From Acetobacteraceae bacterium (GTDB lineage: Bacteria; Pseudomonadota; Alphaproteobacteria; Acetobacterales; Acetobacteraceae): a stretch of 64,000 nucleotides of DNA. Below, piece after piece: positions 1 through 64,000 of the stretch. The notes under the pieces were generated by a model. It was not told where the DNA came from. It was given only the letters and a program-made list of their open reading frames with translations, and made no database searches. The first letter of the stretch is position 1. The number at the start of each line of letters is the position of its first letter. The stretch is from positions 15,535 to 79,534 of the forward strand of contig DATLQW010000184.1 in assembly GCA_035535035.1 (NCBI GenBank). Reading direction: 5' to 3'. A program made the translations under genes and the position numbers.

Positions 1-421
1 CGCGGCCGTCGCTCATCGCGATCTTCTCGGTCATCGCGAAAACCCGGTGGGTCGAGAACACGAATGTGCTGCGCTCGGGTGTTACCAACCCGCGCTGGAT
101 CGCGCGGCCGGCTTCCATCAGTTCCGAGGCGATTACCAGATCGACATCGCCCGGGGCGGGCATCAGCGCCAGCACCGGCTGCTGTCCGGCCGAGGCACCC
201 GCTTCGGCCTGGGGGAAGAATTCGAGGTAGTAGATCGTCGCGCCGGTGCGTTGCGCCACGCCGGGCACCGAGGTGGATTGCGCAACGAATCCGCTGGCTT
301 CCGCGGCTTCCACCAGCCAGTCGGCCAGCACGCCGCCGCCCTCGCCGCCCATCGCCAGGATCGCGACGGTGATGGCACGTGTGCCAAGCGCGGCCTCGGG
401 CGGCAGCGGGGCTTCAGGCAT
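1..421 (-). CDS. iorB: indolepyruvate/2-oxoacid:ferredoxin oxidoreductase beta subunit (IorB-like), N-terminal part; gene runs off the window
   Basis: Own translation of minus strand from ATG 421..419: MPEAPLPPEAALGTRAITVAILAMGGEGGGVLADWLVEAAEASGFVAQSTSVPGVAQRTGATIYY... Start overlaps the iorA stop (ATGCCTGA), implying translational coupling. Confidence 0.7.
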   Translation of the reverse strand, partial: MPEAPLPPEAALGTRAITVAILAMGGEGGGVLADWLVEAAEASGFVAQSTSVPGVAQRTGATIYYLEFFPQAEAGASAGQQPVLALMPAPGDVDLVIASELMEAGRAIQRGLVTPERSTFVFSTHRVFAMTEKIAMSDGR

Positions 422-2528
422 GGGCGGACGGCGCGAACCAGCCGATCACCGCGGCGGCGACCTGCGCGCGCCAGCGTTCCCAGCGGCTGGGGTTGGTGAC
501 GATCCGCGCGCGATAGAACGAGGGGCACAGCACCGCCGCATGCGCGACCTCGCCGCACAGCCCGCAGCCCACGCAGCTCTCCTGCACGGTGGCGACCGGG
601 TCCTGGCGCAACGGATCGGGATTCGGCTTCACCGTCAGCGACGGGCAGCCGGACAGGCGAATGCAGGAACGGTCGCCGGTGCAGGTGTCGCCATCGACGC
701 CGAAACGGTCGCGCTCCACGCGCTTTCCCGCCGCTGCCGCTTTCGCCATCAGCGGGCGCTCGCGGCGCTGGCGGTTCAGCATGCATTCGGAGGATGCGAT
801 GATGACCTTCGGTCCCTTTTCCCGCGTGGTCAGCGCCTCCTTCAGCACGTCGCGCATCCGCGCCAGGTCGTAGGTGCGGGTGACCTCGCGCACCCATGTC
901 ACGCCGACCCCCCGCACCGCGCGCGCGATCGGATTGCCGGTGCCACGCCGGCTGGACGCACGCGACGACAGAATGTCCTGGCCCCCGGTGGCGGCGGAAT
1001 AGAAATTATCTACCACGACAAGCACGTTGTCGGTCTTGTTGAACACCGCGTTGCCGACCGACGAGGCAAGCCCGTTGTGCCAGAAGCCGCCGTCGCCCAT
1101 CACGCTGATGGTGCGCCGGTTGGCATCCTTGGCATTCAACGCCGCGGCACCTGCCCAGCCGAGGCCGTAGCCCATCGTAGTCGCGCCGATGTTGAACGGG
1201 GGCAAAATGGAAAACAGGTGGCAGCCGATGTCGCAGCTCACGTGATGCGGGCCAAGCTCGCGTTCCACCAGCTTCATGGCGGTGAAGATCGGCCGTTCGG
1301 GACAGCCGGTGCAGAAGCTGGGCGGACGCGGATGCACGTGCTTCTCCAGACCGGACGGCTGCACCGGCGCGGGCGGCTGCACAGTGTTCGGCCGCAGCCC
1401 GGGCAGATAGCGCCCGACGAACGATTCCAACCCGGCGCGCACCACGCCGGCGGTGTATTCGCCCGCCATCGGCAGCAGGTCTTTCCCGTGCACGCGCGTC
1501 TGAATGTCCGCTTTGCGCAGGATCACGTTGATCGCCTGTTCGAGGAACTCGGGCTGGCCTTCCTCCACCATCAGCACCGCGCGCTTGCCGGCGCAGAAGC
1601 GCGTCACTTCCGCGTCCACCAGCGGGTAGGTGACGTTCAGCACATAGAGCGGAATGCGGCTGTTGCCGAATGCATCCGACAAGCCCATGAGCTGCAGCGC
1701 GCGGATCAGGCCGTTGTACATGCCGCCCTGCATGATGACGCCGACGTCCTGCGCGCCGTCCGCGAACGTCTCGTTCAGCCCATGCTCGACGATGAACCTG
1801 CGCGCGGCAGGCAGGCGGTCGCGGATTTTCTCCTGTTCCTGGGTGTAGCTCGCGGGCGGCAGCACGATCCGGCTGACGTCGCGGCGCGGGTGCTCCATCG
1901 CGTCTTTCAGGCCGAACGCTGGGCGTACGTTGTCCTTGGCGATGAAGCGGCCGTGCACGTGGCAGGCGCGGATGCGAACCTCCAACATCACCGGCGTATT
2001 GGACGCTTCGGAGAGCGCAAAACCCTCCTCCACCATCCGCACGATGCTGGGCAGGTTGGGCCGCGGATCGAGCAACCAGATCTGCGACTTCATGGCGTAG
2101 GCGTGGGTGCGCTCCTGCATGATGGAGCTGCCTTCGCCGTAATCCTCGCCGATCACGATCAGCGCGCCGCCGGTAACGCCGCCGGACGCGAGATTCGACA
2201 GCGCATCGGACGCGACGTTGGTGCCGGCGGTGGATTTCCAGGTCGCCGCGCCGCGGAGCGGATAATTCACCGAGGCCGCCAGCGTCGCCGCGGCGGCAGC
2301 CTCGCTGGCCGAGGCTTCGAAATGCACGCCGAGTTCGTCGAGAATGTCCTCGGCGTCGGCCAGAACGTCCATCAGGTGCGAGATCGGGGCGCCCTGGTAT
2401 CCGGCGACGTAGGACACGCCGGACTGCAGCAGCGCCTTCGTGACGGCCAGGATGCCCTCGCCGCGAAACTCTTGCCCCGCCCTGAGTCGAAGTTGCCCGA
2501 CCTCCTTCCTGAAGGATCGTTCGGCCAT
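414..2528 (-). CDS. iorA: indolepyruvate ferredoxin oxidoreductase alpha subunit (TPP-dependent, C-terminal 4Fe-4S cysteines)
   Basis: 704-aa ORF. Has a GDGGFWHNG thiamine-PP type motif and C-terminal CVGCGLCGE...CPSFY ferredoxin-like cysteines. N-terminus is typical of IorA (recalled homology). Confidence 0.85.
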   Translation of the reverse strand: MAERSFRKEVGQLRLRAGQEFRGEGILAVTKALLQSGVSYVAGYQGAPISHLMDVLADAEDILDELGVHFEASASEAAAAATLAASVNYPLRGAATWKSTAGTNVASDALSNLASGGVTGGALIVIGEDYGEGSSIMQERTHAYAMKSQIWLLDPRPNLPSIVRMVEEGFALSEASNTPVMLEVRIRACHVHGRFIAKDNVRPAFGLKDAMEHPRRDVSRIVLPPASYTQEQEKIRDRLPAARRFIVEHGLNETFADGAQDVGVIMQGGMYNGLIRALQLMGLSDAFGNSRIPLYVLNVTYPLVDAEVTRFCAGKRAVLMVEEGQPEFLEQAINVILRKADIQTRVHGKDLLPMAGEYTAGVVRAGLESFVGRYLPGLRPNTVQPPAPVQPSGLEKHVHPRPPSFCTGCPERPIFTAMKLVERELGPHHVSCDIGCHLFSILPPFNIGATTMGYGLGWAGAAALNAKDANRRTISVMGDGGFWHNGLASSVGNAVFNKTDNVLVVVDNFYSAATGGQDILSSRASSRRGTGNPIARAVRGVGVTWVREVTRTYDLARMRDVLKEALTTREKGPKVIIASSECMLNRQRRERPLMAKAAAAGKRVERDRFGVDGDTCTGDRSCIRLSGCPSLTVKPNPDPLRQDPVATVQESCVGCGLCGEVAHAAVLCPSFYRARIVTNPSRWERWRAQVAAAVIGWFAPSAHA

Positions 2529-3310
2529 TACCGCGCCACCAGCGCCAGTACGTGGCAGGGGCTGCCGGTGCCGCCCGCGATCTTCAACGGCGCGGTGATC
2601 AGGATCGCGCCCTTGGGCGGCAGTTTATCGAGGTTCGTCAGGCTCGCAAGACCGAACTTGTTCGCGCCGTGCATGCCGGCATGGCACGGGAACGGCGGGT
2701 CGAAGCGGAACGCCTGGCCGGCGTCGGTGCCGACCGTTTCCGTTCCGAAGCCGATCACGTCACGCTGCCGCACCAGGAAGCTGACCGCTTCGGGCGAAGG
2801 ACCTGGCGAGTGCGCGCCATTCTCATCGGCGTTCAAAAAGGTGGCGGTATCGGTGCGGCGGGACCAGCCGCTGCGCAGCAGTACCCAGCTTCCCGGCTCG
2901 ATGCGGCCATGCCGCGCTTCCCAGTCGGCGATGCCGTTCGGTGTCAGCAGGAAATCGGCGTCGGCGTCGCATGCGGCGGTGCAGTCGATCACGTTCGCCG
3001 GGGCGACCAGGCGGCGCGACGGGATCTTGTCCAGCGTGTTGTCCGGCAGGTTCTTGCCGGTGATCCAATGCACCGGCGCGTCGAAATGCGTGCCGGTGTG
3101 CTCGCCCAGCGAGATGTTGTTCCACGCCCAGGCGGGGCCGCGGTCGTCGTAGTTTGAGATGCGTTCCATCCTGAAGGGCGCGGACTGGCCGAACGGCGGC
3201 GGCAGGCTGATGATCGGCGTCTCCGGTTCCAGCGGTTGCGCCAGATCGACCACTTCCACGGCACCGGATGCCAAAGCCGCGGCCAGCTCCGCCAAAATGT
3301 CCCGTCCCAT
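2528..3310 (-). CDS. cyclase family protein (kynurenine formamidase-like)
   Basis: 260-aa ORF with HTGTHFDAPVHW metal-binding motif typical of the putative cyclase family. Stop overlaps the iorA ATG (TAATG). Confidence 0.8.
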   Translation of the reverse strand: MGRDILAELAAALASGAVEVVDLAQPLEPETPIISLPPPFGQSAPFRMERISNYDDRGPAWAWNNISLGEHTGTHFDAPVHWITGKNLPDNTLDKIPSRRLVAPANVIDCTAACDADADFLLTPNGIADWEARHGRIEPGSWVLLRSGWSRRTDTATFLNADENGAHSPGPSPEAVSFLVRQRDVIGFGTETVGTDAGQAFRFDPPFPCHAGMHGANKFGLASLTNLDKLPPKGAILITAPLKIAGGTGSPCHVLALVAR

Positions 3311-3505
3311 CGCACCCTCCGTTGTCCGGCCTGGTGCGCAACTTAGACCGGGGTATCTTGCGTCTCAACTATGTTCTATCGCTGTGTCACTGAGCAGCGC
3401 AGGTCAACCGGTCATTGCGACGAGCGCCTCGCAATGACGGGCGGGCGCGCTTGACCGCGGCCTTGGCGGGGGCTTCGCTGCACGGGAAAGCGGGAGGACA
3501 AGGCC

Positions 3506-4219
3506 ATGGCGGCGAAGCAACCGGTGGCGATCGTGTTCGACACCTTCGGAACGGTGGTGGACTGGCGGGGCAGCCTGATCGCCGAGCTGACCGAATTCGG
3601 CCGGCAACGCGGCATCGCAGGCGATTGGACCGGCTTGGTGGATGCCTGGCGCGCCGCCTATCACCCGTCGATGGACCGGGTCCGCAAGGGCGAGCAACCC
3701 TGGACCACGCTCGATCGCCTGCATCGCGCGTCGCTCGACCAACTGGTGGTCCAGTTCGGCATTTCCGGCCTGACCGAGGCCGACCTGCAGCACATCAACC
3801 GCGGCTGGCACCGGCTAACGCCATGGCCGGATTCGGTGCCTGGCCTCACGCGGCTGAAGCGCCGCTACATCATTGGTCCACTGTCGAACGGCAACGTGTC
3901 GCTGCTGACCAACATGGCGAAGCACGCGGGCCTTCCGTGGGACATGGTGTTCGGCTCCGACCTGTTCGGTCATTTCAAGCCCGATCCGGAGACCTATCTC
4001 GGCGTTGCCCGATTGCTCGATCTGGAGCCGGGCCAGGTAATGCTGGGGGCGGCACACAACGGCGATCTGGCGAATGCGCGGAAATGCGGGTTGATGACCG
4101 GGTTCTTTCCGCGACCGACGGAATATGGACCGCACCAGAAACGGGATTATGCGGCGGAGCAGGAGTGGGATGTTGTGGCGACGGATATCGAGGACATGGC
4201 GGGGAAGCTTGGGTGCTGA
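3506..4219 (+). CDS. HAD-superfamily hydrolase, haloacid dehalogenase type II-like
   Basis: 237-aa ORF with N-terminal IVFDTFGTVVDW (DxxGT nucleophile motif). Confidence 0.7.
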   Translation: MAAKQPVAIVFDTFGTVVDWRGSLIAELTEFGRQRGIAGDWTGLVDAWRAAYHPSMDRVRKGEQPWTTLDRLHRASLDQLVVQFGISGLTEADLQHINRGWHRLTPWPDSVPGLTRLKRRYIIGPLSNGNVSLLTNMAKHAGLPWDMVFGSDLFGHFKPDPETYLGVARLLDLEPGQVMLGAAHNGDLANARKCGLMTGFFPRPTEYGPHQKRDYAAEQEWDVVATDIEDMAGKLGC

Positions 4220-4352
4220 CAGGCGCGACAGAGAACGCGGTGGGATTTCGCCACAAAGACACCGAGCCGCAAGGACCTTCCAAATGCGCCGCGCCGGCCT
4301 GACTTCCTTGTGTCTGTGTCGTGAAACCTGGTTGTGAACGGGAGGAAACACC

Positions 4353-4724
4353 ATGCCAACCGATTTGGTCGACATAGAGCATGTGCTGCAAACCTATTTC
4401 GACGGGCTGTACGAAGGCGATACCACTAAGCTGGGGCACGCGTTCCACGACGTGGCGCACCTGTTCAGCGTCGAGGACGGCAAGCTGGCGGACCTGCCGC
4501 GCGCGCAATGGATCGAGATGGTGCGCGGGCGCCAGTCGGCGCAGAGCCGCGACCTGGCGCGGCGCGACTGGGTGGTGCAGATCGACCGCTCCGGCCCGAC
4601 CACCGCGTTCGCCAAGGTGCAGTGCCAGATTCCGCCGCGCTATTTCACCGACTACCTCACGCTGGCGAAGCTGGCCGACGGCTGGAAGATCGTGTCGAAG
4701 ACCTTCCATACCGAGACGCGGTGA
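4353..4724 (+). CDS. NTF2-like small protein (putative lumazine-binding/SnoaL-like family)
   Basis: 123-aa ORF. YFDGLYEGDTTKLGHAFHDVAHLF pattern recalled from NTF2-like lumazine-binding family. Confidence 0.55.
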   Translation: MPTDLVDIEHVLQTYFDGLYEGDTTKLGHAFHDVAHLFSVEDGKLADLPRAQWIEMVRGRQSAQSRDLARRDWVVQIDRSGPTTAFAKVQCQIPPRYFTDYLTLAKLADGWKIVSKTFHTETR

Positions 4725-4845
4725 TCACCATGGCCGGCACAGCATTATTTCCCCTCCGCTTGAGGGAGCGGGTTGGGGAGACGGGTTCGTGCGATTCGTG
4801 CCGACCCCTCCCGCCAGCCCCCTCCCTCAAGGGGAGGGGGAGGAA

Positions 4846-6558
4846 ATGACAACGTACGACTACATCATCGTCGGCGGAGGCTCCGCCGGATCGGTGCTCG
4901 CCAACCGGCTGTCGGCGCGCAGTGCCAACAAGGTGCTGCTGCTGGAAGCCGGGCAGGACACGCCGCATGGCAAGGTGCCGAAGGAGATTCTCGATTCCTA
5001 TCCCGGCACCGCCTATCTCGATCCGCGCTTCCACTGGACGGAACTGAAGGTCACCACCGAGGTCATTCCGCACAACCGCCCCGACGCACCGCGTCCGCCG
5101 CAACGCAAATACGAGCAGGCGCGGGTGCTGGGAGGAGGGTCGTCGATCAACGGGCAACTGGCGAACCGTGGCGCGCCGACCGACTACGACGAGTGGCACG
5201 CGCGCGGCGCGACCGGATGGAACTGGGACAGCGTGCTGCCGTTCTTCAAGAAGGTCGAGCGCGACATGGATTTCGACGGCCCGTGGCACGGCAAGGAGGG
5301 CCGCATCCCGGTGCGCCGCATCTTCCCCGATCTGTGGCCGGAACATGCGAAGGCCGCGGGCGAGGCGTTCCGGCAGGCGGGCTACGAGTTCCTGACCGAT
5401 CAGAATGCCGAGTTCCGCGACGGGTATTTCCCCATTACCATTTCCAACGTTTATGAGCGGCGGGTGTCGGCGGCGATCGGTTATCTCGATCCCGGCACGC
5501 GGATGCGCGAGAACCTGACGATCTCCACCGACACGCAGGCGCTTGGGCTGCTGTTCGAGGGCCAGCGCTGCACCGGCGTGCAGGCGCGGGCCGGCGGGCG
5601 GACAACAGAATTCCGCGGGAGGGAAATCATCTTGTCCAGCGGCGCGATCCATTCGCCGGCGCATCTGTTGCGCGCAGGGATCGGTCCGGCCGGCCCGTTG
5701 CGCGAGATGGGGATCGCGGTGCGCGCCAGCCTGCCCGGAGTCGGGCAGCGGCTGCAGGACCATCCGGCGGTCGCGGTGGCCGCGTTCATCAAGCCGCACG
5801 CGCGCATCATCCACGACTACACGCGGCGGCACATCTACACCGCGCTGCGCTACTCGTCCGGGCTGGACGGCATCCCGCCCGGCGACATGTTCACCGTCGT
5901 CACCAACAAGACGTCCTGGCACGCGGTGGGAGAGCAGATCGGCTCGTTCATCATCACGGTGTACAAGACGTATTCGGAGACGGGGCAGGTGAGGCTCGCC
6001 TCGCCCGATCCGCGCGACGAACCGGTGGTGGAGTTCAACCTGCTGTCCGACCCGCGCGACCTGGAGCGGATGATGGACGGGGTGCGGCGGTTCGGCGCGC
6101 TGCACCTGACGCCGGAGATGCAGGCGGTGACCTCCGATCCGTTCCCCGCGAGTTATAGCGACAAGGTGCGCCAGGTCGGCCTGATCAACCGCAAGAACAA
6201 ATTGCTCACCGACGCAATGGCGCGGTTGCTGGATGGTCCGGCGAGCCTGCGGACCTGGCTGATCCGCAAGCTGATCATGGAAGGGGTCACGCTGGAGGAC
6301 CTGATGCGTGACGACGACCAGTTGGAGGCTTTCGTCCGCAAGGCGGCGGTCGGGGTCTGGCATGCCTCCTGCTCCTGCCGGATGGGCGCCGACGACGATC
6401 CGATGGCGGTGACCGACCCGGCCGGCCGGGTGCGCGGGATCGAGGGGCTGCGCGTGGCGGATGCCTCGATCTTTCCGGTGGTGCCGTGCGCCAACACCAA
6501 TTTCCCGGTGCTGATGACGGCGGAGAAGGTGGCGGACGCCATCCTGGCGGGGGCATAG
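4846..6558 (+). CDS. GMC-family FAD-dependent oxidoreductase (choline dehydrogenase-like)
   Basis: Start chosen at ATG 4846 (MTTYDYIIVGGGSAGSVLANRLS = GMC N-terminal FAD motif). The longer ORF from 4381 reads through the previous gene and a repeat element. Confidence 0.85.
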   Translation: MTTYDYIIVGGGSAGSVLANRLSARSANKVLLLEAGQDTPHGKVPKEILDSYPGTAYLDPRFHWTELKVTTEVIPHNRPDAPRPPQRKYEQARVLGGGSSINGQLANRGAPTDYDEWHARGATGWNWDSVLPFFKKVERDMDFDGPWHGKEGRIPVRRIFPDLWPEHAKAAGEAFRQAGYEFLTDQNAEFRDGYFPITISNVYERRVSAAIGYLDPGTRMRENLTISTDTQALGLLFEGQRCTGVQARAGGRTTEFRGREIILSSGAIHSPAHLLRAGIGPAGPLREMGIAVRASLPGVGQRLQDHPAVAVAAFIKPHARIIHDYTRRHIYTALRYSSGLDGIPPGDMFTVVTNKTSWHAVGEQIGSFIITVYKTYSETGQVRLASPDPRDEPVVEFNLLSDPRDLERMMDGVRRFGALHLTPEMQAVTSDPFPASYSDKVRQVGLINRKNKLLTDAMARLLDGPASLRTWLIRKLIMEGVTLEDLMRDDDQLEAFVRKAAVGVWHASCSCRMGADDDPMAVTDPAGRVRGIEGLRVADASIFPVVPCANTNFPVLMTAEKVADAILAGA

Positions 6559-6651
6559 GGCGGGGCCTGGTCCGCCGAGTTGCCAGTTGGGGCGGGGGTT
6601 GCTATAGCGCCGCCCCTGCCGGTGGCTGGCCGATGGATCGGGGCCGGCTGG

Positions 6652-6727
6652 GGGCGCATAGCTCAGTTGGTAGAGCGGCTGACTCTTAATCAGCGGGCCG
6701 TAGGTTCGAGTCCTACTGCGCCCACCA
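6652..6727 (+). tRNA. tRNA-Lys (anticodon CTT)
   Basis: Hand-folded cloverleaf: acceptor GGGCGCA/TGCGCCC, anticodon loop CTCTTAA, T-arm GTAGG-TTCGAGT-CCTAC, encoded CCA. Confidence 0.9.
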
Positions 6728-6731
6728 ACAG
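6679..6731 (+). repeat. attL core (3' part of tRNA-Lys), 53 bp
   Basis: CTGACTCTTAATCAGCGGGCCGTAGGTTCGAGTCCTACTGCGCCCACCAACAG, identical to 21939..21991 by hand alignment. Confidence 0.85.
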
Positions 6732-6993
6732 CCCCTTGAAAAACCTAGCTTTTTCCTTCCGTCCCCGGAAATTCCCGAATATCCCCCCAATAATGTCCGC
6801 GTGGTGTCCGCAGATCGGGCCGCGTTGTGGCCGCTTTGGCTAACGCATGGGCGGTAACACCGTCAGGGTGTGCCAGGACAGGGCTGGCGTGGCGTCGATG
6901 CCGCTTGGGGGCCATGGCAGCACCAGCGCGGCGGACGGGCGCGGCGCGCTGTGTCCGCACCCGTGTCCGCAACCGGGTCCGCTCACAGCCCCG

Positions 6994-7760
6994 TCAGCCC
7001 GGCCTGCATACGGGGGGGCGGCCGGCGGCGGTGATCCGTAGCAGGTCCGGCGCCGGCATCGCGGCGTCATACTCGGCCAGCAGCCGGTCCGGCGCGGGGG
7101 TTCCATGCGGGCAGCAGGACATTGCGCTCACTTCGGCCCGTCCGGACGGCGGTATCGACGGTGAACGCGGGGGGCAGAGTGGCCAACTTGGCCACTCTGG
7201 GTATGACCCCCGCAAGTGGCCAAGTTGGCCACTTGCCCTCTCACCTCCATGCTTCGTCCGGATGCAGCTCGCTTCGGCCGCCGCACTCCGCGGTGTCGGC
7301 GGTGAAGCGGTCAACCGAGGTCGCCAACTTGGCGACCTCGCTCCGCGACTTCCCGGCATTCGTGCCGCCAGTCGCTCCATGCTTCGTCCCCGGATGCAAT
7401 GCTCGCTTCGGCCGGTGCGGGCGGCGGTGTCGGCGGTGAAGCGGGGGGCGGCGGTAGCTGATGCAGTCGCCAAGTTGGCGACTGCACTCCAGCGGACTTC
7501 CGCGCCTGCATGTCCCGCCTTCGTCTCCGGATGCATCGCTCGCTTCGGCCGGCGCGGGCGGCTGTGTCGGCGGTGAAAGCGGGCGCCAAGTTGGCGCTTG
7601 CTGACCCCTGCCGCGCCAAGCCACCAGCAACGTGCGCCTTCGTCTCCGGATGCAGCGCCTCGTAGGCCTCCTTCCTTCTCCGCGTGAACATCGCCCGTTC
7701 CGCCACGGTCCTACGCGAAACGCCGCTCGGCGACAAAACCGTGATCTGCTCTGTCGGCAA
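6994..7760 (-). pseudogene. parB-like gene remnant (C-terminal part only) with tandemly amplified, frame-broken HPETK...RFTADTA...GRSER module
   Basis: Three minus-strand frames each carry pieces. Examples: EAYEALHPETKAHVAGG..ANLAPAFTADTAARAGRSER; MHPETKAGH..ANLAT..RFTADTAARTGRSEH; LHPGTKHG..VAKLATSVDRFTADTAECGGRSE. There is no ParB N-terminal domain upstream. Confidence 0.45.
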
Positions 7761-7835
7761 CCAGCGCCCCCGTCCAGATCGCCGATCGCCGCGCGCAGCG
7801 TCGCGTGATCGTGGGGAGCCGAGCCGTGTCCAGAC

Positions 7836-8174
7836 CTACGGGAAGGCGGTCACGAATTTCGGGGCACCGCTGGGCAGGTCGATAACCCATACCGTCGTGA
7901 TGCACGGGTTCCGGCCGTCCGGCGTCGAGAGAGTGCAGCGCACGCAGTATTTCGTGCCGTACGAGGTCGGCTGCACTCGCGCTACCTGGTTCGCCCGCGG
8001 GTGGCCTAACAGCGCATCCCGCATTTCGGTCCAGCGAAGCCTATCGAAGCCGAAGGCGTTGAAAAACGCCGCTTTCCCGCCATTGCCGGGATGGGCAGGA
8101 TCGAGCAGGTAGTCCCGCACCTTCGCTGCCGCCACCATCGCCGCGTAGGCATTGGGCAGCAACGCCCCGCTCAT
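7836..8174 (-). CDS. DUF6883-like protein
   Basis: 112-aa ORF with KVRDYLLDPAHPGNGGKAAFFNAFGF signature recalled from DUF6883. 4-nt overlap (ATGA) with the upstream small gene. Confidence 0.6.
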   Translation of the reverse strand: MSGALLPNAYAAMVAAAKVRDYLLDPAHPGNGGKAAFFNAFGFDRLRWTEMRDALLGHPRANQVARVQPTSYGTKYCVRCTLSTPDGRNPCITTVWVIDLPSGAPKFVTAFP

Positions 8175-8401
8175 TCAGCAACGGCCGCCGCTTCCACCGT
8201 CGCAACCGCATGGAATGGCGCCTGGAACTCCACCTCGTAGGCGCGCTCGGCCTGATAGACATGAACCACCGTCCCTGTCGCGCCGCGCGGGAGCAACCGC
8301 CCATCCGCCTCCACGGGAGAGGCAAGCGAGATCAAGCTAAGTTCCGGGTGACGGGCACCGGGGGCGACGGTTGTCTGCATGGGGCGCACTCCTAGGCACA
8401 A
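8171..8401 (-). CDS. DUF4926-like small protein (start may be ATG 8380)
   Basis: The motif GATGTVVHVYQAERAYEVEF resembles DUF4926. Translationally coupled to the DUF6883-like gene. Confidence 0.55.
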   Translation of the reverse strand: MCLGVRPMQTTVAPGARHPELSLISLASPVEADGRLLPRGATGTVVHVYQAERAYEVEFQAPFHAVATVEAAAVAE

Positions 8402-8468
8402 TATGGGACACTACCGCATATTAGTGAAGGAAACGCTACAGGTGCCCCGAGGGTAGGCTGGCGATAGT

Positions 8469-8497
8469 TCTGGACCGGACTACTCCTCCGGTCCAGA
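8469..8497 (-). terminator. hairpin (11-bp perfect stem, 7-nt loop) downstream of the NYN gene
   Basis: TCTGGACCGGA-CTACTCC-TCCGGTCCAGA read directly. No clear U-tract. Confidence 0.35.
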
Positions 8498-8743
8498 TCG
8501 GGACCATGCCCGGTCAGTCGCCGCGGTACTGCACGGCATTTCCTCCGCCACGGTGCGCAGCACTGCCCAGAACGCGGCGCCGGCCGGATCAGCGGCGGGT
8601 GCGGGGCCGGCGCTCAATCCAGCGGCCGGCGCTGCGCATCATGCGCGACGCGGCGAAGCTCGGCCGCCAGTTCTGGCTCCTATATATGGAACCGCTCCGG
8701 GTCGCGGCGACCGGGCGGGTCCAGCCGGCCCTGTCTCCCGCGA

Positions 8744-9403
8744 TCAGACCCAGCTCACCGGCTTGGCGATCGGTGTGCCGTCGGCCTGGATGATCGGATC
8801 GGGAAACTGGCATGCCGCTAGGTCGCTCACGCTGATGCGGCGGATGAAGCTCGCGGCCCGGCTCAATTCGGGGTTGGGATTGGTAACCGGCGAGAGCAGA
8901 CCGACCGGCTTGTGCAGGATTTGGGTGGCAATGCGGATCGGCTCCACCAGGTCGCTGTCGTTCGAGATGACGGCGGCAACGTCGTAATTGCCTTGGAAGG
9001 CGTCGAGCAGCAGGTGGCAGGCCAGGTTCACGTCCGACCCCTTTTCCTCCACCTTCACGACCTTGACCACATCCGGCCAGGGTTGAGGCAGGGTCAGGCG
9101 TGGGCGAAAGTCTGGCGGTTTGGCTAGCCCGGAGAATTTCTCGGACACGAGGAAGGTGCCCAGATGGATGCTGACTTCCGGCACGGTCCGGAGCGCATCG
9201 AGGTAAATCTGCTGGCGGGCGGGCGCTGTCGGATCGATCCGGCCGGAGACGTGCGCCGTGTAATAGCGGACGCCCGTAACGTGGTTGTCGGACTTCAGCA
9301 GTTTTTCGGCCAGGGTCTTGATGTTGAGCCATTTGAGCGCCGGCCTTTTATCAAGGAGGCGGTAGTACAGATTGAAGCCATCAACATAGATAATGGTGCG
9401 CAT
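8744..9403 (-). CDS. NYN (LabA/PIN-like) domain protein
   Basis: Start chosen at MRTIIYVDGFNLYY. KGSDVNLACHLLLDA and AAVISNDSDL are typical NYN acidic motifs. Confidence 0.7.
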   Translation of the reverse strand: MRTIIYVDGFNLYYRLLDKRPALKWLNIKTLAEKLLKSDNHVTGVRYYTAHVSGRIDPTAPARQQIYLDALRTVPEVSIHLGTFLVSEKFSGLAKPPDFRPRLTLPQPWPDVVKVVKVEEKGSDVNLACHLLLDAFQGNYDVAAVISNDSDLVEPIRIATQILHKPVGLLSPVTNPNPELSRAASFIRRISVSDLAACQFPDPIIQADGTPIAKPVSWV

Positions 9404-9619
9404 GGGCAAGGAGATGGCCAGATAAAGCAAAGGCCGCCCGAGATCGCTCTCTTGCGGCCCTTGAGCCGACAGCACGCTGCCGGCGGGTGAACCGGCATTA
9501 TGGGCACTTATCCCGGAAAATCAAGCAGATTGTCTTCGCGGCTTAGGAGTGTGCCGCCCGGGGGGGGGCCAGCCGGCGCCCCGACAACCGGGTGCCAACG
9601 TCCGGTGGCGCAGCGGCGC

Positions 9620-9817
9620 TCATGTCTCGATCTCCGCCACTGGCAGCCCGCCCGGGGCGGGGATGCAGCACCAGCAGCGCCAGCCCCGCGGGCGGTCGCG
9701 CTCGATCCACCACCAGCGGCCCCAGCATGTGGTACAGCGCTGCCCCGGTTCGGGGGCGGCCGTGTCCGCCCAGGCCGGCGGGCGGAAGCGGGGAGGCAGC
9801 GCCTCTGCCTCGATCAC
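9620..9817 (-). CDS. small Cys/Trp-rich protein (putative zinc-ribbon-like), GTG start
   Basis: Own translation: V-IEAEALPPRFRPPAWADTAAPEPGQRCTTCWGRWWWIERDRPRGWRCWCCIPAPGGLPVAEIET. GTG overlaps the stop of the upstream ORF (GTGA). Confidence 0.35.
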   Translation of the reverse strand: MIEAEALPPRFRPPAWADTAAPEPGQRCTTCWGRWWWIERDRPRGWRCWCCIPAPGGLPVAEIET

Positions 9818-10047
9818 GCCTCTGCCGCCGCAGCCTCGGCCTCGGCCAGTCGCCGCAGGTGGCGCCGCGCGGCAACCCGGTAGCTCGGCCTTAGCATCGG
9901 GTCCTCTGCTATCTGGTGAAGCAGCCGCAGGGCAACGTCCGTCGTCGCCGGCACCGGGTCGGGCGGCGCTTCCGGCGCCGGTTCCGGCTGCCAACGATGG
10001 GCCGCCGCGAAGGCACTCGCGCGCGGGGGGGACGTGGCCTCGATCAT
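9814..10047 (-). CDS. hypothetical small protein
   Basis: Internal ATG (MIEATSPPR...) whose ATGA overlaps the stop of a 51-aa upstream ORF. Part of a chain of coupled ORFs. Confidence 0.3.
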   Translation of the reverse strand: MIEATSPPRASAFAAAHRWQPEPAPEAPPDPVPATTDVALRLLHQIAEDPMLRPSYRVAARRHLRRLAEAEAAAAEA

Positions 10048-10199
10048 GTTCGCTCGCCAGCCGCCAGCCGCGGCGCCGCGGCCGCAGGACGGACGGGCGG
10101 CGCCGGCACCGGCTTCGGCGCCAGCTTGATCCGCCCCGCCTTGGCCTCGGCCAGCCAAGCCCGCCATGCGCGACGGGAGGATTTGCTCGTTACGCTCAT
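10044..10199 (-). CDS. hypothetical 51-aa protein
   Basis: Own translation MSVTSKSSRRAWRAWLAEAKAGRIKLAPKPVPAPPVRPAAAAPRLAAGERT. Its ATG overlaps the csp stop and its stop overlaps the next ATG. Confidence 0.3.
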   Translation of the reverse strand: MSVTSKSSRRAWRAWLAEAKAGRIKLAPKPVPAPPVRPAAAAPRLAAGERT

Positions 10200-10414
10200 G
10201 GAAGCACCTCGATGGCCAATGCGCGAGGGCCGCGCGTGTCCTCCACTATCGTGTACCGAACCGCGTCGCCGGCCGAGACCGCCACGCCGGGCGGCAAGGC
10301 GGCAGCAGTGAAGAACACGGCGCCGCCGCCGAAGTCAGAGCGAATGAACCCGAACCCGCGATCGACCGCGAACCGATCGACCGTCCCGGTTTCGCGGATC
10401 GTCACGCCGCTCAT
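10196..10414 (-). CDS. cold-shock domain protein (CspA family)
   Basis: Start at MSGVTIRETGTVDRFAVDRGFGFIRSD (the GFGFI RNP-1 motif). ATGA overlap with the upstream gene. Confidence 0.75.
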   Translation of the reverse strand: MSGVTIRETGTVDRFAVDRGFGFIRSDFGGGAVFFTAAALPPGVAVSAGDAVRYTIVEDTRGPRALAIEVLP

Positions 10415-11463
10415 GCCGGCTTCACAATCGGGGTTGCGTTCAGCGTAGCCGCAATTACGAGAGTACACCAGGCATCACCGCTCGGCTGCCGCAGATTTCC
10501 GATCTGCCGGATCGACTGCACGGCAAACTTCCCCTTAATCGCGGATTGATAATTCGGCGCAGACGGGATCGCCGCCCGCGCGGTCTGGACAAAACCCGGC
10601 ATCGCCGTGCTGGTCTGGGGAAACTCTATGGTGTCACCAACCTGGATGTCGGCGCGCATGGCAAATTTAGCCTGGATCGTTGCTTGCCTGATCCACATTG
10701 GTTGGCCGATCATGTCCTCGAACAGCAGCGGCTTCGGCGCTGGCTGGTACGTCGAATCGAACACGCGAATCGTGTCCCCATTCGCCACGATCTGCGTCCC
10801 TGGCACGATGTCATTCAGCAGCCGCGCGAGACCGGATAACGTTGACGCGACGTGCTTTTCGTCGTGCGACAACACGGTGTCGGCGATGCTGATATTGATC
10901 GGGACTCCGGCATAGGCCGCTGCCAGCGTCGTTTGCAGCGCGCTCTTGAGCGTGGTTCCCGCAGTCCAATTCAGGACGATGTTGCCAGGGGCGGCCAGCG
11001 TGTAAATAGCCGGGTAAACGACAAAACTCATGTTTATTTCGGTCGCCTGCCAGTTGCCATAAGCTTGCAAAACCTGACCTTGCAGGATCAAGCCGGCTTG
11101 CTGTGGTTTGGCGAGCGGCAGTCCTGGCCCCATGCCGGCGCGCAACGTCAAAAGCTGGCCGGCGAACTGCTGCGCATTGGTCAGCAGCGCCGGACTGATC
11201 CCTTCGATCCGGACCGTAGAGCCGCCCATCGGGGTGGCCGCCGGAAAGACGAAAGTGTCAAATTCGATATTTAGAGCGCCAGGATCATAGGGGCTGGTGC
11301 CACCGCCAGGAATGCCGAACGCGGTCAACGGCGCGCCGAGCAGTGCGGCGCCAGAGTTACCGCCGCCGATGCCGCCCGGATAGCTCGTATAATGCAGCGT
11401 GGCCGCGCCCGGTGCTGCACCCGGTTTGGGGGGCGGCTGGATTTTTATGTCATAGTACCTCAC
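10411..11463 (-). CDS. hypothetical protein, possibly phage structural
   Basis: 350-aa ORF with good GC3 and coupled to its neighbours. No family recognised. Confidence 0.55.
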   Translation of the reverse strand: MRYYDIKIQPPPKPGAAPGAATLHYTSYPGGIGGGNSGAALLGAPLTAFGIPGGGTSPYDPGALNIEFDTFVFPAATPMGGSTVRIEGISPALLTNAQQFAGQLLTLRAGMGPGLPLAKPQQAGLILQGQVLQAYGNWQATEINMSFVVYPAIYTLAAPGNIVLNWTAGTTLKSALQTTLAAAYAGVPINISIADTVLSHDEKHVASTLSGLARLLNDIVPGTQIVANGDTIRVFDSTYQPAPKPLLFEDMIGQPMWIRQATIQAKFAMRADIQVGDTIEFPQTSTAMPGFVQTARAAIPSAPNYQSAIKGKFAVQSIRQIGNLRQPSGDAWCTLVIAATLNATPIVKPA

Positions 11464-11801
11464 TGCGCCCGGCGCACGCTCAACTGGTCTGCGTACTGGA
11501 AAAGCATGGCCGATGCCACGCCAGCGGCAACATGCGGCGGCACGCCAGCGGCTTCGGCATAGGCTGCAACGGGGCCAGCGAGGGCTTCCAGCAACCGGCC
11601 GCGCAGCGCGAATGCGTCGGGCAGATCGTCCGGGAGGCCGCCTATCACAACCGTGTCGGCACCGAGCGCAGCGGCGGTGGCTTCGGCGCGCGCTTCAAAT
11701 TCCCGAAGAGCCTCGCCGGGGCGGCGGTCAATCGTCATGCCCCCCGCCGTCGCCTGGACCGGCTCGCCGGGCAGGCCGCCGGTGATGCGGATCAGCGGCA
11801 T
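11460..11801 (-). CDS. hypothetical protein
   Basis: 113-aa ORF, 4-nt overlap with the downstream gene. Confidence 0.5.
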   Translation of the reverse strand: MPLIRITGGLPGEPVQATAGGMTIDRRPGEALREFEARAEATAAALGADTVVIGGLPDDLPDAFALRGRLLEALAGPVAAYAEAAGVPPHVAAGVASAMLFQYADQLSVRRAQ

Positions 11802-11802
11802 G

Positions 11803-12141
11803 CTATTGTCCTCTCAACTCGCGCGCCGCCTGCTCCTGCATCCGAGATGCCTCGCGCGCGAGGTCGGTGTCGAGCTTGCCGACGCATCCGGGCGTCATGA
11901 ATAGTTGCATCCACGCCATGTTGTCGCCCGTCCAGGTTGTGATCGTGCGGCCGGCGGGGTCGCTATGCGTGTGCGCATAAAGTCGCCCGCCGTTCGCCAA
12001 CTCTGTCGATTGCCGCCCCCCTTTCGCCTCCATCGCCGCCTTCACCCGCGCCGCGCTGGCGGAGTCCTGCCGCGCCAGATACGTCTGGTGCAACCGATCG
12101 AGGCGCGGAATGTCAAACGCGCTCAGCGCATCATCAATCAT
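11803..12141 (-). CDS. hypothetical protein
   Basis: Start at MIDDALSAF, chosen because its ATGA overlaps the upstream stop. Confidence 0.5.
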   Translation of the reverse strand: MIDDALSAFDIPRLDRLHQTYLARQDSASAARVKAAMEAKGGRQSTELANGGRLYAHTHSDPAGRTITTWTGDNMAWMQLFMTPGCVGKLDTDLAREASRMQEQAARELRGQ

Positions 12142-12629
12142 TGCGATTTTTCCGCCATGTGTCGGTTGATCAACCCGGCCGCGCCGGGGCGTGTGAACGA
12201 ATCCCAAATGCCCGCCATATAATCCTGGCCGATCCACTTTGTTACCAGCCGCCCAGCGCCGTCGCGCTCGCGAATGACGCGCATCCGCCCGGCGGGCACC
12301 GTCGAAGGATCAAGCGCCGCGGTGGCGGCGTCGGCGTACACTCGTTCCTCAACCGTGTCCATCATTAACGCCGGAATATGCCCGAACGGCCGGCCCGCGA
12401 ATTTCGGCGCGTGTTCCTGCACGGCCGCCAGCATGCGCTGGCGGTATTCCTGGGGCCGCTCCCCAGGAACCGGCGCCGTTGTCGCGACACCCCAGAGGCC
12501 CAGAACCGCATCGGCGCGGTGCTGGGCGGCATCGAGCGCGACAACGTCCTCGCCGGTGAGGGGAGCGATGCGCTGGCCGAGTTGCACAGCCCTGTAGTTG
12601 AGTCTGGCCAGGTCCAGAGCGGCGCTCAT
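12138..12629 (-). CDS. hypothetical protein
   Basis: Start at MSAALDLARLNY, chosen because its ATGA overlaps the upstream stop. The longer ORF N-terminus is Arg-rich junk. Confidence 0.5.
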   Translation of the reverse strand: MSAALDLARLNYRAVQLGQRIAPLTGEDVVALDAAQHRADAVLGLWGVATTAPVPGERPQEYRQRMLAAVQEHAPKFAGRPFGHIPALMMDTVEERVYADAATAALDPSTVPAGRMRVIRERDGAGRLVTKWIGQDYMAGIWDSFTRPGAAGLINRHMAEKSQ

Positions 12630-12817
12630 CGGCCAACCTCGGTGATGTCGCGGTGGTATTGGGCCGCGCGGGTCAGCGCATCGCTCTTGGCCGCCGCCTC
12701 CGTGGCGCGGGCGCGCATTTGGGCGGCGACGGTCGGCTCGGCGGCGAAACGGTGCCAGGCGTCGGCCAGTCGGCGCTGCGCCTCGGCATGCTGTGCGGCG
12801 TGTTCGGTAGCGTTCAT
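12626..12817 (-). CDS. hypothetical 63-aa protein
   Basis: Coupled on both sides by 4-nt overlaps. Confidence 0.45.
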   Translation of the reverse strand: MNATEHAAQHAEAQRRLADAWHRFAAEPTVAAQMRARATEAAAKSDALTRAAQYHRDITEVGR

Positions 12818-13224
12818 TCCGGCGTAGTTCCTTCCATTGCGACGGCAGTTTCGTGGAGAACGCGCGCGCGGTGTTCCGCGGCGGTGGCGGCTCGGTCAGC
12901 ATGCACGGCCGCGCAACGGCGCAGCGCGTCGAGGTGAAGGGCGGCGGTGCCGGACGGACCGGCAGTTTGCGTCACCGCGGCTGAAGCGGTGCCGGGTGGG
13001 GTGCCCCCGCCGACCCGGGACGGAGCAACCGGGTCGGCGGCGGCGTCCGCGGCGGCGGGCATGACTTCGCCGCCGGGGATTTCGATCTGGTCACAGAATG
13101 TCCGCAGTGCCGTAGTGACGATGTAGGACCGCGATCGGTCCTCTGCCTCGGCAATGCGGTCGGCCCGCGCAATGAGGTCGGGAGGAAGGGTAACGCAAAC
13201 CGGAATTCGGGGCGAAGCATTCAT
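12814..13224 (-). CDS. ribbon-helix-helix (CopG/Arc-like) domain protein
   Basis: The N-terminus VCVTLPPDLIARADRIAEAEDRSRSYIVTTALRTF is a typical RHH pattern. An AT-rich region with direct repeats lies upstream. Confidence 0.6.
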   Translation of the reverse strand: MNASPRIPVCVTLPPDLIARADRIAEAEDRSRSYIVTTALRTFCDQIEIPGGEVMPAAADAAADPVAPSRVGGGTPPGTASAAVTQTAGPSGTAALHLDALRRCAAVHADRAATAAEHRARVLHETAVAMEGTTPE

Positions 13225-13344
13225 ACCGCTGTATATAGGGTATTACTGCCTATCCTGCAACACAAATCGTCACGTATGCCAGCGAACATTCATGAACAAC
13301 TATGCACAACTATGACCATTACTTACGGGTGGGGGCACGGCGGC

Positions 13345-15306
13345 CTAGCCAGCGAGCGCCATCCGACGCGGGTCAAGCCCGATCACGATGCCGGCCAGCA
13401 GCGCCATCCGCAACGGGTCCGCCGCCATGTCCTCGCCAGCCCGGAAAGTCAGCGCGCCGGCCAGCGGCGAGTCTTTTGCCTTTGAGTGTGCCGGCATCGC
13501 GATCTTCACGTCGCCGCACGCGACATGCCCGGCCGCCGACAGTGCCAGCGCGGCAGGGTCCAGCAGCAATTCCGGCGGTATTGCCTCGCAGGGGATGCCG
13601 CGGTGTTGCAGTTGCGGCAGCAACGGTTCCGCGCACCAGATCGCCGAAAGCTGGCCGCCGTACTGCGTCTCGCAGGCGATCGACAGCTCTTGCAGCCGGC
13701 GCGCGGCGTCGCCGAACGTGGCGCCGGTCATCGGGCCAACATCAAAGTCCAAAAGCACGAGACCGGCCCCGTCGAGGTCCGCAAGATATGCAACAGCGGC
13801 GATGCCGGATAGCGCCACAATTAGAACGGCCGTGACCATTTGCGGCCCGCGCGGCAGCGGCACCGGGGCGTCGTCAACGAGCAACTGCTGCCGCCGCAAC
13901 AATGCGGGCCGCCGGTCCAGATCGAGCAGCGTCAGCACGCCGGCCACGGCATTCGCCACGTCATCGTGCGCGCCGGGGGGGTGGTCGATGCTGTCTTTTC
14001 CGCTGCGCGCCGTTCGCCGTTCCAGCCCGGTCAACTGTGCGGTCAGGCGAGGCAAGTCTAGCAGTTCAATTCGCCTCGCGTTCGCAAGGGGCAGGAAGTC
14101 GTGATAGAGGTCTGATTTTGGTCGCGCGCATTGCTCGAATGTAATTCCGTGCGCCGCGAACCGCGCTACCGGCCAATTACCAGCATAGCGGTCGCCAACG
14201 ATGCGCGAGATGCTGTATCGGCGCAGCAGCCCGGCGCACTCTGTCACTGCCACGTCAGGGTCGAAGGGCGCACGAATTTCTAGAATGGCGTCGAGCACGC
14301 CTAGGTCACCGTCGAGATGCGCCACCGCTAGCGTCATGCTGTCACTTGATCCGCCGGACGGGTCACAGAAGCCGGCATAGGTGGTGCCAGCATCGGGGGG
14401 CAATTCGTGCCGGCCGGTCGCCGTGATGGCGTCGATAGCCTCGCGGGAGATAAAGTCAACAAGATCATCGCGAAATTCTGCGCCGTATTCTGCGCGCGCG
14501 CTCTCCGGGTCTTTCTCATATTCCCGCTCCAAGGTCTTCGCCGGAAAGCCCGGGTTCATCGTCGCGGTGCTGGCTTGCCATATTAAAACGTCAGCATTTG
14601 GCTGGGCGTAGTATTGCCGAAACGTCCGGTACAACTCGCCCTTCTTCGCATAGGGGCTGGACGCCAGCAGCAACATTGCGCCTGGGATCGTGCCCAGCGC
14701 CGGACGCAAGGCGCGTAGAATTTCGGTATCGGGGTTGCTGCTGCTTTCGTCGGTACGCCAAAATGCAATTTCGTCGCACAGCGCCGCGATCAGCGTGGCG
14801 CCACGCACGGACCGAAACGACGCGGTGCCGATCTCGATCATCGTTCGGTTGGTGAGGGTGATCGATTCGGTGTTGCTGTCCGCGACCATCGGCGCCAGCA
14901 GTTCGGTGTGTTTCAGCAGACCATGCGCGAAACGGAATATGGCGCGGGCCTGCTTCCGATCGGTGGCTATGACCGCGACCGCGCCAATCTCGCCGGGGGC
15001 CAAGTATTCGCTGTAGTCGCGGAACGTCGCGAGAAACACCGCGATAAGGGCGAGGATGCGACTCTTGCCGCCGCGTCGGCCAACGATCAGCGCCGCCTCG
15101 GTTGCTGGTTCCGTAGGCCAGTCTCTTCGGCCGGTGCATGCGATGTAGATTTCCAGGTCGCCCGGCTCGGGGGGCAGTGCGAACAGGGCGCGCAAGAAGC
15201 AACGCCATCGGGTCCAGGTGTCGCCGTGCTTGGCGTGCGGGCGGAAGTGTGGACCAAACAAATCCGGGTCCGCGAGTGCCGCGATGATGTCGGGTCCGGC
15301 ATCCAT
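13345..15306 (-). CDS. phage terminase large subunit with about 180-aa C-terminal extension
   Basis: Walker A-like GRRGGKS, then LCDEIAFW, then nuclease part FCDPSGGSSDS...GAHDDVANAV. Confidence 0.85.
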   Translation of the reverse strand: MDAGPDIIAALADPDLFGPHFRPHAKHGDTWTRWRCFLRALFALPPEPGDLEIYIACTGRRDWPTEPATEAALIVGRRGGKSRILALIAVFLATFRDYSEYLAPGEIGAVAVIATDRKQARAIFRFAHGLLKHTELLAPMVADSNTESITLTNRTMIEIGTASFRSVRGATLIAALCDEIAFWRTDESSSNPDTEILRALRPALGTIPGAMLLLASSPYAKKGELYRTFRQYYAQPNADVLIWQASTATMNPGFPAKTLEREYEKDPESARAEYGAEFRDDLVDFISREAIDAITATGRHELPPDAGTTYAGFCDPSGGSSDSMTLAVAHLDGDLGVLDAILEIRAPFDPDVAVTECAGLLRRYSISRIVGDRYAGNWPVARFAAHGITFEQCARPKSDLYHDFLPLANARRIELLDLPRLTAQLTGLERRTARSGKDSIDHPPGAHDDVANAVAGVLTLLDLDRRPALLRRQQLLVDDAPVPLPRGPQMVTAVLIVALSGIAAVAYLADLDGAGLVLLDFDVGPMTGATFGDAARRLQELSIACETQYGGQLSAIWCAEPLLPQLQHRGIPCEAIPPELLLDPAALALSAAGHVACGDVKIAMPAHSKAKDSPLAGALTFRAGEDMAADPLRMALLAGIVIGLDPRRMALAG

Positions 15307-15838
15307 CAGACTGCCTCGCCAGTGGCGCCAGGAACGCGCAGGGCGGGCGCGGGCGTTGGGGTGCCCGACTGTGGCGCGAGGGGTCGGCGGCTGCTGCTGG
15401 CGCCGCGCTGGCGCGGGCGTTGGCGGTTTTCTCCGCGAGGTGGTCGGCCAGGGTCTTGGTGCGTTGCGGTGCGCCGATCATCCCCAACTGGCGCAGCAAC
15501 CGGGCATAGCTGTTCGCCCAGGCCAAATAAGTGCGGCTGTCATGGTCGGTTTGGGCGCCGGAGTCGGCAAACTTGCGGTCCATCGTGGCGAGACGCAGGC
15601 GAAGCTGGCAAAGCTGGTCAATCAACGCCCGCTGGGTGGCGGAAGGGGTGCCGCCGACGTGCCGCACAAGTTCGGCGCGAGTCTCGCGCAGCAAGCGGGC
15701 TTCGCGTGTGCGCTGGTCCAGTTTCGCCAGGGCGGCGGGGCGGCTGTACGGGAGCAGGCCGCGAGCGTTCCAGGGGTTGGGCGGCCGGGGAGAATCAGCC
15801 ATCGATTGCGGACACTGTGCGGACATGAATTGCCTCAT
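15306..15838 (-). CDS. terminase small subunit-like protein (3' end uncertain)
   Basis: Reads MRQFMSAQCPQSMADSPRPPNPWNARGLLPYSRPAALAKLDQRTREARLLRETRAELVRHVGG... immediately upstream of TerL. This frame has no stop before the TerL ATG (see finding). Confidence 0.45.
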
Positions 15839-16127
15839 ACGCCCATAAATCGTTGCCGTGCAAGGGGTTCTCCGTGGGCCGCCGCCTGATTGGAAATCAG
15901 CGGGGCAGAGAAATGTGGTAACGGGATACCGCTTCCGCCCCCGGAAGCATCGGCGGATCGGGTGGTGTCGGATTCGCCAGCCCCGGCATTGGGCGCCCTC
16001 TGTTGCCGCTTTCGGGGGCTTCCCGTTCTTCCGTTCTTCTCTCGCCAACGACACCGCGTGTCCCGTGTGGTGTGGGTGCTGCGTGCTTCGGCGCAGCCCC
16101 ACCACCCTCGGGTCCGCACCCTCGCCG

Positions 16128-16233
16128 CCGTATGTGTCCCGTATGTCTCCCGTTCCCGTATGTGTCCTAGTTTTTACTAGGGAAAACGAAGACCTACGGC
16201 CGTTAGTCTCCCGTATGTCTTCCGTATGTCTCT
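16128..16233 (+). repeat. five direct iterons CCGTATGT(C/G)TCC flanking an AT-rich mini-hairpin; putative replication origin or regulator sites
   Basis: Copies start at about 16128, 16138, 16155, 16209 and 16222. CTAGTTTTTACTAG lies at 16167-16180. Confidence 0.5.
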
Positions 16234-16245
16234 GGGCATCTCGGG

Positions 16246-17472
16246 CTAGTCCGGGAATGCGTTTCCGATGTCCAACGTGGCTAGGATGGCGGCTGCTTTT
16301 GTGCCGTTGAGGACGGCGCGGTCCACTTTGTTCTTTGTTTCTGGATCGTACGTTTCTTGGGTCGTGAGGACGCCTTCCTCTCCCCACGCGGCAATGATCT
16401 TGGCGGCTTCGCGCTCGGACCGGCCGCCGATCTTCACCAGCGGGATGCCAGCCCAGGGTGTGCGCTTGGACTGCCTGTGCGGACTGTGTGGCGTCGTGCC
16501 GAGGCAATCGAGCACGGCGCGTAGTGTTGGGGTGTCCATGCCCTCGAACAGCTTGCGCGGCGTCCAGGTGGTCGCCACGGCCACGTTGTCGCCCTCTGGA
16601 TAGAGGGGATCAACGTGGCCGTTCCCGAGGTCCACGCTGACGAGGCGGAACCACGTCGCCTTTTCCGCCGGTGGAGCGTAGTTCTCTTTGCTGCCTGCGA
16701 TGCAAGAATAGCGCCACGGGTCGGGGATGTTCATCTGCTTCCCCAGCGCCGCATCCATGCGGGCCAGGATGCGGCAGGACCGGAACGTGGCGCGCAGGCT
16801 TGTTGCGCCCATGAGGTCGTCGGTGGTGCCGCTGCTGCCCTTGCGAAGGTGGTGGAGCACCAGCACTGCGGCCTTGGTCTAGCGTGCGATGCGCGCCATC
16901 TCCCCGGCCACTTTTGCGACCATGACGTTGTTATTGCCGTCATCGAGATTGTGGGCATGGTTGAACGGGTCGATGATCAGGAGGGCGGCGCCGATTTCGG
17001 CGATCTTTTTCTCGATCTGCGCGCTGTCGGGGAATTGGATCGCGCCGTCAACGATGGTGCCGAACGAAACGCGGTGCCCCGGCTTCCTGACGAAATGGAT
17101 ACCTGCCAGGACGGTGGCGTAATCGCACCTGTAATGGATGCATGCCGCGGCGACGCGGCGGTGCCATTCGTCTTCGTCGTCTTCGTAACTGACGATCACA
17201 ACCGGCCCGGGGCGCCAGACCCGCTCGCCCAACAGCGGCTCACCTGTGATCATGGCGAGTGCCATCACGGTGGCGATGGCGCCTTTGCCGCCGCCATCGA
17301 CCGCGCCCAGCACCGCGGCGCTGCCGAACAGCAGGAAGCGGCCGTAGGCCCAGGGGCGCGGCGGGATGTTGGGCGCGCCGGTCGCCGGGATGGTGACGCA
17401 TTCCAATGTGGCGCCGGCGTCGGTTGTGCGGGCGCGGTCCTTCGCCGCGTCAAAGTTTGGGAAGCCATCCAT
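16246..17472 (-). pseudogene. RepA/AAA_25-like replicative helicase-ATPase interrupted by an in-frame TAG
   Basis: ...VAGEMARIAR-TAG-TKAAVLVLHHLRKGSSG... is continuous in one frame. Walker A-like GAVDGGGKGA. TAG at 16881..16879. Confidence 0.7.
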
Positions 17473-18692
17473 TATGCCGCCTCCTTCTGCATGGGCTGCG
17501 ACGCCACCCACTGCGCGACGCGGACCACCTCCGCTCGCGACAAGCCGAGTCGTTCGCCTTCCTGAAACGCGGCGGCCTCGATTTCCTCCTGCGTCGCCCG
17601 ACTGCGGATAAGGCGGAACAGCAGCCCAGCAACGGCCTTCCGCTCGGCTGCTTTCGTTAATCCGAATCGCCGCGCCAGATCGGCGAGGGCCTTCGGGCGG
17701 TTGCCGCCGTAATCGAGGATCGTAACAACGTCGATCACGTCGAGGGCGGTCACGCCGCCGCACCATGAGGGCAAGTTGCCCCCGTGCAACGGGTCGGTGC
17801 CGTTGTGACTGAAGACCCGCTCGATGCCGCCGAAGATTTTGATATCGGCGCCATAGCTGCCGCTGGTGCTGTTCGGGTGCCGGTATTTCGTACCGGCTTT
17901 GTCATACCCATGAGATCGCAGCACGTCGTCCAGGTCGAAGCGGGATCGCAATTTCTCAATCAATGAGTCATCGGGATCGAACCCCGCGGCGATCTTCGCA
18001 TCGCGCCGTGCGGCGGCCTCGGCATGGGCCACGGCGGCTACGCGGTCCGCCTCGGCCTGCCGCTCGGCCAGGATGGCGCCAGCGGCCTCCCGCATCCCGG
18101 CGGCGTTTATGGAGGTACCGGGGATGATCTCGGTGTGGTGGTGATCCTCCCCGCCCTGGGGCCTCGACGGGCAGTAGAACAACGACGCAGCGCCGACCTT
18201 GCTTTGGTCCAGGACGCCACGAAGGCCCAGCAGTTCGGCGACCACCTCCACTGCCGGCAGATCGTGGTCGATCTCCTCCGACAGCGGCAGGATGATGCGG
18301 TAGCGCGGGGCGGCCGGATGATGATTGTGCGAGCTGTAGAGAACGGCTGCCCAACCGGCGGCGGTGATGCGCGCCGCCGCTTCCGTCAACAGCGGGGGAA
18401 TCTCTCCGGTCTTTTTGTTGGTCTCAACGTCCAGCGCGATCGCGGTCCGGGCGGTGAGGTTCCGCTTGAGGCGGCGGACATGCCGGCCGTCCGGTTCCAG
18501 CGTGAACCGGGCCGGAACGAAATTCGGTCCGTCCTTCTGGCCTTCACGGCGCCACGTGAACACGCTCGCGAATTCGCCCCAGGTAGTGCGCTCGGGATCG
18601 CCGAGGGCGGGGCCGGTCGGCAGCGCGGTCGGAAACCACGACACGGTAAGGGGGATGGTTGCGGCGCTTCCCAGCGCGGCGGTCGCGTTCAT
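17472..18692 (-). CDS. primase-like / replication initiation protein
   Basis: Start at MNATAALG (ATGA overlap upstream). Sits directly 5' of the helicase as in P4-type modules. Family not firmly recognised. Confidence 0.5.
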   Translation of the reverse strand: MNATAALGSAATIPLTVSWFPTALPTGPALGDPERTTWGEFASVFTWRREGQKDGPNFVPARFTLEPDGRHVRRLKRNLTARTAIALDVETNKKTGEIPPLLTEAAARITAAGWAAVLYSSHNHHPAAPRYRIILPLSEEIDHDLPAVEVVAELLGLRGVLDQSKVGAASLFYCPSRPQGGEDHHHTEIIPGTSINAAGMREAAGAILAERQAEADRVAAVAHAEAAARRDAKIAAGFDPDDSLIEKLRSRFDLDDVLRSHGYDKAGTKYRHPNSTSGSYGADIKIFGGIERVFSHNGTDPLHGGNLPSWCGGVTALDVIDVVTILDYGGNRPKALADLARRFGLTKAAERKAVAGLLFRLIRSRATQEEIEAAAFQEGERLGLSRAEVVRVAQWVASQPMQKEAA

Positions 18693-19348
18693 GCTCGGTG
18701 CCCTCCGCGTAGCCGAGCGGCGGGCGAAACGATCGGCCGGAAGCCGGACGACGCGGCGCACGCCAGCAGGCCGTGCTTTGCCACGACAAGCTGCGTCCAC
18801 CCGGGGTAGTGCGTCGAAAGGTCCGGCCGCCACCAGATGCCCCACCCTAGGCGGCCAAGCATCTCCGCGTCCTGCCGGCCGGAAGTGGATAATTCATCGT
18901 CCACTACCGCCCCATACGGCATGCCGACAATAACGCAGTTGGCTGGGCTGTCGGGGCCGCGCGTGCCATCCTGACGAAACACCAACGGATGGTCGAACCA
19001 CGTATGACTATTGATCTGGCACATGTATCGCCGCGGGGTCAGGATGCCGGCGGGGAAGGTCGCGTTACGGCGCGACAGGTGCCAGCCGCCGCCGAATAGT
19101 TTCGGCAGCAGTTCTTCGCCATAGGCGGCGACCGCAAGGCGGTCGGCGCGACGCGATGCGTTGGCGGCGCGAATGCGGTCGAGGCGGGTTGTCGCCGAAT
19201 GTTCAAAGGTCATCGCCTCGCTGGAGGCTAGGCACGCGGCTTCGGTGCGGGGGAATTGAGCGCGGCCTTCCTGGCGCGGCTCGCGCTCCCGAACGTTGGT
19301 CCGCAACTCGTCAACGACGGGCGCGGCGATGCACTCTGGGGATTTCAT
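18689..19348 (-). CDS. hypothetical protein
   Basis: 219-aa ORF coupled to the primase-like gene. Confidence 0.5.
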   Translation of the reverse strand: MKSPECIAAPVVDELRTNVREREPRQEGRAQFPRTEAACLASSEAMTFEHSATTRLDRIRAANASRRADRLAVAAYGEELLPKLFGGGWHLSRRNATFPAGILTPRRYMCQINSHTWFDHPLVFRQDGTRGPDSPANCVIVGMPYGAVVDDELSTSGRQDAEMLGRLGWGIWWRPDLSTHYPGWTQLVVAKHGLLACAASSGFRPIVSPAARLRGGHRA

Positions 19349-19470
19349 AATTGCGTCCTGTTGTATGGACGCGGCGCTTGCGATTGCTGGCCGGATCGGC
19401 TAAGTCATCGGTGCCGCCGATGATTTTCCGACCTGACAGCCCCTCGCGCGCTCGCGTCGAGGGGTTTGTC

Positions 19471-19755
19471 TTATGCGGCGTTCTTCCGTGGCCGGCCACG
19501 GCCTCGCTTCTCCGCGTTGCGCTCGGCCACAACGGCCCGCGCCAGGTCGGCGGGTTCGTAGAACCGCCTGCCGAACACGACGATGTATGGTGCCGGGTTG
19601 CGCTGGACCGCGTAATAGAGCGTGCGCTCACAGACGCCCATTGCTTTCGCGGTCGCCTTCAGCGTGACGCGATCGCCAATCATGGCCTTGCGGATTGCGG
19701 CGGTTTCGGGATCGTCAACCGACGGCAGCGCCGTGGTGGAAAGCGGTTCTTTCAT
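19471..19755 (-). CDS. helix-turn-helix DNA-binding protein (AlpA/excisionase-like)
   Basis: 94-aa ORF. The motif ATAKAMGVCERTLYYAVQRN is HTH-like, with a basic C-terminal tail. Confidence 0.55.
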   Translation of the reverse strand: MKEPLSTTALPSVDDPETAAIRKAMIGDRVTLKATAKAMGVCERTLYYAVQRNPAPYIVVFGRRFYEPADLARAVVAERNAEKRGRGRPRKNAA

Positions 19756-19861
19756 CGACCGTCCTGCGGTAAGGGTTGCAGGACATCCGTTGAGTGCCCT
19801 GCTGCGTAGTGCAGGGGCGTTCTTGCATTCTCCACGCTATGCGCGGTCACCCATAGAGCGT

Positions 19862-20506
19862 CTAGTTTTCCAGCGAATGGGTCACTGCTGCCTTAGCGGT
19901 GGAATAGCCGTAGGACAGCGCGTAGCTCGGCATCACGGCTTTGCGCACCGACGCGAGAGTGACGGGATGCCCCGTCGCCGCCTCGGCCAGCACGCGCACA
20001 TGTTCGTGGTTCTTGGCGCCGGACGCCTGCCGCACCGCTTCCCTGAGCCAGCCGATGGCCGCCGATCTTGCGGCATCTTCGTCCGCCCGCCGCGAGCGTT
20101 CTTTCCTCACCCGCGCCGCGCTCAGCCGCATGGAGTATATGGCGTCGCCCACCACCCCGAGCGCGGCGGCGATGACATCCGGCTGGCCAGAGATCGGCAC
20201 GATGCGCGGCGTTAGGGTTTTCGTTAGCGTGTCGAGTGCCGCCGCGGCCTCAGCGGCTTCCCGTTCCGCTTCGGCTGCCCCAGCTACCTCCTGCCAGAGC
20301 GACCGCATCTTGCGCTCGGCAATGATGCAATCAGCGAGCAGGATTTCCCATCGTGTCCCGTCCGGCCGAACGGCGGCGAATGAAATTGCGGCTTCGGAAT
20401 CAGTCAGCCGATTGCATACCGCCATCGCTTCGCGGTCGGCGGGGTTGTCGGCTTGCCAATCGCTTATCGCGCGCTTGAGTCGGCCCTGGGCTTCCTGCCG
20501 GGTCAC
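19862..20506 (-). CDS. hypothetical protein
   Basis: 214-aa ORF, 4-nt overlap with the integrase stop. Confidence 0.5.
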   Translation of the reverse strand: MTRQEAQGRLKRAISDWQADNPADREAMAVCNRLTDSEAAISFAAVRPDGTRWEILLADCIIAERKMRSLWQEVAGAAEAEREAAEAAAALDTLTKTLTPRIVPISGQPDVIAAALGVVGDAIYSMRLSAARVRKERSRRADEDAARSAAIGWLREAVRQASGAKNHEHVRVLAEAATGHPVTLASVRKAVMPSYALSYGYSTAKAAVTHSLEN

Positions 20507-21771
20507 GCCCGCCGGCCTTCGGTGATCTGGACCACCTCGGCCGCCGGCTTTCCTGCACCGGAGATGACAGCGCCGGCCCGTTCGGCGGCTGCGCGCAGCG
20601 GATCGTCCATGAGGTGAGCGTAACGATTCGTGGTTTGCGCTTGACTGTGCCCCAGCAACGCGCCGATCACTGGCAGCGATAACCCAGATGACGCCAAGAT
20701 ACTCGCGTACGTATGCCGCAGATCATGCACGCGCACGCCCGACAGGCCGGCTTTCTTACAAACCGCCACCCAAAAGTGCTTGATATCACCTAGCGATTTC
20801 CCGTTCACGCTTGGGAAGACATACTCAATCCGCGGCAGTCCGTCCCGATCCCGCCGGGCGTTTTCCTGATCGGCCTCCGCCTTCATGCCCGACAACAGTT
20901 GCATGGCCGGCGCGTTCAACGGCACGCGATGCAGCTTCGCGGTTTTCGTCGTGCTGGCCGGCTTTGACCATGTGCCGGTGCCGATGTCGATGTCGGCCCA
21001 TTTGGCGGCCAGGGTCTCGCCCTTCCTCGCGCCGGTCAGCAGCAGCAGCCGGGCCGCGTTGGCACTGGTGCGTTCTGGATGCGTCGCCAGCACGTCGGCA
21101 AGGCGGGCGATCTCGGCCGGCGTGAGGAACCGCTCCCGCTTTTGCTCGGGTGCCCGTTCGATCCCGCGGACGGGGTTGTCTTGCCGCATTTCCCAGTTGA
21201 CCGCGAGGCCCATCATCTTTGCCAGCACGGCCATGCAGCGGTTCGCGCGGTACGGTGCGGTCTCGGCCACCTTGTCGTGCAGCCGCTGCGCGTCGCTATG
21301 CCGCAGCGCGGCCACCTTGATCTGCCCCAACTGCGGCCGGACGTACATACGCAACAATGAAGTGTAATCTCGGGACGTGGCGGGCCGCAGCCGGGGGAGA
21401 TGCTCGGTTGTGAATCGGTCGGCGAGGTCGGCGATGGTCGGCGCTTCCTGCTTGGCCTTCCGCTCGGCCCGCGGGTCGCCGCCCTCATCAATCAGCCGGC
21501 GCAGCTCGGCTGCCGCGGGCCATACCTTTTCCGCCGGCCACGCTTCGACGCTGCCGAGGCTATGCAGCCGCTCGATACCCTCCGCCCGGTAGCGGATAAC
21601 CCAGGCCCGGGCATCCGCGGCCGTCACCCGTACCTGTAGCCCGTCCACCCACGGGCCGGTCAGCCCGCGCTGCCGCAGATCGGTTACGCTGTATCTCTTA
21701 TTCCCGGTGGCCGGCCTGGGCAGCGCGCGCACCAGCCGGTCGATCGCCTTGAAGTTCGGTTTGTCCGCCAT
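20503..21771 (-). CDS. int: tyrosine site-specific integrase (P4-like, N-terminal arm-binding domain)
   Basis: HDLRHTYASILASSGLSLPVIGALLGHSQAQTTNRYAHL contains the catalytic R..H-x-x-R..Y box. Confidence 0.9.
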   Translation of the reverse strand: MADKPNFKAIDRLVRALPRPATGNKRYSVTDLRQRGLTGPWVDGLQVRVTAADARAWVIRYRAEGIERLHSLGSVEAWPAEKVWPAAAELRRLIDEGGDPRAERKAKQEAPTIADLADRFTTEHLPRLRPATSRDYTSLLRMYVRPQLGQIKVAALRHSDAQRLHDKVAETAPYRANRCMAVLAKMMGLAVNWEMRQDNPVRGIERAPEQKRERFLTPAEIARLADVLATHPERTSANAARLLLLTGARKGETLAAKWADIDIGTGTWSKPASTTKTAKLHRVPLNAPAMQLLSGMKAEADQENARRDRDGLPRIEYVFPSVNGKSLGDIKHFWVAVCKKAGLSGVRVHDLRHTYASILASSGLSLPVIGALLGHSQAQTTNRYAHLMDDPLRAAAERAGAVISGAGKPAAEVVQITEGRRA

Positions 21772-21938
21772 CGCACTGATCCCCGTGTCCGCGTGGTGTC
21801 CGCAGACAATATGCGCTGGCGTTCAATCCCATGCAAGGGCTATCAGCAGCCTTCCGCGATTATGGCCGGGTTTCCTCGGTTTTCCGCGGGACCATGCGCG
21901 GACACGGCGGACACGGCGGCGGGGAAAGGGGGATGGGC

Positions 21939-21991
21939 CTGACTCTTAATCAGCGGGCCGTAGGTTCGAGTCCTACTGCGCCCACCAACAG
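21939..21991 (+). repeat. attR core (displaced 3' tRNA-Lys fragment), 53 bp
   Basis: Identical to 6679..6731. No 5' half of a tRNA precedes it. Confidence 0.85.
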
Positions 21992-22206
21992 AACCAGGAA
22001 CGCCCTCAATCGGCCGCCAGAGCGTTTCGCACCCGCTCGCTCGCGGCATCGCCGGCACACCGGATGCCATCGCGCCGGCCGGCATTGGTTCTCCCCTGTG
22101 CGGGCCTCCGGGGCCACTGGCGCCGTGACCCAGGCGGTGGCCAGACATAGTCCAAACCTCGAAGACAGCGATGCGTTGACCCGGCCGAGCGTGGCGCGGG
22201 CGATTG

Positions 22207-22635
22207 TTAAATGGCGACCACCTGCCCCGCGCCCACTGCCTCGAGGAACGTCGCCACGCCGGCGATCTCGACGCCGTCGAGCAATTGTGCGGCGGCCAGG
22301 CCTTCGGCCCGCAGCCCGGCCTCGCAAGCGATCAGCCGCACGCCCATTTCTTGCGACGCCGCACGCAGCTCCGCCAGGCCCGCCACGCCCGCCGCCCGCA
22401 CGCGCCCGTCGCGCGCCGCATCCGCCAGCCCGGACCAATCGGAGAACAGCGCGTGGCAGCCCGCGTTGGTGGCGAACAGCACCACCCGCCGCCCCAACGC
22501 CGCCGCGCCGGAGGCGAGCACGAACGCGTAATGCGCGCGATCGTGCGCGCCGGACAGCAGCAGGATGCCGAGTTGCTCAGACGGCACAGGCCTGGCCCGG
22601 ACCACGATCCGGGGCATGCGCCCCGGCTTCGGCAT
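22207..22635 (-). CDS. DsrE/DsrF-like family protein (alternative GTG start at 22587)
   Basis: LGILLLSGAHDRAHYAFVLASGAAALGRRVVLFATNAG pattern. Overlaps the end of moeB. Confidence 0.55.
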   Translation of the reverse strand: MPKPGRMPRIVVRARPVPSEQLGILLLSGAHDRAHYAFVLASGAAALGRRVVLFATNAGCHALFSDWSGLADAARDGRVRAAGVAGLAELRAASQEMGVRLIACEAGLRAEGLAAAQLLDGVEIAGVATFLEAVGAGQVVAI

Positions 22636-23419
22636 GCGCCGACAGGTCGCGGATCGTCGCCTGCGGTCCGCATAGCGCGCAGTCCGGGTCGCGCGGCAGC
22701 TTCACCGTGCGGAACCGCGTCGCCAGCGCATCCCACACCAGTAGCCGGCCGGCCAGCGAGTCGCCGATGCCCATGATCTCCTTCAGCACCTCGGTCGCCT
22801 GCAACGTGCCGATCACGCCGGTGACGGCGCCCAGGACGCCGGCCTCGCTACAGCTCGGCACCAGGCCGGGCGGCGGCGGCTCCGGATACAGGCAGCGGTA
22901 GCACGGGCCGCCGAGATGCGGGCGGAACACCGAAAGCTGCCCGTCAAAGCGCAGCACCGCACCGGAGACCAGGGTGCGGCGGGCCAGCACGGCGGCGTCC
23001 GCCACCAGGAACCGGGTGGGGAAATTGTCGGTGCCGTCACACACGATGTCGTAGCGGGAGAACAGTTCCATGGCGTTGGCGGCGGTCAGCCGGGTGGCAT
23101 GTGGCTCGATCGTCACGCAGGGATTGATGGCGTGGGCGGCGGCGGCGGCGGATTCGGTCTTCGGCGTGCCGATGCTCGCCATATTGTGCGCGATCTGCCG
23201 CTGCAGGTTGGAGAGCTCCACCAGGTCGTCATCGACGATGCCGATGGTGCCGATGCCGGCCGCGGCGAGATACAGCACCAGCGGCGAGCCCAATCCGCCG
23301 GCGCCGACCACCAGCACGCGCGCCGCTTTCAGCTTCGCCTGGCCGGTGCCGCCGACCTCCCGCAGCAGGATGTGGCGCGAGTAGCGGCGGATTTCGTCTT
23401 CGCTGAAGTCGAGGTCCAT
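22577..23419 (-). CDS. moeB: molybdopterin-synthase adenylyltransferase / ThiF-family E1-like enzyme
   Basis: Start at MDLDFSEDEIRRYSRHILL. VLVVGAGGLGSP nucleotide motif plus CYRC...CALC zinc cysteines. Confidence 0.85.
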   Translation of the reverse strand: MDLDFSEDEIRRYSRHILLREVGGTGQAKLKAARVLVVGAGGLGSPLVLYLAAAGIGTIGIVDDDLVELSNLQRQIAHNMASIGTPKTESAAAAAHAINPCVTIEPHATRLTAANAMELFSRYDIVCDGTDNFPTRFLVADAAVLARRTLVSGAVLRFDGQLSVFRPHLGGPCYRCLYPEPPPPGLVPSCSEAGVLGAVTGVIGTLQATEVLKEIMGIGDSLAGRLLVWDALATRFRTVKLPRDPDCALCGPQATIRDLSAHAEAGAHAPDRGPGQACAV

Positions 23420-23646
23420 GGTGGCAGGATATGGTGTGCCGCTCCGGCCGGCAAACCCGGGTCGGGGGATGTACTGTCGGCCGCGGGGCAACCGGGTGAA
23501 CGGAGCAATGGCCAGGGGCTTTGGCGTCGCGCCGATTGCCCGGCGAGATGAAGGCGCGGCATCCTGCGACAGCGCGGAAGAACGTGGCCGGCGCAAGCGC
23601 CGGGCGATTGGCGGTGATGGCAGATGCAGCGCGCGCGGCAGGCGGC

Positions 23647-23843
23647 GTCTCATGCGCGTCTCGTTTCGTGTGGAAGGAGACGATGCCGCGTGAGGTGAGA
23701 GGCGGGCAACACGGGTGCCGGACCGGCCGCGGGAGTCCGCTGATCGCCGGTGCCTGCCGGCGGCGGCACATGAATGCACCAGAAGTCTCATGGGCGTCTC
23801 GTTTCGCAGGGTGGGAGATCGGGACGCATGGGATGAGAGGTGG
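23647..23843 (+). repeat. two copies of a structured dispersed repeat of about 60 nt (within tandem units of about 140 bp)
   Basis: GTCTCATG-N3-GTCTCGTTTCG-N-GG(A/G)AGA..ATGAGAGG(C/T)GG at 23647-23704 and 23785-23843. Related copies at 59047-59371. Confidence 0.6.
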
Positions 23844-24111
23844 CCGAGCGCGGGCGCCCGACCGGTTGCGGGAACCCACCAACCGCCGGAGCCTGCCGGC
23901 GGCGGCGCATGAATTTGCCACAGGGTGGCGGGCGGCGGAGAACCACAGGAGGCGGGGCGTCATGCGGCGGTGTCGGCTGCGCCGGCCGGAGCGTCGTCCC
24001 GTTGGCCGCTCGATCACTGGGAACGCTCGGGCGCCTTCGGCCGATCTGGCCCTTCGCGGTGGATGCTGGCGATACCGCATCCCGCACGGACCATCGGTAC
24101 GGGGAGCGATT

Positions 24112-24993
24112 TCAGGCTACGGCGGCGACCGGATCGTCGAGGGCGCGCAAGACCGGGCTGGTGCCGGTGACGATGGCGTGCACCAGGTCGTCATCGGGCG
24201 GACCGAAACTGCAATCGGGCGGCAGACCGCCGTGTTGCCGGATCGACCGGGCGCGCTGCGGATAGACGTGCGCGTAGTATTCGGCCTCGGCGGCGAGGTC
24301 GCGGGTGGGTTCGTCGGCCTCTGCCGCGGTGCACGCGCGCTGGCGCCGCGGTGGCGCCGCGACCGGCGCTGGCGCCGACGGGGACGGTGCGGCGACCGGG
24401 ACTTGTGCCGCCGGCGCTAGGGTCGGTTCCGCTGGCGGTTCGCCCGCCGCAGGCATCGCCAGGGGCGCCGCCGGCGGTTCGCCGGACAGTGCCGGGCCGC
24501 TTTGCTCCGCGATCGGGACTTGCGACGGCGGCGCTCGTTCCAGCGCACGCTGCATCAGGCGGGTGGCGATATGCCGCGTCCATTCGTCGCTATTGGCCGC
24601 GCCGCTGCTCTTCTCCCGCTTGTCCCGCGCCGTCTGCACGCGCTGCAACTGGTTGCGGACGGAGACCGCCGTGCGCTCCATCAGGGCGTACTGATTGTTG
24701 AGCTTCATGAGGAGCAGGATGTCGCCGGCATGGCGGCGGGTCAGGCGCAGCACGTCCTCGGCCTGGGCCCTGGCGGCGACGCAGTGGGCGGCGATGTCGG
24801 CCTCGTCGGCGTTGACCGGCGCCAGGGCGGCGACCTTGGCGATGGCGGCGTCGTTGCGGGCGAGCAGGGCGTCCGGCGTGTCGATGAGCGGCGGGGGCAG
24901 CAGAGCGCAGAGGGTGTGGATGAGGTGGTAGTAGGTCTGGGCGAAGAGTTGCTGGGTGGGGTCTGGATCTTGCGGGGTTTGGATGCTGGTCAT
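24112..24993 (-). CDS. hypothetical protein (Pro/Ala-rich centre)
   Basis: 293-aa ORF. A truncated paralogue of its N-terminus lies at 59372..59523. Confidence 0.55.
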   Translation of the reverse strand: MTSIQTPQDPDPTQQLFAQTYYHLIHTLCALLPPPLIDTPDALLARNDAAIAKVAALAPVNADEADIAAHCVAARAQAEDVLRLTRRHAGDILLLMKLNNQYALMERTAVSVRNQLQRVQTARDKREKSSGAANSDEWTRHIATRLMQRALERAPPSQVPIAEQSGPALSGEPPAAPLAMPAAGEPPAEPTLAPAAQVPVAAPSPSAPAPVAAPPRRQRACTAAEADEPTRDLAAEAEYYAHVYPQRARSIRQHGGLPPDCSFGPPDDDLVHAIVTGTSPVLRALDDPVAAVA

Positions 24994-26311
24994 TGGTGGA
25001 TTATAGGTTATTTTGGCTAGGGTTGCAAGGAAAATATTCTGACGGGCGGCAGGCGCCTGGGGGCACGGCTTTGATGCGGCCAGCTATCGTGGCACCGAGG
25101 CTGCACGGATGGCCCGGTCGGGGCCGGCCATGACGGCGGGGGGGGGGGTGGGCTGATGCGATGCCCGACGAGTCACTCGATAGGACCATCGGGTGGTCGG
25201 TGGGTTCACCTGCCGGCCCAAAACGGCGGTCGCCGGATCGTTTGACCTGAACCGCCGCATTCGACCCGAAGCGAACACACGGCGCAGGGCTGTCGCGCCC
25301 TGTGAGGGGTTTCGTACCTCTCGTGATCCGGCAGGATATTTGCGTAAGGAAATTCTCCCCGCGCTATACTGCAAACGCGGTACGGGCTGGAAAACCGGTG
25401 ACCGTCACGGAGATGGCAGGCGGGGATCAGGCGACGTCGGCTTCCGCGAGGGACACAGGATTATGCCACCGCCTACAGTCATCAAGGTTGCCGCCAAAGA
25501 GGTTGCGATGGACCTTCAGCGTCAGGGTGCTGGTCCCGACGAACGGGTGACGCCGACAATCGAGTTGGAACTGATTCCGAGTCGCCGCGAGTGACGCAAG
25601 CTGGTCATCCCCGCGGCCTGACCGACGACGATATCGACAGGCTCACCAAGCAAGCGCAACAGGAAGTCGAGCCGTTGCTGCCTGGGTGAGGGTCGTCGCC
25701 GATACCAAAAAAACTTCTGACGAGGCCGCGACACAGGCCGACGAGGTACGTGGACCTGGGAGCAGTCGCGCGCGGCAGCCGCTCCGGTTGCCCCGGATAA
25801 ACGTCGCCGAATTTGACGATGGCGAACAAACAGCACTGCCTTCGCCGACATTCCCCAGACAGGCTCAGCGGGATGATCTCTGCCCGCGAATTGCAGCCGT
25901 CCCGGCAACGTCACGCTTGCAGACAGATCGAACAATGTCAAACTGCGCGGTCATGGCGTGCTGCCCGGGCGTGCCGCTGGACGAGCGACACAGGGCAATC
26001 GCTGACCCCGGCCGCAACAACGCGCGGGAGCATGGCCATGAATAGACGTGCCTGCGCAACAGGTATTTAACGCGGAAAAGGAACGAAGGGCCTCGGAGAA
26101 GAACAGCGCCGCGCAGGTCCGGTACGAGCCGGCCGATGCAAACCGCCGGTCGCTGCCGTTCAGGCGATTGCCCGGTGACGCGCCATCGGCATTCAACCAG
26201 CGCGCGACCCTGCCGTTTCGTAATCGCATGGACCCGCCTGATATGGGAACGCCCCAACCCTTGCGCACCACCCTGCTGGACAGCGGCGCGGAGGCCGGGC
26301 AGGCGCAGCCG

Positions 26312-27247
26312 TTACAGTCCCAACTCCCAGTCCTCACCGACGCAGGCCAGACCGAAATCACTGTGCGGCTTGCTCGCCACGGGCAAAAAACCCGACGCCC
26401 GGTATATCCCGCGCGCCGCCACCAGCACGTCGTTCGTCCACAGCGTGATCCGCCCATAGCCGGCGGCGCGGGCGAACGCGATGCACTCCGCGACCAACCG
26501 CTTGCCGATGCCCAGCCCGCGCGCCGCCGGCTCGACCAGCAGCAGGCGCAGCCTGGCGAGTTCGTCGTCCACGCGAACCAGGAACACCGAGCCAAGATTG
26601 ATCCCGTCGCGCTCGGCGATCCAGCAGCGCTCGCGCGCAGGATCGTGGCTCGCGAGGAAGCCGCCGGCGACCCGCGCCACCAGTGCCTCGAACCGCGCGT
26701 CGAAGCCGTATTCCTGGGCGTAGAGCGCGCCGTGCCGCGCCACCACCCAGCCGATGTCGCCGGGCACAGGGTCGCGCAGCCGCCAGGGTGGCGGACCGGC
26801 GGCGCCCAGCAGCGCCTCGATCCGCGCCATGGCGCCCACCACCTCCGCCTGCGCCGGCTCCGGCAGCGTGGCGAGCAAGGCGCCAACTTCCTCTCGCGAG
26901 CGCGCGTCCAGCGGTGCGAAGGCGGCGTGTCCGGCATCGGTCAGCGACAGCACGCTCTGCCGCCGGTCCTCCTCGGAAACCGCCCGCTCCAGCAGGCGTT
27001 CCTGGGCGAAGCGCTGCAGGATGCGGCTGAGGTAGCCGGCGTCCAGCCCCAATTCGCGCCCGAGCATGCTCGCGGTCGTGTCCTGGCGGTTGGCCAGTTC
27101 GAACAGGACCCGCGCCTCGGTCAGGGAGACGCGGCTCCGCAGAAGCCCTTCCTGCAAGGCGCCGATGACGCCGGTATAGAAGCGGCTGAACCGCCGAACG
27201 GCGGCGATGCGAGAGTCGATCGCGGAGAGCGGGGCGAGATCACTCAT
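26312..27247 (-). CDS. bifunctional MarR-type HTH / GNAT N-acetyltransferase regulator
   Basis: Start at MSDLAPLSAIDSR. MarR-like N-half (LTEARVLFELA...) and GNAT C-half (LLLVEPAARGLGIGKRLV). Confidence 0.8.
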   Translation of the reverse strand: MSDLAPLSAIDSRIAAVRRFSRFYTGVIGALQEGLLRSRVSLTEARVLFELANRQDTTASMLGRELGLDAGYLSRILQRFAQERLLERAVSEEDRRQSVLSLTDAGHAAFAPLDARSREEVGALLATLPEPAQAEVVGAMARIEALLGAAGPPPWRLRDPVPGDIGWVVARHGALYAQEYGFDARFEALVARVAGGFLASHDPARERCWIAERDGINLGSVFLVRVDDELARLRLLLVEPAARGLGIGKRLVAECIAFARAAGYGRITLWTNDVLVAARGIYRASGFLPVASKPHSDFGLACVGEDWELGL

Positions 27248-27477
27248 GCGCGAGAGCCTGGCCCGATTGATTGACCAGATCAACTATCTTTGCCCTCGGT
27301 ATCCCTCGCGTGAACAATCCGATCCGGATCGTAATATCAATGAATTGTGAAGCGCACATTGCTGGTTTTGTCCAGGTATTGCCCCAATTGTGTGGAACCA
27401 TGTTGTATAGCCGAACCAAATCACAGGTTCGGCATATATTTTCTGTTTCTGGTTATCGACACCAAAGGAGAATAATC

Positions 27478-27816
27478 ATGTCTGTTCCGAAGCTGACACT
27501 TCTTGCCGTGCCGGCGCTGATCGCCCTGGCCGTCGGGGGCGCGGTCGTACCGGCCTCGGCACAGTCCTCGACCGTGATCATCGCTCCCAGCGCGCCGCCG
27601 CCGCCGCGGGTGGAAACCATCCCGCCGCCGCCGGGCGCGCAACCGCAGATGATGACCTGGGAGGCCGGCCATTGGGCCTGGAACGGCACCACCTGGGACT
27701 GGCACGATGGCCGCTACGCGCAGCGTCCGCAGGCGACCGCGGTGTGGGAACCCGGGCATTGGGCGCAGCAGTCGGCCGGCGGCTATGTGTGGGTTGACGG
27801 CCATTGGCGCGGCTGA
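27478..27816 (+). CDS. secreted WxxGxW / YxWGxW-repeat protein
   Basis: AAGGAG RBS and signal peptide MSVPKLTLLAVPALIALAVGGAVVPASA. Repeats GHWAWNG, GHWAQQ, YVWVDGHW. Confidence 0.7.
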   Translation: MSVPKLTLLAVPALIALAVGGAVVPASAQSSTVIIAPSAPPPPRVETIPPPPGAQPQMMTWEAGHWAWNGTTWDWHDGRYAQRPQATAVWEPGHWAQQSAGGYVWVDGHWRG

Positions 27817-27829
27817 GCAGGAGAGTGCA

Positions 27830-28201
27830 ATGATCCGCTCGCATCACGCCTGGCTGCTGCTGCCGGGGCTATTGACGCTCGCCGCATGCGGTGGGCCGCC
27901 GCCGCCGCAGACCACCCAGGTGATCGTCCAGCCGGCGCCGCAGGTGCAGGCCGCAGCGACGGTGGCGCCCATGCCGCCGCCGCCGCCGCACGCCGAACTG
28001 GTGGCGCCGCCTCCGCCCGGTGCCGGGCCGGAAGTCTGGCAACCGGGCCACTGGCGCTATACCGGCATGGCCGGCAACCCCTGGGCCTGGGAGGGTGGCC
28101 AGTACGTTCCGGCACCGTCCGGCGCGACGACCTGGGTGCCCGGCCGATGGGCAGAGCAGCCGAGCGGCGGCTGGGTCTGGCTTGAGGGCCACTGGGCCTG
28201 A
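27830..28201 (+). CDS. lipoprotein with the same GHW/WxW repeats
   Basis: Lipobox LTLAAC. Repeats GHWRYTG, WAWEGG, WVPGRW, WVWLEGHW. Confidence 0.7.
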   Translation: MIRSHHAWLLLPGLLTLAACGGPPPPQTTQVIVQPAPQVQAAATVAPMPPPPPHAELVAPPPPGAGPEVWQPGHWRYTGMAGNPWAWEGGQYVPAPSGATTWVPGRWAEQPSGGWVWLEGHWA

Positions 28202-28216
28202 CCGACGCCTGTCCAA

Positions 28217-28241
28217 CCTCTCCCGCACCGCGCGGGAGAGG
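28217..28241 (+). terminator. REP-type hairpin CCTCTCCCGC-N5-GCGGGAGAGG
   Basis: Read directly. Lies between convergent genes. Confidence 0.4.
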
Positions 28242-28775
28242 TCAGGATGCGCGAGTGGTGCGGGTGGACATCCGGCGGGGCGACCCGATCACCCTCACCG
28301 GAGCCGGATCATCCGCCTTGCCGTTCCGCGGCGACATATGTCGGGACGCACCGGCAGGCGCGGCCGCCAGCGGGACGATTGCAGGAGCGGGCTGCTGGCA
28401 TCCGTGTGGACCAGTGGCCGGCGCAGCCTCCCTCAACCGCCTGGCAGCGCGTCATCTTGGGCGACAGCAGGCGCGGCGAGCCAACGCACGTGGCTGTGCG
28501 ACGGCGAGGAAGCCGCCGCGTATTGCCGGCATCTCATTGTTCGCCGCGAGATACGGGGCGCGGAACGGCGCTGCCGCCGAAACGCCACCCGAACGCCTGG
28601 CCCTTCATGCCGAGGCAGCGCTTCCGGGTCGATCGGTCCTTCCCGGACGCCACGAACACGGGCCGCATGGCGGACCGCCAGAGCCGGCACCGGTCCGGCC
28701 CGCGCCACCAGATTGCCGCGGCATGACCGCCACGCTGCCGGGCCCGGGAAACAGGAAGAATTTGCCAAAGTCGAA

Positions 28776-31067
28776 CTAATGCTCTCCTGGCTTCTTCGCC
28801 TCACGTGCGGCGGGTGCCGGATGCGGCGCCGGGGCGGCGTGCACCTGCGGCCGCGGAGCGGCGTGCATCTGCGGTGCGGGAGCATGCACCTGCGGCCGCG
28901 GGACGGCATGCATCTGCGGTGCGGGAGCATGCACCTGCGGCCGCGGGGCGACATGCATCTGCGGTGCGGGAGCATGCACCTGCGGCCGCGGGGCGGCATG
29001 CACCTGCGGCCGCGGGGCGGCATGCATCTGCGGTGCCGGGGCATGCACCTGCGGCCGTGGGGCAGCATGCATCTGCGGTGCAGGAGCATGCACCTGCGGC
29101 AGTGGGGCGACATGCATCTGCGGTGCAGGAGCATGCACCTGTGGCCGTGGAACGGCATGCGTCTGCGGCGCGGGATAATGCACCTGCGGCAGTGGGGCGG
29201 TACGCAGCGCCGTGGGCGCCCGCGGCGCCGGGGCCGTCACCGCCCGTGGCTCGACGCGCGGAAGCACTGGACGTTCGACAGGTCGCGGCGGGGCAACGGT
29301 CGGATGCACGACTTGCGGTTCGGCAGGCCGGAGCGGTGCGGTTGGCCCGGGACGCAGGGAACCGGCTGGCGCCAATCCTGGCCGCACTGCCCCGGTTGAG
29401 GTCGCCCCGTGCGTCACGGCCTCCCGGCCCGGCGCGGCGTGCACGATCGGCGGCGGAGCACCTTCGCGCCCGGCTGGGGTGCGCAGTATCGGCATCGCCG
29501 CTGGCGGTGGCACAACGCCCGGCCGCGCGCCGCCATGCTCCGGCGCGACGCCCGGGCGCCCGGCGGCATGGCGCAGCGTCGGCCGCGCGGCGACACCTTG
29601 TGCCGGGACGGCATGGATCGCCGGACCTGGCGCCGCGCGTGGCACCGCGGCGACCCCGGCCGGCGCCGGCGCCAGGTGCATCTGCCGCGCCAGCCGCGGC
29701 GTGATCCCGGCGGTTGCGGCGGTCGGGCGGATCGGCGACGTCCCGATCACCGGCCGCGCTGTTGCGAGCATCCGCGGATCGACCCGCTCCGCGACCTGGC
29801 GCACCGGGCGCGATGCCGCCATCGCACTCGCCGGTACCACAGTCGCCGCGCCACGGTTCACGAAGTTGTTGATGGTGACGTTGCGGTTGTTGATCACGGT
29901 GACATTGGTGACGTCGCGCCGGTTGACCGCGCGCAGATAGGCCTCCGAGCTGTGGTACCATGGATGGTAAGCCTCGCGCGGGCCGAGCGGGACCCAGCCG
30001 ACACGGCCGGAGGCAAGTGCCTCCCCGATGCCGACCCCCACGCCGATCCCGATAAAGGCCACCAGTGCGGGCGCATAGACCGGCGGTCCGGCGACCGCCA
30101 CCACGCCGGGGGTCCAGCCCCAGCGGCCGCGAACCTCGAGCCAGCGTCCGTAATGGAACGGCGCGAAGCCCCACGGGGCATCGTCCACCCAGGTCCAGCC
30201 CCACGGGCGAACATAGGCCCAGCGGCCCTCGCGATACGGCATCCAGCCGGGAGCGACCTGCGGATACCAGACATCGCCGTAATCACTCGTCTGCGACCAT
30301 GTGCCGTAAGCGGAGAGGTCATCGCCGCCCGGCATCTGCGCCACCACCGGCGGCGGGGCGTTGGCCGGCGCGGATGGCGGGCGCTCGGCCCGCAGCATGG
30401 CGGTCAGGAACCCATCCATCCGGGCTGGCCCGACGCTGACCTCGAACGTGTCCGTCCCGGTGATCGTGGCGGTCTGGCCCGGCCCCACCTGGAGCGACAG
30501 TCCGGGACCCGTGACCTGCGCAACGCCATCCAGCACCGTGACGAGGGTCGGATCTTGCGTGTCGCCGGCCGCGACGTCATAGCGGCCCGCACCGGAAATG
30601 GTCACCAGCCCGCGCGGTGTCTGCACCGACCAGGTTTCGCCCGGCGTGAGGTCGCGCAGGCGCAAATAGATCTCGCCCTGCGGCACGGTCGCCTGCAGCC
30701 CGCCGGCATCGAGCGTGCCGACGTCGAGTTCGGTGCCACCGGCAAGCGCGATGCGGCTGTCGGAGACCACGATGCGCGCCGAGGCGTCCGGTTCGGTCCA
30801 GAAGGCGTCGCCGGATGCGACCGGGTAGTTCATCCCGGCCGGGCTCCACTGGTCCGCGTCCGCCGTGTGGAAAGAGACGGCACCAGCGATCTGCGCCAGC
30901 CATCCGGCCCGTTCCGGCGGGTTGCCGGCCTCCTGGCCAGGCACGGCCGGTGCCGCGCCTGGCGGCACCGGTTGCGCCAGGGCGGCCTGGGGCATGACCT
31001 GTGCCAGCATCAGCCCGGCGACAGCCGTGGCGGCGCTCAGGCGGAAGACCAGGGAGTGCGGGCGCAT
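28776..31067 (-). CDS. secreted FecR-domain / DUF6600-like protein with Pro-rich tandem-repeat C-terminus
   Basis: 763-aa ORF with a signal peptide. WxPxxxxxGWxPYxxGxW-type motifs (WMPYREGRWAYVRPWGWTWVDDAPWGFAPFHYGRW). C-terminal PQVHAPAPQMHAAPR repeats. Confidence 0.7.
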   Translation of the reverse strand: MRPHSLVFRLSAATAVAGLMLAQVMPQAALAQPVPPGAAPAVPGQEAGNPPERAGWLAQIAGAVSFHTADADQWSPAGMNYPVASGDAFWTEPDASARIVVSDSRIALAGGTELDVGTLDAGGLQATVPQGEIYLRLRDLTPGETWSVQTPRGLVTISGAGRYDVAAGDTQDPTLVTVLDGVAQVTGPGLSLQVGPGQTATITGTDTFEVSVGPARMDGFLTAMLRAERPPSAPANAPPPVVAQMPGGDDLSAYGTWSQTSDYGDVWYPQVAPGWMPYREGRWAYVRPWGWTWVDDAPWGFAPFHYGRWLEVRGRWGWTPGVVAVAGPPVYAPALVAFIGIGVGVGIGEALASGRVGWVPLGPREAYHPWYHSSEAYLRAVNRRDVTNVTVINNRNVTINNFVNRGAATVVPASAMAASRPVRQVAERVDPRMLATARPVIGTSPIRPTAATAGITPRLARQMHLAPAPAGVAAVPRAAPGPAIHAVPAQGVAARPTLRHAAGRPGVAPEHGGARPGVVPPPAAMPILRTPAGREGAPPPIVHAAPGREAVTHGATSTGAVRPGLAPAGSLRPGPTAPLRPAEPQVVHPTVAPPRPVERPVLPRVEPRAVTAPAPRAPTALRTAPLPQVHYPAPQTHAVPRPQVHAPAPQMHVAPLPQVHAPAPQMHAAPRPQVHAPAPQMHAAPRPQVHAAPRPQVHAPAPQMHVAPRPQVHAPAPQMHAVPRPQVHAPAPQMHAAPRPQVHAAPAPHPAPAAREAKKPGEH

Positions 31068-31251
31068 CGGGATACTCCTTCAGCCGAACTGCCAGGCCAT
31101 CTTGTGCAGGAACATGGCTAAAGCGCGACGACCTCGGTCGCAATTGCGGCAAGCATCGGACACGGCAGCGCCCCGGTGAGGCCATCAAACCGTCGCGCGG
31201 CACACCCAGTTATAGTCTCGGCCGGTCGAGGCCACCCAGGAGGCAATCACC

Positions 31252-31533
31252 ATGACCCGAACCCACCCGTACTCCTTCCGCAGAGTGGCGCTGCACTCCT
31301 TCCGCAGAGTGGCGCTGCCGGCTGTCGCCATGCTTGGCATCGCCGCGCTGCTGGGCGGCTGCGTCGCTTACCCCGCGTATCCGGGCTACGGCTATTATGG
31401 TCCTGGATATGGATACCCGGCCGGCGGATACGTCACGTTCGGCGGCAGCGGAGGCTGGGGCGACCACGACTGGCACGGCGGCGATTGGCACGGCGGCGAT
31501 TGGCACGGCGGGGGTGGCGGCTGGCATCGCTGA
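31252..31533 (+). CDS. small Gly/Tyr/His/Trp-rich lipoprotein
   Basis: AGGAGG RBS and lipobox LLGGC. The C-terminus is GDHDWHGGDWHGGDWHGGGGGWHR. Confidence 0.6.
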   Translation: MTRTHPYSFRRVALHSFRRVALPAVAMLGIAALLGGCVAYPAYPGYGYYGPGYGYPAGGYVTFGGSGGWGDHDWHGGDWHGGDWHGGGGGWHR

Positions 31534-31594
31534 GGCCGGCGGCGACGCGGCATCGACCACGGTCGCAGGACGGCAAAGCGCGGCGCAATCCGCG

Positions 31595-32788
31595 CTACAA
31601 GCCGGCCTGGTGCAGCCGCAGGATCGCCCGCGCGCAGGCCTGCGCGCGGGGAATCAGGCTGGCGACAAGCAGGAACTCGTCCGGGCTGTGCGCCTTGCCG
31701 CCGACCGGGCCGACCGCGCAGAGCGTCGGCGCCCCGGCGGCGGCGGTAAACCCCGAATCCGCGCAACCGCCGGTGAACTCGCCATCGGTGGCGAATCCGG
31801 TGTCGGCGGCGGCCCCGACATAAAGTTCGAACAGCTTCCGGGCGGACGGGCTCTGCGTCAACGGCAGGAACTCGCCGCGCACGGTCAGCTCCGACCTGGT
31901 GCCCGGCAGGAAGCTGCGCTCGACGATGGCGCCGATGCGCGCCATGACATCGTCCTTGTCGGGCGGGTCCACGTAGCGCAGGTCGATCTGACCTTCCGCC
32001 CAGGGCGCCACGGTGTTGACGCTCTGTCCGCCGCTGACCAGCCCGACATTCAGCGTGACGCCGCGTTCCAGGTCCGTCAGCGCGTGGACCGCCTGCACCT
32101 TGCGCGCCAGCTCCTCGATGGCGGAGACGCCGTCGGCGAAATTCGCCCCGGAATGCGCCGCCTTGCCGGTGACCCGGAAACTCATGAAGACGCCGCCCTT
32201 GCGCCCGGTGACGACGTTGCCGGAGACGCGGCCGGGCTCGCTGTTGAACACCGCGCGGGCATGGCGGGCCTCGGCCTCGATCGCCGCGCGGCCTTCCGGG
32301 CTGCCGATCTCCTCGTCGCCGGTGAACAGCCCGACCAGCGGGGCCGGCGCGCCGCCGCAATGGGCGAAGGCGGCCAGGACGAAGCAGTTCATCACCAGCC
32401 CGGCCTTCATGTCGGCGACGCCGGGGCCGTAGGCGATTCCGTCGCGAATGGTGAACGGGCGGCGCGTCGCCTCGCCGTCGGGAAACACGGTGTCGCGATG
32501 GCCCATCAGCACGACGTTGCCGCCGGCATTGCCGGCCGGGCCGTCCCAGGGGACCGCCGCGCGCAGGCAGTCGCCGTGCTTCGGTTGGCGGATGGTCTCC
32601 ACCGGGATGCCGTGCGCCGCCAGGAATCGCCGGATCACGGCGCCGACTGCGTCAATGCCCGGCTTGTTGTAGCTGCCGCTGTCGGTATCGACCATGTCCC
32701 GCAACATGGCGAGCATGGCTTCCTGCCGCGTCGCAAGCCAGGCGGCGATCTGTGATTCGGTTGCCATTGGGGAGCCTCCGAGCGGCAC
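31595..32788 (-). CDS. M20-family metallopeptidase (carboxypeptidase G2-like)
   Basis: LMGHRDTVFP and GPGVADMKAG metal-ligand motifs. Confidence 0.8.
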   Translation of the reverse strand: MPLGGSPMATESQIAAWLATRQEAMLAMLRDMVDTDSGSYNKPGIDAVGAVIRRFLAAHGIPVETIRQPKHGDCLRAAVPWDGPAGNAGGNVVLMGHRDTVFPDGEATRRPFTIRDGIAYGPGVADMKAGLVMNCFVLAAFAHCGGAPAPLVGLFTGDEEIGSPEGRAAIEAEARHARAVFNSEPGRVSGNVVTGRKGGVFMSFRVTGKAAHSGANFADGVSAIEELARKVQAVHALTDLERGVTLNVGLVSGGQSVNTVAPWAEGQIDLRYVDPPDKDDVMARIGAIVERSFLPGTRSELTVRGEFLPLTQSPSARKLFELYVGAAADTGFATDGEFTGGCADSGFTAAAGAPTLCAVGPVGGKAHSPDEFLLVASLIPRAQACARAILRLHQAGL

Positions 32789-33208
32789 TGGAAGTTAAGT
32801 TTGGCGGCAGCCACTGGCCTCCGTCGGTTGGGTAGCCGCCGCGACAACCCCGGCCGCCACGCCGGCCGTCTGATGACCTGATCCGGATGCCGCCTCGTCC
32901 GGCGCGTTTTCAGGCGGCGGCGATTGAACCGGTTTCAAATTGGAGGCCCGAGCCAACCGGCAGGGCAATGGCTAAGCAGGACGCCATCAATCTCAAGAAA
33001 CAAAACGCCACCCAACAATTGCGACCTTTCCAGATCTAAGAGACCCCCACTTCATCCATCAGTACGAATTTCACGAATTGACGGCAAGGTAACGTTAAAT
33101 CAACGATAAAAAATCCTCAATATGGAAATATCGGCGTCACGTTGATGCGAGGGATAATCGTCCCCGCACTGAAACACAATCGAGACAATCGAAGGAAGGG
33201 TCGGACCT

Positions 33209-33625
33209 ATGCTTCTCTCATCCTCTGCCAGCCTTGCGCTTATCGCTGACACCGGCAAGGTCCGTCTCGGCGGCTGCGCCCCGACCCTCGCCACTGCCGA
33301 TGCCGGCAAGGTCCGTCTCGGCGGCTGCGCCCCGACCCTCGCCACTGCCGATGCCGGCAAGGTCCGTCTCGGCGGCTGCGCCCCGACCCTCGCCACCGCC
33401 GATGCCGGCAAGGTCCGTCTCGGCGGCTGCGCTCCGACCCTCGCCACTGCCGATGCCGGCAAGGTCCGTCTCGGCGGCTGCGCCCCGACCCTCGCCACCG
33501 CCGATGCCGGCAAGGTCCGCCTCGGCGGCTGCGCTCCGACCCTCGCCACTGCCGATGCCGGCAAGGTTCGTCTCGGCGGCTGCGCCCCGACGCTGCCGGC
33601 CGGTCGGAAGGCTGCCATCCACTAA
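33209..33625 (+). CDS. tandem-repeat peptide: 12-aa head + 7 x 17-aa ADAGKVRLGGCAPTLAT units
   Basis: GGAAGGG lies 8 nt before the ATG, with an AT-rich upstream region. All inter-repeat substitutions are synonymous third-position changes. Codon usage is typical for this genome, unlike the antisense ORF. Confidence 0.6.
   Translation: MLLSSSASLALIADTGKVRLGGCAPTLATADAGKVRLGGCAPTLATADAGKVRLGGCAPTLATADAGKVRLGGCAPTLATADAGKVRLGGCAPTLATADAGKVRLGGCAPTLATADAGKVRLGGCAPTLPAGRKAAIH
33245..33601 (+). repeat. seven tandem 51-bp repeats
   Basis: Hand alignment with unit GCCGATGCCGGCAAGGTCCGTCTCGGCGGCTGCGCCCCGACCCTCGCCACT. The first and last units are slightly divergent. Confidence 0.9.
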
Positions 33626-33789
33626 AGACGACGCCCGATCAACCCTGTTAGACTGGATGCGTGCCGGGCGGGAATACTGCCCGGCTTCTGCCGTTGCTTC
33701 ACTCAGCACCAGGATCAGCACCCTTGTCCACCACTGCCTCGATCTCGCCGGAAGCCGCGCAGGCAACGCCCCGGAAGTCGCCGCTTGTC

Positions 33790-34536
33790 GTGTTCCATCG
33801 CGTAACACCGTCGGGACGCCTGCCGCAGCGGGCGGATCGCTCCGCGGCGGGATCGCTGCCAACCCGCGCCTTCCGTTATTGCGAGCCTTCGACCAGCGCA
33901 TCCGGCTATGGCTATTACATCTTCCCGCCGATCAGCTTCAGCCTGAAATGGGACGGCCACGACATCATGTGGACCTTTGACGGGGCGTCCGGCTGGATGC
34001 CGTTGAAGTCGGCGCAGTTTCCCGGGTTTCGCGACCTGTTCGACTCGGTCGCGCCCAAGGAAATCCAGCAATATGCGCCGCCCTTCCTGGTCGCCCTTCA
34101 AGAGGCCGGATTGGTTCAGATCTGGACCGGCATCATCGCCCGCACCGCACCGGGTTGGAGCCTGATGGTCCGAGCGCCGGCAAATTTGCCGCATCGTGGC
34201 GGCTATGAGCCGTTCGAGGGGATCATCGAGACCGACCACTGGTTCGGCCCGTTGATCACCAACATACGTCTGACCAAGACCGACGTGCCGATCGACTTTT
34301 ATGCTGATTTCCCCATGCTGCAGGTGCAGCCGCTGCCACGCCAGGCATACGACGACGCAATGCTCAACAATTACGAATTGGTGCCCGACCTCCGGCAGCT
34401 CACGCCCGAGGACTGGGACGACTATTACGACACAGTGGTGCGTCCGCACGTGCAGGAGGCGCGGCCGCGCGGCCAATACGCCGCCGCCGCCCGTAAGCGC
34501 CGAGCCGCCGAGGCGGACGGCAAGCCGACGGAGTGA
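33790..34536 (+). CDS. DUF6065-like protein (start GTG 33790, or GTG 33661)
   Basis: AFRYCEPSTSASGYGYYIFPPISFSLKWDG resembles the conserved N-terminal core recalled for DUF6065. The 33661 start would lie inside the hairpin that follows the repeat gene. Confidence 0.6.
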   Translation: MFHRVTPSGRLPQRADRSAAGSLPTRAFRYCEPSTSASGYGYYIFPPISFSLKWDGHDIMWTFDGASGWMPLKSAQFPGFRDLFDSVAPKEIQQYAPPFLVALQEAGLVQIWTGIIARTAPGWSLMVRAPANLPHRGGYEPFEGIIETDHWFGPLITNIRLTKTDVPIDFYADFPMLQVQPLPRQAYDDAMLNNYELVPDLRQLTPEDWDDYYDTVVRPHVQEARPRGQYAAAARKRRAAEADGKPTE

Positions 34537-34596
34537 GCGCCGGCGCCGGCCTTCCCGCAATCCTGGTGATCCCGGTTCCTGACCACCCGTCCGCGT

Positions 34597-36750
34597 CTAG
34601 GAGACGCCGCGCAACTCGTGGGACCCGATACGCGGCGCAACCTTCGCGTCCCGCTCCGGCACGCCCGCCAGCCGCAAGCCTTCCGCAAAGAGCTCGCGGT
34701 CAACCTCGCGCTGCAACGGAGTCGTTGCGAGGAACCTATCCACGGTGAAATCGGGCTCCAGCGCAAGCAGCCGCTGCCGGATGATGGCCGCCTCCTGGGT
34801 CCGGCCAGTATGACCGAGCGCCGCGAGATACAGCCTGTGGCTTGCCGCGAACGACGGATTCATCTCGCTCACCGTGCGGCCAACGGCCACCGCGGACTCG
34901 AAATCCCGCTTCAGCAGATGGATGTAGATGAAGAACGTATCGTAGAAGAAGGCGTGCGGATCGAGCGGCGAAAGCTTCTTGTAGTGATTGTTGCGGCGCT
35001 CGGCCTCTTCGGGTTCGCCCAGATAGGCATAGGCACAGGCTGAGAGCGCCCACGCCATCGCCATGTTCGGATTGAGCGACAACGCCCGCTCGTGCAGGCT
35101 GATGGCCTCGCGCAGCCGATGATGCAGGAAGGCGCGGACATGCCCGGCAACGGCAAGACCGCGGGCATCGAACGGATCGAGTACGATCGCGCGTTCCGCC
35201 AGCGTCCCTGCCTGTTCGATCATCGCACGGGGATTGTCCGCCCAGCCCTCGCCCACCAGAAACACATGCCAGTAGGCATACCAGGCATATGCGGCGGCGT
35301 AGTCGGGTTCCAGTTGGATGGCGTGCGCCAGATGCTCGCCGGCCTGCATGAACGGCGCGCGCTCCATCCGCCACATCAGCGGAATGGCGCGCAGCACGAG
35401 GTCGTAGGCGGTGGAGTCCACCGGCGGTCGCGACGCGCTGCGGCGCGCCTCGATCAGCAGGATCTCGGGGTCAATCTGCGCCACCACTTCCGCGGCGATC
35501 TCGTCTTGCAGCGTCAGCAGGTCATTGGTCTGGCGATCGAACCGGCGCGCCCAGACCACCTGGTTGCCGGCGCGCAGATCGAGCAGCCGGACGGTGATGC
35601 GCAAGCGGTTGCGCGCGCGCTGGATCGAGCCGTCCACCAGGAAGTCGATGCCGAAGGTGCGGCGGATCGCCCCCTCGTCGCGGGTGTCGGCGGCGAAGCG
35701 GGCGAGCGAGCTGGAGGCAACGACGAACATCCAGCGAAAGCGGGACAGAGCAGTGGTGATTTCCTCCGCCAGCCCGGGCGCGAGATGCGACTCCTCCTCC
35801 GAGGCGCCGGGGAATTGCAGCGGCAGCACCCCGACATGAGCGCCGCCGCGCGCATTGCGCAGTTCCTGCCGCGGCTCGAGCACGGCCACCGGTTCGTCCT
35901 GCTCCAGCTCCAGCGGCCGAGCGGGCGGTAGCGGCACTGCCTCGGCCAGCGGGGGCGGGGACGACCGAACCGGTATGCGGCTGCCATAGGGGCCGCGGAT
36001 TTCCGCCAGCAGCTTCTGGGTTTCCTGCGACGGCGCGGCGTCGAGCAGGTCGGCCAGCACGGCTCGGCAGCGGTCGTAGGCCTGGATCGCCATGCCGCGC
36101 TCGCCGCGCGCGACATGCGCCCGCATCAGCGCCCGCCAGGCGCCCTCATGCGCGCGGTCGATCTGCAACAGGCGCTGCGCCGCCGGGATCGCCGATTCCG
36201 GCTCGCTGGATTCGCGCAACAGCGCCTCGGCGACGTTGCGAGCGCGGTCGCGCAGGCGCTCGCGTTCGGTGGTGAGCCAGGCGTCGAAGGTCGGGTCGAT
36301 GCCGTCCAGGTCCTCCAGCAGGTCGCCATCCAGCAGCGACAGCGACGCCGGCTGGTCGGTGGTGGCCCGCATCACCTCGTCAACATCCACCCAGACCGCG
36401 CTGGAGCGCAGCGACAGGTGGTCGCGGGTGACCTGCATGATCTCTCCCCCGGCGGGGGACAGCGTTTCCAACAGGCGATGGATTTCCTGGCGCAGTGAGG
36501 CGCGCGCCTGCTCCTCGGGGCGGCGGCTCCAGAGCAATTCGGCGAGCCGGCCGCGCAAGGCGGGGCGCGGGGCGGAGAGCGCGACGACTGCGAGAAGGGC
36601 GCGGGTCTTGCGTCCGGCAGGCAGCACGTTCTCGCTGGTGATCGTCCAGGCTTCCATCTGGCCGATAAGGCGCAACCGTAGCACCACCTGTCCGGAGGGG
36701 GGGGACTGCGGGGCCGGGCCTGGGGACCTTGTTGTCGTGCCTGCCATCAT
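34597..36750 (-). CDS. winged-helix + BTAD (SARP-like) transcriptional regulator with C-terminal TPR domain
   Basis: 717-aa ORF. N-terminal OmpR/SARP-like LRLIGQMEAW...RKTRALLAVVAL, then BTAD (AWRALMRAHVARGERGMAIQAYDRCRAVLADLL), then TPR-like C-terminal third. Confidence 0.8.
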   Translation of the reverse strand: MMAGTTTRSPGPAPQSPPSGQVVLRLRLIGQMEAWTITSENVLPAGRKTRALLAVVALSAPRPALRGRLAELLWSRRPEEQARASLRQEIHRLLETLSPAGGEIMQVTRDHLSLRSSAVWVDVDEVMRATTDQPASLSLLDGDLLEDLDGIDPTFDAWLTTERERLRDRARNVAEALLRESSEPESAIPAAQRLLQIDRAHEGAWRALMRAHVARGERGMAIQAYDRCRAVLADLLDAAPSQETQKLLAEIRGPYGSRIPVRSSPPPLAEAVPLPPARPLELEQDEPVAVLEPRQELRNARGGAHVGVLPLQFPGASEEESHLAPGLAEEITTALSRFRWMFVVASSSLARFAADTRDEGAIRRTFGIDFLVDGSIQRARNRLRITVRLLDLRAGNQVVWARRFDRQTNDLLTLQDEIAAEVVAQIDPEILLIEARRSASRPPVDSTAYDLVLRAIPLMWRMERAPFMQAGEHLAHAIQLEPDYAAAYAWYAYWHVFLVGEGWADNPRAMIEQAGTLAERAIVLDPFDARGLAVAGHVRAFLHHRLREAISLHERALSLNPNMAMAWALSACAYAYLGEPEEAERRNNHYKKLSPLDPHAFFYDTFFIYIHLLKRDFESAVAVGRTVSEMNPSFAASHRLYLAALGHTGRTQEAAIIRQRLLALEPDFTVDRFLATTPLQREVDRELFAEGLRLAGVPERDAKVAPRIGSHELRGVS

Positions 36751-36817
36751 CGCGTCATCAACACCGTCTCAGTTGTATCGCGAATTGGATAAGCACGCCA
36801 AGGCTTATGATGTCATT

Positions 36818-38203
36818 TCATATCGCGGCTTCGGCGAAAATTTCACGCGCGTTTCCTCCCCAGGGGCCATGGAAGCGCTGTAGCCAGTGCTCCGCCTGGG
36901 TCGGCGCGCCCGCGGCGATGGCTTCCAGCGGGATCAGGTAGCCCGATTCGTCCTGCCCCGCCGCGTCGCGCCGGGCCCGGGCGCGCAGCCCGTCGCGGGC
37001 GATGGCCACCACGTCGCGGGCCAGCGCGCGCAAATCGCCGTCCCGCCAGGGCAGCTTCGCCGCCAGGCCCTGGCGCGGCACCGCCTGCCGCATCGCCACG
37101 GCGGCGTCCCAGCCGGCGCCGCGGAGCAACGCCTCGGCGGCGACCAGCGCGGCGGCGTCGTACAGCAGCCCGACCCACAGGGCCGACTGCGCAAGCATCA
37201 TGTCCGGCCGCCCGGCATCGGCGCCGCGCATTTCCAGGAACTGCTTGATGCGGACGTCGGTGAACACGGTGGTCATGTGGTCGGCGAAGTCGCCCACGGT
37301 GGCCTGGATACCGGCCAGGGCCGGCAGGCGGCCCGCGATGAAGTCGCGGAACCGGCTGCCGGCGACGTCGATGTATTGGCCGTTTCGATAGATGAAATAC
37401 ATCGGCACGCGATCGACCAGCCACGCGGCATAGCGCTCGAAGCCGAAGCCTGCCTCGAACATCACCGGGGGAATGCCGGAGCGGTCGTCGTCGGTGTCGG
37501 TCCAGACGAAGGCGCGGCCGGACTGGAACCCGTTCGGCCGGCCCTCGGTGAACGGGGAATTGGCGAACAGCGCGGTCGCCAACGGCTGCAGCAGCAGCGC
37601 GACGCGCAGCTTGCGCACCATGTCGGCTTCCGATGCGTAGTCCAGGTTCACCTGCACGGTACACGTGCGCGTCATCATGTCGAGGCCAAGCTGGCCCACC
37701 AGCGGCATGTAGCGGCGCATGATGGCATAGCGGCCCTTCGGCATCCACGGCATCTCGGCCTGGCTGGCCAGGGGGTGGAAGCCCAGCGGGGCGAACCCCA
37801 GCCGCAGGTCCCGCGCGACGCTGCGCACCTGGGCGAAGTGGATCTCCATCTCGGCTTTGGTCTGGTGCAGCGTCTCGACCGGCGCGCCGGACAGTTCAAG
37901 CTGCCCGGCGGGTTCCAGCGAAACCGATGCGCCGCCTTGCTTCAGGCCGATGGTGTTGCCGCGATCGGTGATCGGTGTGGCGTCGTAGCGCTGCAACCCG
38001 GCCAGCAGGTCGCGGATCGCGCCGGGCTGGCCGTCGGCGGGAAGATAGGGCGGCGGCGCCAGGTCGCCCTGGCGAAAGCCGAACTTCTCGTGTTCCGTGC
38101 CGATGCGCCAGTCGCCCGGCGGCTTGCAGCCGGCGGCGATGTGCTCGGCAAGCTGGCGGATGGAGGCGATCGGAGTCGCGTCGCCGTCTCCGGGATTGGA
38201 CAT
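36818..38203 (-). CDS. gshA: glutamate-cysteine ligase (plant/alphaproteobacterial GCS2 type)
   Basis: 461-aa ORF with RIGTEHEKFGF and the overall pattern of the GCS2 family. Confidence 0.85.
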   Translation of the reverse strand: MSNPGDGDATPIASIRQLAEHIAAGCKPPGDWRIGTEHEKFGFRQGDLAPPPYLPADGQPGAIRDLLAGLQRYDATPITDRGNTIGLKQGGASVSLEPAGQLELSGAPVETLHQTKAEMEIHFAQVRSVARDLRLGFAPLGFHPLASQAEMPWMPKGRYAIMRRYMPLVGQLGLDMMTRTCTVQVNLDYASEADMVRKLRVALLLQPLATALFANSPFTEGRPNGFQSGRAFVWTDTDDDRSGIPPVMFEAGFGFERYAAWLVDRVPMYFIYRNGQYIDVAGSRFRDFIAGRLPALAGIQATVGDFADHMTTVFTDVRIKQFLEMRGADAGRPDMMLAQSALWVGLLYDAAALVAAEALLRGAGWDAAVAMRQAVPRQGLAAKLPWRDGDLRALARDVVAIARDGLRARARRDAAGQDESGYLIPLEAIAAGAPTQAEHWLQRFHGPWGGNAREIFAEAAI

Positions 38204-38242
38204 GCTGCTTCCCAGACGTTTCGGGGTTCAAGGACCAGCTTT

Positions 38243-38950
38243 CTAGCCGCACCAAGGGGCCTGCAACAATGCCAGCCCGGCAACGCAAGCGGTTTCCGCC
38301 CGCAGGACGCGCGAACCGAGGCTCACTGCCGTCACAAAGGGATGCCGAAGCACGGCGTCAAGCTCGGCCGGTGTGAAGCCCCCCTCCGGCCCCACCAGCA
38401 AGGCGGCCGGTTTGCCGGTGGCGCGCGGTTGTGCGGCGTTGGAGCGTTCGATGGCGGCGAACAGTCTTCTGTCGGACGGCCAGTCGGCCAGTAGGTCCGC
38501 CAGCCGGCGCGGCGGGTGCAGGACGGGGACCGTGAGGCGTTCGCATTGTTCGGCTGCTTCCGTGGCGATGACGGTGAGGCGGGTTTCGTTCACCCGCGCC
38601 GCATTGGTGCGCTCGGTGAGGACCGGCCAGAGCGCCGACACCCCCAGTTCTGTGGCCTTCTGCACGACCAGGTCGGTGGCATCGCGCTTCAGCAGGGCGA
38701 AGGCGAGCCAGAGGTCGGGTTCGGGGTCCTGCCGCCGGAGCTGGGCCTCCACCGCCAGAATCATCTGGTCGCGCCGCTGCTCGGCGATGCGCGCCCGCCA
38801 CTCGCCGTCCTGGCCATTGAACAGGTGCACGGGATCGTTGACGTTGCGGCGCAGGACCTGGCCGAGATAGTGGGCCTGGGCCGCGGTGGCGGCGATCGTC
38901 GCACCAAGGACGAGGGCGGCCGGGACGTAGAGGCGGGGGATGGTACTCAT
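38243..38950 (-). CDS. rsmE: 16S rRNA (uracil1498-N3)-methyltransferase
   Basis: Start at MSTIPRLYV. C-terminal LLVGPEGGFTPAEL and RVLRAETA motifs. Confidence 0.8.
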   Translation of the reverse strand: MSTIPRLYVPAALVLGATIAATAAQAHYLGQVLRRNVNDPVHLFNGQDGEWRARIAEQRRDQMILAVEAQLRRQDPEPDLWLAFALLKRDATDLVVQKATELGVSALWPVLTERTNAARVNETRLTVIATEAAEQCERLTVPVLHPPRRLADLLADWPSDRRLFAAIERSNAAQPRATGKPAALLVGPEGGFTPAELDAVLRHPFVTAVSLGSRVLRAETACVAGLALLQAPWCG

Positions 38951-39508
38951 GCGGCGGTCCGGGCGCTCGAATGCCGCTTTGCATGGGGCCCTGACAAGCC
39001 CGTGTCCAGTTGCCTCGGGCGCACTGGTGTTGCGGACAACGATCCCAGCAGGCGTCACAGTGCGCAGGTCACGCTCCGACGCCGTTGCCGGCCCGGCAGG
39101 CGCGGCCGATGTCCAAGGTGGGTTGCGTTCCGGTCATGTTCCGGAACATGGTGGCGGACTGGGGCGCAGGCAAGTCGCCCATGCTACGGCCGCGTCGGAC
39201 GAAGGGGTCAAGCGACGAGGGATGTCTAGCCGGTCGATCGAGATCCACGGCTCGCACCGCCGCGAGCCGCAACCGTGCCGGCGCGATGTCGCCGGGCGAG
39301 GCGAGGCGAGGCAGACATGCACGACCAAAGGTGGATCGTTGGGCACCATCGCGCGCCGTTTCGTTGGCCGATGCAAGCCGCACGTGCGGCGCGGCTGCGT
39401 CACCGCTCTGTTGCCGGCTGCCATTGGGGGAGAGGCGCGCCAAGTGCACGGCTTGGGGCGGTGTGCGCAAAGATCGCTGTGGTTGGCGCGCCGACCCACG
39501 CACTTGCT

Positions 39509-39567
39509 GTCATCATCGCGAAAGCGGGGATCCAGGCGACCTGGGTCTCCGCTTTCGCCGGGATGAC
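39509..39567. repeat. palindromic REP/MITE-like element (the 'AKAGIQ...AFAGMT' type common in alphaproteobacteria)
   Basis: GTCATCATCGCGAAAGCGGGGATCCAGG...TGGGTCTCCGCTTTCGCCGGGATGAC inverted repeat. Confidence 0.45.
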
Positions 39568-39678
39568 GCGCTGCGCTGACGCTCTGCGCGACCAACCGCA
39601 GACGCGGCGCAACCGCGGGGCGGCAGCGTCTCCACACCCGGATTGAACGGAATCGTCGCGAGGGGCACACTCCCCGCC

Positions 39679-40578
39679 ATGCCGGCACACACCGATATCG
39701 TCACGCAAGGCTGGGTGGCGCGGCTGCCACGCGCTTGGCTGCCCTATGTCCTGTTGGCGCGCCTGGACCGCCCGATCGGCACCTGGCTGCTCTTTCTCCC
39801 CGGACTCTGGGGCATTCTGCTCTCGGGCGCCGGACCGGCGGAAGCCATCCGGCTCATCCTGTTGTTCGGCGTCGGCAGCCTGGTGATGCGGGCGGCCGGT
39901 TGCGTGGTGAACGATCTGTGGGACCGCGACATCGACCGGCGCGTCGCGCGGACCGCCGGACGGCCGCTGGCCTCGGGGGCGCTGCGTCCGCGCCATGCTT
40001 TGGTGTTCCTGGCGGTGCTGCTGGCGGTGGGGCTGGTCATTCTGCTTCAGCTCAACCGCTTGGCGCAGGTGCTGGGCGTCGCGTCGCTGCTGCTGGTGGC
40101 GCTGTATCCGCTGGCCAAGCGGGTGACCTGGTGGCCGCAGCTCGCCATGGGGTTCACCTTCGGCTTCGGAGCGCCGCTCGGCTACGCGGCCGGGGCGGGG
40201 CGGCTGGATCTCGCATGGGCGCTGCTGTACGGCGCGGCGATTCTGTGGGATGTCGGTTTCGACACGATCTACGCGCACCAGGATCGCGAGGACGACGCAT
40301 TACTCGGCATCGGGTCCAGTGCGCTGGTGCTCGGCGAGCAAACGCGACCGTTCCTGGCGGCGTGCTACGCCGGGATGCTGGGGCTGGTGGTCCTGGCCGG
40401 ATGGATGCGCGGGCTGGAATTGTGGTTCTACCCGGCGCTGGCGCTGCCTGCGGCGCTGCTGGCGCGGCAGGTCGTCGCACTGGACATCAACGATCCGGCC
40501 AATTGCCTGCGGCAGTTCCGTGCCAATCGCGAGGCGGGGCTGGCGGTGGCTCTGGCGATCCTCCTGGGGTGGCTGTGA
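39679..40578 (+). CDS. ubiA: 4-hydroxybenzoate polyprenyltransferase
   Basis: Start at MPAHTD. The motif NDLWDRDIDRRVARTAGRPLASG is the UbiA prenyltransferase motif. Confidence 0.85.
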   Translation: MPAHTDIVTQGWVARLPRAWLPYVLLARLDRPIGTWLLFLPGLWGILLSGAGPAEAIRLILLFGVGSLVMRAAGCVVNDLWDRDIDRRVARTAGRPLASGALRPRHALVFLAVLLAVGLVILLQLNRLAQVLGVASLLLVALYPLAKRVTWWPQLAMGFTFGFGAPLGYAAGAGRLDLAWALLYGAAILWDVGFDTIYAHQDREDDALLGIGSSALVLGEQTRPFLAACYAGMLGLVVLAGWMRGLELWFYPALALPAALLARQVVALDINDPANCLRQFRANREAGLAVALAILLGWL

Positions 40579-41138
40579 GAATTGCTGGCGCGGGCATGCC
40601 GGGAATCCCGGCATCGGCCGGTGCGAAGATCGCCCACGACGGATCGGATTGAGCGAGAGCCGCGCCGCGTCGTTGTCAATCCCGCCACTCACGCAGCCGG
40701 CTTTGGCCGCGATGCCGCAGCCGCCGCCATGGCGATGCCGGCGACGGAACAGGTGATGGTCATCCCGCGGGGCTTTTCGGGCAACGTCTCGCAGTGTTGG
40801 CACAGGTGGGCGATAAGGGACTCGAGGCGTTGCGCCCCGACGGTGAATCGCATCTCGCCGGGGTTGCGAACCGGCCGTTTGGGAGTGCGATGCCGGTTTC
40901 ACCCCAGGTGTGGCAATGAGGACTCGGGCGGGCGGTCCGCCGGTGCGGCGTCATCGCACGCCATACCGCCCCATCGGCAGCCGGCCGCCCGCGGTTTGCA
41001 CTTGCGATGCGACCGCGCGGGGAACCGGTGGGTTGCCGCGGCGGCGGTTGACCCGCGCCGGCCGGGGCAGCAGGCTTGAACCCAACCGGACCAGCCGTGC
41101 GATGCGAATCCGCCGGCGTCAGGGAGGGAAACGATCGC

Positions 41139-42413
41139 ATGGCCGACCTGGTTATCGCGCATGGGCAACGTACGGACTCCCGCTGGGCAACGCTCGTCTC
41201 CGCCTGCCTGGGCTGGATGTTCGATGCGATGGACCTGCAGATCTTCACCCTGATCCTGTTCCCCTGCGTCAGCGAGCTGATCGGCACGCGCAACCTGGGC
41301 CAGGTTGCCTGGATCGGGGGCATCATCCTGGCCTGCAAACTGGTCGCCTGGGGTTTCGGCGGCATCGTGTTCGGGGTGGTCGCCGACCGGATCGGGCGGT
41401 CCCGCACGATGATCATCACCGTGCTGATCTACGCGGCCTTCACCGGTCTTTCAGGCTTCGCGCAAAGCTGGCAGCAACTCGCGATCCTGCAAGCTTTGGC
41501 GGGGATCGGGATCGGCGGCGAATGGGCGGCCGGCGCCGCGCTGGTGGCCGAGACCTGGCCCGACCGGACCCGCGCGCGCGCGATGCAGGTCATGCAGATG
41601 TCCTTTGCGTTCGGCTTCTTCCTCGCCGCACTGATCAACCTGACCGTCGGCCCGTATGGCTGGCGCTACGTCCTGTTCATCGGCACGGTGCCGGCGCTGC
41701 TGACGCTGCCGATCCGGCGCTACGTGCCCGAACCGGAACGCTGGCTGCGGGTCCGCGACCAACAGATCGCGGCCGGCACGCGGGCCTCGGCCGGAGCGAC
41801 CTTCGCCGCGATCTTCACGCCGGAGTTCCGCCGGCGCACCATCGTCGGCGTCCTGGTCGCGTCCACCATGATGATCGGCGCCTGGGGCGCCTCCACCCTG
41901 ATCCCCATCTGGGTCAACCAACTCGTCGGGCCGGGCCAGCGCCTGGCGGCGATCCGCGCCACCAGCGGCTGCTTCATGCTGAGCAATGTCGGTGCCGTGC
42001 TGGGCTATCTGGCGCTGATCTGGATGACCGACGCGCTGGGCCGGCGGTGGTCGTATTTCCTGATCGTGGTCGGGTGCGCCGGTATCATGGCGGCGATGTT
42101 CACGCAGGTGCACGCACTGGCCACCCTGCAATGGTTCATGGTCCCCTATGGCTTCTTCACGGTCGGCGGCTTCGGCACCTTTGCCACCTATCTGCCGGAG
42201 CTGTTCCCAACGCGTATCCGCGCCACCGGCCAGGGATTCTGCTGGAACATGGCGCGCGCGTTCACCGCGGTGGGACCGTTCGTGTCCGGCATGCTGGTGA
42301 GTGAATTCGGCAGCGTTCCGTCCGCCGGCCTGACGATCGTGTGGATTTACGCGATCGGCATGATCGCGATCTGGTTCGGCCCGGAAACCCGCGGCGTGCC
42401 CTTGGCCGATTAG
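41139..42413 (+). CDS. MFS transporter
   Basis: Start at MADLVIAH. Contains the MFS loop motif GVVADRIGRSRTM and about 12 hydrophobic segments. Confidence 0.8.
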   Translation: MADLVIAHGQRTDSRWATLVSACLGWMFDAMDLQIFTLILFPCVSELIGTRNLGQVAWIGGIILACKLVAWGFGGIVFGVVADRIGRSRTMIITVLIYAAFTGLSGFAQSWQQLAILQALAGIGIGGEWAAGAALVAETWPDRTRARAMQVMQMSFAFGFFLAALINLTVGPYGWRYVLFIGTVPALLTLPIRRYVPEPERWLRVRDQQIAAGTRASAGATFAAIFTPEFRRRTIVGVLVASTMMIGAWGASTLIPIWVNQLVGPGQRLAAIRATSGCFMLSNVGAVLGYLALIWMTDALGRRWSYFLIVVGCAGIMAAMFTQVHALATLQWFMVPYGFFTVGGFGTFATYLPELFPTRIRATGQGFCWNMARAFTAVGPFVSGMLVSEFGSVPSAGLTIVWIYAIGMIAIWFGPETRGVPLAD

Positions 42414-42448
42414 GCCCGCCGCCAGCAAGATGCCGGTCGTGCCGCAGA

Positions 42449-43039
42449 TCAGTTTCGTTCGTGCGGCCTGGTCAGGCGATGCTCGATGCGCCGATCGGGA
42501 ACGAACCACAGCAACGCGACCAGGGCGTAGATGAGGTCCGATAGTGCGGGATTGACGAATGCCAGCCCGATCGCGGTTGCGTACAGCGCCGGCGACAGCT
42601 TGCCCTTGAGGTCGGAACCGAGCGCCGCGGCAAGGGTGGAATCGCGCCCTTCGGTCCGGATGATGGTTCGTTGCAGGAGGTAGTAGGCGATCGCCGCCAG
42701 CAGCAGCACGCCGCCATAGACCGCGGTCGGCACCGCGGCGTGGTAGTTCCGTCCCAGCCAGGCGGTGGCGAAGGGCGTCAGCGAGAGCCAGAACAGCAGA
42801 TGGGTGTTGGCCCACAGGATCAGGCCGTTGACCCCTTGCACGGTCTGCAGCAGGTGGTGATGGTTGTTCCAGTAGATCGCCACATACAGGAAGCTCAGCA
42901 GATAGCTCAGGAACATCGGGAGCATCCCGGCAAGCGCCGCCCAGCCGGTGCCGGCCGGCACCTGCAGTTCCAGCACCATGATGGTAATGATGATGGCGAT
43001 CACGCCATCGCTGAACGCGGTCAGCCGTTCCTTGTTCAC
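42449..43039 (-). CDS. TMEM175/DUF1211 family membrane protein (putative K+ channel)
   Basis: The N-terminal signature is RLTAFSDGVIAIIITIMVLEL. Confidence 0.75.
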   Translation of the reverse strand: MNKERLTAFSDGVIAIIITIMVLELQVPAGTGWAALAGMLPMFLSYLLSFLYVAIYWNNHHHLLQTVQGVNGLILWANTHLLFWLSLTPFATAWLGRNYHAAVPTAVYGGVLLLAAIAYYLLQRTIIRTEGRDSTLAAALGSDLKGKLSPALYATAIGLAFVNPALSDLIYALVALLWFVPDRRIEHRLTRPHERN

Positions 43040-43250
43040 GACGCCCCTGCATTGCCTGGGTCAATCCGACGCCAGGATGGGGCCTGGCGCGACGTGAGGA
43101 TAGGCCGTCTGCGTCGCGCGCCGTTGCAACCGCGTGGCGCAAGCAGCGCCGGTGCCCGAAGCGCCAGTGCCCGACAATGACGCCGGCGCACGCCTGTGCC
43201 ATGCTCGCGCCCAGGCAACACCGAGAACACCCCCGGAGGAGAACGCAATC

Positions 43251-44480
43251 ATGTCGGACAACGCCGCGGACATAGACTTCCTCAACGGCATCAAGGTCGT
43301 TGACTTCACCCAGTTCGAGGCCGGGCCGTCCTGCACCGAGGCGCTCGCCTGGCTCGGCGCCGAAGTGGTGAAGATCGAGAATCCGAAGACCGGCGATCCC
43401 GGCCGCCGCCTGCGCCCTGGCCAGCCGGACGACGACCCGTATTACTTCCACATGTTCAACGCCAACAAGAAGTCCATCACGCTGAACCTGAAATCGCCGC
43501 GCGGGCTGGCGCTGGTGCAGGATCTGCTGCGCCAGGCCGACGTGTGCGTCGAGAACATGGCGCCCGGCACCATTGAGCGGCTGGGCCTCGGCTATGACGA
43601 CGTGCGCGCCATCAACCCGGGCATCATCTATTGCCAGGTGAAGGGCTTCGGCACCGGCAGTCCGTATGAGACCAACCTGGCGTTCGACATGATCGCACAG
43701 GCCACCGGCGGCACCATCAGCGTAACCGGGGAAAAAGGCCGCGGGCCGGTGAAGCCCGGCCTGTCGCTCGGCGACACCGGCACCGGGATGACGATGGCGA
43801 TCAGCATCCTCGGCGCGCTGCACAAACGGGCGAAGACCGGCGAGGGCCATCGGCTGCAAGTGGCGATGCAGGACGCGATGCTGCACTACATGCGCACCAA
43901 TTTCTCCACCCAGGCGCGCAGCGGGCGGGCGGTGGAGCGCGACGGCACGCACTCGGGTGGCGGCAGCAACGCGCCGTCGGGGCTGTATCCGTGCGCGCCG
44001 GGCGGGCCGAACGACTACGTGTGGATCATGACCAGCCGGGCCAATCCCGAGCATTGGGCGCGGCTGTGCAAGGTGATGGGGCGCGAGGAGCTGATCGCTG
44101 ATCCGCGCTTCGCCAGGCCCGGCGACCGGGTGAAGAACATGGCCGAACTTGATGCGATCATCGAGGCGTGGACGCGCGCGCGTACGAAGCACGCGGCGAT
44201 GGCGCAGGTCGGCGGTGCCGGCATCCCGGCGGGCGCGGTGCTCGACACGATGGAATTACAGAACGAACCCACGTTCGAGCAACGCGGCATCATGCAGGTG
44301 ATGCAGCATGCGAAGCACGGGCCGTTCAAGATGCCGGCCTGGCCGGTTCGGGTGGACGGCAAGCCGCCGCGCGTCAAGCCGTCGCCCATGCTGGGCGAGC
44401 ATACGGGGGACGTGCTGGGCCGGTGGCTGGGCCTAAGTGAAGTGGAGGTGGAGACGCTGCGCGGGGACGGGGTGGTTTAG
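43251..44480 (+). CDS. CaiB/BaiF class III CoA-transferase (formyl-CoA transferase-like)
   Basis: GGAGGA RBS. Contains GIKVVDFTQFEAGPSCTEALAWLGAEVVKIE. Confidence 0.85.
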   Translation: MSDNAADIDFLNGIKVVDFTQFEAGPSCTEALAWLGAEVVKIENPKTGDPGRRLRPGQPDDDPYYFHMFNANKKSITLNLKSPRGLALVQDLLRQADVCVENMAPGTIERLGLGYDDVRAINPGIIYCQVKGFGTGSPYETNLAFDMIAQATGGTISVTGEKGRGPVKPGLSLGDTGTGMTMAISILGALHKRAKTGEGHRLQVAMQDAMLHYMRTNFSTQARSGRAVERDGTHSGGGSNAPSGLYPCAPGGPNDYVWIMTSRANPEHWARLCKVMGREELIADPRFARPGDRVKNMAELDAIIEAWTRARTKHAAMAQVGGAGIPAGAVLDTMELQNEPTFEQRGIMQVMQHAKHGPFKMPAWPVRVDGKPPRVKPSPMLGEHTGDVLGRWLGLSEVEVETLRGDGVV

Positions 44481-44566
44481 CGCTGCCCTTTTTCTCCGAA
44501 CGTTGGCTCGGACACCTCGCCAGCGCATTGTCACGGTAACTGGTGGAGGCAGCCAGGTGGGTGCCC

Positions 44567-44968
44567 ATGTTGACCATTCGTACGGATCAGATCGCGGCAC
44601 TGCAGGCCGAACGGGACAGCACGTTCGTGAGCCGGCTCGCGGCCTATGCCCGACGCCGCGAGCCGACGCTATTCGAGGCCTGGTCTGACCCGGAGCTGCA
44701 TCGCGGTACCGAGGCTGCCTGGCGGCGAGCCGAAGCATACGGCATGAGCGACCCGTTGGCCCTGGTACTGTTCTTCGTGGCGATGGTTTGCCATGCGCCC
44801 GACTTCGACCTTCACTCGGACATCCAGTCCATTCTGCGCGATCCTGCGATCAACTCGGATCACCGGATTCACCTGGTCTGGCTGCAGACTTCGCCGGAGA
44901 CCTGGGCCGAGGTCGGCCGCATGCGCGGCAGGGGCATGCCCCTTCCCAGGCCTGACGTCGCAGAATGA
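44567..44968 (+). CDS. hypothetical protein (MLTIRTDQIAAL... family), lower GC
   Basis: Start at the internal ATG. Stop overlaps the next ATG (ATGA). No function recognised. Confidence 0.5.
   Translation: MLTIRTDQIAALQAERDSTFVSRLAAYARRREPTLFEAWSDPELHRGTEAAWRRAEAYGMSDPLALVLFFVAMVCHAPDFDLHSDIQSILRDPAINSDHRIHLVWLQTSPETWAEVGRMRGRGMPLPRPDVAE

Positions 44969-64000: not shown

Follow-up and report, generated by a model that had tools for sequence, protein, structure and literature searches.

A short gene composed almost entirely of seven near-identical 17-residue units, each with a single cysteine, and followed by a gene of the uncharacterized DUF6065 family, raises the question of what the repeats are for. 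The locus lies in a stretch of 64,000 nucleotides from an Acetobacteraceae bacterium (the window), for which an initial annotation made from the letters alone had offered two readings: a multi-core peptide cassette or a thiol-based metal/redox repeat protein. The evidence on the cassette presented here is comparative throughout, and nearly all of the related loci come from metagenome-assembled genomes. We favor, with a probability of roughly one half, a three-part peptide-and-receptor module in which a multi-copy propeptide is combined with a maturation enzyme and a matching TPR receptor. Such a module suggests a previously undescribed control circuit of peptide and receptor in Gram-negative soil bacteria. 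No description of the cassette was found in the searchable literature under DUF6065, the peptide motif, dUTPase-like RiPP, multi-core RiPP or RRNPP in Proteobacteria, or BTAD/TPR peptide ligand.

Organization of the locus

The features of the locus are listed in Table 1. Translation of the repeat ORF gives the head MLLSSSASLALI, seven units of A-D-A/T-G-K-V-R-L-G-G-C-A-P-T-L-A-T and a tail, as originally described, and Tandem Repeats Finder reports a 51-nt unit in 6.7 copies at 33252-33591 with 96% matches and no indels. All eight inter-unit differences that had been aligned by hand (ACT/ACC twice, GCC/GCT twice, CGT/CGC, GTC/GTT, ACC/ACG and CTC/CTG) were recovered at codon position 3 and are silent. 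Unit 1 carries further differences, GCT/GAC (silent) and ACC for GCC, the latter being the A/T change in the unit formula, and unit 7 diverges at its 3' end. The proposed Shine-Dalgarno sequence was read directly at the expected distance, and (A)AGGAAGGG is kept at this position in most loci. An exact-sequence look-up of the window's peptide returned no record.

Table 1. Features of the peptide, DUF6065 and regulator locus (positions in the window).
Feature	Position	Strand	Description
M20 metallopeptidase gene, divergent	31595..32788	-	Pfam Peptidase_M20, 5.5e-26
Operator-like element	33091..33120	+	Two 11-nt direct repeats (AACGTTAAATC / AACGATAAAAA) followed by ATCCTCAA; 117 nt upstream of the start codon
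Shine-Dalgarno sequence	33194-33200	+	GGAAGGG, 8 nt before the ATG
Putative multi-copy propeptide gene	33209..33625	+	138 aa: 12-aa head, seven 17-aa units (33245-33601), short tail
GC-rich hairpin	33663..33685	+	9-bp stem, between the peptide gene and DUF6065
DUF6065 protein gene	33724..34536	+	PF19541; 270 aa from TTG 33724; ORF open from GTG 33661
SARP-type regulator gene	34597..36750	-	717 aa: OmpR-like winged helix, BTAD, TolB_N-like region, TPR domain
Putative specificity segment of the regulator	34807..35037	-	Residues 572-648; positions 572, 605, 608 and 609 (also 602, 611, 640 and 648)

Coding strand of the repeat gene

An antisense ORF (33100..33618) shares the wobble positions of the + frame, as had been pointed out, and its repeats are likewise identical as protein, so that the window alone cannot tell the strand. 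Across 69 loci, the entropy at the three + codon positions is 2.1/1.5/10.8, within-array differences are 1347 silent to 141 non-silent in the + frame versus 1009 to 382 in the antisense frame, and stops occur in the antisense frame in 12 of the loci and in the + frame in none. These cross-species tests of codon position and stop codons confirm that 33209..33625 (+) is a real protein-coding gene under purifying selection, as the initial annotation had argued against a neutral VNTR. Although the antisense ORF is open in the window, there is next to no probability that it is the real gene or that the array is a neutral non-coding tandem repeat, given the three-base periodicity of the variation, the silent excess in the + frame, the antisense stops, the conserved placement of the Shine-Dalgarno, start and stop, the consistent finding of units on the DUF6065 strand, and a codon usage that is poorer on the antisense strand (0.39 versus 0.58 for the + frame), as first suspected.

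Anatomy and distribution of the peptide family

We found 69 homologues with the same repeated motif, in which the general unit consists of two parts, first a spacer (D-A-G-K-V-R-L-G-G) and then a core (x-A-P-T-L...); for the window these are A-D-A-G-K-V-R-L-G-G and C-A-P-T-L-A-T. The residue x is the one variable position of the unit and its least conserved one (F > Y > C > M > L > V): it is Cys in the window and Phe, Tyr, Met, Leu or Val elsewhere, with 477 Phe, 165 Tyr, 121 Cys, 70 Met, 27 Leu and 16 Val units across 70 loci. Since all units of an array have the same x and species differ in it, Cys is not essential. A thiol-based metal or redox protein with one Cys per unit, to which the seven cysteines in identical G-G-C-A-P context in the window and the Cys at position 572 of the regulators of its clade might have pointed, is very improbable, because closely related loci switch x between Cys and Met and Phe units outnumber Cys units; this variability rules out a Cys-centered function.

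In gamma, beta and alpha lineages alike the ORFs end 6-9 residues past a G-G, implying that the core begins at x, and the alternation of spacer and core is clear in the gamma and beta variants, which have only 3-4 units. The anatomy fits the multi-core precursor that had been proposed, and the coding test, together with the spacer/core alternation and the ORF ends seen in all lineages, is that of a RiPP-type precursor (ribosomally encoded, with a recognition sequence and a core).

The linkage to DUF6065 is recurrent, as a survey of neighborhoods had been expected to reveal. Where the DNA ahead of DUF6065 extends far enough (65 loci), an array lies on the same strand in 62, with a median of 14 and a maximum of 34 units, and on the opposite strand in none; DUF6065 accompanies the peptide in 11/11 contexts reached from peptide homologues; and a repeat peptide also lies upstream of a DUF6065 of only 38% identity. 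Arrays were scored with the motif D-A-[SGAT]-K, which was established by reading the ORFs; a narrower motif requiring Gly before Lys had detected arrays in just 34 of 67 loci and was discarded. The contexts of two loci (L088 and L091) are too short to be informative. The number of repeats ranges from 3 to 34 across species. Changes of frame within arrays had been named as grounds for doubt, but neither these nor the other refuting observations listed at the outset were made; frame-split arrays do exist, mostly in long-read assemblies, and in them the motif carries on intact in the new frame. The module is widespread in Acetobacteraceae, with relatives in 231 species-level genomes, and also occurs in Rhodocyclaceae- and Lysobacteraceae-like bacteria. 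Cultured carriers include Acidisphaera sp. S103 (locus L078) and a Rhodopila isolate.

The regulator and its putative specificity residues

The convergent gene encodes a SARP-type regulator with an OmpR-type winged helix followed by BTAD (domain matches: BTAD, 3.2e-14; TPR_19, 5.5e-10; Trans_reg_C, weak at 0.075). Its N-terminal 250 residues match AfsR (8hvr, E = 2e-4, residues 7-247) and EmbR (2fez), and residues 461-667 match canonical TPR proteins. The combination of an N-terminal wHTH-BTAD with TPRs, and no membrane segment or signal seen by eye, is that of a cytoplasmic TPR-type receptor. About 42 of 87 loci have an adjacent homologue, those of distant lineages among them, and the adjacency of regulator and peptide gene outlasts rearrangement in a betaproteobacterium (a Rhodocyclaceae locus), in which the orientation differs.

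The initial annotation had recognized the wHTH-BTAD-TPR (SARP-like) architecture, which the domain matches uphold, but had treated the gene as a mere flank, whereas its TPR groove co-evolves with the peptide. Among 203 variable columns, the four of highest mutual information with x are positions 605, 609, 608 and 572. The residue at position 605 agrees with x in 31 of 32 loci: it is Ala wherever the array is of Phe type (9/9), Gly wherever it is of Tyr type (10/10) and Thr wherever it is of Cys type (8/8), and Thr also goes with Met- and Val-type x; the window's own regulator (Cys572, Thr605, Ile608, Tyr609) fits its Cys-type peptide. The identity of x explains 96% of the entropy at position 605, a value reached by 0 of 20000 shuffles. 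On control trees x changes 9-13 times, with at least nine independent switches, and the pattern holds on trees built from the N-terminal, the C-terminal or the local region only. The columns that x explains best are spaced at intervals of about 34 residues, and a locus outside the sample (L004) fits the pattern of x and TPR residues. Block recombination of peptide and TPR segments was considered and ruled out: x still switches at least nine times on the local 555-640 tree, and few, periodic columns are affected. The regulator is presumed from this covariation to be the receptor for the peptide, which shifts the interpretation away from a natural-product cassette and closer to a circuit of peptide and receptor. 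The covariation shows matched specificity, and the bound species would be either the released peptide or the intact repeat protein.

The DUF6065 protein

The gene downstream of the repeats had been described as DUF6065-like with a start at 33790. The family assignment stands (PF19541, E = 1e-14, 55.1 bits against a cut-off of 26.6 bits), and the likelier start is the upstream TTG in Table 1, because the homologues are 270 aa long. Just profile positions 75-168 of 236 are matched, so the window's protein represents a divergent subfamily of a family of about 825 sequence clusters.

A structural model was calculated with AlphaFold2. A shallow alignment (72-94% identity) gave a pLDDT of 58 and weak dUTPase matches; the diverse alignment used for the final model gave a pLDDT of 94.3 and a pTM of 0.87. 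A Foldseek search of the PDB returned 89 matches at E <= 1e-3, of which the top 50 are all trimeric dUTPases, with target-normalised TM values of up to 0.76 and a probability of 1.00 at an identity of only 10-12%. As modeled, DUF6065 adopts a dUTPase-like fold that is extended at both termini, and the fold search rules out the cupin/dioxygenase-like structure that had been anticipated. The relationship to dUTPases rests on the fold only, since significant links at the sequence level are lacking: the A1 and A3 profiles matched no dUTPase among PDB sequences (hmmsearch), and a comparison with E. coli Dut (a query verified as PF00692) was not significant (hhalign, E = 0.12) and aligned motif III only. 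Comparison by eye with trimeric dUTPases and dCTP deaminases shows equivalents of motifs III (EGIIETD-W-GPL), IV (P-L-Q) and V (R-G-x-Y) in DUF6065, but the Asp of motif I is absent. It also differs from these enzymes in having about 60 additional N-terminal residues with a near-invariant Cys, a helical C-terminal extension and a genomic context of peptides rather than nucleotide metabolism.

In 64 of 71 loci, DUF6065 residue 123 also tracks x, being Gly with Phe or Tyr and Val, Ser or Ala with Cys, Met, Leu or Val, and the two have changed together repeatedly and independently; the other seven loci are exceptions, and the tracking is weaker than that of the regulator. From this we infer that DUF6065 may contact x. 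Divergent members of the family adjoin an MvdD ATP-grasp, a full LanB and a radical-SAM/SPASM gene, and DUF6065 is presumed from its contexts to be a peptide-binding or maturation enzyme. Its sequence has no recognizable protease signature and no conserved His to pair with Cys53; as the fold is also that of nucleotide hydrolases, proteolysis by DUF6065 is a guess.

Upstream element and intergenic hairpin

In 47 of 51 loci the direct-repeat element lies 111-143 nt (median 117) upstream of the ATG; in the 64-kb window it occurs once, where 0 occurrences are expected by chance. It is also found in loci that have no adjacent regulator. We infer that the regulator binds these 11-nt repeats. The AT-rich character ascribed to the promoter-like upstream region, in which the element sits, holds (45% GC for 32990-33208 against 67% for the window), and a consensus scan gave no sigma-70 promoter. 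The hairpin noted after the stop codon is likewise real in silico, with a folding energy of -22.6 kcal/mol (z = -3.1), and is not called as a terminator by the consensus scan. About 70 loci have an equivalent hairpin in the same gap, with differing stem sequences and a median of -24.6 kcal/mol, some with T-runs, and it is probably a partial terminator or attenuator. A comparison of the leader and intergenic sequences with Rfam gave no real match.

Proposed mechanism and alternatives

In the module that we favor, each unit would consist of a spacer serving as recognition sequence (D-A-G-K-V-R-L-G-G) and a short core beginning at x (here C-A-P-T-L...). DUF6065 would bind the V-R-L-G-G-x junction and mature the units, most likely through cleavage at G-G|x by the near-invariant Cys53, although another modification is possible. 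The freed core peptide would dock in the groove on the concave side of the TPR domain of the regulator, where x would determine specificity, and the ligand-bound regulator would act on the direct repeats upstream of the peptide gene, making the operon self-regulating. The hairpin would hold transcripts of the peptide gene in excess over those of DUF6065, the number of repeats would set the peptide yield per translation, and switches of x with matching receptor changes would create distinct specificity types. The peptide may leave the cell and return to it, as in true cell-to-cell signaling, or may act only within the cell. The heads of the precursors (12-22 residues) have no positively charged N-region by eye and contain no recognizable export signal, and no transporter, exporter or Opp re-import system is conserved among the neighborhoods examined, so extracellular signaling is unsupported.

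The lack of exporter and export signal at the cassette loci examined, the variable repeat number and the lack of a protease signature in DUF6065 would also suit an uncut repeat protein that acts inside the cell as a multivalent partner. Its units would bind the TPR domain of the regulator, as anti- or co-activator, and a presumably trimeric DUF6065 that competes for, modifies or sequesters the epitope, forming a partner-switching circuit. Both proteins co-vary with the same residue x and thus appear to read the same epitope; moreover, dUTPase-fold proteins are typically trimers and some bind regulators, Dut-Stl complexes being among the fold matches. We consider such a scaffold unlikely, since the end of the ORF shortly past G-G in every lineage fits a cleaved multi-core precursor instead, as do the gamma and beta variants with their few, clearly alternating units, and since divergent DUF6065s sit in classical peptide-maturation clusters.

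Slightly less likely still is a conventional exported RiPP natural product, antimicrobial, metal-binding or similar, in which every core is modified by DUF6065 and the SARP-type regulator is no more than an activator specific to the pathway, as known from actinomycete clusters. The multi-core precursor, an enzyme family known from RiPP clusters, the attenuator-like hairpin, the adjoining SARP-type activator and a TldD or M20 peptidase gene upstream in most loci would all be at home in such a pathway. However, a pathway activator has no reason for TPR-groove residues that switch with the variable side chain of the product, conserved genes for export, immunity or further tailoring are lacking in the neighborhoods examined, and the range of x over Phe, Tyr, Cys, Met, Leu and Val speaks against chemistry centered on that side chain.

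Comparison with known systems

The proposed peptide-and-receptor module resembles, though with unrelated parts, the RRNPP systems of Bacillota (Rap-Phr, NprR-NprX, PlcR-PapR, PrgX, Rgg-SHP and AimR-AimP) in that a small propeptide gene adjoins the gene for a cytoplasmic receptor with a TPR-type domain as the expected binding site of the mature peptide, here in two different orientations in distant lineages. The receptor groove and peptide residues diversify jointly into specificity types in both, and the regulator is predicted to control the propeptide gene here as well. Homology to RRNPP receptors (Rap, NprR, PlcR, PrgX, Rgg or AimR) was not detected: a phmmer search of all PDB sequences returned AfsR, EmbR, OGT and designed TPRs. 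The present receptor differs in being a SARP-type wHTH-BTAD-TPR protein with canonical 34-residue TPRs, the propeptide in being a tandem array of 3-34 copies with no Sec-type signal, and the system as a whole in co-encoding a dedicated dUTPase-fold protein, with export and re-import not evident. The hosts also differ, being Pseudomonadota, whose signals are described as small molecules (PMC10075063).

Multi-core RiPP precursors such as those of microviridin and cyanobactin similarly combine multiple cores of identical or nearly identical sequence with spacers for recognition or cleavage, in copy numbers that vary between species. Yeast alpha-factor and fungal Kex2-processed propeptides also have repeated cores between spacers in species-dependent copy number. 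Processing of multi-core microviridin precursors is described in PMC5934393. The arrays studied here differ from all of these in reaching far more copies (up to 34), in having DUF6065 as the only candidate enzyme rather than an ATP-grasp, a PatA/G protease or Kex2, and in their apparent target, an intracellular regulator.

The regulator has the N-terminal match to the SARPs AfsR and EmbR and a BTAD, and its presumed target promoter is preceded by a direct repeat of 11-nt spacing, a type of site known for SARPs, the large forms of which also carry TPRs; it differs in having no NB-ARC/ATPase module and in its proteobacterial host. We know of no description of a SARP whose TPR domain co-evolves in a ligand-like manner with a neighboring peptide gene. 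Double-glycine leaders processed by C39 peptidases also have an invariant G-G directly before the presumed core, and the head and spacer of the first unit (about 22 residues ending in G-G) resemble a short leader. The leader consensus L-S-x-x-E-L-x-x-I-x-G-G is nevertheless unmatched by eye, G-G recurs internally before every core, and no C39 peptidase-domain transporter occurs in any neighborhood examined.

Implications

Peptide signals read by TPR domains are regarded as a Gram-positive hallmark, and Gram-negative bacteria are described as using small molecules. If the peptide proves to be a signal, a module widespread in Acetobacteraceae would change this picture. Only tentatively do we propose that the locus is the first genetically encoded peptide-pheromone/receptor system native to Pseudomonadota, with a propeptide cut or modified by DUF6065 as a new, dUTPase-fold class of maturation enzyme that also serves lanthipeptide-, graspetide- and radical-SAM-type clusters, a SARP-type TPR receptor as sensor, and the fast-evolving Phe, Tyr, Cys, Met and Leu types as private channels among soil and peat Acetobacteraceae. 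For SARP-type regulators the module would offer a first hypothesis on the ligand of the TPR domain, and it would give DUF6065 a testable role, a nucleotide-hydrolase fold perhaps having been recruited to peptide maturation in several RiPP classes. The matched residues (x with 605, 609, 608 and 572) would constitute a ready specificity code.

Flanking peptidases and other neighbors

The divergent M20 peptidase reported upstream was verified by its Pfam match (Table 1). It occupies this position only in the clade to which the window belongs, in six close loci, and may or may not be part of the module. A TldD protease gene holds the same position in 53 of 58 other loci; being absent from the window's clade and from distant lineages, it is treated as synteny, and it is a possible helper of the module. 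Genes for peptide-binding SBP_bac_5 proteins lie near two of the loci (L001 and L089).

Coding strand of the repeat gene

Tandem Repeats Finder resolves the array in the window into 6.7 copies of a 51-nt unit, at 96% matches and free of indels, and translation of the + ORF gives MLLSSSASLALI followed by seven 17-aa units and a short tail. The eight differences between units listed in the initial annotation are all present, silent and located at codon position 3. The Shine–Dalgarno sequence (with the ATG 8 nt further on), the AT-rich upstream region (GC 45%, compared with 67% for the window), the hairpin after the stop (-22.6 kcal/mol, z = -3.1 on folding), the DUF6065 identity of the downstream gene (E = 1e-14) and the genes for an M20 peptidase and a BTAD/TPR regulator on either side were likewise recovered. 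The caveat that an antisense ORF shares the wobble positions is correct: its repeats are also identical at the protein level, and the strand is undecidable from the window alone.

Coordinates of features in the window and in related loci
Feature	Sequence	Coordinates	Strand
Tandem array, 51-nt unit	Window	33252-33591	
Peptide gene	Window	33209..33625	+
Antisense ORF	Window	33100..33618	-
Direct-repeat element, single occurrence	Window	33091-33120	
Shine–Dalgarno sequence	Window	33194-33200	
Hairpin	Window	33663-33685	
SARP-type regulator (717 aa), convergent	Window	34597..36750	-
Codon of regulator Cys572	Window	35035-35037	
DUF6600 gene (763 aa)	Window	28776..31067	-
Second coding tandem repeat	Window	28822-29200	
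Candidate 93-aa ORF	Window	31252..31533	+
Perfect 24-nt duplication	Window	31271-31318	
15-nt repeat	Window	31467-31511	
Divergent DUF6065 with ATP-grasp	L089	1563-3641	
Divergent DUF6065 with LanB	L092	2710-6756	
Divergent DUF6065 with radical SAM	L093	5992-8557	
Rhodocyclaceae cassette	L094	1-4151	

Sixty-nine homologues of the product were recovered, in assemblies of Acetobacteraceae, Rhodocyclaceae and Lysobacteraceae, and all are short hypothetical proteins built from repeated D-[AST]-x-K-V-R-[LIM]-G-[GA]-x-[AS]-P-x-[LF]. The strand was examined by comparing the 33-nt block K-V-R-L-G-G-x-A-P-T-L in 69 loci. Within arrays, 1347 differences are silent and 141 non-silent in the + frame, compared with 1009 and 382 in the antisense frame that shares its wobble positions, the + frame identity figures being inflated as the units were chosen by their + frame motif. 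Stop codons and periodicity are untouched by this choice: the block contains a stop in 0/69 loci in the + frame and in 12/69 in the antisense frame, the within-array differences number 140, 28 and 1320 at + codon positions 1, 2 and 3, and the corresponding entropies between species are 2.1, 1.5 and 10.8. The codon-usage score is also higher for the + frame (0.58) than for the antisense frame (0.39). On this cross-species comparison the peptide ORF is a gene on the + strand, and a noncoding or antisense reading of the array is contradicted by the data.

Pairing with DUF6065

The peptide gene is followed by DUF6065 on the same strand in every context reached via the peptide homologues. The DUF6065 protein has relatives in 231 species-level genomes; MAGs of Acetobacteraceae, Rhodopila or Acidisphaera account for nearly all of the 80 best. 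Where 700 nt or more is available upstream of DUF6065, 62/65 loci carry at least two units in the same orientation as DUF6065 and the opposite strand has none, with a median of 14 and a maximum of 34 units per single ORF. Even a DUF6065 of 38% identity (L090) has an upstream repeat ORF, with the divergent unit V-x-L-G-A-K-A-S-P-A-S-M-Q-D. In the three exceptions (L024, L025 and L026) the array is lost, DUF6065 is intact and TldD lies directly upstream; L025 retains the remnant A-Q-V-R-L-G-A-F-E-P.

Some arrays (L010, L020, L021, L060, L064, L065, L072, L074, L086 and others; proteins P0106 and P0007) run through two or three reading frames, the motif resuming intact after each shift. These are likely to be indel errors, as they occur mostly in long-read assemblies, and gene callers turn them into wrong-frame products or DUF6065 fusions. 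A protease gene of the PmbA/TldD family (TldD) lies upstream of the peptide gene in 53/58 loci (within L012–L087) and an M20 peptidase takes its place in the clade of the window; the peptidase adjoining the cassette either way may have a role in processing or reflect mere synteny.

Precursor anatomy

Two parts of the 17- or 18-aa units are conserved: the spacer D-A-x-K-V-R-L-G-G and, in the presumed core, A-P and L. The residue directly after G-G (hereafter residue x), which is Cys in the window, is Phe in 477, Tyr in 165, Cys in 121, Met in 70, Leu in 27 and Val in 16 units of 70 loci. It is the same throughout the array in 67/70 loci and differs between close relatives, from which it follows that Cys is not essential and that the arrays evolve in concert. 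A thiol- or metal-binding repeat protein is contradicted by the data. The Rhodocyclaceae locus L094 has a three-unit precursor with mixed Asn and Cys at x, and downstream of its DUF6065 lie a 77-aa ORF and a gene for an XRE-type HTH protein.

The stop codon falls 6–9 residues past a G-G in all lineages, with ends such as …GG-QGPVFR* (gamma-like loci), …GG-CAPSLPR* (Rhodocyclaceae), …GG-CAPVLAA* and …GG-xAPTLPPAR* (Acetobacteraceae); Arg is the final residue in 46/70 loci. We infer that each core would start at x, with the spacer acting as a recognition and cleavage element ahead of it. The heads of 12–22 residues contain no export signal obvious by eye.

DUF6065 fold and contexts

A shallow alignment gave a poor structure model of DUF6065; a diverse one (72 sequences, 31–49% identity) gave a model with a pLDDT of 94.3 and a pTM of 0.87. 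Foldseek returned 89 PDB matches at E <= 1e-3, the top 50 of which are all trimeric dUTPases (probability 1.00, target-normalised TM <=0.76, identity 10–12%). The predicted fold is thus dUTPase-like and not the cupin that had been expected. Sequence profiles show no connection with dUTPase families; the sole segment paired by hhalign is E-G-I-I-E-T-D-x-W-x-G-P-L, with dUTPase motif III. Conserved residues of the family include Cys53 (97%), Asn154 (99%), Gln132 (93%), Trp231 and Tyr252 (94%) and an acidic cluster (E165/E169/D171).

Residue 123 of DUF6065 covaries with x in a size-complementary manner, with exceptions: it is Gly in 48/53 loci with Phe or Tyr at x and Val, Ser or Ala in 16/18 loci with Cys, Met, Leu or Val. 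Several co-changes are independent, such as that between L011 (Met at x, Ser123) and L014 (Cys, Val123), which are 93% identical. We infer that residue 123 would contact the unit directly at x. Both of these loci are in MAG DATKPQ01 with the same flanks (M20, regulator and GCS2), L011 having 19 Met units and L014 six Cys units, with matching receptor differences; they represent either co-binned strains or the copies of a recent duplication in which the specificity switched.

Divergent members have peptide-maturation genes as neighbours in three cases. The one in L089 adjoins genes for an MvdD-type ATP-grasp and an ABC exporter as well as a 74-aa ORF; the one in L092 immediately follows a gene for a full-length LanB dehydratase, without a visible LanC; and the one in L093 is close to a radical-SAM/SPASM gene. 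These contexts link the family as a whole to peptide maturation, and it may be a general RiPP accessory.

Regulator and covariation with x

The regulator matches the SARP regulators AfsR and EmbR at its N-terminus and canonical TPR proteins over residues 461–667; it matched no RRNPP receptor. A homologue is adjacent in about 42/87 loci, including the distant L001 and L006, and in L094 it lies upstream of the peptide gene in divergent orientation.

Across the 32 loci whose regulator is full-length (203 variable columns), columns 609, 605, 608 and 572 are richest in information on x (1.82–1.47 bits), the fifth-best column having 1.22 and the median being 0.58. Position 605 is Ala with Phe at x (9/9), Gly with Tyr (10/10) and Thr with Cys (8/8), Met (2/2) and Val (1/1); of the two Leu loci, one has Thr and the other Gly. 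Once x is known, the entropy at this position falls by 96%, and 0/20000 shuffles reached the observed value. On trees built without the four columns, x switches 12 times (N-terminal part), ten times (C-terminal part) and nine times (residues 555–640 only). The columns that x explains best (572, 602–611 and 640–648) are spaced by ∼34 residues, as expected of one face of consecutive TPR repeats, and the Cys-type locus L004, from outside the 32-locus analysis, has Thr605 as predicted. Shared ancestry or block recombination is therefore an unlikely cause of the covariation. Read most simply, it would mean that the peptide is bound in the TPR groove and that specificity is set by x. The clade of the window (with L009, L010, L014 and L015) combines Cys-type peptides with Cys572 in the receptor, a residue present in 5/8 Cys-type loci; a ligand–receptor disulfide or a shared metal is a possibility.

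Regulatory DNA

The element TAACGTCAAAAnAACGATAA[AT]AAATCC, consisting of two 11-nt direct repeats, lies upstream of the peptide start codon in 47/51 loci, at a distance of about 117 nt (range 111–143). Direct repeats of this kind are a known type of site for OmpR/SARP-type regulators, and by analogy the element is a candidate site for the regulator; it is also found in loci without an adjacent regulator. A GC-rich hairpin separates the peptide gene from DUF6065 in about 70 loci, with differing stem sequences. The hairpin in the window was not scored as a terminator in a consensus scan, and the arrangement fits attenuation by which precursor transcripts would stay in excess.

Proposed module

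Comparative sequence analysis, mostly of MAGs, leads us to propose, at roughly even odds (about 0.5), a module in which a multi-copy propeptide is joined by a maturation protein, DUF6065, and by a cognate SARP-TPR receptor, the latter probably exerting feedback on the operon. Our guess is that DUF6065 cleaves between G-G and x; it has no protease signature, and its fold is that of nucleotide hydrolases. The main competing explanation, an uncut repeat protein that would engage both DUF6065 and the regulator multivalently inside the cell, appears improbable, though it deserves consideration. Somewhat less probable still is an exported RiPP of the conventional kind whose regulator is a plain pathway activator; it leaves the receptor covariation unexplained.

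In the RRNPP literature, peptide/TPR signalling is regarded as a trait of Bacillota, and the signals of Pseudomonadota are described as small molecules (PMC10075063). The proposed module shares with RRNPP systems the logic of a peptide and a TPR receptor, but its parts are unrelated. This logic and that of a multi-core precursor are known; what is new is the construction from unrelated parts. Searchable full text contained no description of DUF6065, the motif or related combinations of concepts, and papers beyond it may exist.

Other repeats in the window

The second coding tandem repeat (periods of 24, 45, 114 and 159 nt) encodes repeats of the P-Q-V-H-A-P-A-P-Q-M-H-A-A type in the C-terminal part of the DUF6600 protein. 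The candidate 93-aa ORF, which overlaps other ORFs and contains the 24-nt duplication, has a lipobox-like L-L-G-G-C and a Gly/Tyr-rich stretch, and its 15-nt repeat encodes three G-G-D-W-H repeats.
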